Part shown: one piece after another, positions 1-32,000 of the stretch
Position numbering within the stretch: position 1 is the stretch's first letter
Layout of the letters: every line of letters starts with the position of its first letter
DNA from: Candidatus Helarchaeota ASGARD archaeon Hel_GB_B
GTDB taxonomy: Archaea > Asgardarchaeota > Lokiarchaeia > Helarchaeales > HEL-GB-B
Reading direction: 5' to 3'
Assembly: GCA_005191425.1 (NCBI GenBank)
Contig: SUPR01000017.1
Location: forward strand, 11,592 to 43,591
DNA length: 32,000 bases
The notes under the pieces: generated by a model
What the model was told of the DNA's origin: nothing
What the model saw: only the letters and a program-made list of their open reading frames with translations
Databases searched by the model: none
Position numbers and translations under genes: made by a program

Positions 1-1980
1 ATATGATATCCAATAATTCCATGAAAGATAGCCTGCCCGATATCTTCTGCCAGTAGCTGGCGATCTTTTAGTAAAGACATACTTATTCCAAAATTGAGAT
101 AAATCCTTACCTAGATAGTCAACTTCATCAATATCATTGCCATATTTAGGAGGTTTATTAAGTAATAATTGTCTTATTTTCTCATACCCATTAAAATTAT
201 TTTTAATTGCTTGTATCAATTCTTGCATATTAATTTTCTGTTCTTTATAAACTAATTCTTTTATTGCCATTAGACTATCTATAGTGGTACCTAAACCAAT
301 CCCTTCAACCGTAATAAAATTAAATCTTGCACCACCTGCAGTAATATCTTTTCCATTTTCTGCACAACCGTCAATTAGTGCAGATAAATATGGTGTTGGC
401 TCGAAAGTCGACCTAATTTTATCAGCTTTGTTCGCATTGTCCATTATCAAATCTAATATTTTTATTAATTGCTTTTTATATGCATTATAAAACTGATCAA
501 AATTTTTGAATTTAACTGGATTTCCTGTATTTACTCCTATTTTAACATTTTTCACCAAATCTTTTCCATTATTTAATGTTAATTCAATTGCTTTTGCCAG
601 ATTAATATTTACATCTACTGTTCCTGCTCGTTCACACCCTTGCAACGTATTTTCTAAACATCCTACTGGTGCATAATTCCATAATTCTTCCTCAGGTTCG
701 CCTTCCCACTTTAAACCTCGAATTGCATTTTCATCAAAATTGATTAAAAATGGACTCCCTTGACTTTTTATAAGCATCTCACAGATTCGAGTTAATAATT
801 TATCTGGAGTGTTTTTATGTATCCGAATATTTGGTTTTGGCTCAAGCATATTCATTTCTTCTATTACATCTAAAATTAACCACGTTAAATCATTTGTAAG
901 ATCTTCACCATTTGGGCCCATACCACTAAGCGTCATTAATTGCCCAAATCCTGAATTGATACCTTGATTCTCACCTACTCTTCCGTGATAATCGTATGCA
1001 TAGTTATGCTTTATCCAATAACATTGTAATATTTCTTTAGCTTGTTCCCGGGTTAACTTTCCACTTTTGATATCTTTTTCATAATATGGATACATGTATT
1101 GATCAAATCTTCCATGCGATAAACCTGGACCAGGATAAGACTCACATGCCATTATAAGCATATGCGTTGTCCAAATTGACTGTACAGCTTCATAAAAAGA
1201 TTCAGCTGGATTCCATGGCACTTTCTCGCAAATACGAGCTATTTCTTGTAATTCTTGTTTTCTTTTATTATCGTTTTCTTTTTCAGTTAATCTTCTAGCT
1301 TCTTCCGCATATCGCTCTGAAAAAATCTTTACTGTATCACAACTCATTATTAATGCTTTTAAAAAATCAATTTTTTCTGGATCATTTGTCTCTTTAATCA
1401 TTTGCTCAAATTCTGCTTTAAGACCTTTAAAACCTAACTTAAGTACTTTTGGATAATTCGGTATAATATGCCCCGGGACTGCACCTGCATTTCCCACTCC
1501 ATTAAAATGAATAAAATTAGCTTGCTTCATCCATTCTTTTTCTAATTTTAACCATTCTTTTGTTTCTTTTTTATTTAAACATTTTGATAATGCAGTATTA
1601 AAATAACTCCCAACTATTAACTCTCCATCTAAAATTTTTACTGGTAAATATTTTTTAATAACTTCTTTAAAAAAAATTGCTCGTCTCATAACTATTGAAT
1701 GTTCCCAAAAATCATCAGGAATTTTTACTATTTGGGCACCAGCAGCTAAACTATCTTCAAAAGCACCGAATAATGGATATATCTCAGGAACAACACCCCA
1801 TTGGTGTGCGGAATATACTATATCCCAGTCTGTTCCAGTAGAATACCCTTTAACTTCATTTCTAAAATAATCTCTATCATAAAATGAGAAAAATTCATCT
1901 CTTAATTTCTTCACTCTCTTAGATAATTCTTTTGAAGCACTCCAGATTTCGCCTTTTACTTGTTCAGAAGTTTCTACCAT
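1..1980 (-). CDS. Glycyl radical enzyme (PFL-like family, eliminase-type), 3' end outside the window
   Basis: Hand translation from ATG at 1980; the stretches read (1980-601 and 60-1) have no stop: MVETSEQVKGEIW...DGELIVG...PGHIIPNYPKVLKLGFKG...SHGRFDQYMYPYY...QLMTLSG...NYAPVGCLEN (Cys at 660-658)...GRRYRAGYLSWNYWISY. GCxE is the thiyl-radical loop of GRE eliminases. It is missing from the ORF track because it runs off the edge, so the Gly-radical motif is not visible. Confidence 0.9.
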   Translation of the reverse strand, partial: MVETSEQVKGEIWSASKELSKRVKKLRDEFFSFYDRDYFRNEVKGYSTGTDWDIVYSAHQWGVVPEIYPLFGAFEDSLAAGAQIVKIPDDFWEHSIVMRRAIFFKEVIKKYLPVKILDGELIVGSYFNTALSKCLNKKETKEWLKLEKEWMKQANFIHFNGVGNAGAVPGHIIPNYPKVLKLGFKGLKAEFEQMIKETNDPEKIDFLKALIMSCDTVKIFSERYAEEARRLTEKENDNKRKQELQEIARICEKVPWNPAESFYEAVQSIWTTHMLIMACESYPGPGLSHGRFDQYMYPYYEKDIKSGKLTREQAKEILQCYWIKHNYAYDYHGRVGENQGINSGFGQLMTLSGMGPNGEDLTNDLTWLILDVIEEMNMLEPKPNIRIHKNTPDKLLTRICEMLIKSQGSPFLINFDENAIRGLKWEGEPEEELWNYAPVGCLENTLQGCERAGTVDVNINLAKAIELTLNNGKDLVKNVKIGVNTGNPVKFKNFDQFYNAYKKQLIKILDLIMDNANKADKIRSTFEPTPYLSALIDGCAENGKDITAGGARFNFITVEGIGLGTTIDSLMAIKELVYKEQKINMQELIQAIKNNFNGYEKIRQLLLNKPPKYGNDIDEVDYLGKDLSQFWNKYVFTKRSPATGRRYRAGYLSWNYWISY

Positions 1981-2470
1981 TATATCTCACTCTAAATTAA
2001 ATATATTAACCTAAATTTAATTTTTAAAATGATTATTTTTTAAATCAAACTTTTCTTTAGGTCAATCTAATTTCTAATTAATTATTATCATATTCAAAAG
2101 ATAAACTTTTCTCCAATTATCACCTTAATTCTAATTTTTTAATTATAAATCTTAAATTAAAAAAACTCTTAATGTAAATAATTTGAAATTTAAACCGGTA
2201 AAAAGAATTTAATTATAAAATCAAAATGAAAATGAAAATTTTTTCTAAAATTCATTATATAATTGTAATAACATTCGAACATACCCCTAATACTGATAAT
2301 TAAAATAAAATTTCCTCATTATCTAATTAATAAAATAAGTAACTTAAAATTCAATAACAAAGTTAAAATCAAAAATTATATATAATCAACAAAAAAAGTA
2401 AAATCATCCAATTTTTTAAAGGATAAATCATTTAATTTATATTTTGATTTGATTATTTGGTTGAATTGAA

Positions 2471-3064
2471 ATGGCTAAAGACCAAGATAAAGTTTTAAAA
2501 ATATATTTATTTAGACATGGAGAAACGACTTTTAATCGTGATAAAATTTTTACTGGATGGTTGGATCCAGAATTAACTCAAAAGGGTATTAAACAAGCCG
2601 AACTTATTGCTGAAAAATTGAAAGATAAAGAATTTAAAGTTGCTTACTGCTCACATTTAACTCGATCAAAGCACACGCTTAATATTGTTTTAAAATATCA
2701 TAAAGATGTAGAAATAATTGTGGATGACCGAATTATTGAACGAAGTTATGGGGATTTACAAGGTCGTAAACATGCTGATTATATAAAAGAGGTCGGTAAA
2801 AAGCAATTTGATATTATTCACAGGTCCTATGATGTCCCTCCTCCAAATGGCGAAAGTATTAAAATGGTCGAAAAAAGAGTCAATGAATTTATTAAAGATT
2901 TACTTATAAAAATGAAAAAAGAAAAGATAAGTGTTGCAATTTCTGCCCATGGCAATTCAATGAGGCCATTTCGCAGATACTTTGAGAACTTAACTATCGA
3001 AGAAATGATAAAGCTTGAAAATCCTTGGGATGATTATTTTGAATATGATGTCCCTGTTGAATAA
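2471..3064 (+). CDS. gpmA: 2,3-bisphosphoglycerate-dependent phosphoglycerate mutase (histidine phosphatase superfamily), short form
   Basis: LFRHGET phospho-His motif, FTGWLDPELT, S-x-L-x-R, ERSYGDLQG, PPNGES and AHGNSMR are dPGM signatures. Confidence 0.8.
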   Translation: MAKDQDKVLKIYLFRHGETTFNRDKIFTGWLDPELTQKGIKQAELIAEKLKDKEFKVAYCSHLTRSKHTLNIVLKYHKDVEIIVDDRIIERSYGDLQGRKHADYIKEVGKKQFDIIHRSYDVPPPNGESIKMVEKRVNEFIKDLLIKMKKEKISVAISAHGNSMRPFRRYFENLTIEEMIKLENPWDDYFEYDVPVE

Positions 3065-3302
3065 TGATTTTGACTAAATTTCCATTATTATTTTGGACCA
3101 ATTTTTTTTGCAATTTTGATTAATTATTTTTTTAGTGATTTTTTTAGAATTATTTTTATTCTATCTTATTATTTAATTAATCGAAATTTCTAATAAAAAT
3201 AAAAAAATTTTAAAATAAATTTGTGGATCGAAATTATAATGATAATTTGCTTTTAACTAATAGTAAATTATTGAAATTCTTAAATAATAAGAGGTAATTG
3301 TT

Positions 3303-4031
3303 ATGAAAGATCGGAATTTCTATCATAAAGAGAAAACAGAAGATAATAAAATAAATTACGTTATGGAACTACTTGAATATAAAAGTGTAATTCAGCACGA
3401 TCTTGAAAAATGCACTGGATGCGGAATATGTGTTATGATATGTCCTAAAGAAGCAATAGAAAGAATTGATAATGAAGAGCATGTACATATTCCTAAAGTA
3501 GAGAGCTGCTCGTTTTGTGGTATATGTGATTATATGTGCCCATTTAACGCTTGGACTCTTTTAATTGATGATGAACATACTATACCACTTAAAGAAAACC
3601 CCGGAAATTTACCTGATCTTTTAGGCGAAGAATTAGTCTGTCCAAAAACTCAAAAACCTGTGGTAAAATATCTTGAAGGCCAGATAACAATTGACCCTAA
3701 AAAATGTCCCACTGATTGTAAGGAATGTATTGATGCTTGTATGATGAATGTTATTGAATTTACATCTCTGGATGATAAAAGACAAGTCAAACTAAATAAA
3801 AATAACTGTATTTTCTGCACTGCTTGCACATTTGCTTGTCCAGAACCTGAGGCACTTATGGTCGACCGCTTCGATATTAAATTTGATAAAACTCAGATTA
3901 AATCATCGTCTGTTTTTAATGAAATCATTCGAAAACTAATCTCTCAAGAAGTACTGGCTAAAATTATTAAAGAAAAAGCTCAAGAAATTGCTCGAGAAGC
4001 AACAACAAAATTATTTAATATAAAGGTTTAA
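3303..4031 (+). CDS. 4Fe-4S polyferredoxin (FwdF-like, about 4 clusters)
   Basis: CTGCGICVMICP, CSFCGICDYMCP, CPTDCKECIDAC and CIFCTACTFACP; GAGGT Shine-Dalgarno-like sequence just upstream of the ATG. Confidence 0.8.
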   Translation: MKDRNFYHKEKTEDNKINYVMELLEYKSVIQHDLEKCTGCGICVMICPKEAIERIDNEEHVHIPKVESCSFCGICDYMCPFNAWTLLIDDEHTIPLKENPGNLPDLLGEELVCPKTQKPVVKYLEGQITIDPKKCPTDCKECIDACMMNVIEFTSLDDKRQVKLNKNNCIFCTACTFACPEPEALMVDRFDIKFDKTQIKSSSVFNEIIRKLISQEVLAKIIKEKAQEIAREATTKLFNIKV

Positions 4032-4062
4032 ATCTGTCTAATTTTCAATTTTTAAAAAGAAT

Positions 4063-4242
4063 TTATAAATCATCATCAGAGTATATACCGCAAATAACAC
4101 TATATCTAATAAAAGGCATTTTCCGCCTTGCAATTATTTGTAGACCTCTAGATATTTCTAAAAAAATATCCATCCAAGGTTTTCCTTCTGTTTTTAAATA
4201 ATTTATTATTTGTCTATTTCTTTTATCTGCTCTTTCTGTCAT
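4063..4242 (-). CDS. Small ORF of 59 aa, unknown function, possibly a gene remnant
   Basis: Hand translation MTERADKRNRQIINYLKTEGKPWMDIFLEISRGLQIIARRKMPFIRYSVICGIYSDDDL*; just under the ORF-track size range; no family recognised. Confidence 0.2.
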   Translation of the reverse strand: MTERADKRNRQIINYLKTEGKPWMDIFLEISRGLQIIARRKMPFIRYSVICGIYSDDDL

Positions 4243-4759
4243 AATTAATCATTTTATCAAATTGATAGTTAGTTCGAGTATATTATCTCTAATATTTGAT
4301 TTAAGCAGTTTTAAATTTTCTGACTTTAGGATTATTCAAGTCTATATTTTTCTATTTTTCAACAAAACTTTAATATAATGTTTTTATGGTTTTGATAGAC
4401 TTTTTAATTTTAATATTTCATTATATTTATCTATTTTTTATCTAAATTTCTTTCAAAATCTATATTGATATTAATTTAATTTTTATAATTGAAGAATATT
4501 TATTAAAATAACATTTACGCTCCATAATATCCTTAATATTTCTTCATTTTTCAATTTAATTTTAGAATAATTATAACTGATTTAATAAATGGTTAATTGT
4601 AAAGGAATACAAAAATTTGCTGATTAAAAATAAATTTTTGTAGTGTTAACACCTTTTTTCACATTTTTACATAAATAGAATAAAAAATTTTTTTAATAAA
4701 ATTCTTACATTTTAAATTAAATAGTATTTTTATTCTAAATTAAAATGGTGGAATGAAAA

Positions 4760-5974
4760 TTGAAATATGGTATTAATACATTAGATGATTTTGATGTTAA
4801 GGGTAAAAAAGTGCTAGTAAGAGCTGATATTAATTCAACAATTACGCGAAAAGAAAACAAATTAATGAATTTATTAAGAATTAAGGAATTAAAAAATACA
4901 TTAGATGACCTTAAAGAAGCAGCAGTAGTACTTATTGCTCATCAAGGGCGCCCAGGTGGAAAAGATTATACTTCTTTGGCTCCACATGCAGAAGCAATGA
5001 AAAAATTATATGGCGATCAAGTTCATTTTGTTGATGACTTATTCGGGACTAAAGCAAGGGCAGCAATAAAAGAACTTAAACCAGGCGAAATTTTAGTCCT
5101 TGAAAATGTTCGATTTTATGCTGAAGAAGTAAATTTAAAAAATGATATTGATAAAATGGCTGATTCTCACTTTGTCCAAAATTTGGCACCATTATTTGAT
5201 TTATATGTAAACGACGCTTATGGAGCAGCTCATAGGTCTTCTCCGTCTCTAATAGGTTTTACTAAAGTCATACCGAGTTGTATGGGACGTATCTTGGAAA
5301 AAGAAGTTGAAATTATGGAAGAAAAAATCCTAGGAAATCCTAAAAAACCTGTAATATTTGTAATTGGTGGTGCCAAAGTAGAGACTAAATTTAAAGTAAT
5401 GAAAAACCTACTTGAAAACAATAAAGCAGATTTAATTCTAATTGGTGGACTTTTACAAAATATTATGCTTGCTGCTGCTGGTATTGATATTGGAGAAATT
5501 AATAAAAAGCCAATCAAAAATTTTGACGATTACATATCTACCGCAAAGGAAATCTATCAGAAATACAAAGATAAATTGAAACTCCCAATTGACTTATCAT
5601 TAAATGACAATGGAAAAAGAAAAGATGTTCCAGTAGAAGAAATTTCAAAATATGGACTACCCTCTAACGATATCGGTGAAAAAACAGCAGAGGAATACGT
5701 AAAAATCATAAAAGAAGCTGGTACAGTTGTAGCTAATGGACCCCCTGGTGTATTTGAACAGCCACCTTTTAACTTGGGGTCTAAAATGGTACTCGAGGCT
5801 ATGGGTGAATCAAACGCATTTACTACTGTTGGTGGTGGAGAAATGGGCGGATATTGCCAAGACCTAAAAATTCCTATTAATTTCATCAGTACTGGTGGTG
5901 GAGCAATGCTTGATTATCTTACTGGTAAAAAATTACCCGTAATTGCAGCATTAGAAGAAGCTTCTAAAAAATAA
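4760..5974 (+). CDS. pgk: Phosphoglycerate kinase (archaeal type)
   Basis: VLVRADINS, AHQGRPG, LENVRF, NDAYGAAHRS, GGAKV, NGPPGVFE and ISTGGGAML motifs; TTG start with GGTGG at 4747-4751. Confidence 0.95.
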   Translation: MKYGINTLDDFDVKGKKVLVRADINSTITRKENKLMNLLRIKELKNTLDDLKEAAVVLIAHQGRPGGKDYTSLAPHAEAMKKLYGDQVHFVDDLFGTKARAAIKELKPGEILVLENVRFYAEEVNLKNDIDKMADSHFVQNLAPLFDLYVNDAYGAAHRSSPSLIGFTKVIPSCMGRILEKEVEIMEEKILGNPKKPVIFVIGGAKVETKFKVMKNLLENNKADLILIGGLLQNIMLAAAGIDIGEINKKPIKNFDDYISTAKEIYQKYKDKLKLPIDLSLNDNGKRKDVPVEEISKYGLPSNDIGEKTAEEYVKIIKEAGTVVANGPPGVFEQPPFNLGSKMVLEAMGESNAFTTVGGGEMGGYCQDLKIPINFISTGGGAMLDYLTGKKLPVIAALEEASKK

Positions 5975-6005
5975 TTTTTCATAAAAATCAAATTCTATTT
6001 TTTTA
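5975..6005 (+). terminator. T-rich tract after pgk, possible archaeal terminator
   Basis: TTTTTC directly after the stop and a T run at 5998-6004; weak evidence in an AT-rich genome. Confidence 0.3.
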
Positions 6006-6123
6006 ATAAATTAATACACCATTTTTTAGGTATATTAGCCATTTGATGAAATAAGTTCATATCTACATTTTTTAAATTTATTAGACTTTTAATATATTAC
6101 TTCTATTCCTTCATTTTTATATG

Positions 6124-7200
6124 CTATAATGCTCTTAATTTAATTATTTTCTTACGTAATATCTTATAATTAAAGTATGCTAAACATTGCATTGCTATTA
6201 ATATAAATAGACTATGTTTATGAGCTTATCTTTTATATTTCAATGATAGTCTCCTATCTATATCACCCAATAATGCATAGAAGCCATTCATCATCCCAAA
6301 CAATCCTTCAATTACCTTTCTACCTCTATATTCTATGATAAATGTATCAATTCCAACATCCTCAAATACCCTTAGATAATTTAATACCAGTTTCGAAATT
6401 TCACTTTTATTTTTTTTTCCAATTTATTTAAAGTAATGTCAATATCTTCTAAGGATCAATATTAGCACATCTTTGCTAATTTTGGAAATTTCAACCCTAA
6501 TTTTATTATCTTAAGATAATACTGCTTGAAATATTCCAACATCTTCTTTTATTCTTTTAATATGTCCGAATTCATTAGATCAATATCAACAACAAGGATT
6601 ACTCGTATTCTTTTTTCAATGAACTCCAATATCTCTAAAGAACAACATTCGGCATCTAATTTAACATGTCCTATTTTTAATTCATATTTACCAGCTTTTT
6701 TTTAAGTAAAATTAATTTATCTTTTAATGTAATAAATCCAGATCTTTCGTTCTTGCTCCCTTTACGAGAGATTATAATAAGAGGAATACAATTTGGGTCA
6801 ACTAGTACCTGAAATTTTAAGACTCGAGTACTTTTATTATCTCTATCATGATATTTTACGCCATCTTAGTCATCTTTTCTCGTTTTACAGAAAGTAGAAT
6901 CTTCGATTATCGTTTCAACATTGATAATTCCCTCTTTTATTAAAATATCCACATTATTCTCTAATATTTTCATTAAAAATATCAATGTTAAACTTTCAAT
7001 ACGCCTTATATAATTTATCAATTCTAGGGACTCTTGAAAAAACCCGAGAGAGTGTCCCATAACTTGTAATATCTCATTATCAATGATAACACTCTCATTT
7101 ATAATTAATTTTAAGTAGAGTATTGATGATAACATTTTTGATTTTATGAAAACAAAAGTTTTGTATATTAAATCTGTTGAATAGCCGTTTTTTCAATTTA
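6124..7200 (-). pseudogene. Degraded DDE transposase (IS4 superfamily: IS5/IS1182/ISH3-like)
   Basis: Pieces read by hand: IIEDSTFCKTRKDD* (first Asp), VKLDAECCSLEILEFI (second Asp), EYRGRKVIEGLFG (Y-x2-R-x3-E signature with catalytic Glu), then HSLFILIAMQCLAY. Several stops and frameshifts. The 5' boundary is approximate and no terminal IRs were identified. Confidence 0.7.
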
Positions 7201-7893
7201 ATATCCCTTTTATAAAATATTTCGTGAAACAAATTCCTTCTCTGAAACATTTAAATCTGCCCTATGGTCTGAACTCTTAGATAATTATAAGAAAATATTT
7301 ATACATTATTCTAAATATAATTTATGATACCGTTTTTTTTATCTTCTATGCAAATTTCTTGATTTTTTCTTATATTTGTCAAATATAAAACTTCTATTGC
7401 CTCATTCTGAATATGAAATATTAATATGTTCAAAAAATAATTATTAAAAATTAAAAAGCATTTGATTCCTATCATTTAAGAGTACACACTCAAGCTGTAT
7501 TGTAGTTAATCGAAATGCAGCCCCTAAAAACATTAATAATAGTCGTACTATTATTTTAATACGTCAATTATGGCAATTTATCTCTTTTTTTATTAATTCA
7601 GTCAAATTAAGAATTTTTTCTAAAAATTCTTTAATAGCAGATATCCAATATCTTTTCCACAATTCGGGCAAATATCCAATACAATCTTGCTGAATAACAG
7701 AACAACCTTCAACTAGGATATCAATTCTCACATAAACACTATTTTACATAAATAATATAATTATTAACTTAATTATAGATATATGTCTATCATAATATTG
7801 ACTAACTTTGGAATAAGAAATAGTATATAAATTTAAATTACATTGAAATCTTTAAAATAAGCCCACTAGAAAACTTGATAGATATAATAAATA

Positions 7894-7935
7894 ACCGACA
7901 AACTTAAATAAAAAGAATTATACAATTTTGTCGGT
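7894..7935. promoter_or_regulatory. 9-bp inverted repeat flanking a TATA-like box upstream of the methyltransferase
   Basis: ACCGACAAA (7894-7902) and TTTGTCGGT (7927-7935) with a 24-nt spacer starting CTTAAATA. Confidence 0.4.
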
Positions 7936-8056
7936 AGAAAATAAAGAAGAAACTTATTTTATCAAAATCCTATAATTTTATTAAATTTTTCTACATCTAA
8001 TAATTAGATATAAATGAAAGATAATAATTAATATTATTATTAATAGATAGATAAAA

Positions 8057-9034
8057 ATGACAAGAACTGATTTAAAGAAACCAACTCAGAAGAAAAGTAG
8101 AAATTACAAAGCAGGACTAGCACAATTAAATTTTAAAATCGAATTCGATTGGAGTCATGAAGAAGCAAGGAAATTATATGAAACATCTATTCATAAAATT
8201 GAAAAAAATACAATATTATATCAAGATTGCATATCGGGTATGAAAAATCTACCTGAAGAATCTGTCGATTTAATTATAGCAGATCCTCCTTTTGGAATAA
8301 ACTTCTCAGGAAAAGGTAGTCAATATAATCGAAATTCAATTTTAGTAGAAGATGGTTATGTAGAAATAAAAGAAGACTATGATAAATTTACCGAAAAATG
8401 GATTCAATGCCTTCCAAGAATAATGAAAAAAACAGCTTCGGCATATATTTTTTCGGGCTGGACAAATTTAAATGATCTTTTAAACGCTATTAATAAAACA
8501 GATTTAAAACTTGTTAATCATATTATCTGGAAATATCAATTTGGTGTGTTTACTAAAAGAAAATTTGTCTCTTCTCATTATCACATTTTATTTCTTGTAA
8601 AAAACGAAAAAAAATATTTTTTTAATAAATACGAATATTATCCAGAAGATGTATGGATTATTCCTAGGAGATACCTACCAGGTCAAAGAAAAAATGGTAC
8701 AAAATTACCTGAAGATGTTGTTAATAAGTGTATCAATTTTTCTTCAAAACCAGGTGATTTGATATTTGATCCATTTATGGGAAATGCTACAACTGCAATT
8801 TGCGCAAAAGGATTATATAGACATTATTATGGATTTGAAATAAATCAAACAATGAAGGAAATTCACCAAAATTACATTAATAATATCAAAGTAGGACAGT
8901 TTTTTAGACCACTCAAAGAATATTTACCATCTAAAGAAGAGTTATTAAAAAAATATCCTCATTTAAAGAAATATGTTAATGAGATAAAAAAATACTCTGG
9001 TAAAAAGACAAGATTAGATCGTTATTTCGAATAA
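8057..9034 (+). CDS. Amino (N6-adenine or N4-cytosine) DNA methyltransferase, beta class
   Basis: YQDCISGM (motif III region), DLIIADPPF (catalytic motif IV, 8282-8293) before DLIFDPFMGNATT (AdoMet-binding motif I), which is beta order; IIWKY and S-S-H-x-x-ILF are typical of the N6_N4 MTase family. DPP(Y/F) leans towards m6A. Confidence 0.92.
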   Translation: MTRTDLKKPTQKKSRNYKAGLAQLNFKIEFDWSHEEARKLYETSIHKIEKNTILYQDCISGMKNLPEESVDLIIADPPFGINFSGKGSQYNRNSILVEDGYVEIKEDYDKFTEKWIQCLPRIMKKTASAYIFSGWTNLNDLLNAINKTDLKLVNHIIWKYQFGVFTKRKFVSSHYHILFLVKNEKKYFFNKYEYYPEDVWIIPRRYLPGQRKNGTKLPEDVVNKCINFSSKPGDLIFDPFMGNATTAICAKGLYRHYYGFEINQTMKEIHQNYINNIKVGQFFRPLKEYLPSKEELLKKYPHLKKYVNEIKKYSGKKTRLDRYFE

Positions 9035-9052
9035 TAAAAGAGTCTGATTATT

Positions 9053-10246
9053 ATGGATGATGTTAAACTTATTGAGGTTATTGCTGAAATTGGTTCAAAA
9101 AATAAGTCTGAACCCTATATTAAGGATGTTGAGATTTTTAGACATTTTTTTGACAAAGATTTTAATTTAATTACTAATGAATTAAACAGCCTAGATGGTA
9201 ATTGTACAAGGAGGGAACTTATAACAAGATTTTTACTGTTAAACGCGGTGCTTGATCAAGGACCTGATACTGAAGGTGTTAGACAACTTCTTTGTGATAC
9301 AATAAATTATTTATATAGGCATGAAATTCGCATATTACATACACCATTAGATTTTTTTAAAGAACTTGGAATTATAATAACAGAAATCGATAATGTACAC
9401 GACATCGTTAAAAAACTAAGAGCAAAAAAATGGGCTAGAAATAACAATAGTACGGCTTTAAAATATAATTTATTTATGGATAATACAACCCAAACATTGA
9501 ATTATGCTGTATTTCGCTGGGGAGTTCCATTATCTGTTCCATTGATTTTAGAAAATGATTATAAAAGTAAGGATGATGATATAAATCCTGAACTTTTATT
9601 AGATTATTTAGAAGATGATAATGATGCCGAATGGCCCTCATCAGCAGAGATAATGTCAAAAAAAATCAAACAACACAAGCGTTATGGCTTAGGTAAGGCA
9701 ATTGGGGATAAAGCTGCCCATTTATTCGCAAAATGGATAGTACATACTTTTAATTTAACTCGTAAGAGAGATATAACTTGGGGAAAATATTCGTTTGAAG
9801 TTCCTTTCGATAGCAATGCAGGAAGAGTTCTCTTTAGAACGGGATATTTACTTAATTGGGCTGATATTGATGATTATAAGAAATCTAATGTAATACAGCC
9901 AAACCAAGGAAAAGGAGGAACAGATTATATACGAGTAACTAATATCAGGGGGATGAAAGCAACTAAAAACATTTCGACCATTGATCCTAATATCTATCGA
10001 GATCTTTGTGTTAAATATCTTTTAACGCATAGAAGAGCCCCTAAAAAATACGAGATTCAAAAAATACCAATTGCACAATTATTAAAAGAGAAAAAATATG
10101 GACCTGGGGATTTAGATGATGGATTAATGTATATTGGTACACATTTTTGTTTTAATATTGAAAATCCAAATTGTGATGATTGCCCAATTAATTCATATTG
10201 TAGTGGATTTAATGAAAATATATTAATTACTAAATATAGGACATGA
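9053..10246 (+). CDS. Enlarged HhH-GPD superfamily DNA glycosylase-like protein with C-terminal [4Fe-4S] motif
   Basis: LLNAVLDQ (N-terminal helix typical of HhH-GPD), KAIGDKAAHL (helix-hairpin-helix with Lys), VPFDSNAGRVLFRTG (catalytic Asp motif), and C-x7-C-x2-C-x5-C (CFNIENPNCDDCPINSYC; the EndoIII/MutY consensus is C-x6-C-x2-C-x5-C). Starts 18 nt after the MTase stop. Confidence 0.75.
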   Translation: MDDVKLIEVIAEIGSKNKSEPYIKDVEIFRHFFDKDFNLITNELNSLDGNCTRRELITRFLLLNAVLDQGPDTEGVRQLLCDTINYLYRHEIRILHTPLDFFKELGIIITEIDNVHDIVKKLRAKKWARNNNSTALKYNLFMDNTTQTLNYAVFRWGVPLSVPLILENDYKSKDDDINPELLLDYLEDDNDAEWPSSAEIMSKKIKQHKRYGLGKAIGDKAAHLFAKWIVHTFNLTRKRDITWGKYSFEVPFDSNAGRVLFRTGYLLNWADIDDYKKSNVIQPNQGKGGTDYIRVTNIRGMKATKNISTIDPNIYRDLCVKYLLTHRRAPKKYEIQKIPIAQLLKEKKYGPGDLDDGLMYIGTHFCFNIENPNCDDCPINSYCSGFNENILITKYRT

Positions 10247-10358
10247 TTTAATCATTAAGTTGAATTGAAAATTTTATTAGGGGTTATATGTTAATAAAAA
10301 GAATTTTTGGAATTCAGAACTAATTTTAATTATTTCTTCGTTTATTTCTTTTGATGTT

Positions 10359-10976
10359 TTAATACATACTATTAATATATTCGTATTATAAATGTTATTT
10401 AAAAAATCTTCAACTTGTAATTTTACAGTAGTTCTTTCTGGTAAAGACTATACATCATCGTGATAGGAATGGTGGTACACATAACTTAATAATTCTTTAA
10501 ATAATTTTTCTAATTTTCTTTTATTTAGAAGTGAAGAATTTTTTATTTTATTGAAAAATCTAGAACCTAAATCCTTTATGTCGCTTAAATTTTTGCAAAC
10601 TTCAAGTTTAGATTTAATACTTAGTATTGAAATGCTTTGTGTTAATATAAGATGCTTAACACATGCTATTAATTATTAATCATAATTCCCGAAACACAGA
10701 TTGATAAGAACCGAATAAAATGCAAATTTTAATCCAATCAAAAATTTTTATATATTCAGTTAATCTTATGGATATCATTAAATCATTTTTTCTATCCTTT
10801 AGTTCGGGTCTTAGGAAATCAATGTGCTCCAAGATTCTCAAAGGAATAACATTCAGTTCTGCGATTTTTTCTTGTTGTTGAATTAAAGGTTCTCCAAATT
10901 TTTCAGCATAGGGATCAATTACATTGATAATTTCATCTAAAAATCTTTCATCTATATTTTTTATGTTTAGTTCCTC
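10359..10976 (-). pseudogene. Decayed gene for a helical hypothetical protein
   Basis: Long protein-like frames broken by stops and a frameshift: EELNIKNIDERFLDEII...ICILFGSYQSVFREL*LIINSMC* then LSIKSKLEVCKNL...LFKELLSYVYHHSYHDDV*SLPERTTV...; no start codon found. Confidence 0.45.
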
Positions 10977-11336
10977 TTAAAATTAATTTATAATGATTTT
11001 GAAGAATTTCATCTCATTTTTTTTAATAGTTATTTGATTTGTAAATACCAATAAATTTTTTACCAATTTTTGTATATTAAATTACTAGTCCAATTTATAA
11101 TTTGAGAATTTTTCATTTTTTTGGACAATTAAAAAATTTTTCCAACCACCCGCCTTTTTTATGAGATGATATTCAATACTTTTTGGTTCTAAAAGATCTT
11201 CTGAAAATATTTTTTATGTGTAGATACCATTTTCATAAGTTGTAATTTTTCCTATTTTTAACATCTTTTTCCTCATTTTCTTTTTATGTTTTTATTTTAT
11301 GAGTCTATCTATCATTAATTTAAATGAAAAAGATCA

Positions 11337-11550
11337 TTATAGAAAAAAAATGATATCTAAGTATTCAAAATCATCGCGATTTATTATTATGTCTTTAAAT
11401 AACATTTCATAATCCAATGAGATAGGTTTAAGAATCGCATTATTACTTGGATCCGTCTTCATTATCCTACTTTCCCAGTGTAATATGGCGGGATCTTCTT
11501 TAATTTCTCCTTCTTCTGGTATTATCTCACCTTTTACTTTACATTTTTTT
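11337..11550 (-). pseudogene. Gene fragment, unknown family
   Basis: Open frame without a start: KNVKVKGEIIPEEGEIKEDPAILHWESRIMKTDPSNNAILKPISLDYEMLFKDIIINRDDFEYLDIIFFL*. Confidence 0.3.
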
Positions 11551-11936
11551 AAGTTTTTAGACCAATATTATTACAGATTTAATCCTTGTTTTCATAACAT
11601 TAATCATATCTTTTTTAAAACTATTTGATTCAAAAATTTTTTCAAACAGATAGGATCTTGGTAAATTGAAAAAATTCGTTGGAGAATATTCTATTTTTAT
11701 ATATCCTTTTTAATTATCTTGTCGTACAAAGCAATCCCTCATGAAATCATTAAAGAAATGATTGCAATTAAATCTGACATTAAATTACCCAAAAAGATAT
11801 GTGGATTTGACAAATTTAGTAAAATGAGAGTCAAAAAAGTAAGAATTATTGAAATAAGAAAAATTGGTGTGAAAATAATCAAAAATATCTTTTTTATTTA
11901 AATTAATTACCTTTTTAATTCAATAAATATATAGAT

Positions 11937-12320
11937 TTACACATCTTCAGATAATTCTTCATTTCTTAAGATCGTATCTTTTATTGAATCATTTGCAAGT
12001 GTTAGAATTGTTTTATAGAATTCATAAGCTGGAGTTCTCGGTGTAATATTCTCTAAAACTTTTTTTGATTCATCACGAAGATATTCATCTTGAGGCAATA
12101 TTTGACCTACGATTCCGGATTTCGTCATATTTCTAATAATATTTAATAAACTATTTTTAATCTCTTCATAACATTTAAAGTCAATGGAATATGCTTTACT
12201 TAATAATTTTGATATGAAATCTGTTTTAGAAAAAATTAGTTGAGGTGGTGCGTTATGAAGTAATAAACCGATACAACTTAATTTTTGCAAATCATCTGAA
12301 TCAATCCACTCATTGTCCAT
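11937..12320 (-). pseudogene. Probable C-terminal fragment of a larger protein, abutting the IS110 3' end
   Basis: 127-aa helical ORF starting 12 nt after the IS110 transposase stop, with no room for its own promoter; a neighbouring frame reads KEENIELILRW just upstream, suggesting a frameshifted continuation. Confidence 0.4.
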
Positions 12321-12332
12321 CTTAAAATTAAT

Positions 12333-13505
12333 TCAATATTCTCTTCTTTTTAACATATACCAAATTATTGTTAGTAATTTTCTCGCACCTGCACATATTG
12401 CTTTCCAATAATTATCGGTTCACTCTTTTATCTTCAACACATATCTTTTTATTGGATTTTTTTCCTTTTGCATATATGTTCTTACATATTAAAACAACTG
12501 CTCTTCTTAGATATTTATTTCCACCCTTCTGAATTTTTCCTGTTATATGTTTTTTATGCCAGGACTGATAGACCTTTAGTGCAAGTCCAGCCCATTTGAC
12601 CAATTTTCTTGGACTCTGAAAATATGTGATGTCTGTTATTTCAGCCATAATAACCACGGATATATTTGGTTCCACTCTAAGAATTGTTAATAGAAGCTCT
12701 ATTTGCTTTTTGAATTGTTTATTATTCTTTGCTATTACATAATAAGTTGATTCTTGCTTTTTCTCTATTATACTTAAAAATTAGAGCTGTATTGTATCAT
12801 TTTAAAAAGTTACAGATTCGATTTCATCGAACTTATCTTGAAAATTTTTAAATTCCTTTATTTGAGTTTCGTCCTTTACTAAGTATGAATAGTTTCCTTT
12901 AATAACACTTAAACTTTTATCATCAACCGCCCTTATTGATGCTAAACTTAATAATTCCAAGCCTTGCTTGGAATTCAACAATTTCTTATATTTAAAATCT
13001 TTTTGGTGGAATATTTGGTTTACCCTCTGTTTTATCTTTGTTTTTTCATTTATAATTTTGTACCTATACCTAACTGCTTTCCTTAAATTGAATAATTCAA
13101 CAAGAGGGATTAACGATGGCTTCAATCTACTATCTCTATGCGCCACGGCGATCCTCCTTGCATCAAATTTGTTAGTTTTTTTACCCTGTGTTGTTTTTGT
13201 CTGTTGCGGATTTGCTACTAATATGTCAATCCCATTATTTACCATTTCAAATACTAGTTTGAAATGATATTGTGCTGTTGATTCCACAGCAACACTTATC
13301 ACCTTATATCTTCTTATTATTTTAATTAAACGATTAATTCCAACATAGTTATTTAACAATTCATCTTTTCTTTTAATATTTTATCTTCGTCCACTATGCA
13401 ATATGCCATTATATCCCTATGCACGTCAATACCCATTACCGCTCCTTTTTTTCTTTTTCCTTCACCCTCTTCCAATTCCAAAAAATTTTTATTTTTGTTT
13501 CTCAT
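12333..13505 (-). pseudogene. IS110-family transposase/recombinase pseudogene
   Basis: ATG 13505 gives MRNK...VMGIDVHRD (DEDD D1), then VAVESTAQYH (E), NPQQTK..GKKTNKFDARRIA (D-x-x-D with D to N), IMAEITDITYFQSPRKLVKWAGL..VYQS..ITGKIQKGGNKYLRRA (Tnp domain), and KAICAGARKLLTIIWYMLK, TGA at 12335-12333. Several stops and frameshifts. Confidence 0.9.
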
Positions 13506-13507
13506 GA

Positions 13508-13714
13508 TTTATCACATCTTTTATTTGAAAATATGATGGGCTGCAAAACTTGGCATGGACGCCAATTTATATTAGGAGCTCTAAGCTCAATCGGACGATC
13601 CGGCTGCCAAGTTTTCATAGTTTATTTTAGAGGATATAGGCCAGCAGAAGCCCATTCCTAAATAAATTTCATGATAATTGCAGCCCATCACCTTTAATTT
13701 AAATTTGTGATAAA
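13508..13714 (-). ncRNA. Candidate IS110 bridge/seek-type structured RNA
   Basis: Nested inverted repeats: 13508-13516/13706-13714 (9 bp), 13534-13546/13678-13690 (13 bp perfect), 13545-13555/13605-13615 (11 bp), small hairpins at 13576-13588 and 13592-13602, and a long hairpin at 13621-13666. GC-rich compared with its flanks. Confidence 0.5.
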
Positions 13715-13743
13715 AAAAGATTTCTATTGGAAATGAATTTTTC

Positions 13744-16515
13744 CTAAAAATTTGTTATGTGTTTATTTTTTAACATATTACGAAGTACTGTCTGCAATAT
13801 TCCGCCATTTCTGTAGTATTTAACTTCCATTAAATTATCCAGTCTAATTTCGACTTTAAATTTTTTAATTTGTTTTTGATTTTTGTCTTTAATTATTATA
13901 TTTAATTCTTTATTTGGGCCTAAATCATTTAATCCTATAATATCATATAAATAATCTCCCTTAATCCCTAATGTATCAATATTCTCGCCACTTTTAAATT
14001 GCAATGGTAATACACCCATTCCTATTAAATTACTTCTATGAATTCGTTCAAAAGATTCTGCAATTACTGCTTTTATTCCTAATAACTGAGTCCCTTTAGC
14101 TGCCCAATCTCTCGAACTTCCAGTACCGTATTCTTTACCTGCAAAAATAATAGTTGGAATACCATTTTCTAAATACTTCATTGCTGCATTATAAATTGGC
14201 ATTTCTTCATTTGTAGGTAGATAAATGGTCCAGCCACCTTCTCTATTGGGTGTTAATTTATTTTTTAATCTGATATTGCTAAAAGTACCTCTTATCATAA
14301 CCTCATGATTACCGCGTCTAGACCCGAAAGAATTGAATGAATTTATATTTATGTTATGAGATATTAAATATTGGCCCGCAGGACTGTCTTTTGGAATTGA
14401 TCCCGCCGGCGATATATGGTCCGTCGTTATTGAATCCCCCAAGATAGCTAAACACCTTGCATTTTTTATATCCGATAATTTAGGCATTTCTATTGAAAAA
14501 TCTTTAAAAAAAGGCGGTTCAAGTATATAGGTCGAATTCTTATCCCATTTAAATAATTTTCCACCTTGAATTTCCAAGCTATTCCATTGTTCAGTTCCTT
14601 CAAAAATATTTGAATATTGTTTTTTAAAAATACTTGAATTAATATTTTTATCAATTAATTCCATAATTTCATCATTTGTAGGCCAAATTTCACTTAGATA
14701 GACTGGATCTCCATTTGGATCATAACCCAATGGCTCTTTTTTTAAATTTATTAAAATATTACCTGCAATTGCAAAAGCAATAACTAACATGGGTGATGCT
14801 AAATAACTTGCTTTTATTAATGGGTGTACTCTACCTTCAAAATTTCTATTTCCAGATATTATACTTACAGCAATTATATTTTTATTAAGTATTATTTTTT
14901 CTATTTCATTAAATAAATGACCACTATTTCCAATACATGTAGTACAACCATATCCAACAATATGAAATCCTAACCCCTCTAAATATGGTAAAAGTCCAGC
15001 TTTTTCTAAATAATCTTTTACAACTCTTGACCCTGGAGCTAAACTTGTTTTTATAAATGGTTTAACTTTTAGACCATGTTCAATAGCTTTTTTAGCTAGT
15101 AATCCCGCTCCTATTAAAACATTTGGATTTGATGTATTAGTGCATGAAGTAATAGCAGCTAAAACTATAGTACCATCAACAATTTCATCTATGAAATATA
15201 GCTCATTTCCAAATCCTTTTTGAATTTGCTTTTGATTAAATTTATTATCTTTAAAGTTTTTATTATGGTTATTTAAATTAATAGAACTACTCTTAGAATT
15301 ATTATAATTTTTTACTATTTCTTTAAATGCATCTTTTAATTTAATTAATGATACACGATCTTGAGGCCTTTTAGGGCCCGCTAAACTTGGTACAACATTT
15401 CCTAAATCAAATTCTATTATCTTACTATATACTACTCTATTATTATTATATTCTTTTAAAAAAAGTCCCTGCTCAATTGTATATTTCTTGACCAAATTAA
15501 CAAGTTCTTTATTCCTACCACTTAATTCTAAATATTCTAAAGTTTTTGTATCAATTGGAAAATATCCAATAGTAGCTCCATATTCTGGTGCCATATTTGA
15601 AATTGTAGCTCTATCGGGTAATGATAATTGTTTTAGTCCTGTGCCAAAAAATTCAATGAACTTTCCTACAACACCATATCTTCTAAGTAATTCTGTAATT
15701 GAAAGAACAATATCCGTAGCACAAACATCATCATCCAATTTTCCATATAATTTTACTCCAACCACATCTGGTAATGATAAATAATATGGTTGCCCAAGCA
15801 TAACCGCTTCTGCCTCAATTCCCCCCACACCCCACCCAACTATACCAAGTCCACCAATCATAGTCGTGTGTGAATCAGTCCCTAAAACCGTATCTGGATA
15901 GGCATATAATTCATCTCCAACTTTCTTCATTTGAATTACAGAAGCTAAATATTCTAAATTAATTTGATGAATTATACCTCTTCCGGGTGGAATTACTCGA
16001 AAATTATTAAAAGAATTTTGTGCCCATTTTAATAAACTATAACGTTCTTTATTTCTGGTAAATTCTTTTTTTTCATTTAATTCTCTTGATTTTTTAGTCC
16101 CAAAATAATTCACTTGAATTGAATGGTCTATTATCAAATCAGCTGGAATCACCGGATTAATCTCGGAAGGGTCTTTCCCAAGTCTATATAATGCAGATCT
16201 CATAGCAGCTAAATCCACTACAGCTGGCACACCTGTAAAATCTTGCAATATAACCCTAGCCGGTTTGAATGGAATTTCTTTCCTCTCTAAGTTATTAACT
16301 GTCCAATTAGCTATATTTTTTATATCTTGTACCTTAATAATCTGCCCATCAAACTGCCGTACGATAGATTCTAATAAAATTTTTATTGAAAAAGGTAATT
16401 GAGAAATCTTATCTAAACCATATTCTTTTAATTTATCAATTTTGAATATATTAAATTCTTTATTATCTATTTTAATCCGTTCTTTAACATTATTTGGGTC
16501 AAAATTTTCATTCAT
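13744..16515 (-). CDS. acnA: Aconitate hydratase A (AcnA/IRP1-like)
   Basis: RVILQDFTGVP, DLIIDHS, GIIHQINLE, GTDSHTTM, AAITSCTNTSNP, GYGCTTCIGNSG, SGNRNFEGR, DHISPAG and YGTGSSRDWAAKG; 923 aa. Confidence 0.97.
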   Translation of the reverse strand: MNENFDPNNVKERIKIDNKEFNIFKIDKLKEYGLDKISQLPFSIKILLESIVRQFDGQIIKVQDIKNIANWTVNNLERKEIPFKPARVILQDFTGVPAVVDLAAMRSALYRLGKDPSEINPVIPADLIIDHSIQVNYFGTKKSRELNEKKEFTRNKERYSLLKWAQNSFNNFRVIPPGRGIIHQINLEYLASVIQMKKVGDELYAYPDTVLGTDSHTTMIGGLGIVGWGVGGIEAEAVMLGQPYYLSLPDVVGVKLYGKLDDDVCATDIVLSITELLRRYGVVGKFIEFFGTGLKQLSLPDRATISNMAPEYGATIGYFPIDTKTLEYLELSGRNKELVNLVKKYTIEQGLFLKEYNNNRVVYSKIIEFDLGNVVPSLAGPKRPQDRVSLIKLKDAFKEIVKNYNNSKSSSINLNNHNKNFKDNKFNQKQIQKGFGNELYFIDEIVDGTIVLAAITSCTNTSNPNVLIGAGLLAKKAIEHGLKVKPFIKTSLAPGSRVVKDYLEKAGLLPYLEGLGFHIVGYGCTTCIGNSGHLFNEIEKIILNKNIIAVSIISGNRNFEGRVHPLIKASYLASPMLVIAFAIAGNILINLKKEPLGYDPNGDPVYLSEIWPTNDEIMELIDKNINSSIFKKQYSNIFEGTEQWNSLEIQGGKLFKWDKNSTYILEPPFFKDFSIEMPKLSDIKNARCLAILGDSITTDHISPAGSIPKDSPAGQYLISHNININSFNSFGSRRGNHEVMIRGTFSNIRLKNKLTPNREGGWTIYLPTNEEMPIYNAAMKYLENGIPTIIFAGKEYGTGSSRDWAAKGTQLLGIKAVIAESFERIHRSNLIGMGVLPLQFKSGENIDTLGIKGDYLYDIIGLNDLGPNKELNIIIKDKNQKQIKKFKVEIRLDNLMEVKYYRNGGILQTVLRNMLKNKHITNF

Positions 16516-16945
16516 ATTAATTAATTCAATTAAAATTAATTAAAAATTTTATTATTTCATATTTTTAGATATAGATAGAAATTAAATCATTTTTATTGCT
16601 TATATCTATCAATGATTTCTTTATTGAATTAAATGATTATTTTCATTAATTATTTTTTTCAATTCATCAATTTTTTTAATCTTAATTAATTTTAACTCAA
16701 TAAATATATACATGAAAAAATTTCCGGACTATATTATAATATTGACTATAATTTAGATAGTTCTCCTATTATCTAAGTTCAAAAATCCGAAATAATGAAC
16801 ATTTGTAGTTTTAAATTTCATATTTTTTGTTTCTACTTGATTTTTTAAAAAAATTTAAATTATACGTAATAATAAAAGCATAAATTAAAATTTCGGAATA
16901 AAATTTAAAAAAAAATTCATTTATTATCTTTTAATTCTATATTAA

Positions 16946-17911
16946 ATGAGCGTAAATTTCATGGTAAAAAAGGAAACAAAATTAGGCTTTTTTTATGCTG
17001 TATTATCAAATATATTTGGTGGACTACAACCAGTTATAGCAAATTTAAGACCGGCTAGTTTGGATTCTTTAATTTTCTCCGGGATGACAGCATTAATCCA
17101 AGTTTTAATATTTATTCCAATTTTCTTTTTAGAAAAAAGTATAAATAAGATAAATCGTAATATTAAAAGAAGTGCCATTAAAAATAATACCAAAAAACTT
17201 CATTTTGGAAATTCTAAATGGTATTTATTTGTTTTAATTGGATTTATGTTTTCCATTGTTATATTTTTATATTACACAGGATTACGATATGCAGGTTCTA
17301 TAAACGGGACACTTGCTCTTAAAAGTACTGCATTTTTTGGATTAATTTTTGGTTATTTAATATTAAAAGAAAATGTTTCAAAAATCCAAATATTTTTTTC
17401 TATTATTCTCTTTTTTGGTATAATAATTGCAATAACTCAAATGCAATTCTATTTATTAGAAATAAATTTTGGTGTTATCCTTATCTTAATTTGTTCTTCA
17501 ATATGGATGTTTGGACATACATGTAGTAAACCTTACTTGGAAAATAGAATTACTTTTTCATCAGAACTTGTAATGTGGAGAAATATATTTACTACTTTAA
17601 TTTTACTTTTATTTTATTTCTTTTATTATGGAATTGAAAAATTTTCAATAATTTTAGACCCCAATAATGTAATATTCTATGTATTAGGAGGAATACTTTA
17701 TGGTCTAAATGTTTTTTCATGGTATCAAATTATAAAATATCTGGATATTTCAATTGGTACTATTTTAATTACTCCTCAAATTATAATAACTGCTTTCTTT
17801 GCATCAATCCTTTTGGGAGAAATATTTACAATTTATCATTTGATTGGACTCATTATAATAATTACTTGTATTATTTTTATTAATTGGGATTCAAAAAAAA
17901 ATAATAAATAA
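16946..17911 (+). CDS. EamA/DMT family transporter
   Basis: About 10 hydrophobic segments in two repeats; LYYTGLRY-x-G, FGYLILKE and ASILLGE are DMT-like motifs. Confidence 0.85.
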   Translation: MSVNFMVKKETKLGFFYAVLSNIFGGLQPVIANLRPASLDSLIFSGMTALIQVLIFIPIFFLEKSINKINRNIKRSAIKNNTKKLHFGNSKWYLFVLIGFMFSIVIFLYYTGLRYAGSINGTLALKSTAFFGLIFGYLILKENVSKIQIFFSIILFFGIIIAITQMQFYLLEINFGVILILICSSIWMFGHTCSKPYLENRITFSSELVMWRNIFTTLILLLFYFFYYGIEKFSIILDPNNVIFYVLGGILYGLNVFSWYQIIKYLDISIGTILITPQIIITAFFASILLGEIFTIYHLIGLIIIITCIIFINWDSKKNNK

Positions 17912-18338
17912 TATAACTTGATTAATTTTAAGGCATGTTTGTCCTTATTTCTAAAATTAAATATTTGGCATAAATAAAATAATCGAGTAGAAAACATAAA
18001 CGAGAAAAATATTTAATTTTATGAAATAATTATAATCTAATAGTGGAAATATTTCATCATTTAGAATAAAATGATTATTATTTGGCTTTACAGAACTATT
18101 TTCTTGGATATAAAATTATACTCAAATTTATTCTAAAAATTAATCAAATCATGTATCTCACCAATTATTATACCATAGATAATAGAATTGAGAAATAATT
18201 AAACAAAAATTCTTAAAACAGAAACTTTAAAAATAAATCTATATAAAAATACCACAAAAATATGAATTTTAGATATTTTAAAAAATTTTAAATTATAAAT
18301 CCTTGTTTATAAAATTAAAGGAAATCTTGAAAATTTAG

Positions 18339-18779
18339 ATGGTTATTGTGATCAATCAAAATATAAAAAAAGAATTAGATGATTACAATTTTCTATCAGA
18401 ATTTGAAGGAATTGTAAAGTCAAAAGTATTCGAACGCTCATATAAATTACTTTATGAAGCAAAATCATATATTTCTAACAATAATAAAATCTTGTATATT
18501 GAATTTCACCCAGACCATACTATTTTTCATATTTTTTATAGTATTTCTGAGAAGAATAAATACATTACAACAAGTAGTAACTTAGAAGGTGAGATATCGG
18601 ATAAAAAGATAAAGATATTATTTTTAAATAAAAATTTAGAAAGAGAAGAAGTTTATATAAGGCATAAGAAAATCACTCAAGGAATTGAATTAAGTGAAAT
18701 AAAAAATCCGACCAAAATTTTGAAAAAAATAATAAGTGATGTTTTTGAATATTACAGGAAAATTGCAGATAAAAAGTAA
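18339..18779 (+). CDS. Hypothetical protein of 146 aa
   Basis: Isolated ORF with normal soluble-protein composition; no motif recognised. Confidence 0.6.
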   Translation: MVIVINQNIKKELDDYNFLSEFEGIVKSKVFERSYKLLYEAKSYISNNNKILYIEFHPDHTIFHIFYSISEKNKYITTSSNLEGEISDKKIKILFLNKNLEREEVYIRHKKITQGIELSEIKNPTKILKKIISDVFEYYRKIADKK

Positions 18780-19059
18780 TTTGATTGCAATATTATAAAA
18801 AGCCTAATTATTGATACTAATTTTTCCCAATATGTCCTTAATTTTCGAGTTTTCTGAAAAGAGAAAAAAAATAATCGCATTGATCTATTTAGTTCTAACC
18901 AATATTTAAAATTAGCGAATTAATTTTATGATATCATTTATTTTATTGAAAAATCAATTTGATGTATATAAAAAAATTCATATATTAATTATAAACATAT
19001 ATAATGTGTATTAAAAATTTTTAAATTCAAATATATAATATAAAAACAAACAAAATAAA

Positions 19060-20025
19060 ATGGAAGAAGGAAAATGGAGGATTTACTTGATCTCTGAAAA
19101 AACTTATAAAGATGATGAAGATTTTATAAAAATGTGTCCTGAATGTAAATCTACAGAGCTTATTAAAGATAGGACAAGAGGAGATACAATTTGTAGTAAT
19201 TGTGGGCTTGTAATCTTAGAAAAGGAAATTGACCAAGGGCCAGAATGGCGGTCATTTGATGCTGAACAAGAAAAAAGGCGTAGAACTGGATCGCCAATGA
19301 CCTATACAGTCCATGATAAAGGTCTAAGTACCATGATATCTTGGGATAACAAGGATTCATATGGAAAAAAGATATCTCCAAAAATGAAGTCTCAGATATT
19401 TAGATTAAGAAAATGGCAGATAAGAAGTAGAGTTTATTCTTCTATAGATCGAAATTTAGCTCTTGCAATGTCTGAGCTTGATAGGTTATCTTCACAATTA
19501 AATATCCCTCGGAGTATTAAAGAAAGCACTGCAGTACTTTATCGAAAGGCTACTGAGGAAAAATTAATACGTGGCCAATCTATTGAAGCAATGATAGCTG
19601 CTAGTTTATATTGTGTATGTCGTATTAGACATGTACCTCGAACTTTAGACGAAATTGCAACTCGTTCTTATGTCCATAAAAAAGAGATTGGGCGTTGCTA
19701 TAGATTGATTTTAAAAAAGTTAAATTTGAAAATTCCACTTGCAAGTCCAGTAGATTATATCGCTAGATTTACTAACGAATTAAATTTATCAGGTAAAACA
19801 TTAAAGAGAGCTAACGAAATTATTAAACTTGCTAAAGAACATGGACTGACAATAGGAAAGGACCCAACAGGGCTTGCTGCGTCATGTATCTATATTTCGT
19901 CAATTTTGGAGGGTGAACGTCGTACACAAAGAGAAATTGCTGAAGTTGCACATGTAACAGAAGTTACTGTCAGAAATAGATACAAAGAATTGGTTAAAGA
20001 ATTAAGGATTGACATAGAAATATAA
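19060..20025 (+). CDS. tfb: Transcription initiation factor IIB (TFB); likely true start is TTG at 19087
   Basis: CPEC..CSNCG zinc ribbon, IDQGPEWRSF, HDKGLST, two cyclin repeats, GKDPTGLAAS and TEVTVRNRYKEL. GGAGG at 19076-19080 lies 6 nt before the in-frame TTG 19087. Confidence 0.97.
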   Translation: MEEGKWRIYLISEKTYKDDEDFIKMCPECKSTELIKDRTRGDTICSNCGLVILEKEIDQGPEWRSFDAEQEKRRRTGSPMTYTVHDKGLSTMISWDNKDSYGKKISPKMKSQIFRLRKWQIRSRVYSSIDRNLALAMSELDRLSSQLNIPRSIKESTAVLYRKATEEKLIRGQSIEAMIAASLYCVCRIRHVPRTLDEIATRSYVHKKEIGRCYRLILKKLNLKIPLASPVDYIARFTNELNLSGKTLKRANEIIKLAKEHGLTIGKDPTGLAASCIYISSILEGERRTQREIAEVAHVTEVTVRNRYKELVKELRIDIEI

Positions 20026-20077
20026 TCAAAAATTTATATCTTTAATGAAATAAGTTAACATTAAAAAAATATCTTGT

Positions 20078-20521
20078 TTATTCAATAATCTCAATTTCTA
20101 CTTTATTAAGCTCGTCTTCCGCCCATTGATACGCTTTTAAATTATCAATATCTTGAGTTGTACTAAGAATTACCCAAATATTTTGGTGTAATTTTAAAAA
20201 GGGAAGGTCTATTGCACTAGGAATTGGACTCATTGGATGTGAATGAAAAATTCCAATAATTTCTTGATTATTTTCTTCAGCTATTCGATAGATACGATAT
20301 TGTTCCTCAGGATCTATTTGGAATTTTACAGGACTTTCAACAACATTTTTAAGGGTATAAACATTTTCTACGATCCCTAAGTTGTTAGAAGTATTGATTT
20401 TACCAACAAGAATTGCAGGTGCTTCATTTGGATAGCATTTTTGTGCCCAATCTATCAATTCTTTTAGTTGCGCTTTTGTAATAATTATTTTATTAAGTTT
20501 TTTCAATCTAAGACTCACCAA
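20078..20521 (-). CDS. JAB1/MPN+ (JAMM, M67) metalloisopeptidase
   Basis: PNEAPAILVG (catalytic Glu) and IIGIFHSHPMSPIPSAID (H-x-H...S-x2-D zinc motif). Confidence 0.88.
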   Translation of the reverse strand: MVSLRLKKLNKIIITKAQLKELIDWAQKCYPNEAPAILVGKINTSNNLGIVENVYTLKNVVESPVKFQIDPEEQYRIYRIAEENNQEIIGIFHSHPMSPIPSAIDLPFLKLHQNIWVILSTTQDIDNLKAYQWAEDELNKVEIEIIE

Positions 20522-20555
20522 ATAATATTTTTAATTAGAAAAAAGAGGGGAAAAG

Positions 20556-22082
20556 TTATAACGGAACATGAGTACCGCAATGTTTACAGAATTCTTCACC
20601 GGGTTGGACTGCATAATTACACTTAGGACACCTACGAATTGGTGGATGATGGTCAAACCAAGCTTTCCAATCATTTTTGAACTCTTCTGGCATTCTAATG
20701 GGTAATTTAAATCCAGATTCTTTATCTAAAATGAACCCAAATAGAAATGCCATATATACATCATTATACATCATAAAAACAGGCCGAGTTATCAGTGTTG
20801 AAATAAATACGAATAAAATTGCACCAATTATTACAATTCCAAACATTAAGCCATAGTCAACAAAATATCCAGTAACTGGAAATATATAAATCCAATAAAT
20901 TATCTGTCCAAAAATAACTCCACCAGATAAAAATATTGTTACCATTAAGAATGTAAGTAAATTAAAGGCCATTTTAACTCCAGTTTCTTTAATAAAAACA
21001 TCAGCAAAATTGTCATATAATCGATATACAGAGCTTTTAATAGCCTTAGTTGTCGGTTTATCTTCTATCACAATTGACGGTAGTGTAAAATAATTTATAT
21101 AGTACCATACTGAGCCGATAATACCTGATGCCAATCTAAATCCTGCAGCGGTCCATGGATTTGTTTTTCCAGATTTACTGGACAGCTGATTTAATATCAT
21201 TCGTATAGTGCGAATTAAAGCTTCCAACAAAGAAAATATTGCAATATCACCCATTTGATAGAGTGCTACAGCAAATCCATCTCGTAAATCCGGATCTTTA
21301 TTTCTATACCAAATATATGTAATTGCATAATTTACAGCGGTTAAAACTTTTGAATTAAAGACAATATAAAAGCTTTCTACAAAGAAAATAATTATTCCAA
21401 TAATCCAAACAATAAATTCGTCAAGTCCTAAAGAATAAATCCAAATCATTATAGAAAGATCAATCAATCCTAAGAAACTTGATAAAATCCCCAGTAAAAA
21501 TATTTTTAAAATTGCTGGAACAATTAACTCTTTTTCCTCATGTACCAATCGTCCTGTTAATTTCAAAATATTTCCTGCTCTTCGTAAAGCGGGCTTCCAT
21601 CGCGTAAATGATATTATTAATGTGAAAGTATAAAAAGCAGGGATTATTAGCCACCAAAAGGCTTCAAGCCCAGATCCATTAATAATCAGAAATACAACAT
21701 AAATAATCAAAATAATCCAGATTATAATTGTTATAAATATTATTGAAAACTTTAAAACGCCAGCCCCATATTTTCTTAAAAGTTTATTTATTGTAATGAC
21801 TGCAAAAAAGCTAGCAGCAAAAGAAATCGTTATGAATAATATCATAATAACCCAGAATTGTGCTGTCGAAGCCAATAAACCTGATAAAAAAAACAAAGCA
21901 TATAATAGATCTAAGTTAGCTGGAGTTAAAAGCGATAACAAACATACTACACCAATAGAAATAACGATACCCCACTCAATTATTAAAAGTGCTAATTTTC
22001 CTTTGTCTAGTTTTATAGGTTCTCCAGTTTCAAAAAATTTCATCATTCGAGATTGGTCATCAGTTATTTTATCTTTTTGCAT
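20556..22082 (-). CDS. Polytopic membrane protein resembling the choline transporter-like (CTL/SLC44) family, with a C-terminal zinc ribbon
   Basis: About 9-10 TM segments; WY...ALYQMGDIAIFSLLEALIRTIRMIL...YYINYFTLPSIVIEDKP..KAIKSS..L parallels the CTL core pattern as I recall it; C-terminal CPKC..CKHC. GTGAT SD before the ATG. Confidence 0.7.
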   Translation of the reverse strand: MQKDKITDDQSRMMKFFETGEPIKLDKGKLALLIIEWGIVISIGVVCLLSLLTPANLDLLYALFFLSGLLASTAQFWVIMILFITISFAASFFAVITINKLLRKYGAGVLKFSIIFITIIIWIILIIYVVFLIINGSGLEAFWWLIIPAFYTFTLIISFTRWKPALRRAGNILKLTGRLVHEEKELIVPAILKIFLLGILSSFLGLIDLSIMIWIYSLGLDEFIVWIIGIIIFFVESFYIVFNSKVLTAVNYAITYIWYRNKDPDLRDGFAVALYQMGDIAIFSLLEALIRTIRMILNQLSSKSGKTNPWTAAGFRLASGIIGSVWYYINYFTLPSIVIEDKPTTKAIKSSVYRLYDNFADVFIKETGVKMAFNLLTFLMVTIFLSGGVIFGQIIYWIYIFPVTGYFVDYGLMFGIVIIGAILFVFISTLITRPVFMMYNDVYMAFLFGFILDKESGFKLPIRMPEEFKNDWKAWFDHHPPIRRCPKCNYAVQPGEEFCKHCGTHVPL

Positions 22083-22524
22083 TTGTCTATCACATCAATT
22101 TATTGTATTTTAAAGATATTTTTTTATTTTTACTTTAATAAAAATTCTAATCTAAAATCTTTAAAATAAATGTTATTGATCAATAAAATTTCATAAAATT
22201 TCTTATATTAAAAAATATTATTATCCTTTTTAAGTTAAATGAATCAAAAATATCCAACAAACATTAAAATTTCATCATTTATAGGAGATTTAGTTAATTT
22301 ATTTTCAAATATACAAAATGATTCAAAAATTTTTTTGTATATCCTATTAATGAATAAGTTAACAAAGCGAATTAAGAATTTTAAGGTAATATATATTAAA
22401 TTAATGAGCAAAAGAAAATAACTCTGAATAATAATATTATCGAAATAATAAAATTATAAGAAAAAATTTCATAATTTTGCAATTTAATATTCTATTTTAA
22501 ACTCTCTACCATAAATATTAAGCA

Positions 22525-23169
22525 TTATTTATCTTTCTTAAAGAATTTTCTTAAAAGATTTTTTTCCAAACTTTTTTCAAAATAATAAAAAAAAATCATT
22601 AATGAGACCATTATAGCCATAACTAAAAAGAATATAATAATATTATATAATAGATATGCATTTATTGTTATGATTACTGAAGTTAAAATGAATAATACCC
22701 ATTCGAATTTAAATAACGGTGTTTTTCTATATGCAATTAGCCATTCTTTATCATGTTTACCTACCATTGATTTACTTAATAATTTAAACGACCTATGCTT
22801 CATAAAAGGCCATAACCATCTTATACCATCATCTGAATAAAAAGTATCTCCTAGAAAATGGAGATATATATTTATCGCCATTGAAATTGTTAGAACACTA
22901 GGAAAAATAAATATTAATACAATAAATGGAATATACATGAAAGGAAAATGAGTGGGCCAAGAATGATGTCGAAAATCTACCTTATTTTGTTTTATAACAA
23001 ATCTTTTGATAGAAGAATAAACAACATCAATTAAATCTGGTAAAAGACCGCAGATAATTGATGGTACTATAACGAGATAAGAAGGTTGTAAATAATTCCC
23101 GAAAATAAATAATACTAAATTATATGCCAAATAAGAAACACAAAAATGCCCTGGAAAAACCTGAATTAT
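22525..23169 (-). CDS. Membrane metal-dependent hydrolase (YdjM/LexA-binding inner-membrane family); start probably upstream of the ORF-track call
   Basis: LLPDLID, FRHHSWPTH and HFLGDTF..DGIRWLWP motifs; the in-frame extension IIQVFPGHFCVSY upstream of TTG 23130 supplies the N-terminal His. Confidence 0.75.
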   Translation of the reverse strand: MIQVFPGHFCVSYLAYNLVLFIFGNYLQPSYLVIVPSIICGLLPDLIDVVYSSIKRFVIKQNKVDFRHHSWPTHFPFMYIPFIVLIFIFPSVLTISMAINIYLHFLGDTFYSDDGIRWLWPFMKHRSFKLLSKSMVGKHDKEWLIAYRKTPLFKFEWVLFILTSVIITINAYLLYNIIIFFLVMAIMVSLMIFFYYFEKSLEKNLLRKFFKKDK

Positions 23170-23179
23170 TTTTCGCCTC

Positions 23180-24205
23180 TTAACTGGATTGATATAATTT
23201 TAATATAGCTTTAGCAATATTTTCAAAAAGAAGATTTACATTAGTCCCATTTTTTGAAGATGTTTCAAGATATCCTAATTTTAAACGTTTTGCTAGATTT
23301 TTAGCATTTTCTTTTGATACTTTTCTTTTTAAATCTAATTTATTTCCCACTAAAACGCCAATTTTATAACCAATATTATCATTAATCCAATCATACCAAT
23401 ATTTTACTTCATTAAAAGTATCAAACCTTGTTATATCATAGACATAGATAATTGCATCACATCCATTGATTAATTTCTCGTTCATATCAATGTAACAAGC
23501 CTGCCCTGAAATATCCCATAAATAAAAATGAACCCTAATTTTTTCGTCCATTAAATCTAAAGTTTTAATATTTACATTTGCTACATTTGTCGCAATATAT
23601 CGGTCCCTGAATGCCTCTTCAGTAAACCTTAATAATAAAGAAGTTTTACCAACACCTGGCGCCCCAACTAAGGCAATTTTATAATTAAATTCTTTAAAAT
23701 CTTTAAATGGCAATTCTTCAGAGTCGTCTTTAATCTTAAAGGTAGTAATTCTGTGTTGGGTATAAATTTGGACTTTTTCCTTTAAATCATAATAGAATTC
23801 TACAAGTAATTTTTTGGATGACTTATTATTAACTTCATTGGCTATAATTTTTTCAGATATTTCTTTTATTGAATTTTCTAACTCATTCATATTAAAATAA
23901 AAGATCGAATTATATTTGTCTACTATTAAGAGTGAGATTGAAGCAGCTACTTTTTTTCCACGAGCATTTTCATTAGGAATTCCAAACAAATAAACAAATG
24001 TAGATAAATGATCCTCTGGAAACTGAATAAAAGCTATCTGATTAGTCGCTTCACCTGAGTCTCCAGCTAAAAGAGTTATTGTTTTAACAGAAATTTTTAA
24101 TAACATATCTTGGTCTAATGAAATTGGAAACCAATATTTAGCCTCTGGACCTTTATCACCGAAGCACGAAAAAACGATCCCTTTTAGTATATCTACATTT
24201 ACCAT
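23180..24205 (-). CDS. Rab-like small GTPase fused to an N-terminal longin/uDENN-like domain
   Basis: G1 GAPGVGKT, G2 YIAT, G3 WDISGQ, G4 NKLD, G5 ETSSK in the C-terminal 170 aa; the N-terminal domain begins IVFSCFGDKGPEAKYWFP. No C-terminal Cys prenylation motif. Confidence 0.88.
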   Translation of the reverse strand: MVNVDILKGIVFSCFGDKGPEAKYWFPISLDQDMLLKISVKTITLLAGDSGEATNQIAFIQFPEDHLSTFVYLFGIPNENARGKKVAASISLLIVDKYNSIFYFNMNELENSIKEISEKIIANEVNNKSSKKLLVEFYYDLKEKVQIYTQHRITTFKIKDDSEELPFKDFKEFNYKIALVGAPGVGKTSLLLRFTEEAFRDRYIATNVANVNIKTLDLMDEKIRVHFYLWDISGQACYIDMNEKLINGCDAIIYVYDITRFDTFNEVKYWYDWINDNIGYKIGVLVGNKLDLKRKVSKENAKNLAKRLKLGYLETSSKNGTNVNLLFENIAKAILKLYQSS

Positions 24206-24529
24206 TTAATAACGCCAATGATTTCTAGTACATTTTTTATTATTAATTAAATAATTTACACGTCTTCAATTTATAAATATTTTAATAATTTAAATTTTAA
24301 ATTACCAATATTTTTATTTAATCTTTTTTTGTTCCTAATTAAATTTTTGTATATTTAAGTTTAAAAATTGGATTTGGATTAATTTCATTAAAAACTACCA
24401 TAAATTGGTCTAAAAAAGATCGGAGAATTATGCTAGTTTATTAGATAGTATAGAGAAAAAGCACGGTTCAGATTATTTGATATTTATATGTTTTTGACGA
24501 AAAAAATACTTTTGCAAACTATACAAAAT

Positions 24530-24602
24530 CTTTTTATATTAATTAAAAATTTATTAAAACCTTTTTATATTAATTAAAAATTTATCAAAACTTATATTAA
24601 TT
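24530..24602 (+). repeat. 31-bp tandem direct repeat (2 copies plus a partial copy) in the promoter of the surface protein
   Basis: CTTTTTATATTAATTAAAAATTTATTAAAAC at 24530-24560 and 24561-24591 (1 mismatch), then TTATATTAATT. Confidence 0.7.
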
Positions 24603-24646
24603 TGTTCTTATTGTATCATAATAAAATTAAATAGAGTGTTCCTACT

Positions 24647-26068
24647 ATGAAATTGAGAACTTGGAATTATTTTGTTATATTTTTCATTTTTATAGTATTC
24701 TTTTCTTTTATATTTCCGATTAAAATATGTAATGCGGTACCTACAAAAACACTTAATTGGATCTATAATACGTATAATGATGTTTGGTCAGTAGCAATTT
24801 CTGGTGATGGACAATATATTGTAGTAGGGAGTAATAATCATGATTTATATCTATTTAATAAAACTAGTTCTATTCCCGTATGGAATTATACAACAGATTC
24901 TGATGTAAATTCGGTAGCGATATCCAATGATGGGCAGTATATTGTGGGTGGAAATTATAAAAATAAAGTTTATTTATTTAATAGGTCAAGTTCCACTCCG
25001 ATTTGGAGTTATAGTGCTGGAGGTTATATTGAAACAGTGGCAATATCCGATGATGGGATGTATATTGTGGCAGGAAGCAGGGATAATAAGACTTATTTAT
25101 TTAATAAAAGTAGTTCCGTGCCGATGTGGAATCATACTGCTGGTGATTATGTCTGGTCATTGGCGATATCTGGAGATGGAGAGTATATAATAGTTGGGAG
25201 CAGTGATCATAAGATTTATTTTTTCAATAGGACCAGTCCCGTGCCAATGTGGACCTATACCACTGGTGATTGGATCTATTCAGTAGCGATATCCAATGAC
25301 GGGAGTTATATTGCGGTGGGAAGTCGGGATCATAAAGTATATTTGTTTAATAGAAATAGTTCTACACCAATTTGGACTTATACAACGGGTGGATATGTAT
25401 GGTCGGTATCGATTTCTGGAGATGGACAGTATGTAGTCGCAGGAAGCAGTGATTATAAAATATATCTATTTAATAGGGCTAGTCCTACACCAACTTGGAG
25501 CTACAATACCGGCGCTGGATTATTGTCAGTAGCAATCTCAAGAAATGGACAATATTTAGTTGCGGGTAATAGAAATAGTATGTTTTATTTATTTAATAGA
25601 GCAAGTTCAACACCTTTATGGTACTATTCAGCAGGTATTTACGTAAGGACAGTAGCAATATCAAATAATGGCGATTATATTATAACAGGAAATAGTAATT
25701 ATAGAGCATATTTTTTTGACAATAAAGATACTGATGATGATGGACTTTCAGACGGATACGAAACATTCAATTCAAATACAAACCCTAATATAGTAGATAC
25801 TGATGGTGATGGACTTTCAGATGGATATGAAATAATAAATTCGACTACGGATCCAAATAAATTCGATACTGATAATGATGGATATTCAGATGGGACAGAA
25901 GTTAACGCAGGTACTGATCCTTTAGACTCAAATAGTTATCCTACAACATCACCAACAGTTTATTTTCCAGGATTTGGAGTATATTTTATTCTCGCATCCA
26001 TTGTCATAACTGTTATAATATTAATAGCGTACTTAATAAGAAAAAAGCATAAAAACACTCAAAAATAA
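24647..26068 (+). CDS. Cell-surface beta-propeller (WD40/PQQ-like) protein with Ca-binding repeats and a PGF/Loki-CTERM-type anchor
   Basis: N-terminal signal peptide, eight 41-aa repeats, three DTDxDGxSDGxE repeats, a Ser/Thr/Pro linker, then FPGF, a TM helix and RKKHK. Confidence 0.9.
   Translation: MKLRTWNYFVIFFIFIVFFSFIFPIKICNAVPTKTLNWIYNTYNDVWSVAISGDGQYIVVGSNNHDLYLFNKTSSIPVWNYTTDSDVNSVAISNDGQYIVGGNYKNKVYLFNRSSSTPIWSYSAGGYIETVAISDDGMYIVAGSRDNKTYLFNKSSSVPMWNHTAGDYVWSLAISGDGEYIIVGSSDHKIYFFNRTSPVPMWTYTTGDWIYSVAISNDGSYIAVGSRDHKVYLFNRNSSTPIWTYTTGGYVWSVSISGDGQYVVAGSSDYKIYLFNRASPTPTWSYNTGAGLLSVAISRNGQYLVAGNRNSMFYLFNRASSTPLWYYSAGIYVRTVAISNNGDYIITGNSNYRAYFFDNKDTDDDGLSDGYETFNSNTNPNIVDTDGDGLSDGYEIINSTTDPNKFDTDNDGYSDGTEVNAGTDPLDSNSYPTTSPTVYFPGFGVYFILASIVITVIILIAYLIRKKHKNTQK
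24752..25723 (+). repeat. Eight coding tandem repeats, 123-nt period (propeller blades)
   Basis: Consensus P-x-W-x-Y-x-[TA]-G-x-x-V-x-SVAISxDGxYIxxGSxxxKxYLFNRxSxx. Confidence 0.9.
25727..25930 (+). repeat. Three coding Ca-binding (thrombospondin type 3-like) repeats, 69-nt period
   Basis: DTDDDGLSDGYE..TNP, DTDGDGLSDGYE..TDP and DTDNDGYSDGTE..TDP. Confidence 0.85.
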
Positions 26069-26100
26069 TTTTCTTTTTCAATTTTTTTTAAACTTTTTTC
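26069..26100 (+). terminator. Poly-T tracts after the surface-protein gene, probable terminator
   Basis: TTTCTTTTTCAATTTTTTTTAAACTTTTTTC directly after the stop. Confidence 0.4.
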
Positions 26101-26438
26101 CAATTTAATTTGCTAATTATATGGATTGGTAATCAAGTAAAAAATTATTGATATTGGTACAGAATATCATCCTTTTTCAAACAAATAGGCAATAAGAAAA
26201 TTCAAACAGGAACTCAAATTTCTTATAGTATACATGATAAATATGATAAAGGGTTATGGAACACATCATTAAATTGTAAAAATTGCTCAAATAACAGAAA
26301 TTACTGGTAGAAATTAATATAAAGGAATTGATCAAAAATTAGTTGTTGAAATTATTGTTTAATTTATTTCTGTTAAGATTAATTTTATAAAATGATAATT
26401 ATTTTTGTCCAAAAGAGTTAAAATATTATTGTGGTATT

Positions 26439-27881
26439 ATGGTTACAATGGAACAATATGATTTAATTATAGTTGGTGCTGGTCCTGGTGGACTTACTGC
26501 CGCAAAATATGCTTCAGAAAAAGGATTAAAAACAATTGTATTTGAAAGAGGAAGAAATATTGGTGAAAAAAATTGTTCAGGGACAGCCTTATCACCTAAA
26601 TGTTTTAGAGATTTTCCATATCTAAAAAAAGATTTTGATACAGGGAGGATATCCAGAACGGCTATTTCTCATTTTATTAATGAAAATTTAGTTGAAGAGT
26701 CATTTTATGGGTTTTCAGCATCTTCTAGGTTGGGTCGTTATGAAGAGGCTAAAAGTTTTTTAACATTAAATGTTTATAGAAGTGAATTCGATCCATATTT
26801 GAGCGGACTGGCTATAAACGCTGGTAGCATTATAAAAACATCTACATTAATAGTCGATTTATTATATGACGAAAATAATAAAATATGTGGAGTTATAGAT
26901 GAGAATGGAAATAAATATAAAGGAATAGTCATAGGTGCTGATGGAGTAACTTCAATTATAGCAAAAAAAGCTGGAATACGAGATAAATGGGAGCATGACG
27001 AGCTTACGCTTATGCTTGCAATAGAGTATAAAGCAAATACCAATTTATTTAATAGAATTTTTGATGATTATGCTTTACATTACTAGTTTTCTCCTAAATT
27101 TCCAGTAGGTTATTCTTTTTTTCATGCAGATGGAATTCATATAGGTCTAGGACAATTTGTAAATAAATTTGAAAAAAATGCTAAATCTTACTTATAGGAT
27201 TTTTTAAAGGTCAAAAGTGTAAAAAAGCAAATCGAGTTAGTCCAAGGCGTTCCTAGAGAAATACAAGCTCATTTATTAACTTTTTTAAAAAGACCGAAAA
27301 GGACATGGCTAGAAAACTTAATGTTAATAGGTGATGCTGCTGGTTTTCCATGTCCTGTAGAAGCAGAGGGAATATATTATGCAATGCTAAATGGAAATTT
27401 AGCTGCACAAACTGCAATAGAAGCTATTTCAAGCAATAATTTTAAAAGCTTTAAATTGTATGAAGAATTATGGAAAAAATCTCCAATAGGCGAAGAATTT
27501 GAGGCAGAACCTGAAATTTATGAATTTATAAGAGCTGGTTCTTTTTCCATGGAAGCAGCAAAATGGTTAGTCTCTTTTTTAAACGACTTGTTGTATTCTA
27601 TATTCAATGTTGCAGATTCCCATTTGTATAATTTAAAATTATTAATCCCACGAATTATGAAATATTCCCAACTTTTAAGATTAATATTTAATTATATATT
27701 CCCGACTTCAATTCCAATTACTGAGAATATAATTAAAGAAAAAATCAATGAATTATTACCGAATTATTTACCGAAAATATTAATTAATCTGAATCAAAAC
27801 ATATTTGACAAAATAAAATCAATCAGAGAAAAATTGACAGAATTTAGTTATAACTTTATAAAAAGTTATTATAAAAATTGA
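26439..27881 (+). pseudogene. FAD-dependent oxidoreductase (geranylgeranyl reductase/FixC-like), one frame broken by two TAG codons
   Basis: IIVGAGPGG, FERG..IGEKNCSG, YRSEFDPYL, VIGADG, PVGY and LMLIGDAAG...EGIYYAM. ORFs 26439-27086 and 27321-27881 are in the same frame, and the only stops between them are TAG 27084-27086 and TAG 27195-27197. Confidence 0.8.
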
Positions 27882-28273
27882 TTCAATTAAATAATTAAAG
27901 AATTTTCGAGATTTTTCAATTTCAAAAAAATAGTAATTTCGAATATTGTTTTTTTGCTAACAAGAGTTTTTATGGGACACTTGAAAATAAAAAAGAGCGA
28001 AATTCCATATTTACCGGAATATTATGTAGGAGGAGGTTGGGTTATTTAAAATTGGGGTTCCAAGTGTCATTCCATAGCCCTCGTCAGCAGAAATTATAAT
28101 ACCTTATCTTTAATAATTTGTTCATAAATTTTTATAATATTTTATTAAATCTTGCTAGTAAATAAACAAACTCCTTTTACGTATACATATAATCAAAAAA
28201 TTTTTAAAAATTATTCTATTTAAAAATGTAAAATTTCTTCACATTTTTTAAAATTAGAAAAAGTGAAATTAAA

Positions 28274-29587
28274 TCAGTTTAAAATAGAATTCATATGCTC
28301 TATTCTTTTATTAATCAATTTTTGAGTTCCAATATCAGTCCTATGGAATAAATCCCCTTTAATATAAGATATTGATTGTTCTGCAATTTGTTCTGCTTTT
28401 GAAATATCTTTATCAATCCCTAATACAGCAATACTCCTCGATTTTGTGGTTTTTATTTTATTTCCTCGAAGATCAACGCTAGCAAAATAGAGATATCCTC
28501 CAATATCTTTAATTTTCTCAATATCTACAACTACTTCTGTTGGTTTTGCATTAATTGGGTATCCTGTAGGTGCTAGATATTTACAGACCGTTGATTTATT
28601 CTCAAATTTAATCTTAATTTTATTTAATGAACCTGAAATTATTTTTTCGCAAATTTCAATAAGATCAGATTTCAAAAGGGGTAAAACGTTCATTGCTTCT
28701 GGGTCGCCAAATCGGACGTTATATTCGACTAATTTAGGGCCATCTTTTGTAAGCATAAATTGTCCATACAAAATTCCTTTAAACTCATAACCGGTTTCTT
28801 TTTTAACTGCATTGATTGATTTTTCCATAATTAAAATGGCTTTTTTATAATCATTTTCTGAGATAAATGGGAGCAAATGGTCATTAAAGCTGTATGAGCC
28901 CATGCCACCCGTATTTGGCCCTGTATCATCGTTAAAGGCTCTTTTATGGTCTTGAACTAGTGGCATTCCTACTAAATGGGTGCCATCTACAAAGCTTTGA
29001 AGTGTGAATTCCTCTCCAATTAATTTCTCTTCAATAATTAATTTGCTACCTTTTGAAAACAATTCTTTACAATAATCGATAATTTCTTGTCGACTACGGA
29101 GATGATCTCCAAAAACTTTAACTCCTTTTCCCCCAGTTAAACCATCTGGTTTAATAGCAACTGAATCATTGAGTTCATCTAGAAAAGAACTTAATCCTTT
29201 AAGAGAATCAAATATTTTAAATTTAGGGTTTCCTTCTATTTTATATTTTTCAAGTAAATTCCGGGTAAAAATTTTGCTAGATTCTAACATTGCTGGAGCT
29301 TTAAAAGGTCCTATTGACGGAATATCTTCTTTACTTAGAAAATTAACTATACCATTTGCCAGTGGGTCTTCAGGACCAATAAAAGCGAAATCTAAATTTA
29401 ATCCTTTTATAAAAGTTTTTAACTTATCAAAATTATTTAAATTGGACAATAGTATTTCTTTTGACAATTTCGCTATTCCAGGGTTTTTTGATTTCATAAA
29501 AGCATAAATATTTGCTCCGCTAGAACTGAGAGTTTCAGTAATTACATGTTCTCGTGCTCCATGACCAACGATTAATATATTAGTCAT
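28274..29587 (-). CDS. purD: Phosphoribosylamine--glycine ligase
   Basis: ILIVGHGAREH, IGPEDPL, LESSKIFTR, KPDGLTGGKGV, QDHKR...GPNTGGMG and EYNVRFGDPE. Confidence 0.97.
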   Translation of the reverse strand: MTNILIVGHGAREHVITETLSSSGANIYAFMKSKNPGIAKLSKEILLSNLNNFDKLKTFIKGLNLDFAFIGPEDPLANGIVNFLSKEDIPSIGPFKAPAMLESSKIFTRNLLEKYKIEGNPKFKIFDSLKGLSSFLDELNDSVAIKPDGLTGGKGVKVFGDHLRSRQEIIDYCKELFSKGSKLIIEEKLIGEEFTLQSFVDGTHLVGMPLVQDHKRAFNDDTGPNTGGMGSYSFNDHLLPFISENDYKKAILIMEKSINAVKKETGYEFKGILYGQFMLTKDGPKLVEYNVRFGDPEAMNVLPLLKSDLIEICEKIISGSLNKIKIKFENKSTVCKYLAPTGYPINAKPTEVVVDIEKIKDIGGYLYFASVDLRGNKIKTTKSRSIAVLGIDKDISKAEQIAEQSISYIKGDLFHRTDIGTQKLINKRIEHMNSILN

Positions 29588-29673
29588 AATTATTCACATT
29601 TATCATCGATTAAATAATAAATAAAGTTGTGAAATTTTCATCTTATAATTATTAGAAATCTAAATTGTTTCAA

Positions 29674-31164
29674 TTAATTAATATTTCGTTCTATATTCAA
29701 TTCTTTTTCTAAAGTTTCTTTATCTATTAAATCAAGAGGGTATTTTCCAGTGAGACAAGCTAGGCATAGTTGGTTTTCTTTTAACCCTATTGAACGAATT
29801 AATCCATCTAAAGATTGATAAACAAGTGAATCAGCCCCTATTTTTTTACGAATTTCCTCAATTGTATGAGTTGCAGCTATTAATTGTTGACTTGAAGGGA
29901 AATCTATTCCCATATAACAAGAATCAACTATTGGTGGGCAGCTTACTCTAAAATGGATTTTTCCCGCTCCAGATTTTTTTAATAACGAAATTATATTTCT
30001 TGCAGTAGTGCTCCTAACTATCGAATCATCAAATAATATGATATCTTTACCTTTAATTTTACTTTTAACGGCATTTAACTTCATTCTAACTGAAATTTCT
30101 CGTTGTTGTTGACCTGGCATTATAAATGTCCTATGAACATATCTGTTTTTCATGAGTCCTTCGCATAAAGGAATTCCGGATTCTTTTGAAAATCCTGCAG
30201 CAGCTGTTCTACCTGAGTCAGGGATAGGTACTACATAATCTGCATCTACTAAGGAGGTCTTTGCTAATTCTATTCCTAATTTTTCTCTAACATCATAAAT
30301 CGTTTTACCATTAAAAATTGAATCAGGTCTCGCAAAATATACATATTCAAACATACATGTTGCTTTTCTGCTATTTTTCAGAGCAATTTTCGATTCAAGA
30401 CCATTATCATTGATCATCACTATTTCTCCAGGTTTAATATCTCGTTCTAATTTTGCATTAATAATGTCCAGAGCAACACTTTCAGATGCTATAACTTTTG
30501 TATCAATATCTTCAATGGTCCCAATACATAATGGCTTGAAACCCAAGGGGTCCCTAAATCCAAAAAGTTCACCTTTATTGTTAACTAAGGTAATGGAATA
30601 TGCTCCCTGTAATTCATTCATTACTAATTTTATAGCTTCAAAATAATCATATCCAGTTTCTTGGATATATTTAGATAATATATAGACTATAACTTCTGTA
30701 TCAGTAGAGGTTTTAAATGAATATTGATCTGAGTATCTCTTTTGTAAATCAATAAAATTAGTAAGAGTTCCATTAAAAGCTATAGAAAATTCTCCTTTCG
30801 GTAATTGACAATTAAAAGGCTGTGCATTTTCAATAGAGGAAACGCTAGTAGTAGAATATCTGACATGACCAATACCGACTCTTCCAAGTAATCCATTAAT
30901 TATTCTATCCGAAAAAACATTATATACCAAACCTAATGCTTTATATCCACTAATATGCTGGTTTGAGTGCATTGAAATTCCTGCACTTTCTTGGCCCCGG
31001 TGTTGTAAAGCAATAAGACCGTAATAAATTTTTCTACTTATTGAATGGCCATTTTCTGGGCAATATATGCCTAAAACGCCGCATTCTTCGTGTATTGATT
31101 TTTGATTAAAATAATTTACAAAATTTTTTCTGAAAGGAAAGAATCTACAATTGGAACAATTCAA
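29674..31164 (-). CDS. purF: Amidophosphoribosyltransferase
   Basis: HEECGVLG (Ntn Cys), LQHRGQESAG, GHVRYST, CMFEYVYFARPDS, PIPDSG and DDSIVRSTT. Confidence 0.97.
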   Translation of the reverse strand: MNCSNCRFFPFRKNFVNYFNQKSIHEECGVLGIYCPENGHSISRKIYYGLIALQHRGQESAGISMHSNQHISGYKALGLVYNVFSDRIINGLLGRVGIGHVRYSTTSVSSIENAQPFNCQLPKGEFSIAFNGTLTNFIDLQKRYSDQYSFKTSTDTEVIVYILSKYIQETGYDYFEAIKLVMNELQGAYSITLVNNKGELFGFRDPLGFKPLCIGTIEDIDTKVIASESVALDIINAKLERDIKPGEIVMINDNGLESKIALKNSRKATCMFEYVYFARPDSIFNGKTIYDVREKLGIELAKTSLVDADYVVPIPDSGRTAAAGFSKESGIPLCEGLMKNRYVHRTFIMPGQQQREISVRMKLNAVKSKIKGKDIILFDDSIVRSTTARNIISLLKKSGAGKIHFRVSCPPIVDSCYMGIDFPSSQQLIAATHTIEEIRKKIGADSLVYQSLDGLIRSIGLKENQLCLACLTGKYPLDLIDKETLEKELNIERNIN

Positions 31165-31165
31165 A

Positions 31166-32000
31166 TTAGATAGCTCCTATTAAATTAGGAATAGTTTCAA
31201 CATAAATTTTTTTCATTTTATTTAAATCGCATTTTAATGTCTGATTTTTTAATTTAATTGTGATATAATCATTTTTAGTCGTTTTTCCAATAATATTAAA
31301 AGGAACATTATATTTTTTGGCTATTAATTGAATTTGTTTAATATTTTCTAATTTAGTTGTTATTATTATTCTAGAATGTGACTCAGAAAACAGTAGAACA
31401 TCATCTCTTAACCCTTTTTGAATTTTTGAAAAATCTAAATCTGCACCATATTTGCTTAATAAACTCATTTTTATTGCTGCTATAGCAAGTCCACCTCTAG
31501 AACAGTCATGAGATGAAGTAATTAATTGATTGGAAATGATTTCTACTATTGCTTTAATCAAATTTTTTTCTCGTTGAATATCCACTTTTGGGACATTTCC
31601 TCCTTCTAAATTAAAAATATATTCTAAATATTCAGAACCACCTAATTCGTCAAATGTTTCTCCTAATAAAATGATTATTTCATCAGGAGATTTAAAATTT
31701 ATTGATATTCCTTTAGATACATCTTTAATTAATCCAACAACTGTAATTGATGGTGTTGGTTTAACAGCTATTTTTGTAGTGGAATCTTCATTATAAAAAC
31801 TTACATTTCCACCAACACAAGGTACAGCTAGACCACTTGCCACATCAGATAATCCTCTAATAGTTTCAACAAAAGTCCAGAAAACTTCGGGATTTTCTGG
31901 ATTACCAAAGTTCAGACAATCTACCATTGCAATAGGTTCTGCCCCTATAGTAGCAACATTTCGGCACGCTTCTATTAATGCGCCCCCACCGCCATTATAC
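31166..32000 (-). CDS. purL: Phosphoribosylformylglycinamidine synthase subunit PurL, 5' part outside the window
   Basis: Frame open from the window edge: YNGGGGALIEACRNVATIGAEPIAMVDCLNFGNPE, VGGNVSFYNE, HDCSRGGL and LFSESHSR. Confidence 0.95.
   Translation of the reverse strand, partial: YNGGGGALIEACRNVATIGAEPIAMVDCLNFGNPENPEVFWTFVETIRGLSDVASGLAVPCVGGNVSFYNEDSTTKIAVKPTPSITVVGLIKDVSKGISINFKSPDEIIILLGETFDELGGSEYLEYIFNLEGGNVPKVDIQREKNLIKAIVEIISNQLITSSHDCSRGGLAIAAIKMSLLSKYGADLDFSKIQKGLRDDVLLFSESHSRIIITTKLENIKQIQLIAKKYNVPFNIIGKTTKNDYITIKLKNQTLKCDLNKMKKIYVETIPNLIGAI

Follow-up and report, generated by a model that had tools for sequence, protein, structure and literature searches.

An Asgard archaeal DNA methyltransferase gene paired with a gene for an HhH-GPD/[4Fe-4S] glycosylase-fold protein, a candidate restriction glycosylase

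Mig and Vsr accompany m5C DNA methyltransferases (MTases) and repair T:G mismatches that result from the deamination of 5-methylcytosine. Mig is monofunctional and has a tyrosine at the position of the catalytic lysine. Other Fe-S enzymes of the HhH-GPD fold, such as ROS1 and DEMETER (DME), are bifunctional and able to excise undamaged bases. Restriction by base excision is known in the PabI family, and according to a 2023 review (PMC10273834) PabI-type enzymes are the only family of restriction glycosylases known. In a literature search of incomplete coverage, no paper was found on an HhH-GPD protein as the restriction-modification (R-M) partner of an amino-MTase. Here, we analyze a gene pair of this kind, for which the original prediction had offered three readings of the glycosylase-like protein: a restriction glycosylase blocked by methylation, an eraser of the methyl mark, or a repair enzyme for deaminated methyl-bases.

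The pair lies in a window of 32,000 nucleotides (the whole stretch of DNA that was analyzed) from an Asgard-type archaeon of marine sediment. Its first gene (positions 8057 to 9034, forward strand) encodes a beta-class N6-adenine/N4-cytosine DNA methyltransferase of 325 amino acids from an Asgard-rich subfamily, which matches PF01555 (N6_N4_Mtase) in Pfam with an E value of 1.4e-33 and MTase_II in PADLOC with 8.6e-60. The nearest solved structure is that of CcrM (6pbd; 1e-26) and the nearest homologues are found in Helarchaeota (78%), Sigynarchaeota and Lokiarchaeum ossiferum. Motif IV with the catalytic loop (DPPF, residues 76-79, 8282 to 8293, forward strand) is located N-terminal to motif I with the SAM-binding site (DPFMGNATT, residues 238-246, 8768 to 8794, forward strand), which is the order of the beta class. 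The reading frame, the PF01555 match and the motif order therefore confirm the intact beta-class amino-MTase that had been claimed for these positions. The Asp form of motif IV is typical of m6A enzymes, and motif IV is also the sole feature by which partner MTases are here called, putatively, m6A-type or m4C-type. The window provides an Asgard-archaeal example of the pair, and its MTase subfamily is common across Asgard genomes. A spacer of only 18 nt (TAAAAGAGTCTGATTATT, 9035 to 9052, forward strand) separates the MTase gene from the next gene on the same strand, which suggests an operon.

This second gene (9053 to 10246, forward strand) is an intact open reading frame for an enlarged HhH-GPD/[4Fe-4S] glycosylase-fold protein of 397 amino acids, a candidate restriction glycosylase/AP-lyase, and the GDKAA, PFDSNAGRV and four-Cys motifs that had been predicted are all present in it. 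DQGPD (residues 68-72, 9254 to 9268, forward strand) contains the invariant residues Q69 and G70, and by motif Q69 would be the equivalent of the Gln in 'LSAQATD' of EndoIII helix B. The helix-hairpin-helix YGLGKAIGDKAAHLFAKW (residues 211-228, 9683 to 9736, forward strand) includes GDKAA, and its residues G212, G218, K220 and K227, as well as G214, are invariant across subfamilies. In the AF2 model, helices span residues 198-207 and 219-232, and K220 (9710 to 9712) is situated at the N-terminus of the second helix. Motif comparison (AIGDKAA with GVGRKTA) and predicted secondary structure make K220 a candidate for the Schiff-base lysine, at the position of EndoIII K120. On the same grounds, D253 (9809 to 9811), which belongs to the motif EVPFDSNAGRV (residues 249-259, 9797 to 9829, forward strand) and in the model caps helix 254-262, 33 residues past K220, is a candidate for the catalytic Asp at the position of EndoIII D138. 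HMMER places the catalytic 'VDGNVMRV' of MutY not on D253 but on residues 310-318 (IDPNIYRDL); however, these are not conserved in the glycosylase family, whereas D253 is. The four invariant cysteines C366-x7-C374-x2-C377-x5-C383 (10148 to 10201, forward strand) fit the [4Fe-4S] loop pattern C-x6-7-C-x2-C-x5-C, align to the loop of MutY, EndoIII and ROS1, and are predicted to hold such a cluster. The quoted motifs are invariant in 46 homologues, and K220, D253, Q69, C366, C377 and C383 are unchanged in subfamilies of only 21-28% identity, indicating that the HhH, Asp and Cys motifs are more than chance resemblances.

Searches of the 397-aa protein with Pfam, NCBIfam, PADLOC, phmmer and hmmsearch against the PDB, and hhalign returned the Fe-S loop at most. 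In Pfam there is no family for the protein, with no match to PF00730 even at E ≤ 1, and in NCBIfam no match to the Nth model (about 210 aa) was obtained. With HMMER and hhalign, the Fe-S loop was the sole part that could be aligned to MutY or EndoIII, and the 31 columns aligned by hhalign to the PF00730 protein of the host itself all belong to this loop. The AF2 model (pLDDT 95, pTM 0.93) displays a two-lobed, all-helical fold with a helix-hairpin-helix, as in the Fe-S branch of the HhH-GPD superfamily. When compared by VIA-align, it matched EndoIII, Mig, MutY, NTHL1 and ROS1 with Z scores of about 12-13, among them EndoIII 2abk (Z 12.1, rmsd 2.9 over 206 of 211 residues), Mig 1kea (12.2), MutY (11.8) and ROS1 7yho (11.5). 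All 23 matches with Z ≥ 5 are HhH-GPD proteins and the remainder fall below Z 5. Foldseek against PDB and Swiss-Prot put the same HhH-GPD families on top, but with weak E values (0.07 or above, among them 0.09). The structure prediction, which the original prediction had proposed as a check, thus places the whole protein in the HhH-GPD fold. It is not a MutY, since the match to TIGR01084 (29.5 bits; cut-off 286.5) covers residues 300-389 only, the catalytic Glu of the helix-B motif, expected four to five residues ahead of Q69 (NAVLDQ), is missing, and so is an extra C-terminal (NUDIX-like) domain. Given this fold, it is not a member of the PabI/HALFPIPE family either, and the likeness to PabI claimed here concerns the working mode only.

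The top VIA-align match was the queuine salvage enzyme DUF2419 (Z 13.1), a case in which the HhH-GPD scaffold has been reused for other chemistry. The 397-aa protein might accordingly be a non-catalytic DNA-binding partner, that is, a subunit which on a glycosylase scaffold provides the MTase with specificity, targeting or regulation, and it can be counted in favor of this that the MTases are complete and function in the absence of the glycosylase as well. However, it is exactly the catalytic Lys, Asp and Gln that stay invariant over subfamilies of 21% identity, and three unrelated MTase classes would need one and the same helper. We consider such a role highly improbable.

At an E value of ≤ 0.001, at least 670 homologues of the 397-aa protein were obtained, every one of them named 'hypothetical'. 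In a neighborhood survey of 80 GTDB-species loci from more than 20 phyla, a PF01555 MTase abuts the homologue in 79 loci, mostly with a gap of less than 70 nt, and the sole locus without an MTase is truncated, the homologue lying 122 nt from a contig end. The original prediction was to be given up if homologues mostly occurred without an MTase, and the survey shows the opposite. Distant subfamilies of 415 aa likewise adjoin PF01555 MTases. Because relatives of the glycosylase always adjoin a methylase, restriction of foreign DNA by base removal is a probable function. As in the genetics of type II R-M systems, the glycosylase is obligatorily MTase-adjacent and the MTase also occurs alone, the MTase subfamily being present in 18 and the glycosylase in 2 of 101 relatives (host included). 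In two copies, the glycosylase frame is interrupted by a premature stop (nonsense mutation) while the adjacent MTase is intact, and the reverse case was never found. Across the loci, the two genes are arranged in tandem, convergently or divergently, one copy resides within a defense island, and the search for a third conserved gene across the 80 loci yielded none that is present in more than 7. The cassette is horizontally mobile and patchily distributed, as is usual for type II R-M systems.

By motif IV, the partner MTases fall into three classes (SPPY, DPPF and DPPY); all 79 belong to the amino-MTases of PF01555 and carry either SPPY or DPP[FY], and m5C partners of the Vsr/Mig type are absent among them. 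Along the glycosylase tree the SPP/DPP label switches at least six times, and glycosylases that are about 50% identical (up to 83%) are found with partners whose MTases share only about 25%. Congruence of the two trees had been proposed as a check, and within a class glycosylase and MTase co-diverge (Mantel r 0.67 and 0.49). Since the partners include both m4C-type (SPPY) and m6A-type (DPPF/DPPY) MTases, the reading as a repair enzyme for deaminated methyl-bases fits poorly. In a wider form, this reading would make the protein a Vsr/Mig-like, non-toxic base-excision repair (BER) glycosylase, which clears the MTase site of a lesion arising there (deamination, wrong methylation or mispairing of a base) and keeps the site intact. 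Tight linkage to an MTase would be expected of such a partner as well, most members of the fold family are repair enzymes, and Mig (1kea), an MTase companion in nature, is among the best structural matches. However, the deamination products of m4C- and m6A-type methylation (U and hypoxanthine) differ from each other and are handled by general repair, and a harmless repair gene should sometimes stand alone, which this one never does.

DPPY MTases that are 60-70% identical to the glycosylase-linked ones normally have another gene, ORF3, upstream. ORF3 represents an unannotated family, and its model (pLDDT 94) has the PD-(D/E)xK fold of type II restriction endonucleases (REases), with matches to SfiI (Z 9.0), SwaI (8.3), BcnI (8.1), NaeI (7.9) and EcoRV (7.7). 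Pairs of ORF3 and MTase were found without a glycosylase. Since it is this PD-(D/E)xK protein that DPPY MTases have as their partner elsewhere, the glycosylase takes the "R" slot. A search of the window for a remnant of ORF3 was negative, and in Lokiarchaeum ossiferum the MTase gene is preceded by an ORF of 215 aa that was rejected as an ORF3 homologue by BLASTP. A gene with a classical REase fold is part of the glycosylase operon in 7 of the 80 GTDB loci and in a separately found one (L118), so that the glycosylase could be an accessory and not the nuclease, which leaves room for a repair partner; against this, 73 of the 80 loci are without an REase.

The genomes of carriers were inspected for avoided sites. 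The observed/expected ratio (O/E) of AGCT is below 0.5 in 62 of 78 carrier loci, with a median of 0.33, and in DNA unlinked to the cassette the carriers' AGCT O/E amounts to 0.02-0.18, compared to pooled values of 0.75 and 0.56 for non-carrier relatives. As 7 of 16 non-carrier relatives of one carrier (G105) are AGCT-poor too, the avoidance is not exclusive to carriers. AGCT is probably the recognition site for most of the glycosylase family, an assignment that is not extended to the clade of the window. Leaky mutagenic self-attack by a restriction glycosylase would explain the near-loss of the site in carriers (O/E down to 0.02). An enzyme that preserves its site, in contrast, should not accompany near-elimination of that site, and a Vsr/Mig-like repair function is in our view unlikely.

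In the window host, AGCT was rejected as the avoided site, as its genome-wide O/E is 1.01 (8488 sites) and that of the same-genus genome G001 is 0.98. Nor is AGCT avoided by the hosts that carry the two closest relatives (12/14.5 and 27/26.3 observed/expected). The family site may therefore not apply to this clade, or the cassette is recent or silent. GANTC, considered because of the CcrM-like MTase, was also rejected (O/E 0.93). GGNCC (0.61 in the host versus 1.02 in G001) and GGGCCC (0.48 versus 1.30) are depleted; no tie of this depletion to the cassette was found, the loci L117 and L118 being too short for these sites. A host that retains AGCT can serve as a helpful comparison when specificity is worked out.

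The data on avoidance also bear on the reading of the pair as writer and eraser, in which the glycosylase would excise m6A or m4C, so that methylation would become reversible or phase-variable, or DNA would be flagged for cleavage. If bases were continually excised at methylated sites, mutations would follow and the site could be purged likewise, tight MTase linkage would be expected here too, and the Lys, Asp and Fe-S chemistry would be in common with ROS1/DME. The eraser proposed in the original prediction is thus compatible with the data, yet nothing speaks for it in particular. Writer and eraser expressed constitutively from one operon would amount to a futile, damaging cycle of no evident benefit, m6A and m4C would both have to fit into a single pocket, and an REase fills the same slot in sister cassettes. 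Furthermore, the host has kept 8488 AGCT sites together with an intact pair, and would hardly survive if AGCT were the site and its methylated copies were excised. We regard an eraser as quite unlikely.

In the window, the pair is embedded in an island (5975 to 13743). An AT-rich stretch upstream (5975 to 8056), which forms the left island flank after pgk, and a stretch downstream (10247 to 11936) have no ORF that matches a family. Further downstream, a broken transposase of the IS110 family (12412 to 13359, reverse strand; PF02371 1.3e-14, PF01548 2.5e-14) consists of two fragments (12412-12675 and 12802-13359) and marks the region as a mobile-DNA island. Apart from this transposase, only small ORFs without Pfam match surround the pair, and no PD-(D/E)xK, HNH or GIY-YIG ORF was found within the island, in agreement with the predicted absence of such a partner. 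The glycosylase gene was not found in the same-genus genome G001. When G001 was compared for the insertion boundary, its contigs were seen to break beside pgk and acnA.

Location in a decayed island with a broken IS110 element, and the lack of site avoidance attributable to the cassette in this host, would also fit an inert passenger, i.e. a glycosylase that in this genome is either unexpressed or tolerated since a resident paralogous MTase methylates the site; contig C128 of the host indeed encodes another MTase of the subfamily found in the window, with 64% identity to the window MTase. Of the sequencing data listed for the stretch, the best DNA set is a marine-sediment metagenome, and no RNA set is among them. 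On the other hand, both ORFs are intact and retain every family-invariant residue amid decayed surroundings, which suggests maintenance, as in post-segregational 'addiction'. We consider an inert state rather unlikely.

Obligatory linkage, the occupied R slot, mobility, nonsense copies and AGCT avoidance together best support the first reading of the original prediction, and with a probability of roughly 60% we propose that the 397-aa protein is a methylation-blocked restriction glycosylase/AP-lyase, with putative biochemical activity, and hence a second fold for such activity after PabI. MTase and glycosylase-fold gene would then constitute a mobile R-M-like cassette in which host DNA is marked by the MTase at a short site and the partner acts as a sequence-directed HhH-GPD/[4Fe-4S] DNA glycosylase with AP-lyase chemistry. 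Where the site is unmethylated, the latter would remove a normal base from it, D253 aiding base release and K220 forming a Schiff base at C1' that leads to beta-elimination. With a palindromic site attacked on both of its strands, a double-strand break with non-religatable ends would result, and incoming phage or plasmid DNA would thereby be destroyed. Either N6-methyladenine or N4-methylcytosine within the site would block the glycosylase.

For the family as a whole, we see about even odds that it represents a restriction glycosylase class of independent origin, the second after PabI, with [4Fe-4S] HhH-GPD enzymes recruited from BER to be the R component of mobile cassettes in more than 20 bacterial and archaeal phyla, blocked by m6A or m4C at the same short site (AGCT for most), and emptying carriers of this site by leaky mutagenic self-attack. 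If true, base-excision restriction would have been reached at least twice, here from an EndoIII/MutY scaffold with an Fe-S cluster, at least 670 'hypothetical' proteins would gain an annotation, and many 'orphan' MTases would need re-reading. A sequence-specific glycosylase acting on normal bases would be a tool and a model for sequence reading by HhH-GPD proteins, and a defense system would be tied to a strong lineage-specific loss of a tetranucleotide, visibly rewriting host genome composition.

When compared to described systems, the cassette shares architecture, mobility, gene orders and the DPPY MTase subfamily with classical PD-(D/E)xK type II R-M systems, including those with ORF3. However, its R candidate is without a nuclease fold and cleavage would proceed by base excision and beta-elimination. 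With EndoIII and NTHL1, the protein has in common the fold and the C-terminal four-Cys loop and, by motif and predicted secondary structure, a candidate Lys that opens the second HhH helix and an Asp that caps the next helix. It differs from EndoIII in being about 190 residues larger, in the Lys-Asp spacing (33 versus 18) and in the first Cys gap (x7 versus x6), as well as in being MTase-linked and mobile, while the host keeps a separate canonical HhH-GPD gene (L082). Mig.MthI from the R-M plasmid pFV1 is likewise an HhH-GPD Fe-S protein, a T:G glycosylase, encoded beside an MTase. In contrast to Mig and Vsr, the partners are amino-MTases here, the Lys is invariant, and hosts lose the site rather than keep it. 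A further likeness exists to ROS1 and DEMETER, which are bifunctional HhH-GPD Fe-S enzymes of the Lys/Asp type, carry large insertions and remove an undamaged base; they are eukaryotic, though, excise a methylated base, and possess a discontinuous domain and a C-terminal domain, the latter of which is missing here. The proposed logic is that of R.PabI, R.HpyAXII and R.CcoLI, in whose mobile type II pairs the R protein removes a base, if unmethylated, from a 4-bp palindrome (GTAC for PabI), acts as an AP-lyase and is blocked when the partner has methylated the DNA. PabI recognizes GTAC and goes with m6A MTases, whereas for the predicted activity of the present family the candidate site is AGCT and partners are of both m4C and m6A type. 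Finally, PabI enzymes have the HALFPIPE fold without an Fe-S cluster, whereas the protein described here combines the HhH-GPD fold and a [4Fe-4S] loop with a proposed Lys/Asp chemistry.

Both open reading frames of the predicted pair were confirmed in the window, where an intact methyltransferase (MTase) gene is followed on the same strand, after a spacer of 18 nt, by an intact gene for a 397-aa protein. The MTase (325 aa; 8057-9034, + strand) belongs to PF01555 (E = 1.4e-33; PADLOC MTase_II, 8.6e-60), and its motif order, with motif IV DPPF (residues 76-79) ahead of motif I DPFMGNATT (238-246), is that of the beta class; the closest protein of solved structure is CcrM (1e-26). The 397-aa protein (9053-10246, + strand), called glycosylase here as shorthand, was not assigned to any Pfam, NCBIfam or PADLOC family, and its last 90 residues alone match the iron-sulfur loop of MutY/EndoIII, at a sub-threshold level. 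The pair lies in an AT-rich stretch (5975-13743) flanked by pgk and an aconitase gene, the rest of which holds just small ORFs without family match and an IS110-family transposase broken into two fragments (12412-13359, - strand; PF02371, PF01548). The host genome is a 3.5-Mb MAG with 27% GC, and the DNA of the window was found in a marine-sediment metagenome. The closest homologues of both proteins occur in Asgard archaea, those of the glycosylase in Lokiarchaeia and those of the MTase in Helarchaeota, Sigynarchaeota and Lokiarchaeum. Elsewhere the host genome encodes another MTase of this subfamily (G000:C128:15365-16276, - strand), which shares 64% identity with that of the window and has neither a glycosylase nor ORF3, an unannotated family considered below, in its neighbourhood. 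Its orthologues in 13 of 23 related genera, the host's own included, suggest an orphan MTase that has persisted in this archaeal lineage.

The AlphaFold model of the 397-aa protein, for which an alignment of 46 homologues served as input, had a mean pLDDT of 95 and a pTM of 0.93. Exhaustive comparison with about 48,000 PDB representatives gave 23 matches with Z ≥ 5, every one of them an HhH-GPD protein, and beyond them Z was <5. Structural matches were queuine-salvage DUF2419 (Z 13.1), D. radiodurans EndoIII (12.8), Mig (1kea; 12.2), E. coli EndoIII (2abk; 12.1, with an rmsd of 2.9 Å and 206/211 residues), MutY (11.8) and ROS1 (11.5). Foldseek and ESM Atlas returned the same families with weaker statistics. 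The HhH-GPD iron-sulfur identity put forward in the original prediction, which had called for a structure prediction, is therefore borne out. The protein is a member of neither the Nth nor the MutY sequence family, and the host carries a separate canonical HhH-GPD gene.

Invariant among the 46 homologues are, among others, DQGPD (68-72), the hairpin residues G212, G214 and G218, K220, the cysteines C366, C374, C377 and C383, and also D253, which lies inside E-x-P-x-D-S-N-x-G-R. When distant subfamilies (21-28% identical), obtained by an exhaustive profile search (145 cluster representatives), were added, 14 positions were invariant (Q69, G70, G75, Y138, G212, G218, K220, K227, P251, D253, G264, C366, C377 and C383). 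In the predicted model the second HhH helix (219-232) starts at K220 and helix 254-262 is capped by D253; motif and secondary structure, rather than superposition, suggest that K220 and D253 correspond to K120 and D138 of endonuclease III. A lysine together with an aspartate characterizes bifunctional glycosylase/AP-lyases. That the catalytic positions are invariant weakens the explanation that the protein is a non-catalytic partner of the MTase.

Scanning GTDB with one genome for each species yielded 80 loci, which come from Chloroflexota, Ignavibacteria, Elusimicrobia, WOR-3, TA06, Nitrospirota, Planctomycetota, Acidobacteriota, Proteobacteria, Bacillota, Thermoplasmata, Aenigmarchaeota, Altiarchaeales and other groups. 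The neighbourhood survey proposed in the original prediction came out in favour of a pairing, as an iterated HMM search over all ORFs of these loci showed that a PF01555-type MTase abuts the glycosylase gene in 79 of the 80 and in the single exception the glycosylase is situated 122 nt from the contig end. In 72 loci the MTase gene immediately precedes the glycosylase gene on the same strand, mostly at <70 nt or overlapping, and in the remaining MTase-linked loci it is downstream or convergent; in L117, the closest relative of the window pair, the gene order is divergent. Any other neighbour is common to seven loci at most, and the flanks consist of unrelated housekeeping genes. Members of a remote subfamily with the glycosylase fold (415 aa; L115:406-1653 and L116:3501-4748; 21-28% identical) also have adjacent PF01555 MTases. 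GATC looks low on these two short contigs (0/6.2 and 18/31, observed/expected), though the counts are small. MTases of the window's subfamily were found in 18 of 101 related genomes, host included, and the glycosylase in two of the same genomes. In two loci the glycosylase gene carries one in-frame stop beside an intact MTase (L015:3323-4504 and L024:6001-7122), and the reverse case, a broken MTase with an intact glycosylase, occurs in no locus examined. Linkage to the MTase is obligatory and the dependence is one-way. The absence of solitary glycosylase copies weakens the alternative that the protein is a Vsr/Mig-like repair partner.

The adjacent MTases were split by motif IV and sequence into three classes: TSPPYWNAI and relatives (SPPY; 42 loci), which are m4C-like and closest to PDB entry 2zie and N4C MTases, an m6A-like DPPF class (27 loci and the window) with CcrM nearest, and a DPPYGI class (five loci). 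Between classes, MTases are about 25% identical and glycosylases about 50%, reaching 83% for L011 versus L018. The SPP/DPP label changes at least six times on the glycosylase tree, with five changes forced by well-supported branches. Within a class, glycosylase and MTase co-diverge (Mantel r 0.67 and 0.49), indicating that they mostly travel together. As to tree congruence, a check proposed in the original prediction, co-divergence is seen within classes and partner swapping between them. This mixture of m4C- and m6A-type partners also speaks against a repair partner.

In seven of the 80 loci the glycosylase operon contains ORF3 (about 215 aa; members at L002:1648-2301, L066:7122-7871, L070:4212-4910 and L107/L109/L111:4001-4650), which gave zero matches to Pfam, NCBIfam and PADLOC and has 754 homologues, none annotated. 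Its AlphaFold model (pLDDT 94) matches PD-(D/E)xK type II restriction endonucleases (Z of 9.0 for SfiI, 8.3 for SwaI, 8.1 for BcnI, 7.9 for NaeI and 7.7 for EcoRV and BglI), and ORF3 is probably an uncatalogued restriction endonuclease family. Its usual place is immediately before a PF01555 MTase of the DPPY type, and in the three contexts inspected ORF3 and DPPY-MTase make up a two-gene unit that lacks the glycosylase. The MTases of such units are 60-70% identical to glycosylase-linked DPPY MTases (L002, L014, L022, L025, L038), and at L022 and L038 the glycosylase is found exactly in ORF3's normal position. Going by MTase similarity and position, one MTase subfamily thus has either a classical endonuclease or the glycosylase as its partner, and sometimes both. 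At L118, a divergent ORF3-like gene (33% identical) lies between glycosylase and MTase.

Scored against maximum-order Markov expectations, no palindromic tetranucleotide is more depleted across the 80 loci than AGCT, which has an observed/expected ratio (O/E) of <0.5 in 62 of 78 assessable loci (median 0.33) and pooled values by host class of 0.32 (SPPY), 0.39 (DPPF) and 0.64 (DPPY). Since AGCT has both A and C, protection could come from m6A as well as m4C enzymes, in keeping with the exchange of partners; m4C MTases specific for AGCT have been described, many of them catalogued as orphans (PMC10609329, PMC6329791). In cassette-unlinked DNA, sampled as 20-kb stretches from carriers and non-carrier relatives, every carrier tested was AGCT-poor. 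Among relatives of genome G101 (Anaerolinea group), three carriers had O/E of 0.02-0.09 (4 sites observed, 121 expected) versus 0.75 for 17 pooled non-carriers. Among relatives of genome G105, carriers had values of 0-0.18 and the 16 non-carriers were bimodal, seven at ≤0.21 and the others at 0.34-0.96. These seven (L152, L155-L159 and L165; O/E 0-0.21) gave no glycosylase match; they may once have carried the cassette, may have a different system that targets AGCT, or may be incompletely binned. That carriers lose the site and do not preserve it is a further point against a repair partner. Palindrome avoidance is extreme on an 8.6-kb Planctomycetota contig (L111; GGCC 0/70, GATC 0/29, AGCT 0/13 and GTAC 0/9, observed/expected).

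In the window's genome, AGCT is at expectation (8488 observed versus 8379 expected), and G001, a glycosylase-free genome of the same genus, has an O/E of 0.98. Also, the two closest relatives of the window pair, L117 (glycosylase 71% identical to the window's; 12/14.5) and L118 (27/26.3), are not AGCT-poor, and the MTases of all three form one subgroup (IADPPFGI; 56-62% identical). The missing avoidance may be due to another specificity of this clade, to recent acquisition or to full protection by the paralogous C128 MTase. A ROS1-like eraser is weakened by the host's keeping 8488 intact AGCT sites, and writer and eraser in one operon would be futile. The only depletions specific to the host genome, GGNCC (O/E 0.61 versus 1.02 in G001) and GGGCCC (0.48 versus 1.30), could not be linked to the cassette. 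A depletion of GTNAC is shared by the two genomes (0.59 in the host, 0.53 in G001).

The most economical reading, although hypothetical, is that MTase and glycosylase form a restriction-modification cassette whose R component would be a sequence-directed, methylation-blocked glycosylase/AP-lyase. Restriction would explain the obligatory one-way MTase dependence and the R-slot equivalence with the PD-(D/E)xK family, mobility, varied gene orders and one defence-island copy, as well as strict Lys/Asp/Fe-S conservation and site avoidance. That copy, a close relative of the window cassette (L118:343-5145), lies beside an SLFN/AlbA_2-STAND NTPase, a PIN protein and an SMC_N/AAA_15 ATPase, surroundings that look like a defence island. 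If self-excision happens now and then and is mutagenic, it might account for the unusually deep AGCT loss in carriers.

According to a 2023 review, restriction enzymes outside the PabI (HALFPIPE) superfamily are all phosphodiesterases (PMC10273834), and a full-text literature search of incomplete coverage returned no report of an HhH-GPD protein partnering an amino-MTase. The window adds an Asgard-archaeal member in a host without AGCT avoidance, and the analysis further indicates that a PD-(D/E)xK family has MTase partners in common with the glycosylase. The cassette would work like R.PabI/M.PabI, but with a fold that is unrelated to that of R.PabI, repair-derived and of the iron-sulfur type.

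What the first reader, a model, noticed from the sequence alone, without database searches (positions are those of the whole stretch)
8057..10246. DNA methyltransferase paired with an enlarged HhH-GPD Fe-S glycosylase: candidate base-excision restriction or methyl writer/eraser system
Seen: an intact beta-class amino-MTase is followed 18 nt later, on the same strand, by an intact 397-aa protein with HhH (GDKAA), catalytic Asp (PFDSNAGRV) and four-Cys Fe-S motifs. It sits where a restriction endonuclease would normally be; no PD-(D/E)xK, HNH or GIY-YIG partner is visible. Established: PabI-family restriction enzymes are adenine glycosylases but have a different (HALFPIPE) fold; Mig, an HhH-GPD enzyme, accompanies an m5C MTase to repair T:G; MutY excises adenine; DEMETER/ROS1 are HhH-GPD Fe-S enzymes that excise 5mC. 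I do not know of an HhH-GPD enzyme acting as the cognate partner of an m6A/m4C MTase. Inference: it could be (a) a restriction glycosylase blocked by methylation, (b) an eraser of the methyl mark, or (c) a repair enzyme for deaminated methyl-bases.
Basis: partly seen in the sequence, partly recalled or inferred. Interest (0 to 1): 0.87.

Follow-up and report, generated by a model that had tools for sequence, protein, structure and literature searches.

The report
Methylase paired with dimeric HhH-GPD glycosylase
A DNA methyltransferase gene is followed by a gene for an unusual, enlarged iron-sulfur DNA glycosylase, and this pair recurs next to each other in about 70 genomes from many phyla, so it is most likely an undescribed restriction-modification system that cuts out bases instead of cutting the DNA backbone.

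Summary
Window 8057-9034 (+) encodes a beta-class N6_N4 DNA methyltransferase. Eighteen bases later, 9053-10246 (+) encodes a 397-aa protein. It reaches no Pfam, NCBIfam or PADLOC threshold. Its model (pLDDT 96) is an HhH-GPD glycosylase, and its 25 best structural matches all belong to that superfamily. The EndoIII-type Lys (K220), the catalytic Asp (D253) and four cluster cysteines are conserved in 45-46 of 46 diverse relatives.

The family is compact and everywhere labelled "hypothetical". In 77 loci from representative genomes, 73 carry an N6_N4 methyltransferase directly beside it. The four exceptions are contig edges or gene fragments. Gene order varies, no third gene is conserved, and methyltransferase partners have been swapped. 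None of 40 relatives of the host carries the gene; the host is an Asgard archaeon. A symmetric homodimer is predicted (0.80 against 0.00 for controls).

The best reading (about 0.6) is a Type II-like restriction-modification system whose restriction component is a methylation-blocked, sequence-specific base-excision and AP-lyase enzyme. It would work like R.PabI but on an unrelated fold. No activity, recognition site or excised base has been shown. Reviews from 2023 and 2025 name only the PabI family.

The parts
8057..9034 (+). Beta-class exocyclic-amino DNA methyltransferase (325 aa, P0001). By motif it is probably an N6-adenine enzyme.
   Evidence: Pfam PF01555 at E 1.4e-33. PADLOC MTase_II at 8.6e-60. 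The closest solved structure is CcrM, 1e-26.
8282..8293 (+). Methyltransferase motif IV, DPPF (residues 76-79).
   Evidence: Regex on P0001. It lies N-terminal of motif I, which is the beta-class order.
8768..8791 (+). Methyltransferase motif I, the SAM-binding stretch DPFMGNAT (residues 238-245).
   Evidence: It aligns to CcrM DPFFGVGTT.
9035..9052 (+). 18-nt intergenic spacer. The two genes are probably one transcript.
   Evidence: Sequence. In other genomes the gap runs from -46 to +166 nt.
9053..10246 (+). Enlarged HhH-GPD [4Fe-4S]-type DNA glycosylase/AP-lyase-like protein (397 aa, P0002). It is the proposed restriction component.
   Evidence: AF2 model with pLDDT 96. VIA-align Z 13.7-5.0 to 25 HhH-GPD structures only. 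It reaches no curated cut-off or significant E-value in Pfam, NCBIfam, PADLOC or PHROGs; the only weak matches are EndIII_4Fe-2S (E 0.022) and NCBIfam mutY (29.5 bits against a cut-off of 286.5).
9347..9559 (+). Residues 99-169, the main part of the predicted two-fold dimer interface. It includes the family-specific motif YAVFRWGVPL.
   Evidence: complex prediction ipSAE 0.80 against 0.00 for the best control. Self-contacts 154-154 and 102-102. Conservation.
9686..9733 (+). Helix-hairpin-helix motif GLGKAIGDKAAHLFAK (residues 212-227). K220 (9710-9712) sits at the position of the EndoIII Schiff-base lysine.
   Evidence: hhalign against an Nth alignment places AIGDKAA on GVGEKTA. K220 is kept in 45 of 46 relatives.
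9809..9811 (+). D253, the predicted catalytic aspartate within PFDSNAGRV.
   Evidence: Aligned to E. coli MutY D138 and to the Nth Asp in PVDTHILRV. Kept in 46 of 46 relatives.
10148..10201 (+). Iron-sulfur cluster loop C366-x7-C374-x2-C377-x5-C383.
   Evidence: Aligned to the MutY/Nth cluster loop. The cysteines are kept in 45-46 of 46 relatives.
5975..8056 (.). ORF-poor stretch upstream of the module. It holds short repeats that are shared with other contigs of the genome.
   Evidence: no Pfam match. (repeats at 6022-6153, 6400-6714 and 7832-7993).
12412..13359 (-). Broken IS110-family transposase in two frames, 2.2 kb downstream of the module.
   Evidence: Pfam Transposase_20 (12412-12675) and DEDD_Tnp_IS110 (12802-13359).
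13696..13771 (.). A ~76-bp dispersed repeat found on at least 13 other contigs. It is probably an IS end, and it marks the right edge of the inserted region.
   Evidence: blastn against the whole genome.

Best explanation
This is a two-gene, Type II-like restriction-modification module. The beta-class methyltransferase marks a specific sequence in host DNA. By its DPPF motif the window's copy is an N6-adenine enzyme; in many other carriers the partner has the N4-cytosine-type motif. The 397-aa partner is a homodimeric HhH-GPD [4Fe-4S] enzyme. It recognises the same sequence when unmethylated and flips out and excises a base using Asp253. It then breaks the strand at the abasic site by beta-elimination through a Schiff base on Lys220. 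With two active sites related by a two-fold axis, both strands of a palindromic site would be hit, so incoming DNA is destroyed.

Shown here: the fold, the conserved residues, the obligate adjacency to a methyltransferase and the sporadic, cross-phylum distribution. Predicted: the dimer. Inferred: glycosylase and lyase activity, sequence specificity, blocking by methylation, which base is excised, and the defence role.
For: 1. Fold and catalytic apparatus. The model has pLDDT 96. The 25 top structural matches are all HhH-GPD enzymes: QNG1 Z 13.7, EndoIII 13.3/12.2, Mig 12.3, MutY 12, ROS1 11.7. The next match drops to Z 4.5. D253 aligns to MutY D138 and to the Nth Asp, and K220 aligns to the Nth Lys. 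D253 is kept in 46/46, K220 in 45/46 and the cysteines in 45-46/46.

2. Obligate pairing. 72 of 77 loci carry a methyltransferase of one cluster directly adjacent: 68 upstream on the same strand, 5 downstream on the same strand, 2 convergent (three loci carry two members, hence 75). Gaps run from -46 to +166 nt. The divergent locus L075 also has an overlapping N6_N4 methyltransferase. The remaining four loci are contig edges or fragments. Relatives at 30% identity (P0183, P0193) are also adjacent to N6_N4 methyltransferases. The closest relatives show divergent and convergent layouts, and one lineage has R then M with a 4-nt overlap. No third gene is conserved.

3. Behaviour typical of an R-M system. 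0 of 40 relatives of the host carry the glycosylase. Carriers span Chloroflexota, Planctomycetota, Pseudomonadota, Acidobacteriota, Ignavibacteriota, Elusimicrobiota, Bacteroidota and others, plus Asgard archaea, at 44-60% identity in nearly all full-length loci (36% in L075). Flanking genes differ from lineage to lineage. Intact methyltransferases sit beside decayed glycosylases in L073 and L077, and the reverse is never seen. Solitary methyltransferases of the same clade are common.

4. The two proteins co-diverge (Mantel r 0.565, 0 of 999 permutations), but partners are also swapped. The L011 and L018 glycosylases are 81% identical while their methyltransferases are 24% identical (SPPY against DPPF).

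5. A symmetric homodimer is predicted at ipSAE 0.80 against a best control of 0.00. That mark was reached by 20 of 30 solved homodimers and by 1 of 23 proteins solved as single chains. The runs agree in at least 98% of contacts and partner pLDDT is at least 90. The interface uses family-specific conserved residues.

6. The host genome has a separate canonical Nth for ordinary repair.
Against: No biochemical activity, recognition sequence, excised base or toxicity has been measured.

The glycosylase is more conserved than its methyltransferase partners (mean 51% against 24% identity between methyltransferase classes). This is the reverse of most Type II systems. It fits a single-specificity family like PabI, but it also fits a sequence-independent repair enzyme.

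Tight operonic linkage with a methyltransferase is also seen for the repair enzymes Vsr and Mig.

The family was not found in phage, plasmid or viral-contig collections, so mobility is inferred only from distribution.

The K220 alignment comes from a profile comparison of only 50% probability. The dimer is a prediction made with my own alignment.

The module is not compositionally distinct from its host.
Confidence: 0.6

Rival explanations
1. It is a dedicated repair glycosylase for damage caused by the partner methyltransferase. The damage could be off-target alkylation (3mC, 1mA, 3mA) or deaminated methyl-bases at the target site. This would be analogous to Vsr or Mig beside m5C methyltransferases, or to ALKB2 co-evolving with DNMTs.
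For: HhH-GPD enzymes are overwhelmingly repair enzymes. The tight operon with a methyltransferase resembles dcm-vsr. The glycosylase is much more conserved than its methyltransferases and tolerates partner swaps between SPPY and DPPF types, as a sequence-independent enzyme would.
Against: The partners are N6/N4 amino-methyltransferases, not m5C enzymes. By established chemistry their deamination products (hypoxanthine, uracil) are handled by general enzymes. Solitary methyltransferases of the same clade persist without the glycosylase in 14 of 40 relatives and in the host itself. The protein is about 170 residues larger than Nth or Mig. A symmetric dimer is predicted, whereas repair HhH-GPD enzymes work as monomers. 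It keeps the lyase Lys, which Mig and MutY lack. The host has its own Nth. The pair is spread sporadically across phyla.
Confidence: 0.15
2. It is a methyl writer/eraser pair. The glycosylase would excise the m6A or m4C made by the methyltransferase, in DEMETER/ROS1 fashion, giving reversible epigenetic marks.
For: ROS1 is among the structural matches (Z 11.7). Like this protein it is a bifunctional Fe-S HhH-GPD enzyme with large insertions. The genes are co-transcribed.
Against: Co-expression from one operon would give a constant futile cycle of abasic sites and nicks at every site. With the predicted two-fold dimer, fully methylated palindromes would suffer double-strand breaks. Sporadic distribution, horizontal spread and glycosylase decay beside intact methyltransferases fit a selfish or defence module better than a regulatory circuit.
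Confidence: 0.05
3. It is a restriction-like system, but the HhH-GPD protein is not itself the DNA-breaking enzyme. For example, it could be monofunctional and rely on host AP endonucleases, or it could sense unmethylated sites and act through another partner.
For: R.PabI restriction in vivo depends partly on host AP endonucleases (PMC5388411, found). END nucleases use an EndoIII-like domain only as a sensor (PMC12191111). The K220 assignment has only moderate alignment confidence.
Against: No third gene is conserved in 77 loci. No fused forms were found (weak evidence). Asp and Lys are almost invariant, unlike in END nucleases, which lost their catalytic residues.
Confidence: 0.12

Closest known systems
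R.PabI / R.HpyAXII / R.CcoLI base-excision restriction enzymes (HALFPIPE fold) with their m6A methyltransferases
   Same: A two-gene module of a methyltransferase plus a non-phosphodiesterase partner. The proposed mechanism is the same: excision of an unmethylated base in the recognition site followed by AP-lyase strand breakage. Both are homodimers (predicted here). Both families are highly conserved, possibly with a single specificity, and both are sporadic and horizontally spread.
   Different: The fold is unrelated: an all-helical HhH-GPD with a [4Fe-4S] loop, against a beta-sheet half pipe. The catalytic residues differ (an EndoIII-type Asp/Lys pair). Partners include both N6A-type and N4C-type methyltransferases. 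Activity has not been shown here.
Endonuclease III (Nth) and MutY, the Fe-S HhH-GPD repair glycosylases
   Same: The fold (Z 12-13), the HhH motif, the catalytic Asp, the Lys at the Nth position and the four-Cys cluster loop.
   Different: It is 397 aa against about 210-230 for the catalytic core. It is not detected by PF00730. The first Cys spacing is x7, not x6. A dimer is predicted. It is obligately linked to a methyltransferase and patchily distributed, and the host keeps a separate canonical Nth.
Mig.MthI (T:G mismatch glycosylase beside M.MthTI) and Vsr (beside Dcm)
   Same: An HhH-GPD (Mig) or other repair enzyme encoded next to a DNA methyltransferase.
   Different: Those partners are m5C methyltransferases, and the enzymes repair the T:G mismatch left by 5mC deamination. 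Mig is small (about 220 aa) and monofunctional, without the Lys. Here the methyltransferases are N6/N4 amino-methyltransferases.
DEMETER / ROS1 5mC glycosylase-lyases
   Same: A bifunctional Fe-S HhH-GPD enzyme with large insertions that acts in relation to a methyl mark.
   Different: They are eukaryotic, excise the methylated base, and are not encoded with a methyltransferase. Only distant structural similarity is seen (Z 11.7).
END nucleases (PLD nuclease fused to an inactivated EndoIII/OGG-like sensor domain; PMC12191111)
   Same: An HhH-GPD-derived domain recruited to prokaryotic defence.
   Different: In END the domain has lost its catalytic residues, is fused to a nuclease and targets hypermodified phage DNA, with no methyltransferase partner. 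Here the catalytic residues are kept, the protein stands alone and it is paired with a methyltransferase.

Membership tests
HhH-GPD DNA glycosylase superfamily | A two-lobed, all-helical fold that contains a helix-hairpin-helix. | tested here: met
   AF2 model with pLDDT 96. VIA-align Z 13.7-5.0 to 25 HhH-GPD structures with 190-250 residues aligned, and unrelated folds start at Z 4.5. Foldseek E-values are weak (at least 0.076), but all of its top hits belong to the same superfamily.
HhH-GPD DNA glycosylase superfamily | A conserved Asp about 20 residues after the HhH hairpin. | tested here: met
   D253 aligns with E. coli MutY D138 and with the Nth Asp. It is invariant in 46/46. The spacing from K220 is 33 residues, not 18, because of an insertion.
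HhH-GPD DNA glycosylase superfamily | A sequence match to Pfam PF00730 above the gathering score. | tested here: not met
   hmmscan reports no PF00730 hit. A PF00730 search of the whole genome finds only the canonical Nth on contig C103.
HhH-GPD DNA glycosylase superfamily | N-glycosidic bond cleavage in DNA. | not testable with these tools
   This needs a base-release assay.
EndoIII/MutY Fe-S subfamily | A C-terminal Cys-x6-Cys-x2-Cys-x5-Cys [4Fe-4S] cluster loop. | tested here: met
   C366-x7-C374-x2-C377-x5-C383, one residue longer in the first spacer. It aligns to the MutY and Nth loops and is conserved in 45-46/46. Cluster binding itself was not tested.
EndoIII-type bifunctional glycosylase/lyase | A Lys nucleophile in the second HhH helix (GxGxK-T/A-A). 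| tested here: inconclusive
   K220 in AIGDKAA aligns to GVGEKTA of Nth, but the global hhalign has only 50% probability. K220 is kept in 45/46. Lyase chemistry was not tested.
Type II restriction-modification system | A methyltransferase and a second enzyme gene that stay adjacent across unrelated genomes, in variable orientation. | tested here: met
   73 of 77 loci. Tandem M-R, R-M, divergent and convergent layouts all occur.
Type II restriction-modification system | Patchy distribution and horizontal transfer, with solitary methyltransferases but no solitary R gene. | tested here: met
   0 of 40 relatives carry the glycosylase. Carriers come from more than 12 phyla and from Asgard archaea. 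Orphan methyltransferases occur in the host and in 14 of 40 relatives. No intact glycosylase lacks a methyltransferase where the flanks can be read.
Type II restriction-modification system | The R component damages DNA at a specific unmethylated sequence and is blocked by the cognate methylation. | not testable with these tools
   The recognition site is unknown. k-mer avoidance in the host genome gave no attributable signal.
Type II restriction-modification system | A homodimeric R enzyme suited to a symmetric site (Type IIP). | tested here: inconclusive
   This is a prediction only: ipSAE 0.80 against a best control of 0.00, with a two-fold interface. That mark was reached by 20 of 30 solved homodimers and 1 of 23 single chains.
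PabI-family restriction glycosylases | The HALFPIPE fold, a curved antiparallel beta-sheet. | tested here: not met
   DSSP on the pLDDT-96 model gives 18 helices and a single 3-residue strand. The fold is positively assigned to HhH-GPD.
Mig/Vsr-type methyltransferase-linked mismatch repair | The partner is a C5-cytosine methyltransferase whose product deaminates to T. | tested here: not met
   The partner belongs to PF01555 N6_N4_Mtase with DPPF. All 66 partners tallied have SPPY, DPPF or DPPY.
END nucleases | A catalytically inactivated EndoIII-like domain fused to a nuclease domain. | tested here: not met
   Asp and Lys are retained. The protein stands alone and no longer fused forms were found (weak evidence).

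The most novel reading that the evidence does not exclude
This is a second, structurally unrelated family of base-excision restriction enzymes: a homodimeric HhH-GPD [4Fe-4S] glycosylase/lyase that reads a specific unmethylated sequence. It would be the first case of the classic repair scaffold turned into the 'R' of a restriction-modification system. It has spread between more than a dozen bacterial phyla and Asgard archaea, and it works with either m6A- or m4C-type methyltransferases.
Probability: 0.55. Interest if true: 0.85.

Novelty: new variant of a known kind. Interest (0 to 1): 0.78.

Why it matters
Restriction by base excision is known from a single fold, PabI/HALFPIPE. The 2023 and 2025 reviews name no other.

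A second, independent origin on the HhH-GPD/Fe-S scaffold would show that repair glycosylases can evolve sequence-specific attack on normal bases. It would add an unannotated component to defence-system catalogues. This family has no Pfam, NCBIfam or PADLOC model, so such loci currently read as "orphan methyltransferase plus hypothetical protein". It could also provide a new class of sequence-specific base-excision reagents.

It offers a prokaryotic comparison for DEMETER/ROS1-type enzymes that read methylation status. The Fe-S cluster in a defence enzyme would bear on the debated role of such clusters in DNA scanning. Many "solitary" methyltransferases in Chloroflexota and other uncultured lineages may in fact belong to complete R-M systems.

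Tried and rejected
1. Family libraries. Pfam, NCBIfam, PADLOC and PHROGs scans of the 397-aa protein gave nothing above threshold. The only weak hits were EndIII_4Fe-2S (E 0.022) and mutY (29.5 bits against a cut-off of 286.5).

2. A second "VDxN"-like motif. phmmer aligned IDPNIYRDL (residue 310) to MutY VDGNV. I rejected it because D311 is not conserved and the family profile puts the catalytic Asp at D253.

3. Recognition site from k-mer avoidance in the host genome. GGACC is the most depleted word (observed/expected 0.44) and GANTC is not depleted. The signal cannot be tied to this system, so it was not used.

4. Empty-site comparison with relatives. PGK and aconitase are not neighbours in G001, G003 or G005, so no insertion boundary could be derived that way.

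5. Viral contigs, phage records and plasmids: no homologue.

6. Fused forms longer than 696 aa: none found (weak evidence).

7. Hidden nuclease pseudogene in the ORF-poor flanks: ten stop-to-stop pieces gave no Pfam match.

8. tRNA and Rfam scans of the window: nothing.

9. hhalign of the family profile against a single Nth sequence aligned only the cluster loop. An Nth alignment was needed.

10. Literature searches for an HhH-GPD restriction glycosylase or for an Anaerolinea methylome found nothing relevant.

11. Synteny of the orphan methyltransferase in relatives: the fetched flanks were too short to judge.
Full report
**1. What is in the window**

Two intact ORFs lie on the + strand. The first is 8057-9034 (325 aa, P0001) and the second is 9053-10246 (397 aa, P0002). 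They are separated by 18 nt.

P0001 matches Pfam N6_N4_Mtase (E 1.4e-33) and PADLOC Type II methyltransferase models (8.6e-60). Its closest solved relative is CcrM (1e-26). Motif IV (DPPF, residues 76-79) precedes motif I (DPFMGNAT, residues 238-245), which is the beta-class order. By the established rule that D/N-PP-Y/F marks N6-adenine enzymes and S-PP-Y/F marks N4-cytosine enzymes, this copy is probably an m6A enzyme. That is an inference.

**2. What the second protein is**

P0002 reaches no curated threshold. Its only matches are EndIII_4Fe-2S at E 0.022 and NCBIfam mutY at 29.5 bits against a cut-off of 286.5. PADLOC and PHROGs give nothing.

A profile of 46 relatives aligns PFDSNAGRV with MutY LDGNVKRVL, so that D253 matches E. 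coli MutY D138. It also aligns the C-terminal Cys loop with the MutY iron-sulfur loop.

The AlphaFold2 model is very confident (pLDDT 96, pTM 0.93) and almost entirely helical. An exhaustive structural search gives 25 top matches that all belong to the HhH-GPD superfamily. They include QNG1 (Z 13.7), EndoIII (13.3 and 12.2), Mig (12.3), MutY (12), ROS1 (11.7), AGOG, OGG, MagIII, AlkA, Tag and MBD4. The next match drops to Z 4.5. Foldseek E-values are weak but name the same families. Only about 210-250 of the 397 residues align, so roughly 170 residues are family-specific additions.

Profile-profile alignment against an Nth alignment built from the host's phylum places AIGDKAA on GVGEKTA and PFDSNAGRV on PVDTHILRV. 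K220 therefore matches the Nth Schiff-base Lys and D253 matches the Nth Asp. The comparison has E 2.5e-5 but only 50% probability.

Across 46 relatives down to 23% identity, D253 is invariant, K220 is kept in 45 of 46, and the four cysteines are kept in 45-46 of 46.

The host genome separately encodes a canonical Nth that PF00730 detects.

**3. The family**

A word-indexed search of 5.8 billion proteins found 670 relatives. None carries a Pfam domain, and every name given by a source is "hypothetical protein". An exhaustive HMMER scan of 1.84 billion cluster representatives found only 115. So this is a compact, distinct family and not the tail of the Nth/MutY family.

Named members come from Chloroflexota (many), Planctomycetota, Pseudomonadota, Acidobacteriota, Ignavibacteriota, Elusimicrobiota, Bacteroidota, Fibrobacterota, Nitrospirota, Nitrospinota, Myxococcota, Bacillota and Lokiarchaeia.

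**4. Gene neighbourhood, the key test**

Of 77 loci from GTDB species-representative genomes, 72 carry a methyltransferase of a single homology cluster directly adjacent. It lies upstream on the same strand in 68 cases, downstream on the same strand in 5, and convergent in 2 (three loci carry two members, hence 75). Gaps run from -46 to +166 nt.

The most divergent locus, L075 (36% identity), has an overlapping upstream N6_N4 methyltransferase of a different architecture. The four remaining loci are a gene starting at a contig edge (L042), a gene cut by a contig end (L074) and two gene fragments in one genome (L070, L076).

Relatives at about 30% identity (P0183, P0193) also sit next to N6_N4 methyltransferases. 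The closest relatives of the window protein (P0004 at 71%, P0005 at 70%) show a divergent layout and a convergent layout. The P0087 lineage has R then M with a 4-nt overlap.

No third gene family is shared by more than 7 loci once antisense shadow ORFs are discounted. Flanking genes are unrelated housekeeping genes that differ from lineage to lineage.

**5. Evolutionary behaviour**

None of 40 genomes from the host's genus, order and class has a homologue of the glycosylase.

The host is an Asgard archaeon. The PGK of a same-order genome clusters at 90% or more with proteins named Helarchaeota/Hodarchaeota.

Methyltransferase partners fall into two chemical types: 43 SPPY, 18 DPPF and 5 DPPY. 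On the glycosylase tree this label needs 8 changes, against 19.8 when shuffled. Pairwise identities of the two proteins correlate (Mantel r 0.565, 0 of 999 permutations). So the pairs mostly travel together.

Partners are also exchanged. The L011 and L018 glycosylases are 81% identical while their methyltransferases are 24% identical and of different type.

The glycosylase is unusually conserved: 41-99% within classes and a mean of 51% between classes, against 24% for the methyltransferases.

Two loci keep an intact methyltransferase beside a decayed glycosylase (L073, L077). The reverse was never seen.

The host also carries a solitary paralogue of the methyltransferase, 64% identical, among RNase P and ribosomal-protein genes on contig C128. 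Similar solitary methyltransferases occur in 14 of 40 relatives. They belong to the same clade as the glycosylase-linked methyltransferases.

**6. Oligomeric state**

A two-copy prediction gave ipSAE 0.80 in all three runs, against 0.00 for three controls. The runs agree in at least 98% of contacts, and partner pLDDT is at least 90. In the tool's calibration, 20 of 30 proteins solved as homodimers and 1 of 23 solved as single chains reached that mark, and my own alignment was used.

The interface is two-fold symmetric, with contacts 154-154 and 102-102. It is built from residues 99-113, 143-169 and 206-216. These include the family-specific conserved YAVFRWGVPL helix and the segment leading into the HhH.

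To my knowledge, repair HhH-GPD enzymes act as monomers, so the pass is unlikely to be memory of a solved complex. It remains a prediction.

**7. Interpretation**

Several features together are what a Type II restriction-modification system looks like. The protein depends on a methyltransferase, while the methyltransferase does not depend on it. Every gene orientation occurs. There is no third component. The distribution is patchy and crosses domains. The second gene decays beside a surviving methyltransferase. A symmetric dimer is predicted.

The retained Asp/Lys pair and the Fe-S loop argue that the protein is an active bifunctional glycosylase/lyase, not a sensor. I therefore favour a methylation-blocked, sequence-specific base-excision restriction enzyme. 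It would be mechanistically parallel to R.PabI but built on the HhH-GPD scaffold.

The high conservation suggests one shared specificity, as in the PabI family. The use of both m6A-type and m4C-type partners suggests that the site contains both an A and a C, and that methylation blocks recognition and need not lie on the excised base. Both points are speculation.

The main rival is a repair enzyme for methyltransferase-inflicted damage. It is weakened by five observations: the type of methyltransferase, the many solitary methyltransferases, the extra 170 residues, the predicted dimer and the presence of a canonical Nth. An eraser role would create a futile and dangerous cycle.

**8. Local context**

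The module sits in an ORF-poor stretch of about 7.8 kb (5975-13743) between PGK (4760-5974) and aconitase (13744-16515, minus strand). That stretch contains short repeats shared with other contigs, a broken IS110-family transposase (12412-13359) and a ~76-bp dispersed repeat at 13696-13771. This fits an insertion region. GC content is not distinct from the host's.

**9. Novelty**

The 2023 review of base-excision restriction enzymes and a 2025 review of restriction-modification biology cite only the PabI family. END nucleases use an inactivated EndoIII-like domain fused to a PLD nuclease. Full-text searches found no description of an HhH-GPD restriction glycosylase. That library lacks most subscription journals and REBASE, so prior description cannot be excluded.

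Noticed in passing
G000 contig C128:15350-16288 (-), which is L127:5351-6289 (-): The host genome carries a second, solitary methyltransferase that is 64% identical to the window's. It lies between nitroreductase/CofD/CofC genes and RNase P p30/Pop5/L15e genes, with no glycosylase nearby. Copies at 60-62% identity occur in 4 of the 14 relatives that carry a homologue of this methyltransferase, and none of the 40 relatives has the glycosylase. It may be a remnant of an older copy of the system, or it may have pre-protected the host.
   Followed up: partly
window 12412-12675 and 12802-13359 (-): An IS110-family transposase split into two frames (Transposase_20 and DEDD_Tnp_IS110). It is probably a decayed insertion sequence.
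   Followed up: partly
window 13696-13771: A ~76-bp repeat that is 97-100% identical on at least 13 other contigs of the genome. It overlaps the 3' end of the aconitase ORF. A longer 259-bp match to contig C36 suggests it is an IS or MITE terminus.
   Followed up: partly
window 5975-8056 and 10247-11936: Two stretches of about 2 kb and 1.7 kb without long ORFs or any Pfam, tRNA or Rfam match. Segments 6022-6153, 6400-6714 and 7832-7993 recur on contigs C133, C108 and C146. On the minus strand of 10277-11709 there is a chain of short open pieces that could be a pseudogene.
   Followed up: partly
whole genome G000: GGACC/GGTCC is the most under-represented word (observed/expected 0.44, z -32), and GGGCCC and GGATCC are also depleted. 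This may reflect another restriction system, past or present. It could not be linked to this module.
   Followed up: no
whole genome G000, with relatives G001-G094: The window comes from an Asgard archaeal MAG: 3.54 Mb, 182 contigs, 28% GC, 94% complete. A same-order genome's PGK clusters with Helarchaeota/Hodarchaeota records. Almost all other named carriers of the module are bacteria, which implies transfer between domains.
   Followed up: partly
L077:6400-8202 (+): In a genome where only a 39-residue remnant of the glycosylase survives beside an intact methyltransferase, the next gene is a GmrSD-type (Type IV) restriction enzyme. This hints at a defence-island setting.
   Followed up: no
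L135:1684-2412 (+): In the 70%-identical relative, a 242-aa ORF with no Pfam match sits between the glycosylase and a convergent methyltransferase. Its role is unknown.
   Followed up: no
ESM Atlas look-alikes of P0002: Other unnamed or barely annotated HhH-GPD-like clusters resemble this protein by language-model features. They include a 313-aa cluster that is mostly Thermoproteota, a 298-aa cluster with Bathyarchaeota, and DUF2400 ('iron-sulfur cluster loop'). I did not check whether they are also linked to methyltransferases.
   Followed up: no
L011:2820-3668 (+) and L057:2253-3716 (+): Some carrier loci hold a second N6_N4 methyltransferase about 2.3 kb upstream of the pair. L055 has one 750 nt downstream.
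   Followed up: no

Follow-up and report, generated by a model that had tools for sequence, protein, structure and literature searches.

Positions 13690 to 13534 of the window (the whole stretch of 32,000 nucleotides analysed here, from the Helarchaeota genome Hel_GB_B), read on the minus strand, very probably hold the bridge RNA gene of an Asgard-archaeal insertion sequence (IS) of the IS110 family, an assignment drawn from comparison of sequences across related elements. The bridge RNAs described in 2024 come from bacterial IS110 and IS1111 elements, and are under development as programmable recombinases. The RNA in the window is a new structural variant of the known IS110 bridge RNAs, and matches of its internal loops to flanking DNA and element ends map three of the four putative guides, namely left-target, right-target and left-donor. 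The gene order on the minus strand is acnA (open reading frame 13744–16515), a 207-nt segment flagged in an earlier note on this DNA, and a broken IS110 recombinase gene. The earlier note had read this segment as a candidate bridge RNA, and had named absence of the structure from intact relatives as grounds for refuting it. The comparison bears the reading out: intact IS110 relatives carry the structure upstream of their recombinases, its helices covary strongly, and its loop arms follow the left flank, the element right end and, with weaker statistics, the right flank from lineage to lineage. Coordinates of all features are collected in Table 1.

The gene fragments next to the RNA matched the Pfam families DEDD_Tnp_IS110 (PF01548, 1.4e-14) and Transposase_20 (PF02371, 3.5e-16), and the RNA ends 28 nt before the recombinase start codon on the same strand. 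The pseudogene corresponds to residues 2–402 of a 461-aa relative, and is disrupted by in-frame stops (12802–12804 and 12781–12783), at least two frameshifts, and a 3′ truncation. No GAATATAAA, the sequence that marks the right end, was present in the right orientation anywhere in the window. The window copy is therefore a relic, with a broken recombinase and a missing right end.

Searches with the largest recombinase fragment returned 17 full-length homologues, most of about 450–465 aa, and the named sources of these were Promethearchaeota or Helarchaeota MAG proteins, in agreement with the Asgard-like lineage that the earlier note had proposed. The relative P0002 scored 226 bits against the NCBIfam model "IS110 family RNA-guided transposase" (NF033542, cut-off 140). 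A profile of the homologues yielded 17 metagenome loci, and ten loci had uninterrupted recombinase frames of 451–466 aa. Every locus with enough upstream DNA (14 loci) contained a 155–161-nt segment closed off by a long helix, at the position corresponding to 13690–13534 of the window. The RNA was upstream of the recombinase in all loci, and the right end of relatives extends approximately 100–140 nt past the recombinase stop. A covariance model of the RNA had matches in 6 of 151 genomes sampled from the phylum, including the genome studied here.

Table 1. Features of the IS110-family element in the window, and related copies elsewhere in the same genome (G000).
Feature	Position	Strand	Basis or remark
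Putative bridge RNA core, 157 nt	13534..13690	-	P1 closing hairpin A (predicted target-binding) and hairpin B (predicted donor-binding); fold, covariance model, covariation
Closing helix P1	13690-13678 with 13546-13534	-	Fold and compensatory changes
Candidate right-target guide, 5′ arm of hairpin A internal loop, GAAAUUUAUUUA	13659..13670	-	Complementary to core and right flank (TAAA-TAAATTT)
Candidate left-target guide, 3′ arm of hairpin A internal loop, UAAAAUAAAC	13620..13629	-	Same sense as left flank, core and first IS base
Candidate left-donor guide, 3′ arm of hairpin B internal loop, AAUAUAAA, then invariant UUG	13566..13573	-	Same sense as element right end (GAATATAAA)
IS left-end leader, 71 nt	13691..13761	-	Starts at C 13761 and contains two small hairpins
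T7 run in IS left-end leader	13718-13712	-	
Left subterminal inverted repeat in IS leader	13711-13701	-	
Left junction: target left flank and A-rich core (AAA 13764-13762)	13762..13773	-	Doubles as last acnA sense codons
IS110 recombinase pseudogene	12309..13505	-	Pfam, open reading frame map, tblastn with P0002
Element left end sequence, CACATAAC		-	Would adjoin the right end GAATATAAA at a circle junction
Sister copy C36 with left end and bridge RNA	G000:C36:2764-3026		
Example MITE copies	G000: C146:1287-1374; C182:36805-36892; C97:14779-14850		

Folding of the minus strand between 13500 and 13720 gave a free energy of -79.6 kcal/mol, compared with -45.1 ± 4.1 kcal/mol for shuffled sequences (z = -8.5; 0 of 200 shuffles as good), while the plus strand of the same region reached -70.1 kcal/mol (z = -6.1), leaving the minus strand better by 9.5 kcal/mol. 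The RNA is modelled as a three-way junction in which P1 encloses a pair of hairpins whose internal loops are both large, and the 13-bp perfect outer stem and two enclosed hairpins that the earlier note had described were recovered in this fold. Six helices were defined from a MAFFT alignment: P1, A1 and a distal stem-loop (both in hairpin A), and B1, B2 and B3 (in hairpin B). The internal loops were unpaired in the consensus; that of hairpin A measures about 11 x 10 nt, and that of hairpin B about 7 x 13 nt. Across the 15 cores in the MAFFT alignment, 34 of 46 pairs changed on both sides, and 81% of cells were paired versus 33–47% with slid partners. The covariance model alignment (20 loci) had compensatory changes in 34 of 45 pairs, with 89% paired versus 32–43% in slid controls and all six helices supported. 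RNAalifold recovered the structure partly when flanks were included in the alignment, which was resolved by trimming the alignment to the P1 boundaries. The covariance model (R1) scored the window core at 134.6 bits. Comparison with Rfam produced chance matches only, both at gathering scores across the whole window and at permissive E-values over 13300–13800.

Several conserved G-U pairs in the family alignment form only on the recombinase-sense strand (e.g., UG in 17 and GU in 16 of the 20 rows), which fixes the RNA strand as that of the recombinase. In the window, the A/C opposition at 13638/13653 is a G-U pair on the minus strand, as recognized earlier. Two alternative partners had also been proposed for TTGGC at 13550–13554. 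Covariation upheld pairing with 13606–13610 (helix B1), but lent no support to pairing with 13561–13565.

The element extends outwards beyond the RNA. Comparison of this region with the genome by blastn identified 13696–13771 as a repeat with many near-identical copies, several of them at contig ends, and copies consisting of the repeat alone run across 13696|13695 into an A-run followed by GAATATAAA. We initially modelled the ~95-bp repeat as a REP-like target of the IS, with the IS starting at 13695 (5 nt before P1), but this was ruled out, as the guides match the outer ends of the repeat and the repeat itself is mobile. A full element thus has the order left end, RNA, recombinase, right end, and the 72–95-bp repeats, judged by their sequence, are MITEs in which the subterminal inverted repeats link the left end of the IS directly to its right end. 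This genome has at least 31 of them, and the congener G001 gives at least 43 matches. The family comprises at least three subtypes, all of which start with (A)TAAAC and end with GAATATAAA, and the near-identity of the MITEs suggests recent activity. The IS leader in the window is 98–100% identical to the left part of type-1 miniature copies, and both the leader architecture and its covarying hairpins are kept in all metagenome loci. A MITE of the G001 subtype is inserted in an IS110 recombinase gene of the same clade (L035:383-469) with an A-run core at both junctions, an arrangement that shows these units to move by their outer ends and puts the core at approximately AAA. At this locus, the parasite hosts its own miniature derivative. 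Elsewhere, a tandem pair of MITEs shares a common ATAAA core (C129).

Matches between the RNA guides and the DNA place the true left end of the IS at C 13761, on the acnA stop codon, and 256 nt of the left end remain in the window (13761–13506). With the left end at 13761, the present acnA stop (13744–13746) lies inside the IS, and, within 13744–13773, the last five codons in the acnA frame (H I T N F) together with the stop derive from the IS left end. The acnA left flank reads ...AAT AAA, and the guide predicts that TAA-ATTT originally came next, implying that the insertion hit the original TAA stop of acnA, after ...L K N K. Accordingly, the earlier placement of the RNA region about 30 nt past the natural acnA stop does not hold, because the present stop is IS sequence. 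The segment does belong to a non-coding IS end, as the earlier note had stated, but the position given for that end needs revision, with the true end 71 nt further out.

Correspondence between the RNA and the DNA outside the element was clearest for hairpin A. The 3′ arm of its internal loop (loop A) comprises 8–10 nt with an invariant AAAC end, and copies the DNA immediately outside the left end, locus by locus. Variants of this putative left-target guide include UAAAAUAAAC in the window, UUAAUAAAAC in L033, AAAUGAAAC in L039, CUUAUAAAC in L040, CAUAAAAAAC in L041, and UUUUAGAC in L046. In the window, the guide matches 13769–13761 at 9 of 10 positions. The junction register was set independently, using the conserved left-end motif, and in fixed register across 14 loci the guides scored 8.93 out of 10 against their own flanks versus 6.64 in cross-comparisons (0 of 100,000 permutations as high). 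When every RNA column was scanned without bias against 44 DNA positions, the left-target diagonal was the sole one returned, at 96–99% identity. In the close relatives L033 and L047, differences between the guides equal those between the flanks exactly. The rule also applied in four loci outside its derivation, which the covariance model had located in other Asgard genomes and in which the arm again repeats the DNA upstream of a short left end (10/10 in L052, 13 nt in L053, 9/10 in L056, and 8 nt in L055), and although the RNAs of L053 and L056 are near-identical, the guide differs exactly as the flanks do.

The 5′ arm of loop A, the candidate right-target guide, was compared with the last bases of the element and the DNA beyond its right end, and was complementary at 12 of 12 positions in L038, 8 contiguous positions in L032, and 7 contiguous positions in L042. 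A permutation test over full elements gave p of about 0.03, with L033 off by one base, a weak statistic because flanks and guides consist of low-complexity A/T or purine/pyrimidine runs. Flanks of the MITEs point to the same target. For 16 complete MITEs in this genome, the left 5 nt scored 3.56 compared to 1.98 at random ATAAA sites, and the right flanks (n = 16, 7 nt) scored 4.06 versus 2.58 against the window guides (0 of 20,000 resamples as high). From MITE flanks and guides together, the target is predicted to resemble AAAAT-AAA-TAAATTT. The core covaries as well: in L046, each of the two guides and each of the two junctions has AGA, where other loci have AAA. The junction sequence AAAATAAAC recurs at three insertions of this IS type that arose independently (window, C36, and L017). 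As the MITEs hold the donor sequences and have flanks that fit the guides, they were probably moved in trans.

For hairpin B, the 3′ arm of the internal loop (loop B) carries a putative left-donor guide that reproduces the element right end at 8 of 8 positions in seven of eight loci, across four guide variants. The variants with exact matches are AAUAUAAA, AUCAAAAA, UUUAAAAA (L040), and AUUAUAGA (L046), with AAUAUAAA corresponding to the right end GAATATAAA, and AUCAAAAA to ATCAAAAAG. The matches lie 90–133 nt after the recombinase stop. The guide in L039 (UUUAUAAA) reached 7 of 8 at most, with ambiguous positions. A search for the right-donor guide turned up no sequence that consistently complemented, or covaried with, the element's first 12 nt, and such a guide may have been missed because its counterpart in IS621 is short and discontiguous (PMC11208160). 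No relation to flanks or ends emerged for the four variable nucleotides in the 5′ arm of loop B, nor for the strands of the junction or the terminal loops. In AT-rich lineages, an invariant AAAUUG that follows the left-donor guide is complementary to CAAATTT (left end, +6 to +12), which we attribute to chance given that there was no covariation in the GC-rich lineage.

Other copies of the element in this genome are also incomplete. The sister copy C36 retains the left end and an RNA that is 94% identical, without a recombinase, and has already lost P1 pairs, while C154 is a diverged wreck, and C133 consists of a recombinase C-terminus and right end only. No intact recombinase of this clade is assembled in the genome, which is 94% complete, and scanning the genome contigs for recombinase peptide patterns gave no match. 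In C36, and likewise in G001 loci L017 and L021, the left end is present with all or part of the RNA and with no recombinase downstream. Homology in these copies ends at the RNA or within it, suggesting that elements were repeatedly truncated from the 3′ side.

Conserved structure directly preceding a start codon could also be expected of a 5′ leader that controls translation or stability of the recombinase mRNA and has no guide function. Many relatives have an extra small hairpin over the start region, the 9 nt before the AUG in the window (13516–13508, UGUGAUAAA) are complementary to 13714–13706 of the left-end leader (UUUAUCACA), and the long 5′ UTR of ISPpu9 is a regulatory leader of this kind (PMC12288879). 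However, leader function gives no reason for 8–10-nt copies of outside DNA, and of the far right end, to change in step across lineages, and we consider it an improbable substitute for guide function. The two roles are not exclusive, as in other IS110 elements the bridge RNA is obtained by processing of this same transcript. Read-through from acnA could yield an RNA in which the helix between 13508–13516 and 13706–13714 forms and thereby hides the recombinase start, where other lineages have a local hairpin instead.

A feature acting as DNA, either as cruciforms at a recombination site or as inverted repeats of the IS ends, appears less probable still. Both strands fold well, and true subterminal inverted repeats (about 12–15 bp) do occur, just outside the RNA. 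Against this stand the G-U pairs conserved on one strand only and the energetic advantage of the minus fold, and also the mobility of MITEs that do not have the RNA segment, which means the segment is not needed in cis as a site. The earlier note had offered a further alternative, an element of the acnA 3′ UTR bound by apo-aconitase. The position downstream of acnA on the same strand speaks for it, but we regard it as refuted, because the RNA is contained within an IS that landed on the acnA stop, with the acnA frame merely continuing into the IS end, and it recurs without acnA in C36, C154, and all metagenome loci.

If the segment is a bridge RNA, loop A would read the target, with its 3′ arm equivalent to the left flank plus the A-rich 3-nt core and pairing with the bottom strand, and its 5′ arm complementary to the core plus the right flank. 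Loop B would read the donor, its 3′ arm being equivalent to the element right end plus the core. Extrapolating from IS621, the RNA-bound DEDD/Ser recombinase would synapse the circularised junction of right and left ends with an AAAAT-AAA-TAAATTT-like site, and strand exchange would take place at the core. Internally deleted copies with both ends (the MITEs) would probably be mobilised in trans. Recombinase binding and catalysis with this RNA are inferred by analogy, and transcription possibly starts from the T7-AT run 28 nt upstream of P1, which is present in all loci and would serve as an archaeal TATA box. Taken as a whole, a scenario in which an Asgard-wide IS110 clade uses a bridge RNA unlike all those described (in having a closing helix that makes a three-way junction, left guides that both sit on 3′ arms, and a core of 3 nt rich in A), expresses it from an internal archaeal promoter, and drives a swarm of MITEs in trans, strikes us as evenly poised between right and wrong.

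The closest functional model is IS621, in which target and donor are read by the first and the second loop, respectively, and the RNA is transcribed from a promoter rebuilt across the circle junction (Hiraizumi et al. 2024; Durrant et al. 2024, PMC11208160). As in IS621, the Asgard RNA is encoded in a long non-coding left end that precedes a DEDD/Transposase_20 recombinase of the same orientation, and has two stem-loops with internal loops, of which the first and more variable would be for the target, and the second and more conserved for the donor. The putative guides are similarly 8–9 nt long including the core, with one arm for each DNA strand. Unlike IS621, there is no separate 5′ stem-loop, and a 10–13-bp closing helix instead creates the three-way junction. 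The order of the arms is mirrored relative to that given in the text of PMC11208160, with the guides for the left halves, which would pair with the bottom strand, on 3′ arms, so that the pairing geometry proposed here is an assumption. The core is A-rich and about 3 nt long (AAA or AGA) rather than CT, and the RNA, preceded by a T-run, begins approximately 71 nt into the element and not at a junction promoter. Moreover, no right-donor guide was recognised, the hosts are archaeal, and there is no sequence or Rfam similarity.

Some features are shared with the IS1111 group (Siddiquee et al. 2024; Durrant et al. 2024), namely long subterminal inverted repeats (here about 12–15 bp, e.g., ATCGTTAACCTGATA / TATCAGGTTAACGAT in L042), and guide nucleotides in a multi-branch context. 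In IS1111 elements, however, the RNA is downstream of the recombinase, in the right end, whereas the Asgard RNA is upstream. The long left end with RNA upstream of the recombinase, and the shorter right end, place the element in the IS110 group rather than IS1111. Like ISPpu9 and MITEPpu9 (PMC12288879), this IS110-family element has miniature non-autonomous copies of its ends. Unlike MITEPpu9, the Asgard miniature copies are far more numerous, have no recognisable sRNA cargo, and consist essentially of left and right ends.

A literature search found no description of an Asgard bridge RNA, and the only paper found on archaeal IS110 recombinases was phylogenetic. With its mirrored arms and closed junction, the Asgard family would be a second solution to the task that bacterial bridge RNAs perform, wired differently from the first, and this bears on how the recombinase tetramer reads its RNA. 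It would also offer an orthogonal scaffold with AT-rich targets and, if the reading is true, a bridge recombinase system that targets AT naturally. It has been hypothesized in the literature that Nop5/C/D-box RNPs derive from IS110 systems. The RNA described here provides a concrete archaeal molecule for comparison with that hypothesis and, if true, a living archaeal example of the connection proposed between the guide RNAs of IS110 elements and the C/D-box RNPs of archaea and eukaryotes. For annotation, the element explains a repeat family that reaches dozens of copies in a genome and fragments the assemblies of Asgard MAGs, and demonstrates that IS ends can pass for C-terminal extensions of genes such as acnA.

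Several smaller observations concern the recombinase and its surroundings. A 127-aa open frame (11937–12320, minus strand) lies immediately downstream of the truncated recombinase in the window; it has no Pfam match, and is outside the IS as relatives define it. Right ends of L032–L046 have an inverted repeat straddling the recombinase stop codon, and 40–100 nt after that stop, just inside the right subterminal repeat, they carry the motif GGAGGT-N7-9-(A/T)TGTA. The clade of P0002 has approximately 25 extra N-terminal residues, and P0002 and its relatives have a C-terminal extension of around 70 aa (residues about 392–461) past the NCBIfam IS110 model, with the conserved end ...LLK.LL.SV.
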